Positions 1 to 64,000 of a stretch of 64,000 nucleotides of DNA are shown here, piece by piece. Below the pieces are notes generated by a model. That model searched no databases, was not told the origin of the DNA, and was given only the letters and a program-made list of their open reading frames with translations. Each line of letters starts with the position of its first letter. Position 1 is the first letter of the stretch. This DNA comes from Hemiscyllium ocellatum (lineage: Eukaryota), in contig NC_083409.1 in assembly GCF_020745735.1 (NCBI RefSeq), positions 9,785,534 to 9,849,533 on the forward strand. Direction: 5' to 3'. The translations under genes and the position numbers were made by a program.

Positions 1-539
1 CCGAGAGACTGATTCATCAGCCGAGGGAGAACAGTACATGGTAATCAGCGGGAGAATTCATAGTATCATACAGAATAGAAGAGGCCCTTCGCCCCATCAG
101 GTCTATGTCACCAACGCAACACTAAATCAACACAACACCCACATTCCAGAAGTGGGCCCATAATCCTAAATGTTCAGTCATTTCAGGTGCTCATCCAAGT
201 ACTTTGTGGAGGTTGTGAGGTTTCCCACCTCAACTCTCCTCCCAGGCATTCCCGACCCCCACCCTCTGTGAAAAAGCGTTTCCTCAAATCCCCTCTAAAG
301 CTGCTGCCTTTCACATTGAATGTGAGCCAACTTGTTCTTGACCCTCCCAGTCAGGGGTACAGCTATTTACTATCACCCTGTCTATTCCCCTCATAACCTT
401 TTCCCCCTCCATCAGGATCCCCCCCCCCCACTCCCCAAACCTTCTCTGCTCCAAAGAAAACAGCAGGAGCTTATTCATCCTCTTCACATCTGAAATGTTC
501 CATCCCTGGGAACATTCTGGTGAATCTCCTCTGCATTCC

Positions 540-1240
540 CTCTAGTGTAATCACATCCCTCCTGCAGTGCGGAGACTACAACTGCACACAATGCTCCAGC
601 TATGGCCTAACTACTGTTCTGCATTGCTCTAACATATCCTCCATGCTCTTTTAATCTGCACCTAAAATGATTAAGGCAAGTACCCCCCGATCGCCTTCAT
701 AACTGCCCTGTTAGCATTTTACATCTTCAAAAGTGCATCACCTCACATTTATCTGGTTTAAATTCCATCTGCCTCAGATCTGCCCGTCTGACCAATCTGG
801 TTATATCCTGCTGTAACTGAAAACCTTCTTCTTCACTGTCAACCATCCGACCAATCTTCACATCAAGCACAAACCCAGTTATCATCCACCTCCACATTCC
901 CTTCGGCATTGTTCCTGTATATCACGAGCAATGTGGGACCCAACACTGATCCCTGTGATATCCCACTGCACCCTGGACCCAGTCACACAAACAGCCTTCT
1001 AGCATCACCTTCTGTCACCTGTCACAAAGCCAAGTTTGGATCCAACTTGCCAAGTTATCCTGGGTCCCATAGCCTTGTATATCTCCTTTATCAGTCTCCC
1101 AAGTACAACCTTGTCAAAGGCCTTACTGAAATTCATATAAACCTCCGGCACCTCCCTCATCCACACAACTGGTCACCTTCTCGACAAAATTCCAAAAGAT
1201 TTGTTGGGCATGGCCTCCCTCTGACAAAGCCGAGCTGACT
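540..1240 (-). mobile_element. Decayed CR1-type LINE RT fragment
   Basis: Minus-strand translation has RT-like pieces (KIGRMVDSEEEGFQLQQDI...MEFKPDKCEVMHF) homologous to many other copies in the window. Confidence 0.8.
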
Positions 1241-3182
1241 ACCCCAATATGGAGATTCATTCGACCTTCAGAATTTTCTCCAATTGTATCCCTACCGCTG
1301 ATGAGACACCCACTGGTTTCCTTGTCCATATCTGGCCTGATGCCATGTGACTTCATCAGGCCTGGAGTCAATGTTGAGGATTTCCAGGGGTCACTCCCTC
1401 CTGGCTCTATATCACTGTGTCATCACCTCTGCTGAGTCTTTCCTGCTGGTGGGACAGGACCTACACAAGGGATGGTGAAGGTGGTGCCTGGGACACTGTT
1501 CGGTATAATTATGTGAATATGACTGTCAGGCTGTTGCTTGTCAGTCTAGTCTGTGAAACAGCTCTCCTGAATTTGACACTAGCCCGCAGATATTAGTAAG
1601 GAGGATGCAACAGGGTCGACAGGGCTGTGTTTGATGTTGTTTCCGGTGCCAAGTTCGAGGCCAGGTGGCCCATTAAGTTTCATTCGGTTTCTGAGACTTC
1701 CCAGCGATTGTTAGAATGGAGGGCCTTGCTCGGCCATTGCAGAAGGTGGTTAACAGTTAACCTCATTGCTGTGGGTCTGGAGTCACGTGTAGGCCAGACA
1801 AGGTAAGGACGGCAGATTTCCTTCCTGAAAGGACATCGGTCCTTCGCCTCAATATCGCTTTAACATAACCCTGATCACTCACAGATCAGAACTACTTTAT
1901 CCGAGAACATTGGAGCAGACTTGAATCAACGCACTTCAGGAAGGAGTCACGTTGGAAGAGCAACAAACAAGGATGGAGATGGAGACGTGGAGCTTCAAAT
2001 ACTGATCTTTGTACTTTGGTGGCACGCTTTGATGGCTGTTTGTTAGATCTTTGCGTATATTTTTTTTGCTGATCCCACTGCTAATCCGAAGGACACTCCA
2101 CCCTTCAGTCTGACAAACCAGATTCACCACCTTGCAGTCTGACAAACCAGGTTCACCCATTTCCAGGCTCTGTTTCTGGGCAAGGCTCCAGTCTTTCAAA
2201 GAGATGAATTCAAGCCTCACCAGTTTGATCATTTGAATTGTATGCCATTTATTTTGATTCCTCCTGGGATGGGGTGGGCGTTGAGTGTCGGTTATTTGTT
2301 GCTCTTCCTGAATTGTCCTGGAGATGGCGATGGTGAACCAAGTAATATCTGGGAAGCAAATGACAGGTCATTCCCACTGGAATCCACTGGAATGACTGCA
2401 GGTTTGTTTGTGGCTAATGGAAGGAGGTATTACCCATAATCCTCAGCAGCAGTGCAAGTACTCTATAGTTACTGGAAGGCAGCTGTTTCACTGTGCCCGC
2501 ACAATACAAAGTCAGAAGTCACACAACACCAGGCTCCAGCTTAACAGGTTAATTTGAAATCACAAGTTTTTGAAGCGCTGCTCCTTCGTCAGGTGTACCC
2601 CAGTCCACCATCGGTACCCCCACATTACTGAACAGTACAAATAACTAGGGCTCTGCGAGGATCCAACCGGCTCAATCTTAGAGAGTACAGCTCTCGAATC
2701 AGGATGCCACAATGAAAATGTCCTGCATGCTGTGATATATCAAAAAGAAATACATTGATGTGACTTTAGATTGTCTTCAGATTGTGCTTTTTTTCATTCT
2801 ATGATACATGTAGACAATGTCAGTATTGTCGGTATCACAAAGAATGTTCCCTCCATTAAACACTTTCCAACACACTCTCTCCATCTTGCTTTACTCCTTA
2901 TTGACTCTTTGACATTGTCCCTGTTCCCTCACTCCGTCCCGGTCCCCGAGGGATTGATGGCCGGAGTTCATGACCCCGCACTGTGTGAAGGTTGGTGTGA
3001 AGTGAGGCCAGTGTGTTGGAGCTTGGGCTCCTGCCTCAGGCCCAGGTGTAGGGGCCTGTTCAACAATCTGCACATTGTCTTTTTTCTCTTTCTGAATGAA
3101 CTGGATAAAGTTGCGTTCACGAGCTGGCAACAAGGTGTCTTGTCTAAAATGTTCCCAGCATTGGGCACAGATCTAGGTTAGT

Positions 3183-4240
3183 CACAGGAGACAAAGGGTA
3201 ACGCTGGAAGAACGGTTTTCAGAATGGAGGGCTGTGACTAGTGATGTTCCACAGGAATCAGTGGTGGGAACTCTCCTGTTCATGATGTCCATAAATGATT
3301 TGAAGCAAAGCGTAGCTGGTCCAATGAGTAAGTTTACGGTTGATACAAAGATTGGTAGAGTTGCAGATAATGAGAAGGATTGTTGGAGGATACAGCAGGA
3401 TATTATATCAGTTGGATGCATGGACAGAAAAATGGCAGATGTAGTTTAATGCAGCCAAATGAGAGGTGGTGCACTTTGAAAGGTGATGGACAGGTGGGAA
3501 TTATACAGTGAATGGCAGAATCCTTTGGAGTATTGATATGCAGAGGGATCTGGGTGTGTATGTTGACAGATCACTGAAGGTGGCAGCACAGGGAGGTAAG
3601 GCAATAAAAAAGGCTTATGGCCTGCTTGCCTTCATTGGAAGGGGCATTGATTATAAGGATAGACAAGTTATGCTGCAGCTTTATCGAACATTAGTTAGAC
3701 CACACTTGGAATATTGCACTCAGTTCTGGTCACCACACTACCAGAAGGATGTGGATGTTTTGAAGATGGTGCAGAAAATGTTTACCAGGATATTGTCTGG
3801 TATGGCGGATAGTAGTCCTGAAGAAAGGTTGGTTAGACAAGGTTTGTTTTCACTGGAATGTGGAAAAATGAGGCATGTCCTGGTAGAAGTTTATAAAGTT
3901 GTGAATGGGATATGTAGAGTGGAGAATATGAGGCTTTTTTCCCCAGGGTGGAGGGGTCACTTATTGGGAACAGAGGTTCAAAGGGTGAGGGAATTAAAAA
4001 GAGATGTGCGTGGCAAGTATTTCACACAACGGGAGTTGAATACCTGGAACACACTGCCAGAGGAAGGGGTGGAAGCAGACATAATAGAAATATTCAAGAA
4101 ATACCTGCACAAATGCATGAATAGGAAGGGAATATAGGGATATGAATCCTGTAGGTGAAGACAGTTTCAGTGAGGAAGGGCACAATGTGCCAGCACAGGC
4201 TTGAAGGGCCGAAGGGCCTGTTCCTGTGCTGTATTGCTCC
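3183..4240 (+). mobile_element. CR1-type LINE 3' part (RT C-terminus and 3' UTR)
   Basis: SGVPQESVVG-like and LYRTLVRPHLEYCTQFWSPH motifs, with stops and frameshifts. Confidence 0.88.
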
Positions 4241-6140
4241 TTGTTCTTTGGTCCCTGCTGTTGAATTGGATTCTCGGGAGCCAGCTCCGTATGAAGAGCC
4301 TGTTCTCATTCTTTTGTTGGAGTTCATGGGGCAGCTGCTGCTTCCTTGTTACGTCACTGATCAAACCAACAATGGGGAAAGCCTCTTGATATTTTAAATT
4401 CACTGTCTGCAGGAAAATGTTTGACCGAGGTTTTAATATTGTTTAATAAGATAATGACGTCAATACACCAGTGTTGTTTACGGCTGGGAACATTTAACAT
4501 CATAGTCTTCGTTTCAAACGGACTCTCACTCATGATAATACAGTTTTCAATGTTTCTCTCCCCGACGTGTTGTGAAGAAGTTTTTAAACATGTTTTGCTG
4601 AGGACAGTGCATCTTAGCACCGTGTGATGGAGTGGGTGTCTGTTTGAATTCTCACTTGTGATAATACAGTTTTAAATGTGTCAGTGTTACTTTCCCCACT
4701 CTCTGGGGGGAGTCGTTGTCACTGTCTGCACTCACCCTTCACTCTCGGGGTGATACCATTTTTAGCATCCTTTCTGTCTGAGAATGTCCCTGTTCTTGTC
4801 CCCCTCTCTCAGGGATGGGGTGGATATTTCACATGCACCTGGTATGTTAGTTCCATTTACTCTCTTGTGAAATGGATAATTCCTGTTTTACTCTGGTAAC
4901 AGTGAGTTAAAGCCCGGCACCGTTCACCCTTCATCTCCATCATATCTCAGGGCCTAATGTTGGTCAGTACTGTCTGGGCCCAGAACAATCCCACCACTTC
5001 CTGCAGTTTTCCTTCTTTCCTATCTTTACTGAACACCTTGTATCCAGGAATCCCCAGTCCCGCCCGAACTCTGTTAGAGCCACAGCATCTGATTCCCACT
5101 TGGCAATCTGCATCTGTAACTCCCCAATACTGTATTATTGACCCATTTCAGTCTGTTTCCCATCAGTCAGGGTCCTTAATTGGCAAAGGCTGCATTTAAC
5201 GAATCTCAATGATTGTGGAGACCTGGTGAGGTTGGGAAAAATCAGAAGGATCAGTTTTCCCATTTGGATTATGTACAGGGTCCGGGACGCAACAACCGGT
5301 ACCCGGGACTCCAGGGGGCCCGTTGTGCTCGGGTCTGGGACTGAGGAGCAAGAGCGGGGCCTGTAATCTCTGATCACTGTCCCTGATTTTTGGATCCTCT
5401 CTGATGGAGACCATTGTCAAATCCATTGTCAAGATCGCCACCTCTTGGCCTGGAGAAGCAAGAACATGCAGTGCTCGTGGGAATAATCTGAATGTGATCA
5501 GAGGACAAGATCCAAAATCATCCGACACCAGATTTATTAGAACAACAGGTTTATTAAAACCATACTCTTTCAGAGTCTCGCCCTTTCTTCAGGTGATCAG
5601 AGGAACAAGCAAGGTGAATTTAATCAAGAGGAAAACAAACTCTGCTATTCATTTCCTTCTCGGTTGACTCCATTCTCCTCAATGACATGAACACAAGGCA
5701 GGAATAAAGAATATAAGGACACCACCAGTGACCTCCTGAATTTCATAAGAAACCTCACCCAGCACTTTGATGAAAAGTAGGAGTATGTGAACAATACTTA
5801 GTGACAATATTTTCCTGCTTTTTCAGTTTTTAGCATCGATTCAAAGCAGAAAGAGTCTTTCTTTCTCCTTCCCTCCTTGAAACTCTTACTGAGATGATCA
5901 AACCCAGCCACAGTTCATGTGACGGGCTGAGGAATTGTCTAATGGTTGAGAGAGGGGACTGGGTCAGGATTACCTAGAATTCAGAAGGCTGGGATGAGAT
6001 TTCACTGAATCATTTCAAATTCTCCAGGGCCCTGACAAGGTAGATTTTGGAAGGATGTGCCCCTACCTGGGGATTCTAAAGCAGAGTCCCAGTCTGGGAA
6101 TAAGGGGTTAGACATTTTGATCAGATTTGAATAATGGGTG

Positions 6141-6410
6141 GCACATTGGCTGGCGTCACTACCTCACAGCGCTAGGGTCCTGGGTTTGATTCCACCTTCA
6201 GGCAACTGTCTGCGTTGAAGTTGCATGTTCTCCCTGTGTCTGCATGGGTTTCCTCTGGGTGCCTCAGTTTCCTCTCTCAGTCCAGAGAAGTGCAGGTTAG
6301 TTGGATTGGCCATGGAAGTGTCGGGTTAGGAGAGAGGGCTGGTTCTGGGTGAAATGCTGCTTGCACTTGATGGGCTGAATGGCCTTCTTCCACACAGGAG
6401 GGATTCTACG
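6141..6410 (+). mobile_element. Degraded tRNA-derived SINE (HE1/V-SINE-like)
   Basis: Similar to the well-preserved copy at 55328-55635. Confidence 0.7.
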
Positions 6411-6554
6411 TTGCTGTGGGTCTGGAGTCATATGTCAGTCAGTATGGGCAAGGACAGCAATCTGTTGGAGGTTCTCCCCCAACAACGGTCGTCATTAGAC
6501 TCTTAACTCCAGAGTCTTTTTGAATTTAAAATTCCACTCCATGCATTGCCAGGA

Positions 6555-6867
6555 TTTAGATTAGATTCCCTCCAGTATGTAAACAGGCCCTTCAGTCCAA
6601 TAAGTCCACACCGACCCTCTGAAGAGTAACCCACCCAGACGCATTCCCCATATTCACCCCTGACTATGGGCAATTTAGCGTGACCAATTCACCTAACCTG
6701 CACATCTTTGGATTGTGGGAGGAGACCGGAGCACCCGGAGGAAACCCATGCAGACACAGGGAGAATGTGCAAACTCCATAAAAGGCAGACACCCGACGCT
6801 AAAGTTGAACGTGGGATTCTGGTGCTGTGAGGCAGCAGTGCTAACCATTGTACCACCGTGCTGCCCC
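6555..6867 (-). mobile_element. tRNA-derived SINE (HE1/V-SINE-like)
   Basis: Reverse-complement match to 55328-55635, including the aatct tail. Confidence 0.85.
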
Positions 6868-7044
6868 ACGGTGATCCCAGATCCCTCAGAACATTACTTG
6901 GCACTTGTGATTAAGAATCTAGTGATGATACCATGAACTCACTGCCTCCACACATGTGTATTATCTCTATCTTGAATTTATTCAAACGCCTAAGTATTGA
7001 TGAGTATCCCAAAGATTCAAAACCCTCTGAGTGAAGAAATTCAT

Positions 7045-7290
7045 AGCATCCCTACAATGTGGAAATAGGCCAATCAGCCCAAACTGCTTCTCCAAAGAAC
7101 ATCTCACCCAGACCCACTCCCCTATAACCTTGTATTTCCCAATGCCATTCCACCTAACCATCATGTTTGTGGACTGTGGGAGGGAACCAGATCACCGGGA
7201 GGGAATCCAGGCAGACACAGGGAGAACGTGCAAACTCCACACAGTCAGTTGCCCGAGGGTGGAATTAAACATTGGTCCCAGTGCTGTGCC
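7045..7290 (-). mobile_element. Partial HE1/V-SINE-like copy
   Basis: Central domain (gcagacacagggagaacgtgcaaactccacacag) matches the other copies. Confidence 0.7.
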
Positions 7291-7822
7291 ACCCCACTTG
7301 ATTCTGGGCAATGAATGCTAACATAGCAAGTGATGCGCAATCCAGTAAATGAATTAAGAAAAGATCAGTTAAGTTCTGGATAGGACTGTAATGGGTTACT
7401 CCCCACTTGCCTGGATGGATGCAGCTCCTAAAACAATCAAGAAGCTTGATATCTTCCAGTACAAAGCAGCCTGCTTGATTGGCACCACACGGATAAACAT
7501 ACACTCCCTCCACCACTGATGCTCAGTAACAGCCGTGTGCACCATCTACAAGATGCACTGCGGGAATTCACACCAAGTCTCTTGAGACAGCACCTTCCAA
7601 TCCCACATCGTTTCCATGTAGAAGGACACAAAACACTACCAAAAACAGGTTCCCCTCCAATCCACATAGAATCTTGATTTGAAAATATATTACTGTTCCT
7701 CCAGTGTTGCTGGAATAAAATCCTGAAATTCCCCCCCGAAGAGCATTGAGGGTTTATCTACAGCACATGGACTGCAGTGGTTCAAGAAGACAGCTCACCA
7801 CCACCTTGCAAAAGGCAGAATT

Positions 7823-8140
7823 GTGGCTCAGTGGTCAGTGCTGCTACCTCACAGCACCAGGGACCTGGGTTCAATTTCACCCTGGGACGACTGTCTGTGT
7901 AGAGGTTGCACATTTTCCCCATGTCTGTGTGGGCTTCTTCCATACAGTCCATAGATGTGTTGGTTAGGAGGATTAGCCATGCCAAATTGCACATAGTATC
8001 GAGGGATGTGTTGGCTGGGTGGGTTGGCCGTGGGAAAAGCAGCAGTACAGGAATGGGGTAAGTCCAGATGGGATGCTGTTCGTTGGGTTGGTATGAATTG
8101 GATGGGCTGAATGGCCTGCTTCTACACTGTATGATGATTC
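7823..8140 (+). mobile_element. tRNA-derived SINE (HE1/V-SINE-like)
   Basis: A-box-like tggctcagtgg, B-box-like gggttcaatt, and the shared core. Confidence 0.75.
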
Positions 8141-8229
8141 CATGATTCACAAGGGCAACACAGAATGTGTTGTAAATGCTGGCCTAGACTGCAATACCCA
8201 TGTCCTCAGAGTGAGTTTTAAACAAAAAG

Positions 8230-9780
8230 ACCGTCTGCACTGCTTACTATTCCATCAGTCTTTGTATCAATGTGGAACTATGATTCTCGTTAATACATAC
8301 AGTAAGTAGTTATGGCCTCACCACAGAATCCTTGTGGAACACCACTCGTCACTTTCTTTCTCTGTTATTTATCACTAAACCAACCTCCAAACCAAGCCAA
8401 ACATTCATTTTCAATCCCATGGGTTTTAACTTTAGTCAGCAGACTGTTTAGTGGAAAATTATTAAGTACTTCTGAAAGTTGATAAGACTATATGCCCATT
8501 CAACTAATTTAGTTCATGCATTTGGTTCATTTGTCAGAACCTAACCGTCACAAATCTATGTGGGCTATTTGTAATTCTCTACGTATTCATTCTCTCAGTT
8601 ATTAATGATAGATTCCAATGAAACCCTCAAAAGAGATGTCAGATTGACCAGGATATAATTTTCTCGGTTCCCTCTCTCATCTTTCTTGAACCCGTGGAGT
8701 TACAGCAGGACATTTTCCAAAATAAAGGAATGTTTGCTGCTTTGGAACCTGATGGGAAAAGCTTCTGAAAATTCTTCCGCACCCCACCCCATCTCACCTC
8801 CCCCCCCCCCCCAACCTTCCTTTAAGCCTCTGAGGTCCTGGAGATCTGTCAGCATTTAGAGGTGCTCACTCTCCAATGCTGTTTTCTGGCACATATCAAG
8901 TTTCATGAAGTCCAGTCTTCAATTCATTACTAACGTCCCTGGAATGGAAGCTGCATTATCCCGTTCCTTGACTGTGAAGACTGACTCAACGAATTATTGT
9001 ACATATCAGCCAATCCCTTAGTCTCATTCATGGAATTCCCAGTTTGTTTTTAAAGGGCTCACATTGCACTGGAGCCCCCTTGATTTTCTAATTTTCCTGT
9101 AAAATATTTGTGTTATTCTTGTGACCCCTTGCAGGTCTCTTTCTCCATCACTTTCTGTAACTCTTGCTTCCTTTTTGTCTTCCTTTGCAGTTCTTCATAT
9201 CTTCCTTCAGTTGCCTGAATTCTCACTGATATTCCCACATTCGAGTGTTCTCACCTTTCGTTTTCTGTTTTATCCACTTATTTTGTCAGCGACGATGTAT
9301 AAACAAGTGGAGACCTGTTCCATACTGAGCTGAATACATCTTTAACCATCTCCCCATCTCATTGGGAGTCTGATCTGACAATTTTGGCTGACACCAATCT
9401 CTATTGCATTCAGATAATGTTCCATCCTTTCAGTCATCAAGAATCTATCTAACTCTGCCTTAAAAATATCTAAAGATTCTGCATCCACTGCCTTTTAAGA
9501 AAGGGAATTCCAAAGACTGACAACTCTGAGAGGAAAAACATGTTTCTGCATCTCTGTTTTGAATGGACTCTCCCTTAATTTTAAACTGTGATCCCTAGTT
9601 CTGGATTCTCCCACAAGAGGAAACATCCTTTCCACATCCACCCGGTCAAGGCCCCTCAGGATCTTGCATGTTGCAATGAAGCCTTGCATTCAGTTTCCCC
9701 TCACAACACACCAGAATGTTCTATGAGCTTTCCTGATGACTTGTTGTACCTACACCCTAACCTTCTGTGATTAATGCACA
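8230..9780 (-). mobile_element. Mosaic of decayed CR1-type LINE fragments
   Basis: Minus-strand pieces such as LRGLDRVDVERMFPLVGESRTRDHSLK. Confidence 0.65.
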
Positions 9781-9789
9781 GAGATCCAG

Positions 9790-10085
9790 ATATGGTTCCG
9801 GGGTCACAGTCTCAAATCCCACCGTGGCAGATGGGGGAATTTGAAATCAATTTTAAAAATCTGCAATTAGGAGCCTAATGATGACCATGAATCCATGTCG
9901 ATTGTCAGGAAAACCCATCTGGTTCACTCATGTCCTTTAGGGAAGGAACTGCCGTCCTGACCTGGCCTACATGGGAATCCAATCCTACAGCAATGTGGAT
10001 GACTGTTAACTGCCCTCTGGGGCAATTAGGGGTGGGTAATAAATGCTGTCCTAGTCAGTGATGCCCTCATTCTGTGAATGAATTA
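9790..10085 (+). mobile_element. Second high-copy SINE-like repeat (family not identified)
   Basis: Reverse-complement copies occur at ~1740-1836, ~6411-6540, ~15445-15550 and ~35915-36270. Confidence 0.7.
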
Positions 10086-11029
10086 AAAAGAAAATTCTGT
10101 CTATAAACAATCAACATAAAGTTTAAAGTCATTTGTAATTAATGAGCAGCCTTTGTTACAGACCCTCATTATCTCCTGATTTATTCTCTTTCCCACCATA
10201 AAGCTACTGTTAGGAAGCATGGAGACTATTCCCACCAGATCTTGGATCTCTTCCCTATTTGTGCTGCTTTCCAGAACACAAGCATCTTCCTGCTCCAGCC
10301 TCCATTCCTCACCCTCACACTGTTCTCCCTCTCTCCACTCCTGACCTCTCACACTGTTCTGCAGCCTCCGCTCCTCACCCAGACCTGTTTAAGACCAGGG
10401 GTCATAAGATTAAGATGAAAGTATTTTTTGACCCAGTGTGTGGTAGCTACGTGGAACATGCTGCCTGAGAGGGTGGTGCAGCCTGAAAATCTCACAACCT
10501 TTAAAATACATTTGGATGAGCGCTTTTGATGCCAGTGTATAGGAGGCTCCAGACAACTGCGGATAAATGGGACTAATGTAGTTGAGTGTTTGTTGGTTAG
10601 CATTGACATGGTGGGCTGAAGGGTCTATTTCTGTGCTGTATGACTCTCGAAACTGGCTCCCTGGCTCTGTGAGGCAGTAGTGTTATGTCGTCCATATTTT
10701 TATGGAGGCACACAACAAAATCAGCACAAGGGACGATAAGAATTCAGCTCTTCCAGTCTTTGAAAACCTCACCATCACATCACCCAATTAGTAAATTAAA
10801 ACAAGCAATGGGTGACAAGCACAGCTCCCGCCAGGGTTGGGGGGGTGGGGGGTGACGTGGGTGGGAAGTGTTGGTGGGGAGGTGTGGTCACTGGTCAAAT
10901 AACAAAGACATAACAAGAGAGGGAGTGGGCCCAATTAAAATGGAAGGGGAGTGGTGTGGGTGGAATCTGTGAATGGATACTTACCCATCTGACAGAGTGA
11001 CCTCCATCTGGCAATCTATTTTACGCTCC

Positions 11030-11490
11030 ATAGAAACATAGAGGATAGGAGCAGGAGTAGGCCATTCAGCCCCTTCAGCCTGCTCTGCCATTCAAAGTTA
11101 TTGTGGCTGATCATTGAGCACTACACTGTAATTCCGCTCTACTCCCATATGCCTTGATTCTATAGCCACAAGAGCTATCTCTACCTCCTTCTTGAAAACA
11201 TAATGTTTTGGCCTCAAACACTTTCTGTGACATAGAATTCCACAGGCTCACCACTCTCTGGGTGAAGACATTTTTCATCGTCTCTGTCCGAAAGGGTATA
11301 CCCCTCAACCTTAAACTATGAGCCCTGGTGCTGAACTTCACACCATTGGGAACATCCAAACTCCATTTGTCTTGTCTGGTTCCAATTTTATAGCTTTCTC
11401 CAAGATTCCCTTCCTTCATTCTTCTCAATACCAGTGAAAACAATCCTTACCACCTCAACCTCTCGTTATACGTCAGGCCTGCCATCACAG
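11030..11490 (-). mobile_element. CR1-type LINE 3' end
   Basis: FTQRVVSLWNS motif and the typical 3' UTR. Confidence 0.8.
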
Positions 11491-12365
11491 AAATCAAATG
11501 GGATTCAGTAATTAATATTAATCAGCTCATTGTGGAACACAGACTTTGAAGGTCAGGGTTTGAAGATAATCATTGCCAATTCTGAAATTCAGGTTTCTGT
11601 TGCAGTAATCTCAATGGAATTATTGGATACAACAGCAGAAATATGGGAGGTGTAAATGGAGAGTGCAGACAGTGGCTGTGGATGCTGGGTGCAGATAGTA
11701 AGTGTCGACAGTGGTGTAGATGGTAGTGTAGACATGAGCAAGGCTTTGCGTGGTGACCAGACAAGTGGCTGTGTGTAATCACACGAAGAGCAGCCAGTGA
11801 GCCTGACACAGTCAGGGACAGCAAGGTCACATTGCTGCTTGCGAAGGTCACATTTCATCTGAAACTGCACTCCCTCATGACACACTCCCCTCTTGTCCCC
11901 ACATGCCTCATTACAACTCCTGGAGATGCCAGCCAACACCCTGTGCCCTCGCTCAGTCTCCATTGGCCTTGCCTCCATTAGCCTTGACCTTCCTTCCAAG
12001 CACCTAGTTGAGCCTTCACTGAAGCTTGAGCCATTTCCTCTGACACTTGATGATGAGTTTGCCATCTTGGAACAGCCTAACCTAGTCACCATTAACTTGC
12101 CCTGTCCTCTCAGCATGGAGCATAAATGGATACAGAGCAGAAAAGGCCCTTTGGCTCATTGAGTCTGCACCAACAAAGCTACCACAAAAGGCACTCTAAT
12201 CCCAACTTCCTGCACTTGGCCCAGATCCTTGAATGTTATTCTATTTAAAGATTGTGAGGTTTCCACCCTCCACTACCTTCCCTGGCACAGGGTTGTGTGT
12301 TTATAGTTTATATCACCTCAGGCTCACGGAGATTAACAAAAGCTCAACTTTTTGGGCTTTTTTAA

Positions 12366-12560
12366 TGGGTGGCAAGGTAGCTCAGTGGTTAGCACTGCTG
12401 CCTCACAGCACTAGGGACCCGGGTCAATTCCAGCCCCAGGTGACTGCTTCTGTACAGTTTGCACATTCTCCCTGTGTCTGTGTGGGTTTCCGAACATGTG
12501 CAGGTTAGGTAAATTGGTCATGCTAAAATTGCCCATTGTGTTCAGGAATGTGTGAGTTTG
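12366..12560 (+). mobile_element. 5' part of an HE1/V-SINE-like element at the left border of duplication A
   Basis: gggtggcaaggtagctcagtggttagcactgctgcctcacagc head. Confidence 0.8.
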
Positions 12561-12975
12561 GGCCTCTTGGAGCTGCAAGAGTTTAACCTCCCTCCCTCAG
12601 ACAGCTCCACTTCCTGGAAGGTAATATTGCTGCATTTAATTTAGGGCTAATAGACCATTGAAATATGACTATGGCTCACCAGCATTAACTGGGCAGGCAG
12701 CCATTACTGCAATGACCCTGGCTCCAGAAAATCCCCTTGTAATCGGGGAACACATTAGGGAACACAGTGTGCACTGACTCTGAAGTCCCTCCCTTATTGA
12801 GAATACACTCTCAGTATTCACCTTTCTCAGCTACCATCTCAATTTCACGGTAAATTCTGTAAACTATGATCCTGCCCTGCTAGCTACCAGATGAAGGACC
12901 AGCACTCTGAAAGCTTGTACTTCCAAATAAACCTATTGGACTCTAACCTGGTGTTGTGTGATTTTTAACTTTGAC

Positions 12976-13780
12976 CATCTCACTGAGGTGCCATCTCAGA
13001 CTGAATTGTTTTTCATCTGAGATTTGAGAAGATTAAAGCCTTATCTTCAATCCCCATCACAAAGCCCATTCTCTATCCACCGCTAAGAGACAAATACCTC
13101 AGAGACACCTACAGGCATCACAGAGTTGCATACTCACACTCAGTGGGATACTGACAGGCAGTACAGAATAACACACCCACTCAGAGAGACACCTACAGGC
13201 ATCACAGAGTAACACATTCACACTCAGTGAGATATCGATGATCAGAACAGAATAACACACACACTGAGAGAGCCAGACAGCACTGAGTAACATGCTCACA
13301 CTCCATGCTGCCTGTAGGTGTCTCTCTGAGCGTGAGCAGGTTACACAGTTCTGCCAGTCAGTGTCTCTCCTCAGGCAGCTGGGGAAATTTGGCCATCTCA
13401 ATGAGCTGCCATCTCAGACTGAATCAGCTGAACTGTTTTTCATTCATGATATGAGAAAATTAAAGCCTAATCTTTAATCTCCAGCACAAAGCCCCATTCT
13501 GTATCCACCGTGAAGAGACAAATACCTCAGAGAGACACTGACAGGCTGCATTAAGTAACACACACAGTCAGAGAGACTGGCAGTACTGTGTAAAATGCTC
13601 ACATTCCATGCTGCCTGTAGGTGTGTCTCTGAGCATGAGCATGTTACTCAGTGCTGCCTGGAGGTGTCTCTCTTAATGTGGGTGTGTTACTCAGTGCTTA
13701 GTGTTGGTATCTGTCTGTGTAATACACACACACACACATACTCATACCTCAGAGAGACATGTACAAGCAGCATTAAGTAA
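12976..13780. repeat. Local ~420-bp tandem duplication with nested direct and inverted ~60-bp units
   Basis: 12976-13110 is similar to 13395-13530; repeated gagacacctacaggc / gcctgtaggtgtctc units. Confidence 0.8.
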
Positions 13781-14180
13781 TACACTCACACTTACAGAAA
13801 CACACAGCCTGCAGTATCTGTGATAGGCTGAACATCATTTCAGGTGCTATCAGGCATACAACAGAGAGTGCACAGTGCGATCCCACCAGCTGTGTCTGGA
13901 CCAACAGAGTGAGGAGGGAATGCCTCAGATTGTAATTATTGAGTCCCAACAGCCTTCGGTTTCTGTACTGTTTGCAACCTTGACAGAATCCAGATCAAAT
14001 GGATCATTTAAAAGTGATTGCTGATTGGCTGTCAGTATCACCTACAACAGACATGGAATTGATTGACAGGCAATGTAGCCAATTGTGACAATGACCTGCT
14101 GAAATGCAGCCAATCAGCTCAGGGCAGCAGTCCATTTCCAATGTACACAGCCCTCCCCTTCACTGTTTGATCATGTAGCA

Positions 14181-14410
14181 TTGCCCTCTAAGAAGGACAC
14201 TGCTTGTCACTGGCCAATTGGGTGTTTCCTTTCTTTCTGGTAGTGGAAATTGAATAAAGATTTGTACACCTTGTGTCTTTCACTGCGTCCCACACCTGCA
14301 TACACACAACATGGGTGCTGGGGAAAGTATACGCAGTACGACAGTTAGGCGATGGTGTGGGGGTGTTATAAAGTAAAAGAACAGGAGTGTCAGATATCCT
14401 CTTACTTAAA
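14181..14410 (+). mobile_element. Unclassified interspersed repeat, inserted in copy A only
   Basis: Matches 31066-31290 and is absent at the paralogous position in copy B (~34880). Confidence 0.7.
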
Positions 14411-14982
14411 AAAAATCCAAAGTACACTGAGACTGAATCTTCTTTATCGTTATTCCCCTTTTCCAGATTGACATTGACAGAAAACAGTCAGCAATTAACA
14501 GCCCAGACAGAGGAAGCTGCACAAATTCACAGCCACAATGGAGCTTGAGGAAAACACTTGTGGAGATTTTCTCAACAACATGAGAATCCTGTCCCTATAA
14601 ACAGTGACAAAACCTTAAATTGGAACTGGCGGCTGAGCAGGAAGGAGATCTGGTTTACTGAAGCAGAGACTTCTGAGGTTCACATTGTTTTTGTACAGCT
14701 GACAGTCTTCAGCATCTTTGGAAGTTTTTACTTGGCATCGCAACACAACACTGTTCCCAACATACACTCCCAGGACAAGGACAACATGAGGTTTGACACA
14801 GCATGAAACTCTCTCTAAACTGTCCCAATAACCTGCCTTAACTCCTGAACCTCAGAAGTGACTCTGAGCCAGTCCTGAGAAGGAAGAGAGTTGAAATTCA
14901 GTGCTGACAATGACCTTTGTCCTGCCAGCTCAGCCCGGTTCTATTTAAAGTTGTGTCTCCTCTGTGGACTGTCTCCAACACT

Positions 14983-15320
14983 CTACACACATTCAGATCT
15001 CATGATGCTCTTGCTGAGGGGAGAGGTGAGGGTCACGTGGGTGAGAGCACAGGAGAAACGAGCGTTGGACTCCCAGTCAGACCCAGAGAGGGTCAGCAGG
15101 CTGCTGACACTGTAGGTGCTGTCCAAAGCTCGCAGGTAGTTGCTGGTCTGAACCCTGTACGAAATGACGGCACCGTCCTTCTTCCACTGCACCTCCAGCT
15201 CATCGGGATAGAAATGGTTGGCAAGGCACACCAGGGTGGCAGTGCCCTTGGCATTGACCTGTTCCTGGGGGGGGGGAGGTGGGGGGGCAGCAGGGTCAGC
15301 TTGGGCTGGGTTGTCAAAAC
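14983..15320 (-). CDS. IGKC: Ig kappa-type light-chain constant exon, cluster 1 (C1); frame open but N-terminal part altered by compensating frameshifts
   Basis: Acceptor ttgtttctcttgtctttcAG at 15321-15322, phase 1. Translates (x)FDNPAQADPAAPPPPPPQEQVNAKGTATLVCLANHFYPDELEVQWKKDG...FSCALTHVTLTSPLSKSIMRSECV*. It has the C1-set Cys/Trp/Cys plus the terminal interchain Cys, and closely resembles shark kappa (NS4-type) C regions from memory. Confidence 0.93.
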
Positions 15321-16689
15321 CTGAAAGACAAGAGAAACAATTGTAATCCCTTCAAATTTTAATTCAAAGGGGTTTCAACTCTTCGAACATTAACTGGCAA
15401 AACAATCCATTTGAACATTTGTAGTCAATACCTAACAAACCAGACAAAAGAACAGGCATTGTTCAAATTGCTTCTTGGGATGTGAATGACACTGGCAGGG
15501 CCAGTGTTTATTGCCCATCCCTAATTGCCCCTGAGAAGGTGATGGTGACGCATCAGAGAGAGAAGGGACAGTTTTAGACCATTGTTTATAGAATGACTGT
15601 GGGCAGCTGGAAGGGTTATCACTGGGGGACTATTTCAGTGATCGTGATCAGAAATTAGTGACATTGAGCTTAGGGATGGAAATGGAGAACCATGGAGCCT
15701 GGGTAAGAGTTTTCATTTGGAAATGAACCATTTTACTAAATTGTGCGGTGATTTGGTAAAGGTGGACTGGCAACAGCGACTGGACGGGAACTCAGTGTCA
15801 GGGCAGTGGGAGCCCTTGAAGGACGAGACAGAGATCATTCAGAATCTGTTCCCACAAAGGGTGAGGGTGGGGATGTACAAATCTAGACTCTCAGTCCGGG
15901 ATGTGTCAAAACAGGCAGAGTAGGTCAGACCAAACAGGGAAGGTGATGTTGGTTATCTCGTGTTCAATCCTGCAGAAAGCTGAGAGAAGGATAGAAAATG
16001 CAGGAGTGAAATTGAACAAGACCAGAGGAAGGCAAAGAGCTGACAGGATGAAATGGAATAATAGAATTTACAGTACAAAAGGAGGCTATTCAACCCATCA
16101 TGTCTGTCCTGGTTCTAGAAAGAGCTGTCCAGCCAGCCCCACTCTCCAGTCTGATCTCTGTTGCCCTCTAACTTCATCAATTTCAAATATACACGTTGAA
16201 ACCTCCAACAGAATCCACCTCCACCATCCTGTCAGGCAGCAGTTTCCAAATCCTAACAACTCTCTTCGTAAAGACATTCCTCCTCACCTCACTCCTGGCT
16301 GTCCTGCTGACAATCTTGAAATTGTTACCCAAAATTACAGACATACCAACTCATGGAAACAGAATATCCTCCTTAACACTGTCAAAAATTGTTCAAAACA
16401 GTGAACAACTCTATAAGATCACCTCTTAATCTTCTCTGCTCAGAGCAGAATAAGCCCAATCTCTCTAATCTTTCCTTGTATTGACAATCCTTCATTCCTG
16501 GTATCATTCCAATAAAACTCCTTTGAACTCTCTCCAGGGTTTTAATATTGTTCTTTAAATAAGGTGCTCAGAACTGAACACAATCCTCCAAGTATGGTCT
16601 AATCAGTGATTTATAGAGGTGGAGCATCAGTTCCTTGCTTTTATACTTTATTCTCTATTTTAAAACCCACAGATCCTGTAAGCTTATAA

Positions 16690-18420
16690 CTAAAAATGTA
16701 ATAAGGGGATAGAAGATGAAATACGAGGGTAAGCCAGCTGGTAATATAAAAGAAGATTGCAAGACTTTTTTGTTGAAATATAAAAGCTAAGAGGAAGGCA
16801 AGACTGGATGTTGGGATGCTGGAAAATGAGGCTGGAGAAGTACTAACAGGGAACAAGGAAATGGCAGAGGATCTGAATAGTGACTTTACATCAGTCTTCA
16901 TGGTGGAAGACACCAGTAGTATACCAGAACTTAAAGAGATTCAGGGTCAGGGATGAGAGTAATGGTTATCACCGAGGAGAAGGTGCTGGGGAAGCTGGAA
17001 GTTCTGAGATGGATAGATCAGCCGGAGTGGATAGACAACATCCCAGAGTTTGAAGGAGATAGCTGAGCAGATTGTGGAGGTATTGATGGTGATCTTTCAG
17101 GAATCACTGGAGTCAGGGAGAGTCCAAGAGGACTGTAAAATGGTTAATGTAACTCCCCTGTTTAGGAAAGGAGGGAGGCAGAAGATGGGAAATTATAGGC
17201 TGGCTAGTCTCACCTCAGTCTTCAGTAAGATCATAGACTTCAGTTTAAGGATGAGATTGCAGGGGAGTTGGAAGTGTATGGTCAAGTCGGGCTGTGTCAG
17301 CATGGCTTCATCAAGGGGAGGCCTGACAAATCTGTTCGAACTCTTGGAGGAAGGAATGAACAAGTGAGATAAATGAGAACCAGTGGACGTGATCTATTTG
17401 GATGTACAGGAAGCATTTGACAATGTGCCGTACAGGATGCTACTAAAGAAGAGAAGAGACCGTGATGTTAGGGACAAGGTCCTGGCATGGATAGAAGCTT
17501 GGCCGCCTGGCAGAAGGCAGAGAGTGGGATAAAAGGATCTTTTTCAGGATGGCAACCGGTGACTACTGTGGGTATGCTAAGGTCCATGCTGGGACTACAG
17601 TTATGAATGAATTATTAATTAATGATCTGAATAAAGGATCTGATGGCATTGCTGTCAAATCTGCAGGTAACCCAAAGATAAGTGGAGGGACCATGTTGAG
17701 GAAGTGGAGAATCTGAAGGAGGAGTTGATCAGGCTCAGAGAGTGGACAAAGAAGTGGCAGATTGAATACAATGTGGGAAAGTGTGAGCTTATGCACTTTA
17801 GTAGGAAGGATAAAGGCATAGACTGTTTACTAAATGAGGAAAGGATTCAGAAATCTGAATCACAAAGGGATTGAGGAGTCATAATCAGGTTTTTCTCAAC
17901 GTTAGCATGTTGGTTCAGTTGGCAGTTAGGAGCACAAATGCAATTTCAGCATTCATTTCGCGAAGGCTGGAATACAAGAACAGGGACGTATTGCTGAAGC
18001 TGTATAAGGCTCTGGTCAGAACACAATTCATGTATTGTGAACAGTTTTGGGCCCTGTATATAAGGAAGAATGTGCAGGCATTGGAGGGTGTACAGAAGAG
18101 TTTTAAAAGAATGATCTTGGGGATGAAGGGCTTATCATATGAGGAACAGTTGAGGATTCAATGGAGTTTAGAAGGATGAGAGGAATCTCATTGAAACTTA
18201 CAGAATGCTGAGAGACCTGTCTAGAGTGGACACAGAGAAGATGTTTCCAACAGGGGAAGAGACCGGGACCCAACGGCAGAGTGAAGGGAAGACCCTTTTG
18301 AAGTGAGATAAGGAGGAATTCCTTCCACCATAGGTTTGTGAACCTGTGGAACTCACTGCTGCAGAAAGATATGGAGGCCATGTCATTGAGCGTACTTCAC
18401 ACAGAGATTGCTAGGTCCTG
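16690..18420 (+). mobile_element. Decayed CR1-type LINE ORF2 in the J-C intron (paralog ~37360-39785)
   Basis: CR1 RT motifs (NVTPLFRKGGRQKMGNYR; LYKALVR), many lesions. Confidence 0.85.
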
Positions 18421-18424
18421 AATG

Positions 18425-19330
18425 CTTCCCACCATGACAGCAGGAAGTGTGGTCAGTGACAGCAGTTGGAGCTCCGGGTTTTGGAGCTTGAGCAGCAGCT
18501 GGTGTCAGTGCAGAGCGTCCGTGAGGCTGAGAGCTCCGTGGAGAGCAAGTTTCTTGATGTGGTCACTCTGCAGCTTCAGCGTATGCAGGGAGAGAGGGAA
18601 TGGGGAGCAGCAGACAGTCCAAAAGGACCAAGCAGCTAGTACAGGAATCCCTTGAGTGCATCCCACTCTCCAACCAGGACTCATTTCAGAATCCTGATGA
18701 GAATGATGGTTCATCTGGGGAGTGCAGCCAGAGCCAATTCCATGGCACCATGGGGGCTCAGCTGTCCAGGGGGGCACAAGGAAGACTGGAAGAGCGATAG
18801 TAAGAGGAGATTTGAGAGTGAGGGCTATCGATAGGAGTTTCTGCAGCTGCAGATGGGAATCCAGGATGGTGTGTTGTCTCCCTGGTGCCAGGGTCAAGGA
18901 TGTGACTGAGCGACTGCACAACACCCTGAGGGGAGCGGGGGGAACAGGCAACAGTCATGGTCCACATCGGTCCCAGTGACAGCGGGAGAAAAGTGATGTG
19001 GTCCTGCAGTCAGAATTTAGGGAGCTCAGGAAGGAATTAGCAGCAGGAACTAAAATGTAGGAATCTCCAGATTATTTCCAGTGCTCCATGCAAGTGAGAA
19101 TAGGAACTGGAGGATAAGTCAGGTGACTGTGGGGATGGAGAGAGGATCCAGGAGGGAGGATTTTTGATTGTTGGGACACCAGGACTGGGTCTGGGGGAGA
19201 CGGGACTTGAAGAGAACAGGTGGATTGCTCCTGATCAGAGCTAGGACAGATTTCCTTGTGGGGTAATTTGTTAAGTGTTATTGGGGAGGATTTAAACTAA
19301 TTTGGCAGGGCTATGGAAACCAGGATGCAA
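18425..19330 (+). mobile_element. CR1-type ORF1 (SGNH esterase-like) remnant, paralog of 39945-40630
   Basis: RAIVRGD...RMVCCLPGARVKDV motif; about 90% similar by eye to the copy-B segment. Confidence 0.75.
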
Positions 19331-19339
19331 CATCAGAGA

Positions 19340-22300
19340 GGAACGCCAAGGACTGGGAGGTCATGTTGCGGCTGCACAGGACATTGGTGAGGCCACTGTT
19401 GGAATATTGCGTGCAATTCTGGTCTCCTTCCTATCGGAAAGATGTTGCAAAACTTGAAAGGGTTCAGAAAAGACTTACAAGGATGTTGCCAAGGTTGGAG
19501 GATCTGAGCTACTGGGAGAGGCTGAACAGGCTGGGGCTGTTTTCCCTGGAGTGTCGGAGGCTGAGGGGTGACCTTATAGAGGTTTACAAAATTATGAGAG
19601 GCATGGATAGGATAAATAGGCAAAGTCTTTTCCCTGGGGTAGGGGAATCCAGAACTAGAGGGCATAGGTTTAGGGTGTGAGGGGAAAGATATAAAAGGGG
19701 CAACTTTTTCATGCAGAGGGTGGTACATGCATGGAATGAGGTGCCAGAGGATGTGGTGGAGGCTGGTACAATTGCAACATTTAAGAGGCATTTGGATGGG
19801 TATAAGAATAGGAAGGGTTTGGAAGGATATGGGCCAGGTGCTGGCAGGTGGGACTAGATTGGGATGGGATATCTCATCGGCATGGATGGGTTGGACCGAA
19901 GAGTCTGTTTCTCTCTGACTCTATGAACACAGAATCCTCAGTGCAGTCTATGTTTCACCAACCAGTGGGCTGGATGCAGAGGAATAAATCTCCAAGTAAC
20001 TTACAGAGAAGTGGAACCATTACTGAGTTATTATAATGGGGGACTTTAATTATCTGAATTTAGCCTGTGATTGGAGCAGTGTCACAGGCAGATCTTGGCC
20101 AGCATTGTGGGAGTGTGTTCAGGTGAATTTTCTCCAGTTGTGTGTTTCCAATCCAATGAGAAAGGAGGCTCTGCTCAGCCTGGATTTTGGGAATGAGGAG
20201 GCTCAAGTAGATCAAGTGTCAGAGAGAGGACATTTAGGGAAGAGTGATCATTGTATCGCAAAGTTTAGGGAGACAGTGGAAAAGAACAAAGGCCATTCGG
20301 GGGTCAAAATGACCAAATGGGGAAAGCACCAACTTCCATGGAGTAAGGACACATCAGCTCTGAATAATCTAAAGTCAAAGGTTGGCAAGAAATTCCTGAG
20401 GTGAATAATATGGGATATAGATCAGGAACAGTCGAAGTACACTTAAGGGAGGGCAAGCAATTCCTGAGCCCTTTTGAGGGCAGAAGTGGAAGAATTAAAG
20501 TGAATAAAAAGGAGATTTTAAGAAGGGGAGTCGAGACAAACCTGACCAGTGAGCCTTACTTCGGTTGTGGGTAAGTGTTCGAAAAATTTCTAAGAGATAG
20601 GATTTATAATCATCCAGAGAGAAATAAGTTGATTTGGGACACTCAACAAGGTTTTATGAAGGGTAGGTCGTGTCTCACAAACCTGATTAAGTTCTTTGAG
20701 ATGGTGACCAAACAGGGGGATGAGGGTAAAGTGGTTGATGTGATGTATATGAATTTCAGTAAGGCATTTGATAAGGTTCCCCACGGTAGGGTATTGCACA
20801 AAATACAGAGGCATCGGATTGAGGGTGACTTAGTGGTTTGGATCAGACATTGGCTTGCTGAAAGAGGACAGAGGGTGATGGTTGATGGGAAATGTTCATC
20901 CTGCAGTTCAGTTACTAGTGGTGTTACACAAGGATCTGTTTTGGAGTCATTGTTGATTGTCATTTTTATAAATGAGCTTGATGAGGGTGCAGAAGGATGG
21001 GTTAGTAATTTTGCGAATAACACTGAGGTCAGTGTAGTTGTGGATAATGCCGAAGGATATTGTAGATTACACAAGTATATAGATAAGCTGCAGAGGCGGT
21101 CTGAGAGGTGACAAATGGAGTTTAATGTGGACAAGTGTGAGATGATTCATTTTGGAAAGTGCAACAGGAATAAAGAGTACTGGGCTAATGGTAAGATTCT
21201 TGGTAGTATAGGTGAGCAGAGAGATCTTGGTGTCCATATACATAGATTTGTGAAAGTTGCCACCCAGGTTGATAGGGTTGTTAAGAAGGCGTAAGGTTTG
21301 TATGTTAGCTTTTATTGGCAGAGCGATTGAGTTTTGGAGCCATGAGGTCATGTTGCAGCTGTACAAAACTCTGGTGCGGCCGCACTTGGGGTATTGCGTA
21401 CAATTCTGGTCACAGCATTATTGGGAGGATGTGGAAGCTTTGGAAAGGGTTCAGAGGAGATTGACTAGGATGTTACCTGGTATGGAGGAAAGGTCTTATG
21501 AGGAAAGGCTAAGGGATTTGAGACTGTTTTCATTAGAGGGAAGAAGGTTGAGAGATGACTTAATTGAGACATACAAGATAATCAGAGGATTAGAAAGGGT
21601 GGACAGTGAGAGCCTTTTTCCCCAGATGGTGATGGATAGCATGAGGGGACATTACTTCAAATTGAGCGGTGATAAATTTTGGACAGATGTCAGGGGTAGC
21701 TTCTTTATTCAGAGAGAATTAGGGGAGTGGAATGCACTGCCTGCAACAGTGGTATATTTGCCAACTTTAAGGGCATTGAAATGGTTATTGGATAAACATG
21801 TGGAATGAAAATGGAATAGTGTGGGATAGATAGGCTACAGATTGGTTCCACACCTCAGTGCAACATCGAGGACTGAAGGGCCTGTACTGTGCTGTAATGT
21901 TCTATGTTCTGTGTTCTTTGAATAATAAAAGGGCAAAAGATTAGCTGGGGACTGAATAGCACCCCTTAAGGATAAATGAGGTCACATATGTGTGGGCCCA
22001 GAGAAGACAGGTGACATCCTAAAGGGATATTTCACGAATATATATACTGGGGAGAAAGACATGAAAGCTTGGGAACTCAGGGAAATAAATAACAATGTCT
22101 TGACAAGAATCCTCATTACAGAAGAGGAGCTCGTAAAATGCATAAATTTGATAAATCTGATCGATGACTCTAAGTGTATCCCAGGACAATGTGAGAAGCT
22201 AGAGAAGAGATTGCTGTATCCCTTGCTGATATATTTGTATTATCAACAGTCATGGGTGAGTTGCTGTCTGATTCGAGGGTGGCTAATGTTGTGCCATTAT

Positions 22301-23700
22301 TGAGGAAACGCTGCGAGGAAAAGCCAAGGAACTACAGGCCAGTGAGTCTAACACCAGTGGTGTGTAAGTTGTTGGAAGGAATTCTGAGAGACAGCATCTA
22401 CATGCATTTGGAAAGGCAAGGACTAATTTGGGATTGTCATCAGTTTTTTTTTGTGGAACCTTGTGCTATTGTTGTTCACTATTTATATAAATGATTTGTA
22501 TGTGAAGAAAGGATGAATCATTAGTACATTTGTGGAAGACACCAAAATTGGTGGCATAGTGGACGCTGAAGAAGATTATCTGAGAGCACAAAGGGATCTT
22601 GATCAACTGGGCCATTGGGCGGAGGAATGGCAGATGGAGTTTAATTCAGATAAATGCAAGGTGCTGCTTTTTGGTAAGACAGAGGAGATGGGTGAGATCT
22701 TAAACAAATAATTTGCAGCTGTGTTTACTGTGGAGAATGACATGGAAGCCAGGGAACAGTGGATGTGGACAGTGACAAACCCAGCATGGGGTTAAGTTGT
22801 AAAGTTTCATTTATATCTAACTATGTATATTGGTAGTGGAAGTAGGGTTGAGTGTCTATTATTACATACAACATGTAGTTATGAATGTGTCAGTACAGGA
22901 GGTGGTGCTGTGTGTATTGAGATTTTTTTACAGCTTCTGGGATCTGATCAGGTGTATCCCAGAATACTGTGTGAATCTTGGGAAGAGATTGCTGGGCCCC
23001 TTGCTGAGATATTTGTGTCATTAACAGCCATGGGTGAGGAGCCAGAGAACTGGAGAGGTTGGCTAATGCTGTGCCATTATTTCAGAAAGGCTGTAAGGAA
23101 AAGCCAGGGAAATATAGACCGTTGAGCCTGATGTCAGCGGTGGGTACATTGTTTTGAGGGGATTCTGAGGGATGGAGGTTTTTTGAAGTAGTGGCAAAGA
23201 AGATTGATAAAGGCAGACATTTTCAACATGGACTTCAGCAAAGTATTTCACAAGATTCCACATAGTACACAGGTTAGAAAGGTTAGATCACATGGGATCC
23301 AGGGGTACAATTTGGATATAAAATTAGCTTGAAGATAGGAGACAAAGAATGTTGGCAGGGAGCTAATTTTCAGACTGGGGGTCTGTGACCAGTGGTATGC
23401 CACAAGGATTGATGCTGACTTTTGTAATTTGAAAGCATGATTTGGATGTGAATGTAGGTGTGACAAATCGTGAGTTTACTAACTGTATATTATACTATGC
23501 AGTATATAGTAAAGAAGATTATTTCAGAGTACAGCAGGACCTTGATCAGATAAGGCAATGGGTGGAGGAGTGGCAGATGTGTTCAATATAGAGAAAGTGA
23601 GATGCTGCATTTCGGAAAGCCAAACCAGGGAGAACCCATACAGTGAATTGTCAGGCCCTGTGGAGTGTTGCTGAGCAAAGGTGTTGTTCATCTGTTGCCG
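19340..23700 (+). mobile_element. Stacked CR1-type LINE fragments (19340-19925, 20030-21910, 21990-23700)
   Basis: RT ORF pieces such as GRSCLTNLIKFF, FSKAFDKVPH, SGVTQGSVL and LVRPHLGYCVQFWS. Confidence 0.85.
22762..22936 (+). repeat. Direct copy of the V1 RSS-flanking sequence 25172-25345 embedded in a LINE
   Basis: About 175 nt with 4 differences from 25172-25345; includes the V1 nonamer and part of the spacer. Confidence 0.92.
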
Positions 23701-24559
23701 GGACTGGAGGGTTTGAGCTATCAGGAGAAACCAAAGCTCATTCCAGTAGTGAGGAACGTCAGTGATGAAGGTGGATCGGAGAAGTCGGGACTGAGTTCCT
23801 GAGAGAAGAGAAGGCTGAGAGGAGGTTTGTTCAAGGAATTCAGCATCATGAGGGGTTTGGATCCAGTAAATACGGAGAAAAAATTCCCAATCGGGAAAAG
23901 GATTGAGTGCGAGAGGCCACAGATTGAAAGTAATTGTTCAAAGAAACAAAAGTAAAATGAGGAAAAAACATTTTCAGCCAGTGGGTAGTTAAGGTGTGGA
24001 ATGCACTGCCTGAGAGTGTGGTGGAGGCAGCTTCAATTAAAACATTCTGAAGGGAATGAGACTGTTATTTGAAAAGGAACAATGTGCAGGGTGACAGGTA
24101 GAAGGCAGGAGAATGACACTCAGTGAATTGCTCATTCAGAGAGCCAGTAGAGACAGGGTGGGCAGAATGGTCTCCTTGTGCACTGTAACAGTTCTGTGAT
24201 TGTGTGATTGAGCAGAGTTAAAGCTGGGGGTGGTGGGAGCTCGGTGTCTCACTGTGCTGCTGCTGCTGCTGCTGCTATTGAGGTCATTGAGATCAGAGAC
24301 TGGGACAGGGAGCAAGAGCTCACATCAAACTCGGGTCTGTCACACTGAGACTGGCAGGAGGCTACTCACTGATTTCACTCCATGCTGCAGGAATGGGACC
24401 ACAGGCTGCAAATGGACAGAGCTCCTCCACACAGTGAGTAAAACTTACTGACTGGGGGCAATAGGACGACAGACATACAGCTGTACACCCTGTTAGATAC
24501 AGTGCTCCTCAATCAACCATTTCATTCATTGCAGCTCCCCACTAATACCTTCAACAATT

Positions 24560-24745
24560 GGAGGGTGGTATAATTGCAACATTTAAGAGGCATTTGGATG
24601 GGTATATGAATAGGAAGGGTTTGGAGGAATATGGGCAGTGTGCTGGCAGGTCGGACTAGATTGGATTGGGATATCTAGTCAGCATGGAAGTGTTGGACCA
24701 AAGGGTCTGTTTCCATGCTGTGCGTCGCTATGACTTTATGACTCT
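24560..24745 (+). mobile_element. 5'-truncated CR1 3' end with 6-bp target-site duplication
   Basis: Flanked by ACAATT at 24554-24559 and 24746-24751; the paralog in copy B shows the empty site. Confidence 0.85.
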
Positions 24746-24810
24746 ACAATTCAGCATTTGTGTTTTAGAAAGTTTCAGTGCTTAATAACGAAGGATTGAG
24801 GTTTACTTAC

Positions 24811-24845
24811 TCAGTCTGAGCTTGGTTCCTTTACTGAATGTGTAC
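24811..24845 (-). CDS. IGKJ: Ig kappa-type J segment, cluster 1 (J1), YTFSKGTKLRL
   Basis: G TAC ACA TTC AGT AAA GGA ACC AAG CTC AGA CTG A|GTAAGT: canonical phase-1 donor, preceded by a 23-RSS. The FGxG motif is mutated to FSKG. Confidence 0.93.
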
Positions 24846-24884
24846 CACAGTGAGAGCTCCCAGTGTAGAAGCTGTAGAAAAACC
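24846..24884 (+). promoter_or_regulatory. 23-bp-spacer recombination signal sequence of J1
   Basis: CACAGTG (24846-24852), 23-nt spacer, AGAAAAACC (24876-24884; one mismatch to ACAAAAACC). Confidence 0.93.
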
Positions 24885-25329
24885 TCTGCTCTCTGCTTCC
24901 CTTCATCACTCTCACCCTCTCCCTGTCTGTGTCTCATTCACCCTCAGACTCTCCCTGCCTCTCTCTGTCTCTTCCTCATTCATGTCTTTCTCCCTCTCTG
25001 TTTCACTCATTCTGTTTTTCTCGATGAGATGTGTCCAGCTGCACTCGGGCGATTTGTGAACTTTATTTTTCGATGTTAAATCTTGCAGCTGTTCTTCACA
25101 TGTGGCCATGGAGTGTAAAAGGGAAGCTTGAGGCCTTCAGTGAGTCGTGTACAGCACAGAGACTGGAGTGTGATGTGGACAGTGACAAACCCAGCATGGG
25201 GTTAATTTGTAAAGTTTCATTTATATCTAACTATGTGTATTGGTAGTGGAAGTAGGGTTGAGTGTCTATTATTACATACAACATGTAGTTATGAATGTGT
25301 CAGTACAGGAGGTGTGCTGTGTGTATTGA

Positions 25330-25357
25330 GATTTTTTTACGGCTTTGTATCACTGGG
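25330..25357 (-). promoter_or_regulatory. Degenerate 12-bp-spacer RSS of V1
   Basis: Minus strand: CCCAGTG (heptamer position 2 mutated), 12-nt spacer ATACAAAGCCGT, AAAAAAATC (two mismatches). Confidence 0.88.
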
Positions 25358-25641
25358 AAGGCCTGGTGTAACGCTGCTGACAGTAATAGTCAGCGACATC
25401 CTCATTCTGAACGCTGCTGATTGTCAGGGTGAAACTGATCCCTGATCCACTGCCGTGAATCGATCGAGACTCCTGTGAATCGAGTTGCTGCATTGTAGAT
25501 CAGGAGAGAGGGTTTCTGACCTTCTCGCTGCTGGTACCAAGCAAGGTAAGTGATAATGTCTTCACTGGCTGTACAGGTGATGGTTGCAGTCTGGCCCCGT
25601 CCCACCGACAGACTGGCTCATGATGATGTCCCCGTTGATAC
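25358..25641 (-). pseudogene. IGKV: Ig kappa-type V exon, cluster 1 (V1), frameshifted pseudogene
   Basis: Acceptor ctctcAG at 25642-25643. Recognisable pieces are [11 protein letters not shown] / [44 protein letters not shown] / [25 protein letters not shown]. Relative to V2 there is an 11-nt deletion in FR1 and two 1-nt deletions in FR3 (net -13). Confidence 0.93.
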
Positions 25642-25827
25642 CTGAGAGGTCAGAGAGAAACACAGTGAAGTCAGAACTGTCATAGATAGAGCCTGCCAAA
25701 TGAGAGATTGTTGGAGACACTGAGCATTCCTCTGGTTTCAGCATTTTCCCTTCAATCACAAGTCAGTGGAATTGGAGTTAAATGGAGAGCAGCTAAAGAT
25801 TCAAGGTGGAAGGAGAGAGATTTGTAC

Positions 25828-25876
25828 CTGCGACACAGAATGCCAGGGGCCAGATCAGCTGGATGTGTGAAATCAT
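25828..25876 (-). CDS. IGKV: Leader exon of V1 (MISHIQLIWPLAFCVAG)
   Basis: ATG at 25876, hydrophobic 16 codons plus 1 nt, donor GCAG|GTACAA, short intron to the V acceptor. Confidence 0.9.
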
Positions 25877-25936
25877 GGTGTGTGCTCCTGTCCCTGTGCC
25901 TGGTTCCTGATAAACTCTCCCTTCACTGGGTTCTGC

Positions 25937-25990
25937 TTTATAAAGCTGCAGCCTGTGAGAGTCTGACTGGGTGTTCCTCAGTATGTAAAT
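25937..25990 (-). promoter_or_regulatory. V1 promoter: TATA box and variant octamer
   Basis: TTTATAAA at 25937-25944, ~60 nt upstream of ATG. ATTTACAT at 25983-25990 (one mismatch to the Ig octamer ATTTGCAT) sits at the expected position. Confidence 0.7.
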
Positions 25991-27029
25991 GGCATCAGGC
26001 AGGGAGAGCCATGTCAGTACCTCATATTTCCTCTTCTCTCTCTCTCTCTCTCTCTCCGCTTCTCTCTCTCTGTCTCAGAGAGGCATTGATGTGAACAGCA
26101 CTGAATGAGACCATTTGGCCCATTGTGTCTGTGCTGGTAAACAAAGATCTGATGACACTAATCCCATCCTCCAGCTCTTGGCCCATTACCCTGGAGGCAA
26201 CAGCAACACAAGGGAATATCTAAACACTGCCCCAATGTCTCGAGAGTTTGTGACTCAACCAGCCTTTCAGACAGTGAGTTGCAGACTCCCACCACCCTCT
26301 GGGTGTAAACATTTCTCCTCAACTCTACTCACACTCTCCAACTTGACTGGGCCTGGACTCACTGAAGTTTAGAAGGATGAGAGGGGATCTGATTGAAATG
26401 TATAAAATTCCAACAGGGCTGGGCAGGGAGGAGGTGTCCCCTGGGTGGGGAGTCTGGAACCAGGGACACAGTCTCAGGAGGATACAGGGTAGACCATTTT
26501 GGACTGAGATGAGGAAACATTTCTTCACTCAGAGAGTGGTCGACCTGTGGAATTCTCTACCACTGAAGGCTGTGGAGGATAAGAAACTGAATATATCCAA
26601 GAAAAAGAGAGAGATAATTGTTCTGCATTTTAACAGCATGAAGGGAATGGGGGAAAAGCAGGAATATGGTTTTGAGAGCGCGGATCAGTCACGATTATAG
26701 TGAATGACAGAGCAGACTCAAAGGGCGAATGGCCTATTCCTGCTCCTAGTTTCTCCGTGTTCATGTCTGTGTTACCTTCAATCTCTGTCCCTGGTTATTG
26801 ATTCCTTTACTCATGTAAAAAGTGCTTCCTACCCACTGTATCACTGCCCCAAATAATTTTATAACTCTCTACGAGGTTCCCTCTCAACCTTCACTGCTCC
26901 AAGGAAAACAACCCCAGTCCTTCCAATCGCCCCTCATAGCTGGCCCTCCAGCCCAGGCAGCATCCTGGTAAATCTCTGCCCCCTCTCAAGTACAATCACA
27001 TCCTTCCTAGAATGTGGTGACCAAGAACC

Positions 27030-27595
27030 TGTCCATTTGTCTTTCTCTCTTTCTCTGTCTCATAGCCACTTTCTACAACTCACTCACACTTCCACATTTC
27101 ATCAGATAATCTCTCTGTCTCCATCGCTCACTCCATCTCTCACTTCAATTGAATACCTCCAAATGTTAACTACCCCTTTTTATTCCTCCCTCTGTCTCTC
27201 TCTCTCTCTCCCTCCCTCTCTCTCTGCATCCCAATCTAAAGTCTCTCTCCCTCCCTCTCTGAGATTCTGTCTCTAACCATACTCATGTCTCTCTTCTCTC
27301 TGTCTGTCTCTCTCTCTCTCTCACACGCAACCCTACCTTGTCTCTCCTAATTCCCTTCACTCTTGGTATCACACCCATCCTGTCTCTTTCTCTCTCTCCA
27401 TCCCTCTCAGTCACATCTTGTTCTCTCTCGTTATCCCTCAACCTCACCATTTCTACCTCCCTCTACCTCGCTCTTGGTCCCCTCAAATATCTCAAATGTC
27501 TCAGATGCTCCTCCTTCCACCCCTTGATCTCTCTCTCTATCTCTCTCTCTCTCTACCTCTCTGCTTGTCTCGCTTCTCTCTCTGTGTCAGTGTCC
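27030..27595. repeat. CT-rich low-complexity/microsatellite tract (paralog ~46495-46940)
   Basis: Runs of (CT)n / (TC)n. Confidence 0.9.
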
Positions 27596-28059
27596 CGGGT
27601 AGTGAGAGTTGAATTCACGATAAATTTCCCTCTGCTCTGCCCCACTAATGGATGCTAACCCTTCACCCCTGCCTGGAGTGAGGCCTCATTTCCCACATTC
27701 ACCAGGGTTTGACCTCTCTCAGGAAGACTGAGAGATTCTTGTCAAATGAAGGGCAGTTCTGTGCTGTTGGCCTATTCTCACTGGGGACTAGTTTGGACAC
27801 AAACCTTATTCCATGAAGGCCCAGCAGAGAGAGGAGATCCTCAGGCCATCAGTGTCAGTTGGAGGGATAGGACAGGCTCTGACCCACTGACCCATCCTGT
27901 CCATTCACAACATGGTCCAATCCTTTCCCCTTTCCTTCCCCTTCCATGATCAGTCTTTAAGTCAGACTATTTGACTGGGATTATGGTCAGAGCATCACAC
28001 AGTTACAACAGAATGGAACTGAACTCCACACGCACCATGGTGTCCATGATGCACTGGAC

Positions 28060-28430
28060 ACTCCAGCAGAGCCCAGTAAACATGGACTTCACTTCACGGA
28101 GCTGCCCAATGGAGAGACATGGGCCTCCTTCCCATTGAACCTCCAAAAGAGACCAGTAAACATGGGCTTCCTTCCCATTCAATCTCCCAACAGAGTCCAG
28201 TAAAACATAGAATTCCATTCACAGGACTGACCAATGGAGAGACATGGGCCTCCTTCTCACTGAATTGAGACCAGTAAGCATGGGCCTCCTTCCTGTTGGA
28301 TCCTCCAATACAGACCACTAAACATTGGTTTCCTTCCTACTGTACTCTCCAAGAGAGACCAGTAAACATGGACCTCCTTCTGACTGGATCCTCCAATAGA
28401 GACCAGTAAACATGGGCCCCCTATTCACTG
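28060..28430. repeat. ~41-bp minisatellite (core ccagtaaacatgggcctcc), resuming at ~29690-29820 after a LINE insertion
   Basis: The core is repeated many times with divergent remainders. Copy B has fewer units (~47440-47570 and ~48810-48940). Confidence 0.8.
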
Positions 28431-29662
28431 GAGTTTCCGATGGAGACGAGTAGATGACTGAGTTTTTGAAGAAGTAATCAAGAAGGTAGATAAAGGTAGA
28501 GCAGTACACTTTGGCTACATGGGCTTTAGCAAGGCCTTAGACAAGGTTCCCTATGGTAGACTGCTCAGTAAGATTTATATCATAGAGGATCCAGGGAGAG
28601 CTCACCAATTGGATATAAAATTGGCCTGATGGTAGGAGGCTGAGGCTGGTGAGAGAGGGTTGTTCTTCAGACTGGAGGCCAGTGACCAACTGTCTGTCAC
28701 AAGAATCGATCCTGGATCCACTGTTGTTCATCATTTACATGAACAATTTGGATGAGAAAATAGCAGGAATAGGTCAGGAAGTTTGTGGCTGACATTAAAA
28801 TTGTTGGCATTGTAGCAGGGAAGAAGGTTATCTAAGAGTGCAATGTCATCTTGATCAACTGGGCCAGTGGGTCAAGAAATCCAGATGGAGTTTAATTCCG
28901 ATAAATGGAAGGAGTTGCATTTTGGTAAGACAAAACAGGGCAGGAATTACACAATTAATGGTAGAGCCATGGGGAGTGTTGTTGAACAGAGAGACTGAGG
29001 GGTACAGGTACCTAATTCCTTGGAAGTGGTGTCACAGGTAGACAGGGTGGTGAAGAAGGTATTTGGCACGCTCACTTTCACTGGTCAAATCAGGGAGTAC
29101 AGGAGCTGTACAAGGCATTGGGAAGGCCACATTTGGACACAGTGTGCATTTCTGCTCACCCTTCCAAGGAAGGAAGTTATTACACTGGTTTGGATAAAAG
29201 AAAGATGAACAGGGATGTTATCAAGATTGGAGGGTTTGAATGACAAGACGAGGATGAATAGGCCGAGATGTTTTTCCAGGAAATTCAGGAGATTAAGGGG
29301 TGACCTTATAGAGGTTTATAGAATCATGAGGGTCAAAGCTAAAGTGAATAGCCAAAGTCTTTTCCCCAGGGTAGGAGAGTCCAGTACGAAAAGGAATAGG
29401 TTAAAGGAATAGGGGAAAGAATTAGAAGGAAACTGAGGGGCAACATTTTCACTCAGAGGTTAGTGTGTATGTGTAATGAGCTGCCAGAGGAAATGGGAGA
29501 GGTGAGTACAATTACTACATTTCAAGGACATTTTTACAGGAACATGGATAGGAAGGATTTAGAGAGGATTGGGCCAAACACAGGCAAATGGGACTAGTTC
29601 AGTTTTGGATACTTGGTCGGCATGGATGAGTTGAGCTGAAGGGCCTGATCCCATGCTGTAAA
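28430..29662 (+). mobile_element. CR1-type LINE 3' half (paralog ~47570-48795)
   Basis: RT motifs and 3' UTR; present in both duplicates. Confidence 0.85.
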
Positions 29663-31065
29663 TCTGTGATAATATATACATTGACCACCTTCCCATAGAA
29701 CCAGTAAACATGGACCTATTTCCACTGGAACCTCCAATAGACACCAATAAACATGGACCTCCTTCCCACTGGATGCTCCAGAAGAGACCAGTAAACATGG
29801 GCCTCCTTCTCTCGAGACTATCCAGTACCTGAGCTGCAAACCGCACATCTTCTCCATCACGTAGGTCGTTTATTTCAATCTCAGCGACATTGTCTGTCTC
29901 TGCACTACCTCAGCCTCTTGACCACAGAAAGTCCAATTCCTGCTCGTCCTGCCCCTAACTCTATGATTACAATGTCCTCTCCCAGCGTACTGAAGCCATA
30001 AACCCTAACTTGTCTAATATGCAGTGGCCCCTTACCTGTCTTACTCATTTGTCATTCCAGAATGACCCCTGACCTCACTGCCAGTCAATTGCCTCGATGA
30101 CCTCCCTCCTCCCTCACTCTGTGTTCTGCTGCAGACTCACGTTCCCTCCCTCTCCCTTCCATCTTCTGTCTCTGGTCTACTTCCGATTGCGGTTTACTCC
30201 ATCCCACTATTGACAACAGAGCCTTCAGACCCCTTGAGCATGCTCTCTGACCTCCTGCCCTTCATCCCTTTCCCACTCAATGGTTGTGCTATTGAATATC
30301 CTGTTCAGTGCCATCACTTTTGGTTCACTGTTCCCTTGTCATTGATTTGATGAATTATTCCACATCAGTAAATCTAGTCTGGCCTGTTCCCTGAGTTGGT
30401 TCAAGAGTGTTTTCCTTGAGAGAAACACTCTTCTGTAAACTGGGTTGTCTGTTTCTCCCAGTCTTTGTGTAAAGGTGAGTCTAAGTGTGTGTGAGCTCTT
30501 ATACAGAACAGACAGTGGTCACTGGGCCTATTGTGAGTGTCAGTCAAATGAGTCCAATGAGTCCCATTTCCTCAGCCCTTCCTGTATAACCCTGCAATTA
30601 TTTCCTTTTCAGCTATTTCTCCAAATGCCCTTTTGAAAGTTGCTGTTGAATCCACTTCCACTCACCTTGCAGACAGTCATCATGAACTCGCTGGATAAAA
30701 ATGTTCCTATCTTCTCTCTTGTGCTTCAGACCCTTTCTGAAATGTGTGCCCTCTGGTTACTGACCCTCCTGCCTGGAGAAACAATTTGTCCTGTATTTAC
30801 TGCATCCAGACTCTCTAATTGTGAACCCCTCATTGAGTGAGAACTATTTCCAGCACAGGGGGAGAACATTCAGCCTGTCAGGTAAATGCTGTCATTTCAT
30901 GGAGCAATCCAGTCAGTCCCCTACTCGACCCCCAGAGCCTTGCAGGTTTATTCCATCAAGAGCCCATCCAATCTGCCATTGCAATCACTGAGTGTCTTCA
31001 CCTGCCTCACCTGAATGGGCACTAATTTCCAATCATTACCAATTACTGCTTAAAACAAAATGCTC

Positions 31066-31290
31066 ATTGCCCTTCGATGTGAAGGGCACTGCTTGTCACA
31101 GGCCACTCGGGTGTTTTCCTACTTTTCCTGGTGGTGGAAATTGAATAAAGATTTGTACACTTGTCTCCCACTGTGCCTCACACCTGCACACACACACCAT
31201 GGGTGCTGGGGATAAAAATAATAAGCACTACCGCAGTTAGGCGGTAGTGTGGGGGGTTAAGAAAAAAAAAGGAGTGTAGGAACACTGCTT
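31066..31290 (+). mobile_element. Unclassified repeat with AATAAA and a perfect 9-bp hairpin
   Basis: Matches 14181-14410; CACTACCGC-agttag-GCGGTAGTG at 31226-31249. Confidence 0.7.
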
Positions 31291-31397
31291 GTCACTGGAC
31301 CAAAAAAAAGAAAAGAAAAAAAAGAAAGAAAAGAAAAAAATAAACAGGAGTGTTTTGATGTGAAAAAAAAAATAAAACAAAATGCTTTCTGACAGCC

Positions 31398-31410
31398 NNN
31401 NNNNNNNNNN
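31398..31410. other. Assembly gap (13 N)
   Basis: Run of n between the two duplicated units. Confidence 0.99.
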
Positions 31411-32442
31411 GCTTGTTGGGCCAAATGGCCTGTTTCCACACTGTGGAGTCTGTGACAGTCCCATTCCAGATTCCCATCACCCAGAATTAAAATCTATTTC
31501 CCAAATCTCATTTATGATGTTCGTAATGAAACCATTCATTTTGTCTTGTCTCGTTTAGCTCTTGTGCTCCTTGTTCGATAAATATTTTTTTTTCAATAAA
31601 ATATGAGCCTCTTGATGGGCTTTAACCTTGTTCAATCAGGGAGCCCCGGCTGACAGATAAAAAGCGGAGTGTCAGAAGGACTGATACTCTGGGACCTGAC
31701 TCTGAATAACAACCTGCCGACCATCCCCCTCCTTCTGTCACCCTCAACCTCCCCATGCTTACTCTTGATTCCCCATCAATCCAGGTTGTGCTGCCTTTGG
31801 AGAGGTTGGCCTTCCTTCCATTCCTAATGAAGAGCTTATGCCCAAAGCATTGATTATCCTGCTCCTCGGATGCTGCCTGACCTGCTACCGTTTCCCGGCA
31901 ACACTCTATTGACTCTGATCTCTACCATCTGCAGTCTTCACTTTCTCCTTCCCTCCAGCACCCAGGAAAGTGGATATCATCCCAGAAGAGCACAGTCCCA
32001 CTCACTCATTACAGACAGAGATGACTGGTGGTGTGTTTAACCTGAGGGTCTCGACAGCTGAGGCAGGAGGAGTGAAGGTGGCACCTTCATGGTGGTAGCA
32101 CCCTTCATTAATCCACTGCAATTCCTCTTGGAGCTGCAAGAATTCAGCCTCACTCACTGCTCTCCTCCCTGTAAGGTAATATTGCTGCATCTAGTTTAGA
32201 GCTAATTGACCATTGAAATATGACTATGGCTAGTCAGCATTGGCTGAGCAGGCAGCCTATACTGCAAGGATCCCAGCTCCAAAAAATCCCCTTGTAATTG
32301 GGGAGCACATTAGGGAGCACAGTGTGCACTGCCTCTGAAATCCCTCCCTTACTGAGAATACACTCTCAGTATTCACCTTTCTCAGCTGCCATCTCAATTT
32401 CGCTGTAAATTCTGTGAACTATGATCCTGCCCCACTAGCTGC

Positions 32443-32471
32443 CTGATGAAGGAGCAGTGCTCTGAAAGCTT
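32443..32471 (+). ncRNA. Minimal type-I hammerhead ribozyme motif in a PLE pLTR remnant
   Basis: CTGATGA-A-GGAGC(agt)GCTCT-GAAA-GCTT, with 3-bp stem I potential. Confidence 0.55.
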
Positions 32472-32703
32472 GTACTTCCAAAGAAACCTGTTGGACTATA
32501 ACCTGGTGTTGTGTGATTTCTTAACCTTGGCCACCTCAATGAGCTGCCATCTCAGACTGAGTTGTTTTTCTTCCGAGATTTGACAACATTAAAGCCTAAT
32601 CTTCATCCCCATCACAAAGCCCATTCTCTACCCATCACTCAGAGATAAATACTTCAGAGACACCGACAGGCAGCACAGAGTAACACACTCCCACTCATTG
32701 AGA

Positions 32704-32936
32704 TACAAAGTTAAAAATCACACAACACCTGGTTATAGTCCCTCAGGTTTAATTGGAAGTACAAGCTTTCGGAGCACCGCTCCATCATCAGGTGGTTGTG
32801 GAGGATTCTTCCTTGATGATGGAGTGGCGCTCTGAAAGCTAGTGTGCTTCCAATTAAAACCTGTTGGACTATAACGTGGTGTTCCGTGATTTTTAACTTT
32901 GTACACCCCAGTCCAACACCGGCATCTCCAAATCAT
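32704..32936. mobile_element. Inverted pair of Penelope-like pLTR fragments, copy B only
   Basis: Arms 32704-32791 and 32813-32903 are reverse complements with mismatches, and each carries a hammerhead-like core. Confidence 0.8.
32763..32791 (-). ncRNA. Minimal type-I hammerhead ribozyme motif
   Basis: Minus strand: CTGATGA-T-GGAGC(ggt)GCTCC-GAAA-GCTT, with a perfect 5-bp stem II. Confidence 0.6.
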
Positions 32937-33305
32937 TGCACTGCCTACAGCCAGTGCAGAATAACACACACACAGAGACACCTACAGGCAACACTGAGTA
33001 ACACACACACTCAGAGAGTCAGGCAGCATTGAATAACATGCTCACACTCCATGCTGCCTGTAGGTGTCTCTGTGAATAACTAACCCACTCTCAGATTGGC
33101 ACCGACAGGCAGCATTATGTCGGACTCTCGCACTCAGAGGGACACGCAGCCTGCAGTGTCAGTGATTGGCCTCAGATTATTTCAGGTACAACACAGCATG
33201 CAGCAAAGAGTGCAGAGTGTGATCCCAGCACCTGAGCCTGGACCACAGAGTAAAGAGGGAATGCCTAAGATTGTAATTATTGAGTCCTCACAACTTTCTG
33301 TTTCT

Positions 33306-34718
33306 AGGTTAAAAACAAGGACTGCAGATGCTGGAAACCAGAGGCGAGATCAGAGTGGTGCTGGAAAAGCACAGCAGCTCAGGAAGCATCCAAGGAGCAG
33401 AAAAATCAACATTTTGGGCAAAAGGCCTTCATAAGGATTAGAGGCAGGGTGCCTGCAGAGTGGAGAGATAAATAAGAGGGGGTGGGGAGAAAGTAGCATG
33501 GAGTACAATAGGTGAATTGGGGATGGGGATGGAGGTGATAGGTCAGAGAGGAGGATGGGGGAAGGTAGCAAAGAGTACAATAGGTGAGTGGGGGTGGGGA
33601 TGGAGGTGATAGGTCAGAGAGGAGGGTGGAGTGGCTAGGTGGAAAGGAAGATAAGCAGGTAGGACAGGTCATGAGGATGGTGCTGAGCTGGAAGTTTGGA
33701 GCTGGGGTGAGGTGGGGAAGGGGAAATGAGGAAACTGGTGACATCCACATTGATGCCATGAGATTGAAGTGTTCCGAGGTGGAAGCTGAGGTGTTCTTCC
33801 TTCAGGCGTCGGGTGGTGAGGGAGCGACGGCGGAGGATGCCCAGGACTTGGCTGTACTTGGCAGAGTGGGAGGGGGAGTTGAAATGTTGGGCCACAGGGC
33901 GGTGGGGTTGATTGGTGTGGTTGTCCTGGAGATGTTCCCTAAAGCGCTCTGCAAGGAGGCGTCCAGTCTCCTCAATGTAGAGGAGACCGCATCGGGAGCA
34001 ACAGATACAATAAATGATATTGGTGGGTGTGCTGGTAAAAATTTGATGGATGTGGAAGGCTCCTTTGGGGCCTTAGATGGAGGTGAGGGAGGAGGTGTTG
34101 GCAGAGGTTTTGCAATTCATGCGATGGCAGGGGAGGGTGCCAGGAAGGGAGGGTGGGTTGTTGGGGGACGTGGACCTGACCACGTAGTCACGGAGGGAAC
34201 GGTCTTTGCGGAAAGCAGGAATGGGTGGGGAGGGAAATATATCCATGGTGGTTGGGTCCATTTGGAGGTGGCGGAAATGTCGTCGGATGATGTGGTTTAT
34301 GCGAAGGATGGTAGGGTGGAAGGTGAGCACCGGGGTGGGGGGGGGGGGGGGGGGGTGGAGTTCCGTCCTTGTTATGGTTGGAGGGGTGGGGTTTGAGGGC
34401 GGAGGAGTGGAATGTGGATGAGATGGAGGGCATCTTTGACCACATGGGAAGGGAAATTGCGGTCTCTAATGAAGGATGCCATCTGGTGTGTTCTGTTGTG
34501 GAACTGGTCCTCCTGGGAGCAAATATGGTGGAGGCAGAGGAATTGGGAATACGGGATGGCATTTTTGCAGGAGGTAGGGTGGGAAGAAGTGGAATCCTCG
34601 GTGTTGGTGGGTTTTGTAAAATATGTCAGTGTCAAGTCGGTCATCATTAATGGAGATGGAGAAGTCCAGGAAGGGGAGGGAGGTGTCAGAGATGGTCCAG
34701 GTGGTCATTAATGGAGAT
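33306..34718 (-). mobile_element. 5'-truncated Penelope-like retroelement (RT thumb, GIY-YIG endonuclease, pLTR), copy B only
   Basis: Minus-strand peptides SSHPTSCKNAIPYSQFLCLHHICS and IYCICCSRCGLLYIEETGRLLAERFREHL...VAQHFNSPSHS. Frameshifted; absent at the paralogous site ~13955. Confidence 0.88.
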
Positions 34719-34934
34719 CTGTTAGGAATCTTGTAACCTCCACAGATTCCAGATCAAAGGGATCATTTGAAAGTGATTGATGATTGGCTGTCAGTATCCT
34801 CTACAACAGATGTGTCATTGATTGACAGGCCAATGAGCCAATTGTGACAATGCCATGCTGAAATGCAGCCAATCAGCTGAATGGAGTGGTCAATCTCCAA
34901 AGCACACAGAGACAGAGACTGAATCTTCTTCATC

Positions 34935-34940
34935 TTTATT
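34935..34940 (-). terminator. Probable polyadenylation signal of C2
   Basis: First AATAAA on the minus strand downstream of the C2 stop that I could find (~530 nt away). The paralogous position in cluster 1 (~14443) reads GATAAA. Confidence 0.45.
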
Positions 34941-35468
34941 CCCTTTTCCAGATTGACATTGACAGAAAACAGTCAGCAATTAACAGCCCAGACAGAGGAA
35001 GCTGCACAAATTCACAGCCACAATGGAACTTGAGGAAAACACTTGTGGAGATTTTCTCAATAACATAAGAATCCTGTAAATTCAAACAGTGACAAAACCT
35101 TAAATTGGAACTGGCGGCTGAGCAGGAAGGAGATCTGGTTTACTGAAGCAGAGACTTCTGAGGTTCACATTGTTTTGTACAGCTGACAGTCTTCAGCAAC
35201 TTCAAGAGATTTTACTTGGCATCACAAATCAACCATGTCCCAATCAAACACTCCCAGAACAGGGACAGCATCGGGTTTGACACAGCGTAAAGCTCTATCT
35301 ACAGTGTCCCAATGACCTGCCTTAACCCCCTGAAATTCAGAAGTGTCCCCTAGGCCAATCCTGAGAAGGAAGAGAGTTGAAATTCAGTGCTGACAATGAC
35401 CTTTGTCCTGCCAGCTCAGCCCTGTTCTATTTAAAGTTGTGTCTCCTCTGTGGACTGTCTGAAACACT

Positions 35469-35797
35469 CTACACACATTCTGATCTCCTGATGCTCTTGC
35501 TGAGGGGAGAGGAGAGGGTCATGTGGGTGAGGGCACAGGAGAAACGAGCGTTGGACTCCCAGTCAGACCCAGAGAGGGTCAGCAGGCTGCCGACACTGTA
35601 GGTGCTGTCCGAAGCTCGCAGGTAGTTGCTGGTATGAACCCCGTCCAAAATGACTGCACCGTCCTTCTTCCACTGCACCTCCAGCTCATCGGGATAGAAG
35701 TGATTGGCAAGGCACACCAGGGTGGCCGTGCCCTTGGCATTGACCTGCTCCGGGAAGGGGGGCAGCAGGGTCAGCTTGGGCTGAGAGTTGTCATGGC
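35469..35797 (-). CDS. IGKC: Ig kappa-type light-chain constant exon, cluster 2 (C2), intact
   Basis: Acceptor ttgtttctcttgtctttcAG at 35798-35799. Translates (S)HDNSQPKLTLLPPFPEQVNAKGTATLVCLANHFYPDELEVQWKKDGAVILDGVHTSNYLRASDSTYSVGSLLTLSGSDWESNARFSCALTHMTLSSPLSKSIRRSECV*; all canonical Cys/Trp present. Confidence 0.95.
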
Positions 35798-36379
35798 CTG
35801 AAAGACAAGAGAAACAATTTTAATCCCTGCCATTTGAAGTGATTTCAACTGTCAGAATATTCACTGATAAAATGTTTGAACATTTGTAGCCAGTACCTAA
35901 CAAACACCAGAAAAGAACAGGCATTGTTTAAGTTGCTTCTTGGGATATGAGTGTCACTGATAGGATCAGCATTTATTGCCCATCCATAATCACCCAGAGG
36001 GCAGTTTAGAGTCAACCAAATTGTTGTGGGTCTGGAGTCACTTGGTAAGGATGGTAGTTTCCTTCCCTAAAGGACATCAGGGAATAAGATGGCTTTTTCC
36101 TGACAATCAACAATTGTTTCATGGTCATCATTCGACACTTAATTGCAGATTTTTTTATTGAATTCACATTCCACCATCTGCTGCCACAGGATTCTAACTC
36201 TGGCCCCCAGAACATTAATCTGGATCTCTGGATGAACAGCTCAGCAATAGTACCATTAAATCATCACCTCCTTTATCTTATTTTTAGTTGAGTGTGAAAG
36301 CAAGAAGTTTGTTTCTGAACAGGATGATTCTGAAAAGCACAACTGAAAGACTTCCAGTTCATCCCAAAAACGATTAGTT

Positions 36380-39300
36380 CCTTGAAAGTGGAATTGCAGG
36401 TAGGTCAGGGAGTGACGAAGTCATTTGCCATGCTTTCCTTTATTGGGCAACGCATTGAGTATTGGAGTTGGGAGCTGTTGCAAGTGTACAGGATATTAGT
36501 TTGGCCCCTTTTGGAATTCTCTGTGGAATTCTGGCCTCCCTGCTGTAGGAAAAATGGTTCAGAAAAGATTTCCAAGGATGTTGCCAAGTTGGAGGATTTG
36601 TGCGATCGGGAGAGGCTGAATAGGCTGAGGCTATTTTCCCTGGATCGCTGGAGGCTGAGGGGTTACCATATCGAGGTTTCTAACACAATGAGGGGCATTG
36701 ATCAAGTGAATAGAGAAGATATTTTGGTCAGAGTGAAGGAGTCCAGAATTAGAGAGCATAGGTGGAAAGTATCAGGAGAATGATTTAAACGGGAACTAAG
36801 GCATAATGTTTTCCTGCCGAGAGTGGTACATTTTTGGAATGAGCTGCCAGAGGAAGTGGTGGAGGCTGGTATGATAACATTTAAAAGGCATTTGGGTGAG
36901 TATATGAATAGGAAGTGTTTAGAAGGATATTGGCCAAATGCTGAAAAATGGGACTAGATTAATTTAGTTTATCTGGTCGGCATGGACAAGTTACACAGAA
37001 GGATCTATTTCTGTGCTGTACATCTCTCTGACACTATGACTCTATGTCTCTGTGGTTGACATGGATGAGTCAGATCGAAGAGTCTGTTTCCATGCTGTAC
37101 ATCTCCCTGACTCTAATTGTGTTTCAATCAAGCCCTCAGCACCTCAGACTCTCCCAAAGACAGTTACACTTTGCTTGAAAACCAGTCACTGTTGCAATTT
37201 CAGGAAAGGGGCAACCAATTTCTACACAGCAAGGTCCCACTGGAAGCAATGACATCAAAGAGCATTCTTCATGATTTTGGTTCAAGGATAAATATTGTCC
37301 TGAACTCAACCCAAAGAGAAAGTAATTTGGTTCAGTTGGATGGACAATGAGAAAATGGAAGGTAAAGGAGAAGGTAGGATTGCTGGTTAGTGATGGGATT
37401 GATTGTTACCAAAAAATAAAAGGAAGGGACGGAATTTTTGAATATCAAAGATGCCATAAAATTGCAGGGAAAGTCAAGAATAGATCAACATTAAAGATTT
37501 TGTGTCTAAATGCACGAAGCATTCCGAGTCAGGGAGACAAAGTGATGCCCCAAATCGAGGTAAATTGAGTTTCCAAGTAATTTAAACTAGTTAAAGTGGA
37601 GGAGGGCTCAGGAACGTTTAGCAAAGATTCTAGAAGATGTAATAGGACTGAGAGCATGGAAGTGATCAGGAATCAAATGTCAAGCACAGCAGATGAGAGG
37701 AACAATGATGAGAAGGAGGGCAGTCAATGTAGGACTGAGGGTGTTATACTTAAATGCACAAGATATACACAATGAGCTTGTAGTTCAGATTGAAACTGGC
37801 AGGTACAATGTTGTGGGTATCACAGGGACATGGCTGTAAGGGGATCCGGGCTGGAAACTAAATATCCAAGGATCCATATCCTATCAAAAAGACAGGCAGA
37901 AGAGCAGAGGGACAGGAGTTGCCTTGTTAGTAAGAAATGACTTTAAATCAATAGCAAGAAAGATACAGTCAAAAGGTGTAGAATCTGTGTGGGGAGAGTT
38001 GAGGAACCCAAGAAATAAAGAATCTGATGCAAGTTCAGGTCTCCAAGCAGTAAACAGGGTGTGGGGAAGGAAATCAATCAGGAGACAGAAAATCCATTAA
38101 AAAAATGGATAGGTGGACTGGGTAGCACGTCTCAACAAAAAGATTTCATGGAATGTCTATGAGATGGTATTTGAAACAGCTTGCGGTTTGGAACAGGCAG
38201 TTCTTGATTCAGTGATGTGTAATGAGGCAAACTTGGTTGGTGAGCTGAAGGTGAAAGTGTCCCTCTGGATAAGTGACCATAATACGATAGAATTCCCCCT
38301 GTAGTTTGAGAGGGAGAAGCTGTAATCAGATGGAACAGTATTTCAGTTGAGTAAAGGGAACGACAAAGACGTGAGGAAGGAGCTGGCTAGAGATGATTGG
38401 AAGGGGAGCTGAGCAGGTAAGATGGTGCGGCAGCAAACAGCAGGGTTTCTGGGGGTAATTCAGGAAGCAGAGTAGGAATTCATCCCAAAAAAGAAGAAAC
38501 ACACTAAGGGGAGGACAATGTAACCATGGCTGATGAGGGAGGTCAAGGACAGCATAAAAGCAAAAGAAAAAGCACACAATGTGGTGGAAAATAGTGGGAG
38601 GCCAGAGGATTAGGAAGTCTTTAAAAACCTGTAGAGGATAACTAAAAAAAAAATCAGGGTACAGAAGGTGAAATGTGGGGGAAAGCGAGCCAGAAATATA
38701 AAAGAAGATTGCAAGAGTTTCATCAGATATATAAAAAGGAAGATGGAGGCAGAAATAGACATTGGAAAAAGAATAATAGGAAATGAAGAAAAAGCAGAGG
38801 AATTGAATACATACATTACATCAGTCTGCACAATGGAAAACACCAGCAGTGTCCCAGTACTTCAAGACTGTCAGGGGACAGAGGTGAGAGCAGTGGCCAT
38901 TACTAAGGAGGAGGTACTGGGGAAGCTGAAATGTCTGAGTGTGGATAACTCACCCAGACTGGATGAATTACACCAGTGTGTTCTGAAGGAGATCACTGAG
39001 GAGATTGTGGAGACATTTTTGATGATCTTTCAGGAATCAATGGAGTCAGGGAGTGGAGATATTTTCTAAATGAGGAAAGCCTTTGGAAATCTAAAGCACA
39101 AACCTCATTCAGGATTTTCTTAAGGTGAACAGGCAGGTGCAGTTTGTGCTTGGGAAGCAAATGAAATATTAGCATTCATTTCAATAGGGCCAGATTACAA
39201 GAGCAGAGATGTACTGCTGAGGCTGTGTAAGGCTCTGATCAGACTGAATTTGGAGTATTGTGAACAGATTTAGGACCCATATTCTAAGAAACAATGTGCT

Positions 39301-39785
39301 GGCATTGGAGGGGTTTACAAGAATGATCCTGGGGATGGAGGGCTTGTCATATGAGGTGTGGTTGAGGACTCTGGGTCTGTACTCGATGGAGTTTAGAAGG
39401 ACGAGGCGGGATCTTATTGAAATTTACAGAATACAGATAGACCTGGATAGAGTGGATGTGGTGAAGATGTTTCTGAAAACAGGAGAGACTCGGTAACCAA
39501 GGCACAGCCTCAGATTGAAGGGCCGACCTTTTCGAGCTGAGATGAGGAGGAATTTCTTCAGCCAGAGGGTGGTGAATCTGTGGAACTCATTGTTACAGAG
39601 GACAGGGAGGCCAAGTCACTGAGTGTATTTAAGACAGAGATAGATAGGTTCATGATTGTTAAGGGGATGGAAAGTTCCTGTGGAGTAGGCAGGAGAATGG
39701 GGGTGAGAAGCATATCTGCCAAGGTCAAATGGCAGAGCAGATTCAATGGGCTGAATGGCTGATTTCTGCTCCTATTTCTTAAAGT
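36380..39785 (+). mobile_element. CR1-type LINE fragments in the cluster-2 J-C intron
   Basis: Endonuclease (LCLNARSI) and RT motifs with stops. Confidence 0.8.
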
Positions 39786-39944
39786 CTTTTGGAGAGTTTC
39801 TCCAAAACCCTGGAACACTGAACACTGGACTCTGAGCCCTGCTGTAGTAGCTGTTTGTCGTCAGAACTTTGCAAAGAGATTATCCAAGAGTGGAGAGAGT
39901 GTGCATCCATGTGGGAATTTCAGAATGTTTCCCAGCTCCTGGAA

Positions 39945-40630
39945 TACCATGAGTACAGGAAGTGTGGTCAGTGACAGCAGTTGGAGCTCCGGTTTCGGAG
40001 CATGAGCAGCAGCTGGGGTCAGTGCGGAGCGTCCGTGAGGCTGAGAGGTCCGTGAAGAGCACGTTTCTAGATGTGGTCACTCCGCAGCTTCAGAGTATGC
40101 AGGGAGAGAGGGAATGGGGGAGCAGCAGACAGTGCAAAAGGACCAGGCAGCTAGTACAGGAATCCCCAGACATCCTACTCTCCAACCAGGATTCAGTTCA
40201 GAATCCTGATGCGAATGATGGTTCATCTGGGGAGTGCAGCCAGAGCCAGGTCCATGGCACCACGGGGGGCTCAGCTGTACAGGGGGGCACAAGGAAGACT
40301 GGAAGAGTGATAGTGAGAGGGGATTGGAGAGTGAAGGCAGTCGATAGGTGTTTCTGCAGCTGCAGATGGGAATCCAGGATGGTGTGTTGTCTCCCTGGTG
40401 CCAACGTCAAGGATATCACTGAGCGGCTGCAGACCACCCTGAGGGGAGAGGGGGAACAGGCAGCAGTTCGTGGTCCACATCGGTCCCAGTGACAGAGGGA
40501 GGAAAGGGATGTAGTCCTGCAGTCAGAGGTTTTGGAGCTTCCTACTTTTAAGTAATCTGGGAGCTTCCTACTTTTGAGTTCCTGCTGCTAATTAGTAGCA
40601 GGAACTCAAAAGTAGGAATCTCCAGATTAC
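39945..40630 (+). mobile_element. CR1-type ORF1 remnant with a fold-back palindrome at its 3' end
   Basis: RVIVRGDWRVKAVDRCFC...VCCLPGANVKDI; paralog of 18425-19330. Confidence 0.75.
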
Positions 40631-41134
40631 TCCCAGTGCCCCACGCAAGTGAAAAAGGGCTCAGGCCCGAAACATCGACTCTCCTGCTCCTTGGATGCTG
40701 CCTGACCTGCTGCGCTTTTCCAGCAACACATTTGCAGCACCCCACACAAGTGAGAATAGAATCAGGAGGTGAACACAGGTGATTGCTGGGCTGGAAAGAG
40801 GATCCATGAGGGAGGGCTTTAGATTTTTGTGAGGTGGTTTACTACTGTTAGAGAGAGTTTAAACTAACTTGGCAGGGGTGTGGGAGCCAGGGGCGAATAT
40901 CAGAGAGGAACACCAAGGACCACAGAATCCTCACAGCAGTCAATAAGTCACCACCCAGTGGGAAGGATGTGGAGAAATACAAATGCAAGGAATTTACAGA
41001 GACCTGCAAATATGATAGAGCCGTTATAAATGTGGGGGGGGGTCTTTAATTTCTGAATATAGTGACCAGACTGGCAAAAGTATGTTTAGGTGAATTTTCA
41101 GGTGGCATTGGTGGCTTAGTGGTGGCTCAGGGGT

Positions 41135-41454
41135 GGGGGTCAGCATGGTGGCTCAGTGGTTAGCACTGCAGCCTTATAGTACCAGGGTCCCAGGTTTGAA
41201 TCCAGCCTTGGGTGACTGTCTGTGTGGAGTTTGCACATTCTCCCTGTGTCTGCGTGTTTTTCCTCCGGGTGCTCTGGTTTCCTTCCACAGTCCAGAGGTG
41301 TGCAGGTCAGGTGAATTGGCCATGCTAAATTGTCCATAGTGTTTGATGCATTACTGAGAGGGAAATGGGTCTGGGTGGGTTACTCTTTGGAGATCAGTGT
41401 GGACTTGTTGGGCCAAAGGGCCTGTATCCACACTGTCGAGAATCTAATCTAATC
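41135..41454 (+). mobile_element. HE1/V-SINE-like element inserted in a LINE, copy B only
   Basis: Full SINE with aatct tail; absent from the paralogous LINE in copy A. Confidence 0.85.
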
Positions 41455-43875
41455 ATTGGCAGTGAAGAAGGCTGTCTAAGAATACAATGGAATCTTGACC
41501 AACTGGGCCAGTGGGCTGAGGAATGGCAGATGGAGTTTAATTCAGATAAATGGGAGTGCTATATTTTGGTAAGACACAAGAGATGGGTGAGATCCTGAAC
41601 AAATACTTTAGGTCAGTATATATTGTGGGGAAAGCTAGGGAATTTGGAAAAATAGTGATGTCTTGAAAAGAGAACACATCTAAATGAGGAGACGCTAAAG
41701 ATCTTAAAACACATAAAGGTAGATAAACCCTAGGACCTGATCAGGTGTATCCCAGAACATTGTGGCAACTGGGGAAGAGATTTTTGGGACCCTTGCTGAG
41801 ATATATGTATCATCGGTAACCATGGATAAGGTGCTGGAGAAACAGAGAGGTTGGCTAAGATTATGCCATTATTTCTGAAAGGAAAAGCAAGGGAACTATA
41901 GACCAGTGAGCCTGATGTCAGTGCTGGGTAAGATGTTGGAGTGGATTCTGTGGGACAGGATTTACATCGTTTGGATAATCAGTGTGGCTTTGTGCATAGG
42001 AAATCATGTCTCCTGAATTTGATTCAGGAGGTGACCAAAAGAATTGATGAAGACAGAACAGTAGACATTGTCAATATGGACTTCAGAGTAAAGTGTTTGA
42101 CAAGGTTCCACATGATAGACTGGTTGTGAGGTTAGACCACATGGGATCCAGGGGGAGCGAGCCATTGGAGTCAAAAAATTGGCTTGAAGATTGGAGGCAG
42201 AGAGTGTTGGGAAAAGGTTGCTTTTCAGACTGGAGATCTGTGAATAGCTGTGTGCCACAAGGAATGGTGCTGAGTCCACAAATGCTTTTCATCATTTAAA
42301 GAAATGATTTGGATGTGAATATAGGAGTTACGGTAAGTTTGTAAATGACACCAAAATTGGTGGGACAGTGGATAGTGAAGAAGATTATCTCAGGGTACAG
42401 CGGGACCTTGATCAGATGGGGCAATGGGCAGAAGAGTGGCAAATGGAGTTCAGTTTAGATAAATGTGAGATGTTGCATTTTGGAAAGGCAAACCAGGGCA
42501 GGAGTTATACAGTTAATGGGAGGGCCCTGTGGAGTGTTGCTGAATAACACACCTAGGGGTGAAGATGCAGGTACATTATTCCTTGAAAGTGGGGTCACAG
42601 GTAGACAGGGTGATGAAGAAGGTGTTTGGTTTGCTTGCTTTTGTTCATCACTGCATTGAGTACAGGAGTTGGAACATAATGTTACAGCAGTACAGGAGAT
42701 TGGTGAGGCCACTTTGGGAATGATGTGAACAATTCTATCATCCTGAGGTAGGAAGGATGTCGTTAAACTTAAAAAGCTGCAGAAAAGATTTACAAGGATG
42801 TGGCCAGGATTTGGAGGGTTTGAGCTGTCGGGAAAGGCTGAAGAAACTGGGGCTATATTCTCTGCAGCATCTAAGGCCTTGGGATGACGTTATAGATGTT
42901 TATAAAACCATGAGGGGCATGAACTGAGTGTATATCCAAGGTCTTTTCCGTGGAAAAGGGATTCCAAAACAAGAGGACATAAGTTTAAGGCGAGAGGCAA
43001 AAGATTCAAAAGGGACCTGAGGGGTAACTTGTCACACAGAGGGTGGTGCGTGTCTGGATTGAGCTGCCAGAGAAAGTGTTGGAGGTGGTTACAATTACAG
43101 CATTTAAAACACATTGGGATGGGTACATGGATAGGCTGGTTTTCGAGAGATGGAAGCCAAATGCTGGCAAATGGGATGAGATCAGTTTAGGATATTTGGT
43201 TAGCATGGACAAGTTGGACTGAAAGGTCTGTTTCCACGCGGTATGACTCTGTGACTATGAGTTGCTGGAAAAGCTGAGACTTCTTACCCTGAAGCGGAAG
43301 GTTCTGAGGAGTGACCTTGTAGAGGTTTGGAAAATCATGAGGGACATAGATAATGTGAAGAATTCTGGAAGGAGGCGAATGTTTTGTAGCGATGGCAAAA
43401 ATTGTTCCCAAAGATCATTCCAGGGATGAGGAACATCAGTTATGAAGTTTGATTGGAGAATTTGGGACTGTCTTCTTTGGAGAAGGCTGAGAGGAGATTT
43501 GTTCAAGGAATTCAGAGTCAGGAAGGGCCTGGACAGAGTAAATAGGGAGAAAATGTTCCCAATTAAGAAAGGATTCAGACCAAGAGACCACAGATCGAAA
43601 GCAATTGGGAAAAGTAACAAAAGTGAGATGGGGAACAACATTTTTAGCCAGTGAGTGGTTAAGGTGTGGAATGCACTGCCTGAGAGTGTGATGGAGGCAG
43701 CTTCAATTAAAACATTCCAAAGGGAATGAGAATGTTAGTTGAAAAGGAACACTGTGCAGGGTGGCAGGGAGAAGGCAGGAGAATGACGCTCAGTGAATTG
43801 CTCATTCAGAGAGCCGGTCCAGACAGGATGGGTGGAATGGTCTCTTTGTACACTGTAACAATTCTGTGATTGTGT
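41455..43875 (+). mobile_element. CR1-type LINE fragments (partly paralogous to 22560-24200)
   Basis: RT and 3'-UTR motifs. Confidence 0.8.
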
Positions 43876-44312
43876 GATTGAGCAGAGTTAAAGCTGGGGG
43901 AGGTGGGAGCTTGGTGTATCACTGTGCTGCTGCTGCTGAGGTCAGTGAGATCAGAGACTGGGACAGGGATCCAGAGCTCACATCAAAATCTGCCCTGAGT
44001 CTGTCACACTGAGACTGGCAGGAGGCTACTCACTGATTTCACTCCATGCTGCAGAAATGGGACCACAGGCTGAAAATGGACAGAGCTCCTCCACACAGTG
44101 AGTAAAACTGACTGACTTCTGTCTTGCTGCTTAAGCGGGGCAATGGAACTAAAGAAGTACAGCTGGACACCCTGTTCGACACAGTGCTCCTCAATCAACC
44201 ATTTCATTCACTGCAGCTCCCCACTAACACCTTCAACAATTCAGCATTTGTGTTTTAGAAAGTGTATTACAGTATTGACAGGGTTAATAACGGACAATTG
44301 AGGTTTACTTGC

Positions 44313-44347
44313 TCAGTCTGAGTTTGGTTCCTTTACCGAACGTGTAC
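44313..44347 (-). CDS. IGKJ: Ig kappa-type J segment, cluster 2 (J2), YTFGKGTKLRL
   Basis: G TAC ACG TTC GGT AAA GGA ACC AAA CTC AGA CTG A|GCAAGT: intact FGKG motif, but the donor is GC where J1 has GT. Confidence 0.93.
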
Positions 44348-44386
44348 CACAGTGAGAGCTCCCAGTGCAGAGGCTGTATAAAAATT
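44348..44386 (+). promoter_or_regulatory. 23-bp-spacer RSS of J2, degenerate nonamer
   Basis: CACAGTG (44348-44354), 23-nt spacer, ATAAAAATT (three mismatches to consensus). Confidence 0.88.
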
Positions 44387-44830
44387 TCTGCTCTCTGCTT
44401 CCCCCTGTCACTCTCAACCTCTCCCTGTCTCTCTCTGTCTCTGTCTATTCTTGGTCAATCTCATTCACTCCCTACCCCTCTCTGTCTCTCCCTCATTCAT
44501 GTGTCTTTCTCTCTCTGTCTCCCTGGGTTGTGTCCAGCTACTCTCGGGGGTTTGTGAAATTGAGTTTTCATTGTTAAATTTTGCAGCTGTTCTTCACATG
44601 TGGCCATGGAGTGTAAGAGGGAAACTTGAGGCCTTCAGTGAGCGGTGGACACCACAGGGACTGGAGTGTGTAGTGGACAGTGACAAACCCAGCATGGGGT
44701 AATTTGTTCAATTTACTTTATATATAACTGTGGACGTGTCAGTGCAGGAGTTGGGACTATCTGTCCCTTATTATACATTTCATATAACTGTTGGATGTGT
44801 CAGTACAGGAGGTGGTGGTGTGCGTGTTGA

Positions 44831-44858
44831 GGTTTTTGTATGGCTCTGTATCACTGTA
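44831..44858 (-). promoter_or_regulatory. 12-bp-spacer RSS of V2 with mutated heptamer
   Basis: Minus strand: TACAGTG (position 1 C>T), ATACAGAGCCAT (12 nt), perfect nonamer ACAAAAACC. Confidence 0.92.
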
Positions 44859-45154
44859 AAGGCTGCTGCTATACTGCTGACAGTAATAGTCAGCGACGTC
44901 TTCATTCTGAACGTTGCTGATTGTCAGGGTGAAACTGGCCCCTGATCCACTGCCGGTGAATCGATGGGAGACTCCTGTGAATCGATTTGTTGCAGCATAG
45001 ATCAGGAGAGAGGGTTTCTGACCTTCTCGCGGCTGGTACCAAGCAAGGTTGCTGCTAATGCTTTGACTGGTCATCCAGGTGGTGGTTGCAGTCTGGCCCA
45101 GTCCCACTGACAGCACCGGGGGAGACTGGGTCATGATGATGTCCCCACTGATAC
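44859..45154 (-). pseudogene. IGKV: Ig kappa-type V exon, cluster 2 (V2); open frame but Cys23>Trp, probably non-functional
   Basis: Acceptor cctcAG at 45155-45156. Translates [99 protein letters not shown]; the first canonical Cys is replaced by TGG. Confidence 0.9.
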
Positions 45155-45338
45155 CTGAGGGGTCAGAGAGAAACAGTGAAGTCACAACTGTCACAGAAAG
45201 AGCCGGTCAAATGAGAGATTGTTGGAGACACTGAGCATTCCTCTGGTTTCAGCATTTTCCCTTCAATCACAAGTCAGTGGAATTGGAGTGAAATGGAGAG
45301 CAGCTAAAGATTCAAGGTGGAAGGAGAGAGATTTGTAC

Positions 45339-45387
45339 CTGCGACACAGAATGCCAGGGGCCAGATCAGCTGGATGTGTGAAATCAT
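45339..45387 (-). CDS. IGKV: Leader exon of V2 (MISHIQLIWPLAFCVAG)
   Basis: Identical to the V1 leader exon, with a GT donor. Confidence 0.9.
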
Positions 45388-45447
45388 GGTGTGTGCTCCT
45401 GTCCCTGTGCCTGGTTCCTGATAAACTCTCCCTTCACTGGGCTCTGC

Positions 45448-45501
45448 TTTATAAAGCTGCAGCCTGTGAGAGTCTGACTGGGTGTTCCTCAGTATGTAAA
45501 T
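45448..45501 (-). promoter_or_regulatory. V2 promoter: TATA box and variant octamer
   Basis: TTTATAAA at 45448-45455 and ATTTACAT at 45494-45501, with the same spacing as V1. Confidence 0.7.
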
Positions 45502-48500
45502 GGCATCAGGCAGAGAGAGCCACGTCAGCCCCACACACTTCCTCTTCTCTCTCTCTCTCTCTCTCGCTGTCTCTCTCAGAGAATCATTGATGTGAACAAC
45601 ATTGAATGAGGCCATTTGGCCCATTGTGTCTGTGTGAGTAAACAAAGATCTGATGACACTAATCCCATCCTCCAGCTCTTGGCCCATCACCCTGGAGGCA
45701 ACAGCAACACGAGTGAATATCTAAACACTGCTCCAATGTCACGAGAGTTTGTGACTCAACCTGCCTTTCGGGCAGTGAGTTCCAGATTCCCACCACCCTC
45801 TTGGTTAAAACATTTCTCCACAATTCTCCTCTCACTCCAATTTGACTGGGCCTGGACTCACTCAAGTCCAGAAGAATGAGAGGGAATCTGATTGAAATGT
45901 ATAAAATTCTAACAGGGCTGGGCAGGGAGGAGGTTTCCCCTGGTTGGGAAGTCTGGAATCAGGGGACCCAGTCTCAAGGGGATACAGGGTAGACCATTTA
46001 GGACTGAGATGAGGAAACATTTCTTCACTCAGAGGGTAGGACAACTTGGAACTCAAGGAACTGAATAAATTCAACAAAAAGAGAGAGATAATTGTTTTGC
46101 ATTTTAACAGCATGAAGGGAATGGGGAGAAAGCAGGAATATGGTTTTAAGATGGAGGATCAGCCATGATCATACTGAATGACAGAGCAGTCTCAAAGGGC
46201 CAAAAGGCCTACTCCAGTTCCGAGTTTCTATGTGTCCATGTCTGTGTTACCTGGGACACAGGTTATTGAGTCCTTTACTGATATATAAAGTGCCTTCTTA
46301 CCCACGCTATCACTGCCCCAAATAATCTTATCCCCCTCTATCATGTCCCCTCTCAGCCTTCACTGCTCCAAGGAAACAATCCCAACCTTTCCAAGATTTC
46401 CCCACAGCTGACCCTCCATCCCAGGCAGCATCTTGGTAAATCTCTGCACCCTCAAGTACAGTCACATCCTTCCCAGAATGTGATGACCAGGACCTATCCA
46501 CCTCTCTCTCTCTCTGTCTCACATCTGCCACTTCTTTCTCTCTATCTCTCTCTCTCCTACTGTTAATCTCTTTCATGTTCTCTCTCTCTCTCACTCTATC
46601 TCATAGCCACTCTCCCCAATTCACTCATGCTTTCTCACTCCATCTCATAATCTTTATTTTTCCATCTCTCAATGTCTCCATAACTCCTTCCCTCTCTCGC
46701 TTCAATTTAAATCCTCTGTTTATCTCTCCTCTCTATACCTCCCTCTGTCTCTCTCCCTCCCTCTCTGTATTCCCAATCTACAGCCCCACTCCCTCCCTCT
46801 CTGTCATTCTGTTTCTAATCATACTCATGTCTCTCACTTTCTCTCTCTCTCTCTCTGGCGCGCGCACACACACGCACACACACACACACACACACGTACA
46901 GACACTCACCCTTTGTCTCTGACTCACTTCTCTCTCTTTCTCAGTGTCCCAGGTTGTGGCAGTTGAATTCAGGATGAATCTCCCTCTCTCTGCCTCACTC
47001 ATGGATGTTAACCCTTGACCCCAGAAGCATGTTTTCTCCTGGACTAAGGCCCCATTTTCCACATTGACCTGGATTTGGCCTCTCTCAGAAAGATGGCTAG
47101 ATTCTTGTCAAATGAAGGGCAGTTCTGTGCTTTTGGCCTGTTCTCATTGGAGACTGGTTTGGACACAAAGCTCATTCCATGAAGGCCCAGCAGAGAGAGG
47201 AGATCCTCAGGCCATCAGTGTGAGCTGGAGGGACAGCACAGGCTCTGACCCACTGATCCAGCCTGTCCATTCACAACATTTTCTAATCCCTTCCCCTCTC
47301 CTACCCCTCTCTTTCCCTTTCCATGATCAGTCTATGAGTCAGGGTGTTTTACTGGGATGTGGGTTGAACCATTAACACAGTTACAACAGAAAGGAACCGA
47401 ACCCCACACTCACCTTGGTGTCCATGATGCACTGGACTCTCCTACAGAGTCCAGTAAACATGGCCTCCTTCCTGCAAGAGCCTCCACTAGAGACCAGTAA
47501 ACATTGGTCTCCTTCTGACTGGATCCTCCAAGACAGACCAGTAAATATGGGCCTCCTAATCACTGGAACTTCCAGTGGAGATGAGTAGATGGTTGAGTTT
47601 TTGAAGAAGTAAGCAAGAAGATAGGTAAAGATAGATTAGTACACTCTGTCTACATGGAGTTAATACAAGGTTCCCTATGGTAGACTGCTCAGTAAGATTA
47701 TATCACACAGGATCCAGGGAGAGCTTGCCAATTGGATATAAAATTGGCCTGATGGTAGGAGGCAGAGGCTGGTGAGAGAAGGTTGTTCTTTAGACTGGAG
47801 GCCAGTGACCAACTGCCTGTCACAAGAATTGATCCTGGATCCACTGTTGTTCATCATTTATATGAACAATTTGGATGAGAAAATAGAAGGAATGGTCAGT
47901 AAGTTTGTGGCTGACGTTAAAATTATTGGCATAGTGGACAGGGAAGAAGGTTATCCAAGAGTGCAATGTCATCTTGATCAACTGGGCCAGTGGGTCAACA
48001 AATCCAGATGGAAATTTTGATAAATGGAAGGAGTTGCATTTTGGTAAGACAAACCAGGGCAGGAATTACACAATTAATGGTAGAGCCATGGGGAGTGTTG
48101 TTGAACAGAGAGACTGAGGGGTACAGGTACATAGTTCCTTGGAAGTGGGGTCACAGGTAGACAGGGTGGTGAAGAAAGTATTTGGCATGCTCACCTTCAC
48201 TGGTCAAAGCAGGGAGTACAGGAGTTGGGACATGTTACAGCTGTACAAGGCACTGGTAAGGCCACATTTGGACACAGTACATTTCTGCTCATCCTGGTAT
48301 AGGAAGGAAGTTATCACAGTGGTTTGAACAAAAGAAAGATTAACAGGGATGTTATCAAGATTGGAGGATTTGAATTACAAGATGAGGATGAATAGGCCAA
48401 GATGTTTTTCCAAGGAATGCAGGAGATTGAGGGGTGACCTTATAGAGGTTGTAGAATCATGAGGGTCATAGATAAGGTGAATAGTCAAGGTAGGAGATTC

Positions 48501-50184
48501 CAGTATTAGAAGGAGTAGGCTTAAGTTGAGAGGGGAAAGAATTAGAAGGAAACTGAGAGGCAACATTTTCGCACAGAGGTTAGTGTGTATGTGTAAATGA
48601 GCTGCAAGAAGAATTCGTAGAGGTGAGTACAATTAATACATTTCAAGGACATTTTTACAGGAACATGGATAGGAAGGATTTAGAGAGAATTGGGCCAAAC
48701 ACATGCAAATGGGACGAGTTCAGTTTTGGATACTTGGTCGGCATGGATGAGTTGAGCTGAACGGCCTGATCCCATGCTGTAAACCTCTATGACTCTTTGA
48801 TGATGTATACATGGACCTCCTTCCAATAGACACGAATAAGCATGGACCTCTTTCCACTGGAACCTCCAATAGACACCAATAAACAGGGACATCCTTCCCA
48901 CTGGATGCTTCAGAAGAGACCAGTAAACATGGCCTTCCTTCCCTCAGGACTGTCCAGCACCTGAGCTGCAAACTCCACATCCTCTCCATCACGTATGCCT
49001 CTTATTTCAATCTCAACAACATTGTCTCTGCACTGCCTCGGCCCCTTGACCACAGAAACCCTAATTCCTGCTCGTCCTGCCCCCTAACTCTATGATTCTA
49101 ATGTCCTCTCCCAGCTTCCTAAAGCCATATTCTATAAACTCCAATTTGTCTGATATGGAGTGGGCCCTTCCCTGTCTTATCCATCTGTCATTCCAGAATG
49201 ACCCCTGACCTCACTGCCAGCCAATTGCCTCCATGGCCACCCTCCTCCCTCCGTCTGTGTCCTGCTGCAGACTCACATTCCCTCCCTCCCCCTTCCATCT
49301 TCTGTCTCTGGGCTCCTGTCCATTACTGCTTGCTCCATCCCACCATTGACAGCAGAGCCTTCAGACCCCTACAGCATGCTCTCTGACCTCCTGCCCTTGA
49401 TCCCTCCCCCTCTCAATGGTTGTGCTATTGAATATACTGTTCAATCCCATCACTTTTAGTTCACTGTTCCCTTGCCATTGATTTGCTGAATTATTCCTCA
49501 TCAGTAAATCTAGTCTGGCCTGTTCCTTGAGTTGATTCAAGAGAGTTTTCCTTGAGAAAACACTCTTCTGTAAACTGGGTTGTCTGTTTCTCCCAGTCTT
49601 TGTGTAAAGGTGAGTCTAAGTGTGTGTAAGCTCTAAAACAGCACAGACAGAGGTCACTGGGCTAATTGTGACTGTTAGTCAAATTAGTCCAATGAGTCCC
49701 ATTTACGCAGCCCTTCCTGTATAACCCTGCAATTATTTCCTTTTCAGCTATTTCTCCAAATGCCCTTTTGAAAGTTGCTGTTGAATCCACTTCCACTCAC
49801 CTTGCAGACAGTCATCATGAACTCGCTGGATAAAAAATGTTCCTATCCTCTCTCTTGTACTTTAGACTTTTTCTGAAATGTGTGCCCTCTGGTTACTGAC
49901 CCTCCTGCCTGGAGAAACAATTTGTCCTGTATTTACTGCATCCAGACTCTCTAACTGTGAACCCTTCATTGAGTGAGACCTATTTCCAGCACAGGGGGAG
50001 AACTTTCAGCCTGTCAGGTAAATGCTGTCATTTCATGGAGCAATCCAGTCAGTCCCACCCCCTCCCCTACTCGACCCCCAGGGCCTTGCAGGTTTATTTC
50101 CATCAAGAGCCCATGAAATCTGCCATTGCAATCACTGAGTGTCTTCACCTGTCTCACCTGAATGGGCACTAATTTCCAAGACTT

Positions 50185-50780
50185 TGCCAATTGCTGCTAA
50201 AATCAAAGTTCTGTCTGACATTCCATATCTCTTGCCCAACAGAATGTAAGATAATCTCAAAGGAAAGACAGGATTTTGTCTCCTCACGGACTGTGCGGTG
50301 GTCACCCTTACTGATACTGTCATGGACAGATACACCAGCAGCAGGCAGGTTGGTGAGGCTGATAGTGAGTATGTTTTTCCCTCTTGTTGGTTCCCTCACC
50401 ACCTGCCCCAGGTCCAGTCTCGCAGCTGAATCAGGTGGAACCTGACCAGCTTGCTCAGTAGTGATGCTTCTGAGCAGCTCTTGATGGTGGACTTTGAAGT
50501 CCCTTCCTCAGGGTATATCCTGCATCATTCCCATCCTCTGTGCTCCCTCCAAGTGTTGTTCAACATGGAGGACTGACTGCTCAGTTGAGGTTGGAGGGGA
50601 GGGCGGTGCTATGTGGTAATCAGCAGGAGGTTTCCTTCCCCATGTTTGACCTGCTGTCATGAGGCTTCATGGGTTCCATAGTTAATGGTGAGCACTCCCA
50701 GGGCAACTCCCTTCCGACTGTACACACCACTGTGTTGCTTCCCTTGCTTGGTCTATCCTGCCAGTTAAAAACTGAATGAG
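50185..50780 (-). mobile_element. Non-LTR retrotransposon endonuclease fragment
   Basis: REPTRGKNIL...SVHDSISKGDHRTV (APE-like PTR / SDH motifs). Confidence 0.7.
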
Positions 50781-51004
50781 GGAACAATTCTGTGCAGGTT
50801 CCACAGCTTGGAGACAGAGCTGCTGCTGGATTCTGTTTCTGATCTCCGAGTGCAGGCGTGTGTGTTTGTGAGAGAGTGACTGACACTTTTTCCAAAACTG
50901 TGCTGTTTCTGCAAAAAATATATCCTAGAACCAGCCTCCTGTGCTGTCAGATTCCAGGGAGTGTAGATGGTTCACAGTTTTCTCCCGTCTCAGTAACAAA
51001 CACC

Positions 51005-51110
51005 CAGCTGCTCCGAGCTCCTTCTTTCACTTCCTCTTTTGGTGAAGTTTCAACCTTGTGCTCTGACAGTCTTTACAGTTATTTTTTACACTGGGACTTT
51101 CTGCTGTGGT
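51005..51110. promoter_or_regulatory. Candidate B-lymphoid enhancer/promoter module
   Basis: CAGCTG at 51005-51010; minus-strand AAAAGAGGAAGTGAAA (PU.1/EICE) at 51025-51040; GGGACTTTCT at 51093-51102; TGTGGT at 51105-51110. Confidence 0.5.
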
Positions 51111-51957
51111 CAGAATCTCTAATAATAAGTGTCCAATCAGTGACAATCACAGCAGCTAAGAGTAGTCAGGACTGAGGAGCCAGGCTCACTGGGAAACATA
51201 TTGGGAAGATCAAAGTCATCCTCTTCAGATCCTGGTATAAACTCCATCCCTTTCCCTGAGCACTGTCTGCTGCTCAACCAGACTCTTTACAAACTGGGTC
51301 TCATGTTTGAGAATGATCTAATCCCCATATCTTCCATATCACAAAGATCAGCCACTGAAAATCTCTGCCATGTTTATGGGGCTCCAAACATGACCATTCC
51401 AATAACTGATGCACATCACAGCCACTGCCCTCTGTATCCTTCAGCTCATCCAAAATTCTGCAGCCCGTATCCAAACTTGCACCAAGTCCCGTTCCCACAA
51501 CCCCCTGCACCTCGTGCCTAGATTGGCTCCTGGGCGAGCAACACCTCGATTTTTCAAATTCTCATCCTTGTTCTCAAATCCCTCTCTGCCCTCCACCCTC
51601 CCTATCTCTGTAACCTCCTCCAAGCTGCCTCACTCCGTGTGGTCAGCAATCTTGGATAATTGGCTCTCTATTCCTTCATCCAAGTCATTGAGAAATATCG
51701 TGAAATACTGAGGCCCCTGCACAAATCCCTGGGGACACCACTATTCACATCTTGTTCTTTGAAGAGCACACACAGTATCCCTCTTCTCTGTCTCCTATCT
51801 CCAAACTAATTCCGAACCAAAGACAAATACTTTTCTATCACTGTCTTGATGATAGGAAGCAGAGGGTAATATTGGAAGGATGCTTGTCAGACTGGAGGCC
51901 TGTGTTGAGTGGAGTGCCTCAGGGCTCAGTGCTGGCCCCATTACTGTTTGGCCATCA

Positions 51958-54700
51958 ATTTTCCCAGGGTGTTCCGTTCACCGTACAGTTTACTCCAGAT
52001 TTGGATTTTCCAAAATTCGTCCGATCACATTTCCCCGGATTGAACTCCATCCGTCCGTTTCTCTGCCCAACTCTCCAATCTATCTATATTCCGCTGTATT
52101 CTCTGTCAGTCCCCTTCACTATCTGCTCCTCCACCAATCTTAGCGTCATCTGCAAACTTGTTAATCAGACCATCTATACCTTCCTCCAGATCATTTATGT
52201 ATATCAAAAACAAGAGCGGTACCAGCACGGATTCCTGTTCTCCATTCTGAAAAACTCCTTCCACTGCTACTGTCTGTCTCAGCCTGTTCTCTATCCATCT
52301 AGTGAGTACACTCTGGACCCCATGCGACTTTAATTTCTCCATCAGGCTGCCATGGGGAACTTTATCAAACACCTTACTGAAGTCCATGTGTATGACATCC
52401 GCAGCCCTTCCCTCATCAATCAACTTCATCACTTCTTCAAAAACGTCTATAAAGTTGGTAAGACATGACATTCCCTGCACAAAATCATGCTGCCTTTTAC
52501 TGAAATTTCTTCCAAATGTAAATAGATCTTATCCCTCAGTATCTTCTCCAGCAGCTTCCCTACCACTACATCAGGCTCACTGGTTGATAGTTACCTGGAT
52601 TATCTTGGCTACCCTTCTTCAACATTAGTAATTCTCCACTCCTCTGGGACCTCATCCATGTTCAAAGTTGCTACAAAGATATCGATTAAGGACCCAATTA
52701 TTTCCTCTCTTGCTTCCCTCAGTAACCTGGGATCGATCCCATCCCGACCTGGGGACTTGTCCACCTTGATGCCTTTTAAAATACCCAACACTTTCTCGTT
52801 CCTTAAACCGACTTGACCCTGAGTAATCAAACATCTATCCCCAACTTCAACATCTGTCATTTCCCTCTCCTTGGTGAATACCGACGTAAAGCACTCATTA
52901 AGAATCTCATCCATTTTCTCTGACTCCACACATAACATTCTTCCTTTGTCCTTGAGTGAACCAACCCTTTTTCTAGTCACCCACTTGCTCCTTATATAAG
53001 AATAAAAGGATTTGGAATTTTCCTTAATCCTGTTTGCTAATGATATTTCGTGACCCTTTTTAGCCCTTCTAATTCCTCATTTCAGATTGGTCCAACTTTC
53101 CCAATATTCTTCCAAAGCTTTGTCTATTTTCAACCACCTAGACCTTATGTATGCATCCTTTTTCCTCTTAGCTAGTCTCAAAATTTCATCTGTCATCCAG
53201 CGTTCCCTAATTCTGCCATTTCAATCCCTTATTTTCACAGGGACATATCTGTCCTGACTCTCGTCAACCTCTCTTTAAAAGCCTCCCACATATCAAATGT
53301 GGATTTCCCTTTAAACAGCTACTCCCAATCCACATTCCCCAGCTCCTACCAAATTTTAGGATAGTTGGCCTTCCTCCACTTTAGTCCTCTTCGTTTAGGA
53401 CCAATCTCATCTTTGTCCATGAGCATTCTGAAACTTATGGAATCGTGATCACTCTTCCCAAAGTAATCCCCTACTGAAATTTCAACCACCTGGCCAGGCT
53501 CATTCCCTTACACCAGGTCCAGTATGGCCCCTTCCTGAGTTAGACTATTTCCACATTACTCTGTAAAATCCTCCTGGATGCTCCTTACAAATTCTGCTCC
53601 ATCATAACTTCTAACATGAAGTGCATCCCAGTCAATGTTGGGAAAATTAAAATCTTCCATCATCACCACCTTGTTACTCCTACATCTTTCCATAATCTGT
53701 TTACATGTTTGTACCTCTATCTCACGTTCACTGTTGGAGGCTTGTAGGATAGCACCAACATTGTTACTGCATCCTTCCTGTTTCTGACCTCTGCCCATAT
53801 TGCCCCACTGCTCGAGTCCTCCATAGTGCCCTCCTTCACCATACCTGTGATATCCACTCTGACCAATAATGCAACTCCTCCATCCCTTTTACCTCCCTCT
53901 CGAACCCATCTGATACATCAGTATCCTGGGATATTTAGTTGCCAATCTTGCCATTCCCTCAACCAAGTCTCAGTAATAGCAATAACATCATGCTCCCAGA
54001 TACTGGTCCAAGCCCTAAATTCCTCTGCCTTACCTACTACACTTCTCACGTTAAAACAAATTCACCTCAGACCATCTGTCCCTTTGCGTTCATCATCTGC
54101 TCCCTACCTACTCTTAACCTGAGTCACGCTGACTTCAATATCTAGTTCCTGACAGGCTTTAGTTACTCCCTCCTTATTGCCCACTAACCTCCTCATTTGG
54201 TTCCCATCCCTCTGCTACACTATTTTGAACCCTTCCCAAGAGCGTGATCAAACACATCCCACAGGACATTGGTTCCAGTCCTTCCCAGGTGTAGACCGCT
54301 CGATTTGTAATTGTCCCACCTCCCCAGGAACCAGTCCCAATGTCCCAAAAATCTGAACCCCTCCCTCCTGCACCATCTCTCAAGCCATGCATTCATCCTG
54401 CCTATACTTTCATTTCGACTCTGACTAGCACATGGCACTGGGAGCAATCCTGAGATTACTACCTCTGAGATCCTACATTTTAATATGGTTCCTAACTCCC
54501 TAAATTCTACTTGTCGGACCTCATTCCAATTATTACCGATATCATCAGTCCCTTCATGCACCATCACAGCTAGCTGTTCACCTCCCCCTTCAGAATGTCC
54601 TGCAGCCGATTTGAGACATCCCTGACCCGTACAACTGGGAGGCAACATGCTATTCGTGAGTCTTGTTTTTGACCACAGAACCGCCGATCTCCTCCCCTTA
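51958..54700 (-). mobile_element. Decayed CR1-type LINE (ORF1 esterase-like plus ORF2), 3'-truncated
   Basis: Minus ORF pieces: GEQLAVMVHEGTDDIG, MEDFNFPNIDW, GMSCLTNFIDVFEEV, DFSKVFDKVPH. Confidence 0.85.
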
Positions 54701-55327
54701 CAAAGTCCAAATAAACCATATCCATGGGCCCCCCTTATCAAATCCACTCACTACATCCTCAAACAATTCCAGTCGATTTTTTAAGCATGATTTCCCTTTT
54801 GAAAATTCATGCTGACTCTGTGCAGTTCTGCCACTGTTTTCAAAGTGCTAAGCTATATAATATTTTATAATGAATTTGAGCATTTTCTCCACTGCTGACT
54901 TCCGGCTCATTGGTCTAAAATTTCTTATTTTCCCTCTCTCTCTCTCTTTTTCAATAGACGTGTTAAATTAACTCCATCCATTCTGTAGGACCTATTCCAC
55001 AGTCGACAAACAGATAACCATCAATGTTTCTCATATTTTGCAACCACTTCCTGAAGCACTCCTGAAAATAGTTTATTTGGCCCTGCTGATTTAAGACATT
55101 CTAATTTTCCCAGAACCATTTTCCTCCAACAACTGACTTCCTTCAGCTCCTTCCTCTGATAAAACCCCAAGTTCACCAACATGTCTGAGATTTATTTGAG
55201 AATTCATTTGTGCAGAAAGATCCAGAATATGTTTATCTGTCATCTCTTTGTTCCAACTATAACATTATAACACTTGTGTGGAACTTCCTTGAATATAATC
55301 TGGACATCCATATAAACAACTCATTAG

Positions 55328-55635
55328 TGGGTGGCACGGTGGCACAGTGGTTAGCACTGCTGCCTCACAGCGCCAGGGACCTGGGTTCAATTCCTGCCTC
55401 AGGTGACTGTGTGGAGTTTGCACGTTCTCCCCGTGTCTGCGTGGGTTTCCTCCGGGTGCTCCGGTTTCCTCCCACAGTCACAAAGATGTGCGGGTCAGGT
55501 GAATTGGCCATGCTAAATTGCCCAAGTGTTAAGTAAGGGGAAAATGTAGGGGTGTGGGTGGCGCTTCGGTGGGTCGGTGTGGACATGTTGGGCCGAAGGG
55601 CCTGTTTCCACACTGTAAGTAATCTAATCTAATCT
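55328..55635 (+). mobile_element. Well-preserved tRNA-derived SINE (HE1/V-SINE-like)
   Basis: A box TGGCACAGTGG, B box GGGTTCAATTCC, conserved core and (AATCT)3 tail. Confidence 0.9.
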
Positions 55636-56039
55636 TCCCTTATCTCACACATTAGTGACCTCGTTAAAACATGTAACCAGATAGTTAAAGAGGTCTGACC
55701 CTTTTAAATCCATGCTGACTTACTCTGATCTGTTCATAATTGTCAGACATTCTGTCTCTAAAATCAGATTCAATTACTTCCCAACAATAGACATTCAACG
55801 GCATGTCTGCAGATGCTGGAAACCAGATTCTGGATTACTGGTGCTAGAAGAGCACAGTAGTTCAGGCAGCATCCGAGGAGCAGCGAAACCAACGTTTTGG
55901 GCAAAAGCCCTTCATCAAGATTAAAGGCAGTGAGCCTGAAGCGTGTAGAGATAAGCTAGAGGAGGGTAGGAGTGGGGAGAAAGTAGCATAGAGTACAAGA
56001 AAATGTGGCTGTGGTAGCGAGTTTGTTTCACGACATGGT

Positions 56040-59000
56040 TGAAGAGCTTCTCTCTCCAAGAATCTCAGGGAGTTCCTCTCCCACTGCAACTCCCAGGCCA
56101 TTTCCTCTGCCCTGAAGCTGTACCAGCCTCTACCACTTCCTCTGGCAGCCCATTCCACACTCGCACCATCCTGTGTGTGAAAAAGTTGCTCCTCAAGTCT
56201 CTTTTATATCTTTCCCCTCTTACCCTAAACCCATGCCCTCTGTTGCTGGACTCCACCACCCCAGGGAAAAGACTTGGTCTCTTTGCCCTTTCCATGCCCC
56301 TCATGATTTTGTAAACCTCTGTAAGGTCAGTCCTCAGCAGGGACCTCTGTAAGGTCACCCCTCACTCCAGGGAAAATATCCCCAGCCTAATTAACCTCTC
56401 CCTGTAGCTTAAATCCCCCAAACCTGGTAACATTCAGGTAAATCTTTACTGAACCCTTTCAAGTTTCACAACATCCTTCTGATAGGAAGGAGACCAGAAT
56501 TGAACACAATACTCCAAAAGTGGTTTAGGAGACCTCCCAATACCTATACTCAATACTCTAACCAATAAAGGAAAGCATACCAAATGTCTTCTTCATTATC
56601 TACCTACCTACGACTCTATTTTCAAGGAGCTATGAACATACACTCCAAAGTCTCTTTGTTCAGCAACACTCCCGAGAACCTCACCATTAAGTGTATAAGT
56701 CCTGCTAAGATTTGCTTTCCTAACTGCAGCACCTTGCATTTATCTAAATTAAACTCCATCTGCCATTCCTTAGCCCATTGGCCCATCGGATCAAGATCCT
56801 GTTGTAATCTGAGGTAACCTTCTTCGCTGTCCACTACACCTCCAATTTTGGTGTCATTTGCAAACTTACTAACTCTACCTCCTAGGTTCATATCCCAATC
56901 ATTTATGGAAATGACAGAAAGTAGTTGCCCCAGCACAAATCCTTATGACACTCCACTGGTCACAGGCCTCCAGTCTGAAAAACAACCCTCCACCACCACC
57001 CTCTGTCTTCTACCTTTGAGCCAGTTCTGTATCCAAATGGCTAGTTTTAACTGTATTCCATGAGATCTAACCTTGCTAACCAATCTTCCATGGGGAACCT
57101 TGTCGAATGCCATACTGAAGTCCATACAGATCCTAACGCTCTGCCCTCATCAATTCTTCCTGTTACTTCTTCAAAAAACTCAATCAAGTTTGTGAGACAT
57201 CATTTCCCATGCACAAAACCATGCTGAGTATCCCCAATCAGTCTTTGCCTTTCCAAATATATGGACAATCTGTCCCTCAGGATTCCTTTCAATAACTTCC
57301 TCACAATCGACGTCTGGCTGACTGGTCTACAGTTCCCTGGCTTGTCCTTACCACCTTTCTTAAATAGTGGCACCAATTAGTGAACCTCCAGTCTTCTGGC
57401 ACATCATCTGTGACTATTGAGGATACAAATATCACAATAAGAGGACCAGCAATCACTTCCCTTGCTTCTCACAGTGTTCTAGGGTACACCTAATTATGTC
57501 CTGGGGATTTATCCACTTTTATGCATTTCAAGACATCTAGCACCTCCTCGTCTGTAATATGAACATTTTTCAAGATATCACCATCTATTTCCCTACATTC
57601 TATATCTTCAATATCCTTCTCCACAGTTAAAGTGAAGCAAAATACTCATTTGGTATCTGCCCCATCTCCTGCGGCTCCACACAAAGGTCGCCTTGCTGAT
57701 CTTTGAGGGGCCCTATTCTCTCCTTAGTTACCCTCTTGTCCTTAATGTATTCATAAAACCCCTCTGGATTCTCCTTAACCCTATTTGCCAAAGCTATCTC
57801 ATGTTGTTGCCCTCCTGATTTCCCTCTTAAGTGTACTCCTACTGCTTTTGTATACCTCTAAGGATTCACTCAATCTATCCTGTCTGTACCTTACTATGCT
57901 TCATTCTTTTTCTTAACCAAACTCTCAACTTCTCTCATCATCCAATATTCCCTACACCTACCAGCCTTTCCTTTCACCGTAACTAGAATATACTATCTCA
58001 GGACTCAAATTATCTCATTTCTGAAGGCTTCCCATTTTCCAGCTGTCCCTTTACCTGTGAGCAACTGCCCCCAATCAGCTTTTCAGAGTTCTTGTCTGAT
58101 ACCAGCAACATTGGCCTTCCTCCAATTTAGAACTTCAACTTCTGGATCTGGTCGATCCTTTTCCATCACTATTTTAAAATGAATAGAATTATGGTCTCTG
58201 ACCAAAAGTGCTCCTCCACTGACACCTCAGTCACCTGCCCTGCCTTATTTCCAAGAGTAGGTCGAGCTTTGCACCTTCTCTAGTAGGTACATCCACATAC
58301 TGAATCAGAAAATTGTCTTGTGTGCACTTAGCAAATTCCTCTCCATCTAAACCCTTAACACTATGGCAGTCCCAGTCTATGTTTGGAAAGTTAAAATCCC
58401 CTACTATAACCTCCCCATTATTCTACTGATAACTGAAATCTCCTTACAAATTTGTTTCTCAATTTCCCACTGACTACTGGAGGGGGGCTATAATATACTC
58501 CTAACAAGGTGATCATCCCCTTCTTTTTTCTCAGTTCCATCAAAATAACTTCCCTGGATGTATTTCTGGGAATATCCTCCCTAAGTACAGCTGTCATGCT
58601 ATCCCTTATCAAAAATGCCACACACCCTCCTCTTGTGCCTCCCTTTCTGTCCTTTCTGTAGCATTTGTATCCCAGAACATTAAACGGCCAGTCCTGTCCA
58701 ACCCTGAGCCATGTTTCCGTAATTGCTTTGATATCCCAGTCCCATGTTCCTAAGCACGCCATAAGTTCATCTTCTTTCCCTGTTAGGCCTCTTGCACTGA
58801 AATAAATTTATTTTAATTTATCAGTCCTACCTTGTTCTCTGCTTTGTCCCTGCCTGCCTTGACTGTTTGACTTGACTTTGTTCTCAACTGTAGCAACCTC
58901 AGGTTGAAATCTTTCCTCACTATCTCCCTGGGTCCCACCCGCACACTTTACTAGTTTAAATCCTCCTGAGCAGCTCTAGCAAATCTCCCTGCCAGTATAT

Positions 59001-60720
59001 TAGTCCCCTTCCAATTTAGTGGCAATCCGTCCTTCTTGTACAGGTCACTTCTACCTCAAAACAGCTTCCAAAGATCCAAAAATGTGAATCCTTCTCCCAT
59101 ACACCAGCTCCTCAGCCATGCATTCATCTGCTCTATCCTCATATTCCTGCCCTCACTAGCTCATAGCACCAGGAATACTTCAGGTATTACTACACTTGAG
59201 GACCTCGTTTTTAAATTCCTGCCTAAATCCTTGTCATCCCCCTTCAGAATCTCAACCTTTTCCCTTCCTATGTCGTTGGTTCCGAAGTGTACAATGACCT
59301 CCTGCTGGTCCCTCTCCACCTTAACATTCTGCACCCTCCCTGAGACATCCTAATCCTGGCACCAAGGAAGCAACACACCATTCTGATTTTTCACTGCTGG
59401 CCACAGAAATGTCTGTCTGTACCTCGGGAGAGAGAGTCCCCTAACACAGTCGATCGTTTGGAACCCGACGTACCTCCCATTACATTAGAGCCAGTGTCAA
59501 TACCAGAAACTTGGCTGCTCATGCTAAGTACCCCTGAGTTTCCATCACACCCTACATTTTCCAAAACAGCATACTTGTTTGAAATGTGAATAGCCACAGA
59601 AGACTCCTGCACTACTTGCCTACCTCTCTTGCCTTTCCTGGAGTTATGGTAAGAGCCCATGGGATCCAAGGCATTTTGGCAAATTGAATCCAAATATGAG
59701 GCAAAGAGTGATGGTGGAGGGTTGTCTTTGTGATTGGAAGCCTGTGACCAGTGGTGTAAGACAGGGACTGGGGCTGGGACACTTGCTGTTTATAATGTAC
59801 ATTAACAAATTGACTGTGATTAGAAAGTTTTCAGAGGCCACATAAATTGGTGGTGTTATTGATATTGATTTGATTTTTATTGTGGTTTATTGTCACGTGT
59901 ACTCGAGTGCAAAAGTATTGGAGTACAGTGAAAAATATGTAACGTCACCTCACAAGGCGCCATCTTAGGTACAAGGACCTCAGTACAGAATCGTAAGAAC
60001 AAGGTAGAAAGAAAGAATAAAGTTCAAAGTTACACGTTGCAGATCTTTTTAGTTTTAAGTAGAAAATGAAGAAATAAAGGTGAAAGTTCAAGTATTAGAG
60101 CCTTTCTTAACAACTTAGCTACCATGGGATCATACTTTAAGTCATCATCTCAAGACCGGAAGTCCGCGCTGAGGCCTTTCCGGATGGAGAGACCACCATA
60201 TACAGAAAGGACCGCTATGTGGGCTGAGAGACAACCACGCTGGGCCACTCAGAAATCGCTACACTCAGCTGAGTGACCATCACGCTGGGCTGACAGTCTA
60301 GCATGCTGGGCTGAGAGGCCACCACATCAAACTGAGAGGCCATCATATTGGACCAAGAGTCTGCCTCGTTGGGCTGGAAGGTATCCCTGAAGAAGGGCTC
60401 ATGCCCGAAACGTCGACTCTCCTGCCCCTTGGATGCTGTCTGACCTGCTGCGCTTTTCCAGCAACACATTTTTCAGCTCTGGAATGTATCCCTGCCAGGC
60501 CAGGACACTGCCACACCAAGCAAAGAGGCCACATCATTAGCTCTGCACTGTGTCAGTGGCCCGGTGACTGAGGCTGGGAGTCCGAGCCCGGGAGAAAAAA
60601 TAAGGGAGAAGGACAAAAGAAAAACACAAAAGAAAAGGAGAAGTGAAGTGGAATAGAAAGAAGAAAAGGAAACAGACGGAGCAGATGAACTCGTTCTGAA
60701 GTATCCTACTCTGCTGCCAT
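56040..60720 (-). mobile_element. Near-full-length but inactive CR1-type LINE with nested insertions
   Basis: ORF2 at ~56100-58900 (AITETWL, DFSMAFDKVPH) and ORF1 at ~59050-59640. The probable 5' UTR has GCCATCTT and CCGGAAGT motifs and short tandem repeats. Confidence 0.75.
60387..60414 (+). ncRNA. Minimal type-I hammerhead ribozyme core in a PLE pLTR remnant
   Basis: CTGAAGA-A-GGGC(tcat)GCCC-GAAA-CGTC with a GUC triplet; stem I is poorly paired in this copy. Confidence 0.55.
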
Positions 60721-61658
60721 CTTGGATTACCGGGTCTCAGGCTACAGTCTGATATTGGTCAGCTGGTAAATTGTGCAGAGCAATGGCAGATGTAATTTAA
60801 TCCTGATACCTCTGAGGTGATCCAACTTGAGAGGTCTAATAATGGAAGGATATACACAATGAAAGGCATGTGCCTTGAGTGTCCTTATGCATGAATCACA
60901 GAGGGTTGGTCGACAGGTACAACAAGCAATTAGGAAGGCAAATGGAATTTTGTCCTTCATTGCTAAAGGGATTGAGTTTAAAAAGCGGGAAGGTTATGTT
61001 GCAGCTGTACAGGGTGTTGGTGAGACCACACCTGGAGTGCTGCATGCAGTAATGGTCTCCTTACTTGGAAAAGGCAATACTGACACTGGAGGGGTGCAGA
61101 GAAAGTTCACCAGGCTGATTCTGGGGTGGAAGCGGAGGCTTATGAAAGGCGACTGCGTAGACTGGGATATATTCATGAGAACTCAGAAGAATGAGGGGGA
61201 CCTTATAGAAACAAATAAAATTATAAAGAGAATAGATAAGACAGAAGTAGAGAGGATGTTCTCACTGGCAGGTGAAACTAAAACAAGAGGGTTTAACCTC
61301 AAAATCAGGGGGAGCAGATTTAGGACTGAATTGAGAAGGAACTTCTTCACCCAGAGGGTCATAAATCTATGAAATTCCTTGCTCAATGAAGAAATTGATG
61401 CTATTTCAGTAAATGTTTTAAAGCTAAGAGATTTTTTTTAACAATAAAAGAATTAAGAGATACAGTGAGAGCAAATGCCAGGTCTTGCACTTTAGAAAAA
61501 AAATACAGGCATGGACAATTTTCTAAACGGTGAGAAAATTCATAAAGCCAAAGTACAAAGTGATCTGGGAATGCTGGTCCTGGATTCTCTAAAGGTTAAC
61601 TTGCAGGTTGAATCCGTGGTTAAGAAAGCAAATGTAATGTTGTCATTTATCTCAAGAG

Positions 61659-61820
61659 CTGAAAAATGTGTTGCTGGCAAAGCGCAGCAGGAATGAAGAA
61701 GGGCTTATGCCCAAAACTTCAATTCTCCTGCTCCTTGGATGCTGCCTGACCTGCTGCGCTTTTCCAGCAACACATTTTTCAGCTCTGATCTCCAGCATCT
61801 GCAGTCCTCACTTTCTCCGA
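61659..61820 (+). mobile_element. PLE pLTR insertion with inverted 5' arm and 14-bp TSD
   Basis: ATTTATCTCAAGAG at 61645-61658 and 61821-61834; 34-bp inverted arms at 61658-61691 and 61750-61783. Confidence 0.85.
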
Positions 61821-62653
61821 ATTTATCTCAAGAGGGTTGGAATGTAAAATGAGATGTGCTACTGAGTCTTTATAAAGCCTCTGGTAAGGCCCCATTCAGT
61901 CCAGTTTTGGGCCCCACACCTCAGGAAGGACATATTGACACTGGATCGTGTCCAGTGGAGATTCACACGGATGATCCTTGGAATGGTAAGCCTAATATAT
62001 GATGAACAGCTGAGGATCCTGGGATTGTATTCATTCGACTTTCGAAGGGGAGATTTAATAAAAACTTACAGGATAATGCATGGCTTTGAAATGTTGGATG
62101 CTGGGAAATTGTTTCCATTTGGTGGGGGTACTAGGACCCGTGGGCACAGCCTTAGAGTTAGAGGGGGTCAGTTTAAAACAGAACTGAGGAGACATTTCTT
62201 AAGCTAGAGAGTGATGGGCCTTTGGAATTTATTGCCAGAGAGCGCACTGGCGGCTGAAATATTAAATGTCTTCAAGGCAGAGATTGATAAATTCTTAATC
62301 TTGGAATGAATTAAGGGCTACAGGGAGAGTGTGGGTAACTGTCCTTCAATGCCCAACACCCATGATTGAATGGCGGAGTGGACTAGATGGACCAAATGGC
62401 CTTACTTCCACTCCTTTGTCTTATGGTCTTATGTGGAGCTGAGTCCATGAAAAGATCAGCCATGATCTTATTGAATGGCAGAGCAGGGTTGAAGGGCCAG
62501 ATGGCCAACTCCTGCTCCTAGTTCTTATGTTCTGATGTTCCTTGGGAGTACTGAGGAACAAAGGGACTTTGGTGTACAAGTCCATCAATCCCGGAAGGTA
62601 TCAGCACAGCTAGACAGGGTGGTGAAGAAGGCATATGGGATGCTTGCCATCAT

Positions 62654-62927
62654 TAGAGAAAATAATACCGGCATGGACAATTTTGTAAACGGTGAGAAAA
62701 TTCATAACGTCAAAGTACAAAGTGATCTAGGAATGCTAGTCCCGGATTCTCTAAAGGTTAACTTGCAAGTTGAATCTGTGGTTAAGAATGCAAATGTAGT
62801 GTTGTCATTTATCTCAAGAGCTGAAAAAGAGCCATTCCTGAAGAAGGGCTTATGCCCGAATCGTCGAATTTCCTGTTCCTTGGATGCTGCCTGACCTGCT
62901 GCGCTTTTCCAGCAACACATTTTCAGC
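62654..62927 (+). mobile_element. Composite CR1-fragment plus PLE pLTR insertion with 13-bp TSD
   Basis: TGCTTGCCATCAT at 62641-62653 and 62928-62940; the 5' part matches 61493-61666. Confidence 0.8.
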
Positions 62928-63534
62928 TGCTTGCCATCATGAGCCAGGGTGTAGAATATAGGAAGTAGAAATTCTTGTTGTTACCTGACAGAGCACTGGT
63001 TAGGTCATGTCTGGAATACTGTGCACAGTTCTGGTCGTGACACTGTTGGAAGAACATGATTGAACTGGAGAGGATGCAGAGGAGATTAACCAGAATGTTC
63101 CCGGGGATGGAAAGTGGTCGTTATGAGGAGAGATTGGATAGACTGGGTTTGTTTTCTCTGGGGGAAATCTGATTGAGGTATACACAAATATGAAAGGCAT
63201 AGACAAAGTAAATTGTGAGAATCTTTTCCCCATGTCAGACATGTCTATGACCAGAGGGAATAAGCTTACCGTGTAAAAAACTAGTTTAGAGAGGTTTTGA
63301 GGACTTTTTTCCCCTAGAGGGTGGTAGAAATATGGAATGTGCAGCTTGAGAAGGTGGTGGAGACAGCTCCTCTCACAACATTTAAGAAACATCCAGACGA
63401 GCACATAAAATGCCAGGGCTTGGAAGGCCATGGACCAAGTGCAGGTAAATGGAGTTTGGTGATTACTGATTGGCATCGACATGTGGACAAACAGAAGGGC
63501 CTGTTTGTTTGCTGTATGACTCTATGACAATGTA

Positions 63535-63960
63535 GAGATGGATGTGGAAGCATTTTTCATGTTATTTCAGAAGATAGCAACACAAGTGAGGTGGGAAAAA
63601 CAGGTTGGACTTTGCCCATGCAAAAATGAAAATGGAAAGCACAAGAGGTTTCTACATCCCTGTCAGAGGAATGTTCTCGGGATCACAAGGAGTTGGCCCC
63701 AGAAACATACAGACAGATGTTTCAGAACTGACACAAACAGCCTGGACAAACTTCTACTGAGTTTAAGAGAGTTCAACAAAATAATGTTGACAGGTGGATA
63801 AGAGCATTAACAACTGAGAATACTTACAATGCTCTCAGAGAAGATATCCTTTGAGAAGAATTTAAAACTTCCTTCCCTTCTAGAATCAGAATTCATGTAG
63901 ATGACCAAAGGGGAGCGACAGTAAGACAAGCAGCTAGAATGGCTAATGATTATAGACTTT
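63535..63960 (+). mobile_element. Gypsy-type LTR retrotransposon gag remnant
   Basis: DVEAFFMLFQKIATQVRW and EEFKTSFPSRIRIHVDDQRGATVRQAARMANDY resemble fish Gypsy gag from memory; stops and frameshifts present. Confidence 0.65.
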
Positions 63961-64000
63961 GTTAAAACCAAAACCCTGCAGATGCTGGAATCCAAAGTAG

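What the first reader, a model, noticed from the sequence alone, without database searches (positions are those of the whole stretch)
22762..22936. Templated copy of the V1 RSS flank captured inside the J-C intron: possible footprint of a germline break at an RSS
Seen: 175 nt matching 25172-25345 with only 4 differences, in the same orientation, 2.4 kb away. It replaces ~100 nt of CR1 sequence that is still present in the copy-B paralog (~41640-41730). It carries the V1-specific decayed nonamer, so it post-dates the duplication. It ends inside the 12-bp spacer, followed by ctggg, which could be LINE sequence or the heptamer remnant after a 7-nt deletion. Established: sharks have germline-joined V-J genes attributed to RAG activity in germ cells, and templated insertions arise in break repair. 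Inference: repair of a germline break using, or initiated at, the signal end. Chance proximity to the RSS cannot be excluded.
Basis: partly seen in the sequence, partly recalled or inferred. Interest (0 to 1): 0.72.

Follow-up and report, generated by a model that had tools for sequence, protein, structure and literature searches.

The report
Copied DNA patch in shark antibody gene
A dead antibody light-chain gene of the epaulette shark carries a real, inherited repair scar in which 175 letters lying next to its "cut here" signal were copied into a break 2.4 kb away; this is most likely ordinary break repair, though a weak cut signal at the edge of the scar keeps the antibody-cutting enzyme RAG in play.

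Summary
Window 22762-22936 is a same-strand copy of 25172-25345, with 3 substitutions and one 1-base indel. It replaces 72 nt (not about 100) of a LINE that paralog B (41658-41729) and a Chiloscyllium punctatum cluster still carry.

It is not a misassembly. Contigs from two samples bridge the left junction. The right-junction words occur in 8 runs from 4 samples and 2 studies of the source species, and in no relative.

The V flank is the source. The copy is young: K2P 0.0175, against 0.22-0.31 between clusters A and B. Cluster A is a kappa-type pseudogene.

The copy stops 12 nt short of the RAG cleavage border. V1's heptamer now reads CCCAGTG and was probably already dead at the time. So "a break at the V signal end" is not supported.

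One new point favours RAG. The only gap-free reading puts the retained LINE edge exactly at the cleavage border of a cryptic 23-spacer RSS (CACTGTT-23-ACAGTAAAC). Chance gives this about 1-2% of the time.

Verdict: an ordinary templated repair patch (about 0.5), a RAG-initiated break (about 0.33), or capture of a free fragment (about 0.1).

The scan noted two look-alike patches (179 and 181 nt) 1.30 and 2.47 Mb further along this chromosome. I could not fetch them. Whether they are duplicates or independent events is the decisive open question.

The parts
22762..22936 (+). Inserted copy: 165 nt of V-J intergenic DNA, V1's nonamer and 7 nt of the 12-nt spacer. No heptamer.
   Evidence: The junctions are seen in reads.
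25172..25345 (+). Donor: the original V1 RSS flank, homologous along its whole length to the V flanks of cluster B and of C. punctatum loci.
25330..25357 (-). V1 12-RSS, decayed. In gene orientation the heptamer is CCCAGTG (25357-25351), the spacer is 12 nt and the nonamer is AAAAAAATC (25338-25330).
22723..22761 (-). Cryptic 23-RSS in the retained LINE edge: heptamer CACTGTT (22761-22755), 23-nt spacer, nonamer ACAGTAAAC (22731-22723). Its cleavage border is the left junction 22761|22762.
   Evidence: It scores 11/16. Chance of such a site at the recipient junctions is about 0.95%.
22937..23172 (+). The LINE resumes to the right of the patch, in register with B from 41730 and with C. punctatum L002.
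41658..41729 (+). Unfilled site in paralog B: the 72 nt of LINE that cluster A lost.
25358..25641 (-). V exon of cluster A, a pseudogene with an 11-nt deletion in FR1 and two 1-nt deletions in FR3. The leader exon is at 25828-25876.
24811..24884 (-). J segment (24811-24845, motif FSKG instead of FGXG) and its intact 23-RSS (24846-24884: CACAGTG-23-AGAAAAACC read on the + strand).
14983..15320 (-). C-kappa exon of cluster A. The frame is open, with a -2/+11 nt patch at its 5' end.

Best explanation
This is a germline break-repair scar with no function. Some time after clusters A and B separated, a break or replication failure occurred in the LINE in the J-C intron of the already dead kappa cluster A. 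About 72 nt of LINE were lost. The gap was filled with a 175-nt copy of DNA lying 2.4 kb away on the same strand, found through a short shared motif (GTGATGT). The other side was sealed with little or no homology. The original V1 flank stayed in place.

On this reading, the copy ending inside V1's 12-RSS spacer and the LINE edge abutting a weak cryptic RSS are both coincidences.

Shown: the copy, its direction, its age, the loss of LINE sequence, the junction sequences and its presence in several animals. Inferred: the repair pathway (synthesis-dependent microhomology-mediated end joining or an MMBIR-like template switch) and the cause of the break.
For: The donor is retained and the recipient has lost sequence, which is the deletion-plus-templated-insertion pattern. 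There is no target-site duplication, poly-A or element end.

The LINE (B version) and the V1 flank share a perfect 7-nt GTGATGT at the left junction.

The copy ends 12 nt short of the RAG cleavage border. V1's heptamer is CCCAGTG. The event covers only about 7% of the A lineage since the A/B split: K2P 0.0175 against 0.22-0.31. So the heptamer was probably already dead.

The letters 'ctggga' after the copy align in register with the LINE in B and in L002.

Germline templated insertions with microhomology are described in PMC8421209, PMC4490562, PMC7165422 and PMC5110952. This scan also noted local templated copies outside Ig loci in the same genome (unchecked).
Against: Two RSS-related coincidences are needed. 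First, a donor end falls inside an RSS; my estimate is about 1-3% for a donor within 2.5-5 kb, less striking once one allows that the finding was picked for this feature. Second, a cryptic 23-RSS border sits exactly at the left junction, about 1-2%.

The left junction is not a clean microhomology product, because it carries one extra letter (CAGTG-G-ATGT).

At 175 nt copied from 2.4 kb away, the patch is larger and more distant than the short events copied from within 100 bp that define MMB-TIs (PMC8421209).

The middle G of 'ctggga' matches V1 rather than the three LINE copies, which all have A there.
Confidence: 0.5

Rival explanations
1. RAG started it. In germ cells RAG nicked or cut the cryptic 23-RSS in the intron LINE, possibly while paired with V1's 12-RSS 2.4 kb away. 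The LINE-left signal end was kept intact to the last letter, while the other (coding-type) end lost 72 nt. The gap was patched with a copy of the DNA held closest in the complex, the flank of the 12-RSS. This would be a new kind of germline RAG footprint beside V-J fusion.
For: The only gap-free reading of the left junction puts the LINE edge exactly at the border of CACTGTT-23-ACAGTAAAC. Sites this good occur at 3.7e-4 per position and orientation, and the chance of one at either recipient junction is 0.95%, or about 2% if the donor ends are counted too.

The partner would be a 12-RSS, which fits the 12/23 rule, and the donor ends within that 12-RSS.

The cluster A version of the site is the best of the four LINE copies compared.

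Germline RAG activity in shark kappa (NS4) clusters is published (PMC2193156). The scan notes fused VJ kappa genes 13 and 27 kb from this window (unchecked). Joined V-J contigs appear in a relative's DNA run.
Against: V1's heptamer is CCCAGTG now and was probably so then. If 'ctggg' is copied from V1, it certainly was.

The copy stops 12 nt before the border, not at it. The cryptic RSS is weak (11/16; about one such site per 1.3 kb of the window), and I chose the scoring rule after seeing it. The two RSSs lie head to tail, so the normal outcome would be an inversion, which is not seen. The model needs more steps than the ordinary one.
Confidence: 0.33
2. A free double-stranded fragment was captured. 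The piece would have been released from the V-J interval of a sister chromatid or homologue (RAG-excised as in Rommel et al. 2017, or otherwise broken, or a cDNA of a germline transcript) and ligated into an unrelated break in the intron.
For: The left junction reads as a blunt join with no overlap and no filler. The right junction has at most 1-3 nt of shared letters. RAG-excised Ig-kappa fragments do insert into independent breaks (PMC5339680). Class 2 templated insertion polymorphisms are DNA patches at breaks (PMC5110952).
Against: Neither insert end lies at an RSS or cRSS cleavage border: the right end is 12 nt short and the left end is one letter off a GTG. The full excised V-J piece would be 512 nt, so heavy one-sided trimming is needed. 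The 7-nt shared motif at the left junction would be unexplained.
Confidence: 0.1
3. The patch is an assembly artefact, an independent insertion of a repeat family, or an ordinary gene conversion.
For: The read contigs carry V1-type letters at 22796 and 22827, so the two copies are merged in short-read graphs.
Against: Both junctions are present in reads of several samples from two studies. The 175 nt has no other copy in the window apart from the homologous V flank of B. It is part of the conserved V-J interval in two species. There is no homology between the LINE and the V flank to support gene conversion.
Confidence: 0.02

Closest known systems
Templated insertions at break-repair junctions (polymerase-theta end joining / synthesis-dependent MMEJ; PMC7165422, PMC2943611, PMC4490562)
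   Same: A copy of nearby DNA fills a deletion, the donor is kept, there is microhomology at a junction, the join is untidy by one base, and the change is inherited in the germline.
   Different: Those inserts are usually a few to a few tens of bases copied from close to the break. This one is 175 nt copied from 2.4 kb away. Enzyme dependence is untestable here.
MMBIR / template-switch insertions (MMB-TIs; PMC8421209)
   Same: A switch at microhomology to a nearby template and back. Such events exist as germline variants in normal genomes, including direct-orientation copies.
   Different: MMB-TIs as defined there use templates within 100 bp and are read-length or shorter. Only one of the two junctions here shows clear microhomology.
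Class 2 templated sequence insertion polymorphisms (PMC5110952)
   Same: A DNA patch at a double-strand break, without target-site duplication or poly-A.
   Different: Those patches come from distant regions, often via RNA. This one is local and includes non-coding intergenic DNA with part of an RSS.
RAG-excised fragments inserted into RAG-independent breaks (Rommel et al. 2017, PMC5339680)
   Same: Ig-kappa DNA next to an RSS ends up in a break elsewhere.
   Different: In those events the insert ends sit at RSS/cRSS cleavage borders. Here neither end does, and the event is germline, in cis, with the donor retained.
Germline V-J joining in shark light-chain clusters (Lee et al. 2000, PMC2193156)
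   Same: The same gene family (kappa/NS4-type clusters) and the same proposed actor, RAG in germ cells.
   Different: In cluster A, V and J are still apart (512 nt between the heptamer borders). There is no coding joint.
RAG transposition of a signal-ended fragment
   Same: It would move RSS-bearing DNA to a new site.
   Different: It needs full RSS ends and a 3-5 bp target duplication (as quoted in PMC2193156). Here there are no heptamers at the ends and 72 nt were lost instead.

Membership tests
Templated insertion by microhomology-mediated repair (TMEJ/SD-MMEJ/MMBIR) | The insert is a copy of nearby sequence and the original is retained. | tested here: met
Templated insertion by microhomology-mediated repair (TMEJ/SD-MMEJ/MMBIR) | Recipient sequence is lost at the site, with no target-site duplication. 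| tested here: met
   72 nt are lost relative to B and L002.
Templated insertion by microhomology-mediated repair (TMEJ/SD-MMEJ/MMBIR) | Microhomology at the junctions. | tested here: inconclusive
   Left: a 7-nt GTGATGT is shared by the LINE and the donor, but the product has one extra G. Right: at most 1-3 nt.
Templated insertion by microhomology-mediated repair (TMEJ/SD-MMEJ/MMBIR) | A short insert with its template within about 100 bp (the MMB-TI definition, PMC8421209). | tested here: not met
   175 nt copied from 2410 nt away.
Templated insertion by microhomology-mediated repair (TMEJ/SD-MMEJ/MMBIR) | Dependence on Pol theta or BIR factors. | not testable with these tools
   This needs genetics.
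RAG transposition | Complete RSS heptamers at both ends of the insert. | tested here: not met
   There is no heptamer at either end.
RAG transposition | A 3-5 bp target-site duplication. | tested here: not met
   A 72-nt deletion is found instead.
RAG-excised fragment insertion (PMC5339680) | Insert ends at RSS/cRSS cleavage borders. | tested here: not met
   The right end is 12 nt short of V1's border. The left donor end at 25171|25172 is not next to a CAC/GTG.
Off-target RAG cleavage at a cryptic RSS | A CAC heptamer abutting the break, with the signal side retained intact. | tested here: met
   CACTGTT at 22761-22755, with the border at the gap-free junction.
Off-target RAG cleavage at a cryptic RSS | More than chance. 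| tested here: inconclusive
   P is about 0.0095 for the recipient junctions and about 0.02 with the donor ends included. It is a single event and the scoring rule was chosen after seeing it.
Off-target RAG cleavage at a cryptic RSS | A cleavable partner RSS of the complementary spacer class. | tested here: inconclusive
   V1 has a 12-nt spacer, but its heptamer is now CCCAGTG. Its state at the time is unknown, with about a 7% chance of being intact by timing.
Germline-joined VJ gene | V and J fused in the germline. | tested here: not met
   V and J are separate in clusters A and B.

The most novel reading that the evidence does not exclude
The patch is a footprint of RAG acting in shark germ cells away from a coding join. 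RAG cut or nicked a cryptic 23-RSS in the J-C intron while holding the V 12-RSS, and the break was mended by copying the partner's flank. If the look-alike patches noted 1.30 and 2.47 Mb away are independent events at the same LINE site, this would be a recurrent, recognisable class of germline RAG scar.
Probability: 0.3. Interest if true: 0.75.

Novelty: new member of a known kind. Interest (0 to 1): 0.42.

Why it matters
Sharks are the one group in which RAG is known to have rewritten antibody genes in inherited DNA, and the only accepted traces are fused V-J genes. A second kind of trace, a repair scar at a cryptic or real recombination signal, would let the rate and collateral damage of germline RAG activity be counted from genomes alone.

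As it stands, this is one well-documented templated repair patch in a dead gene. It is useful as a clean example with two unfilled sites for comparison. It also gives a concrete test: do patch edges in Ig clusters pile up at CAC borders?

Tried and rejected
- **Repeat family:** rejected. There is no other copy in the window, and the stretch is part of the conserved V-J interval in B and in C. punctatum.
- **Template switch by the LINE's reverse transcriptase at insertion:** rejected. The LINE is shared by A, B and L002, so it predates the patch.
- **Gene conversion:** rejected, because the LINE and the V flank share no homology.
- **RAG transposition:** rejected, because there are no heptamer ends and no duplication.
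- **'ctggg' as heptamer remnant:** weighed at roughly one in three. Its middle G matches V1 rather than the LINE copies, but the reading needs a 7-nt deletion without flanking repeats, and it would prove the heptamer was already dead.
- **Cryptic RSSs inside the deleted 72 nt** (B as proxy; CACATCT-23-TAAAACACA and others): not evidence. Sites that weak occur about 10 per kb.
- **Fetching other clusters of this genome:** failed. Hemiscyllium ocellatum GCA_020745735.1 and Scyliorhinus torazame files are too large.
- **Four C. punctatum loci (L001-L004):** these are paralogs at 84-87% identity, not orthologs. None has an ectopic V-flank copy.
- **Reaching the two look-alike notes:** look-ups by sequence or by place beyond the window gave nothing.
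- **Relatives' reads:** they neither show nor exclude the patch. Their contigs are short, and 0 of 5 words is expected half the time at their divergence.
- **Read depth:** it could not settle the copy number of cluster A.
- **First call of the look-up of sequencing runs:** the server was busy.

Full report
**Observation.** Window 22762-22936 matches 25172-25345 on the same strand, 2410 nt away. There are three substitutions (22796, 22827, 22932) and one extra G near 22904. A self-BLAST of the window gives 22758-22936 vs 25167-25345 at 97.2% identity, E 1e-82. It is the only internal repeat of at least 50 nt and 92% identity apart from two SINE-like pairs. Chance is excluded.

**Setting.** The window holds two paralogous kappa-type light-chain clusters on the minus strand, 84-88% identical.

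- Cluster A: leader 25828-25876, V exon 25358-25641, 12-RSS 25330-25357, J 24811-24845 with an intact 23-RSS at 24846-24884, and C exon 14983-15320.
- The patch therefore lies in A's 9.5-kb J-C intron, inside LINE sequence on the plus strand.
- Cluster A is dead. It has an 11-nt and two 1-nt deletions in V, the heptamer reads CCCAGTG, the nonamer reads AAAAAAATC, and J carries FSKG instead of FGXG.
- Cluster B also looks disabled. Cys23 is replaced by Trp and the heptamer is TACAGTG.
- Best protein matches are kappa light chains of Hemiscyllium ocellatum and Chiloscyllium punctatum. The gene look-ups point to GCA_020745735.1.

**Direction and age.** The V flanks of B and of two C. punctatum loci are homologous to V1's flank through and beyond the 175 nt, so the V flank is the source.

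- The copy carries V1's own nonamer form, so it postdates the A/B split.
- With B and C. punctatum as outgroups, three of the four differences arose in the copy (one at a CpG) and one arose in V1.
- K2P between copy and donor is 0.0175, against 0.22-0.31 between A and B around both sites. That is about 7% of the A/B age.

**Reality.**
- In Logan contigs of two runs of the source species, from different samples and studies, one contig runs from LINE 22662 across the left junction to 22911 or 22916 without gaps.
- A 96-nt query across the right junction (22890-22985) has all 5 sampled words in 8 runs of that species, from 4 samples and 2 studies, and in no run of the three related species.
- The patch is therefore real and widespread in the species.
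- The contigs carry the V1-type letters at 22796 and 22827. Since no separate contig covers the donor, the copies are merged by graph simplification. This says nothing firm about those two letters.
- Half-depth variant pairs at 23359 and 23366 in both animals hint at a near-identical twin of this cluster elsewhere.

**What was replaced.** B and C. punctatum locus L002 carry the same LINE without the patch. Cluster A lost 72 nt, equivalent to B 41658-41729.

**Left junction.**
- The LINE reads ..AGTG|ATGTCTTG.., V1 reads ..GAGTGT|GATGTGG.., and A reads ..CAGTG|GATGTGG..
- The LINE and V1 share a perfect GTGATGT, but the product has one letter too many for a clean microhomology join.
- The only gap-free reading is LINE up to ..CAGTG followed by donor from 25172.

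**Right junction.**
- A reads ..ACAGCTT|CTGGGATCTGATC.. Here B has ..CCCTAGGACCTGATC.., L002 has ..CTCCAGGACTTGATC.. and V1 has ..GGCTT|TGTATCA|CTGGGAAGG...
- The LINE resumes in register at ct?gga with at most 1-3 shared letters.
It gains from the middle G, because all three LINE copies have A there. It needs an extra deletion without flanking repeats. I weigh it at about one in three.
- That alternative would also mean the heptamer copied was already the dead ..CTGGG form.

**Is the V signal end involved?**
- The copy ends at 25345, which is 5 spacer letters plus the 7-nt heptamer short of the cleavage border at 25357|25358. A copy running off a signal end or a RAG nick should reach the border.
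- V1's heptamer lacks CAC. Parsimony with B (TACAGTG) and L002 (CACAGTG) puts one change on each lineage. With the event covering about 7% of A's lineage, the heptamer was probably already dead.
- By my estimate, a donor end falling in one of the cluster's two RSSs (67 nt) by chance is about 1-3% for a donor within 2.5-5 kb. The finding was selected for exactly this feature, which weakens the figure.

**A new point in favour of RAG.**
- On the minus strand the retained LINE edge begins, exactly at the gap-free junction, with CACTGTT. A 23-nt spacer and ACAGTAAAC follow (22761-22723).
- With CAC required, this scores 11 of 16 matches. Sites that good occur at 3.7e-4 per position and orientation in the window.
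- A simulation allowing 10 and 3 positions at the two recipient junctions, in both orientations, gives 0.95%. It is roughly 2% if the donor ends are counted as well.
- The spacer class complements V1's 12-RSS. Keeping a signal end intact while the other end is chewed back is what RAG breaks typically show.
- Against this: the site is weak (about one per 1.3 kb), I fixed the scoring after seeing it, and the two RSSs lie head to tail. The cryptic sites inside the deleted 72 nt are at background density.

**Known families.**
- The event has the anatomy of a templated insertion at a repaired break (PMC7165422, PMC2943611, PMC4490562, PMC8421209, PMC5110952). It is larger and more distant than the short-range definitions.
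- It fails the tests for RAG transposition, having no RSS ends and no 3-5 bp duplication.
- It also fails the tests for insertion of RAG-excised fragments, whose ends sit at cleavage borders (PMC5339680).
- It is not a germline V-J join (PMC2193156).

**Survey.**
- Clusters A and B plus four C. punctatum loci, about 120 kb in all, hold no other ectopic V-flank copy.
- The scan's notebook lists two notes with the same description, of 181 and 179 letters, 1.30 and 2.47 Mb further along this chromosome. The equal sizes and the depth hints suggest inherited duplicates, but I could not fetch them.
- Other unchecked notes report fused VJ kappa genes 13 and 27 kb from the window and a signal-joint-like scar elsewhere.
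- Contigs of a related species join J directly to V.

**Verdict.** This is a real, young templated patch present in every sampled animal, in a dead kappa cluster.

| Reading | Weight |
|---|---|
| Ordinary break repaired by copying nearby DNA | 0.5 |
| Break started by RAG at the cryptic 23-RSS, perhaps paired with V1's 12-RSS | 0.33 |
| Captured free fragment | 0.1 |
| Artefact or other | 0.02 |

Noticed in passing
window 24560-24748: A roughly 189-nt tail of an abundant SINE/LINE family was inserted just downstream of J in cluster A only, flanked by ACAATT repeats. It is absent from B and from C. punctatum L001. The word depth in reads exceeds a million.
   Followed up: partly
window 25175-25203 (also 22765-22793, B about 44655-44683, L001, L002): This is the most conserved block of the V-J interval, nearly invariant in all five sequences compared. 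In gene orientation it reads GGGTTTGT directly followed by CACTGTC, like a nonamer complement abutting a heptamer with no spacer. The donor's left end lies a few letters from it.
   Followed up: no
window 25351-25357 and 44846-44852: Both clusters have lost the CAC of the V heptamer by different single changes (CCCAGTG in A, TACAGTG in B), while a C. punctatum paralog keeps CACAGTG. B's V exon is in frame but has Trp in place of Cys23.
   Followed up: partly
window 15270-15320: The C exon of cluster A has a 2-nt deletion and an 11-nt insertion in a C-run at its 5' end. The frame stays open but about 12 residues are recoded.
   Followed up: partly
window 24834-25380 (reads of run X5, a related species): Contigs join J directly to V with 16-29 other letters between, at depth 43-163. 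These are fused VJ kappa sequences in what is recorded as a DNA run of a relative, consistent with germline-joined genes.
   Followed up: no
window 23359 and 23366: A linked pair of variants sits at about half depth in two different animals. This suggests a near-identical second copy of this cluster in the genome rather than shared heterozygosity.
   Followed up: no
window 22674-22680 and 41570-41576: A and B share a junction at which the C-terminal part of a LINE reverse transcriptase is fused to a more N-terminal part. It is an old internal rearrangement or nested insertion that predates the A/B duplication.
   Followed up: no
window 31398-31410: A run of 13 N lies between the two clusters. 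It was left as it is.
   Followed up: no
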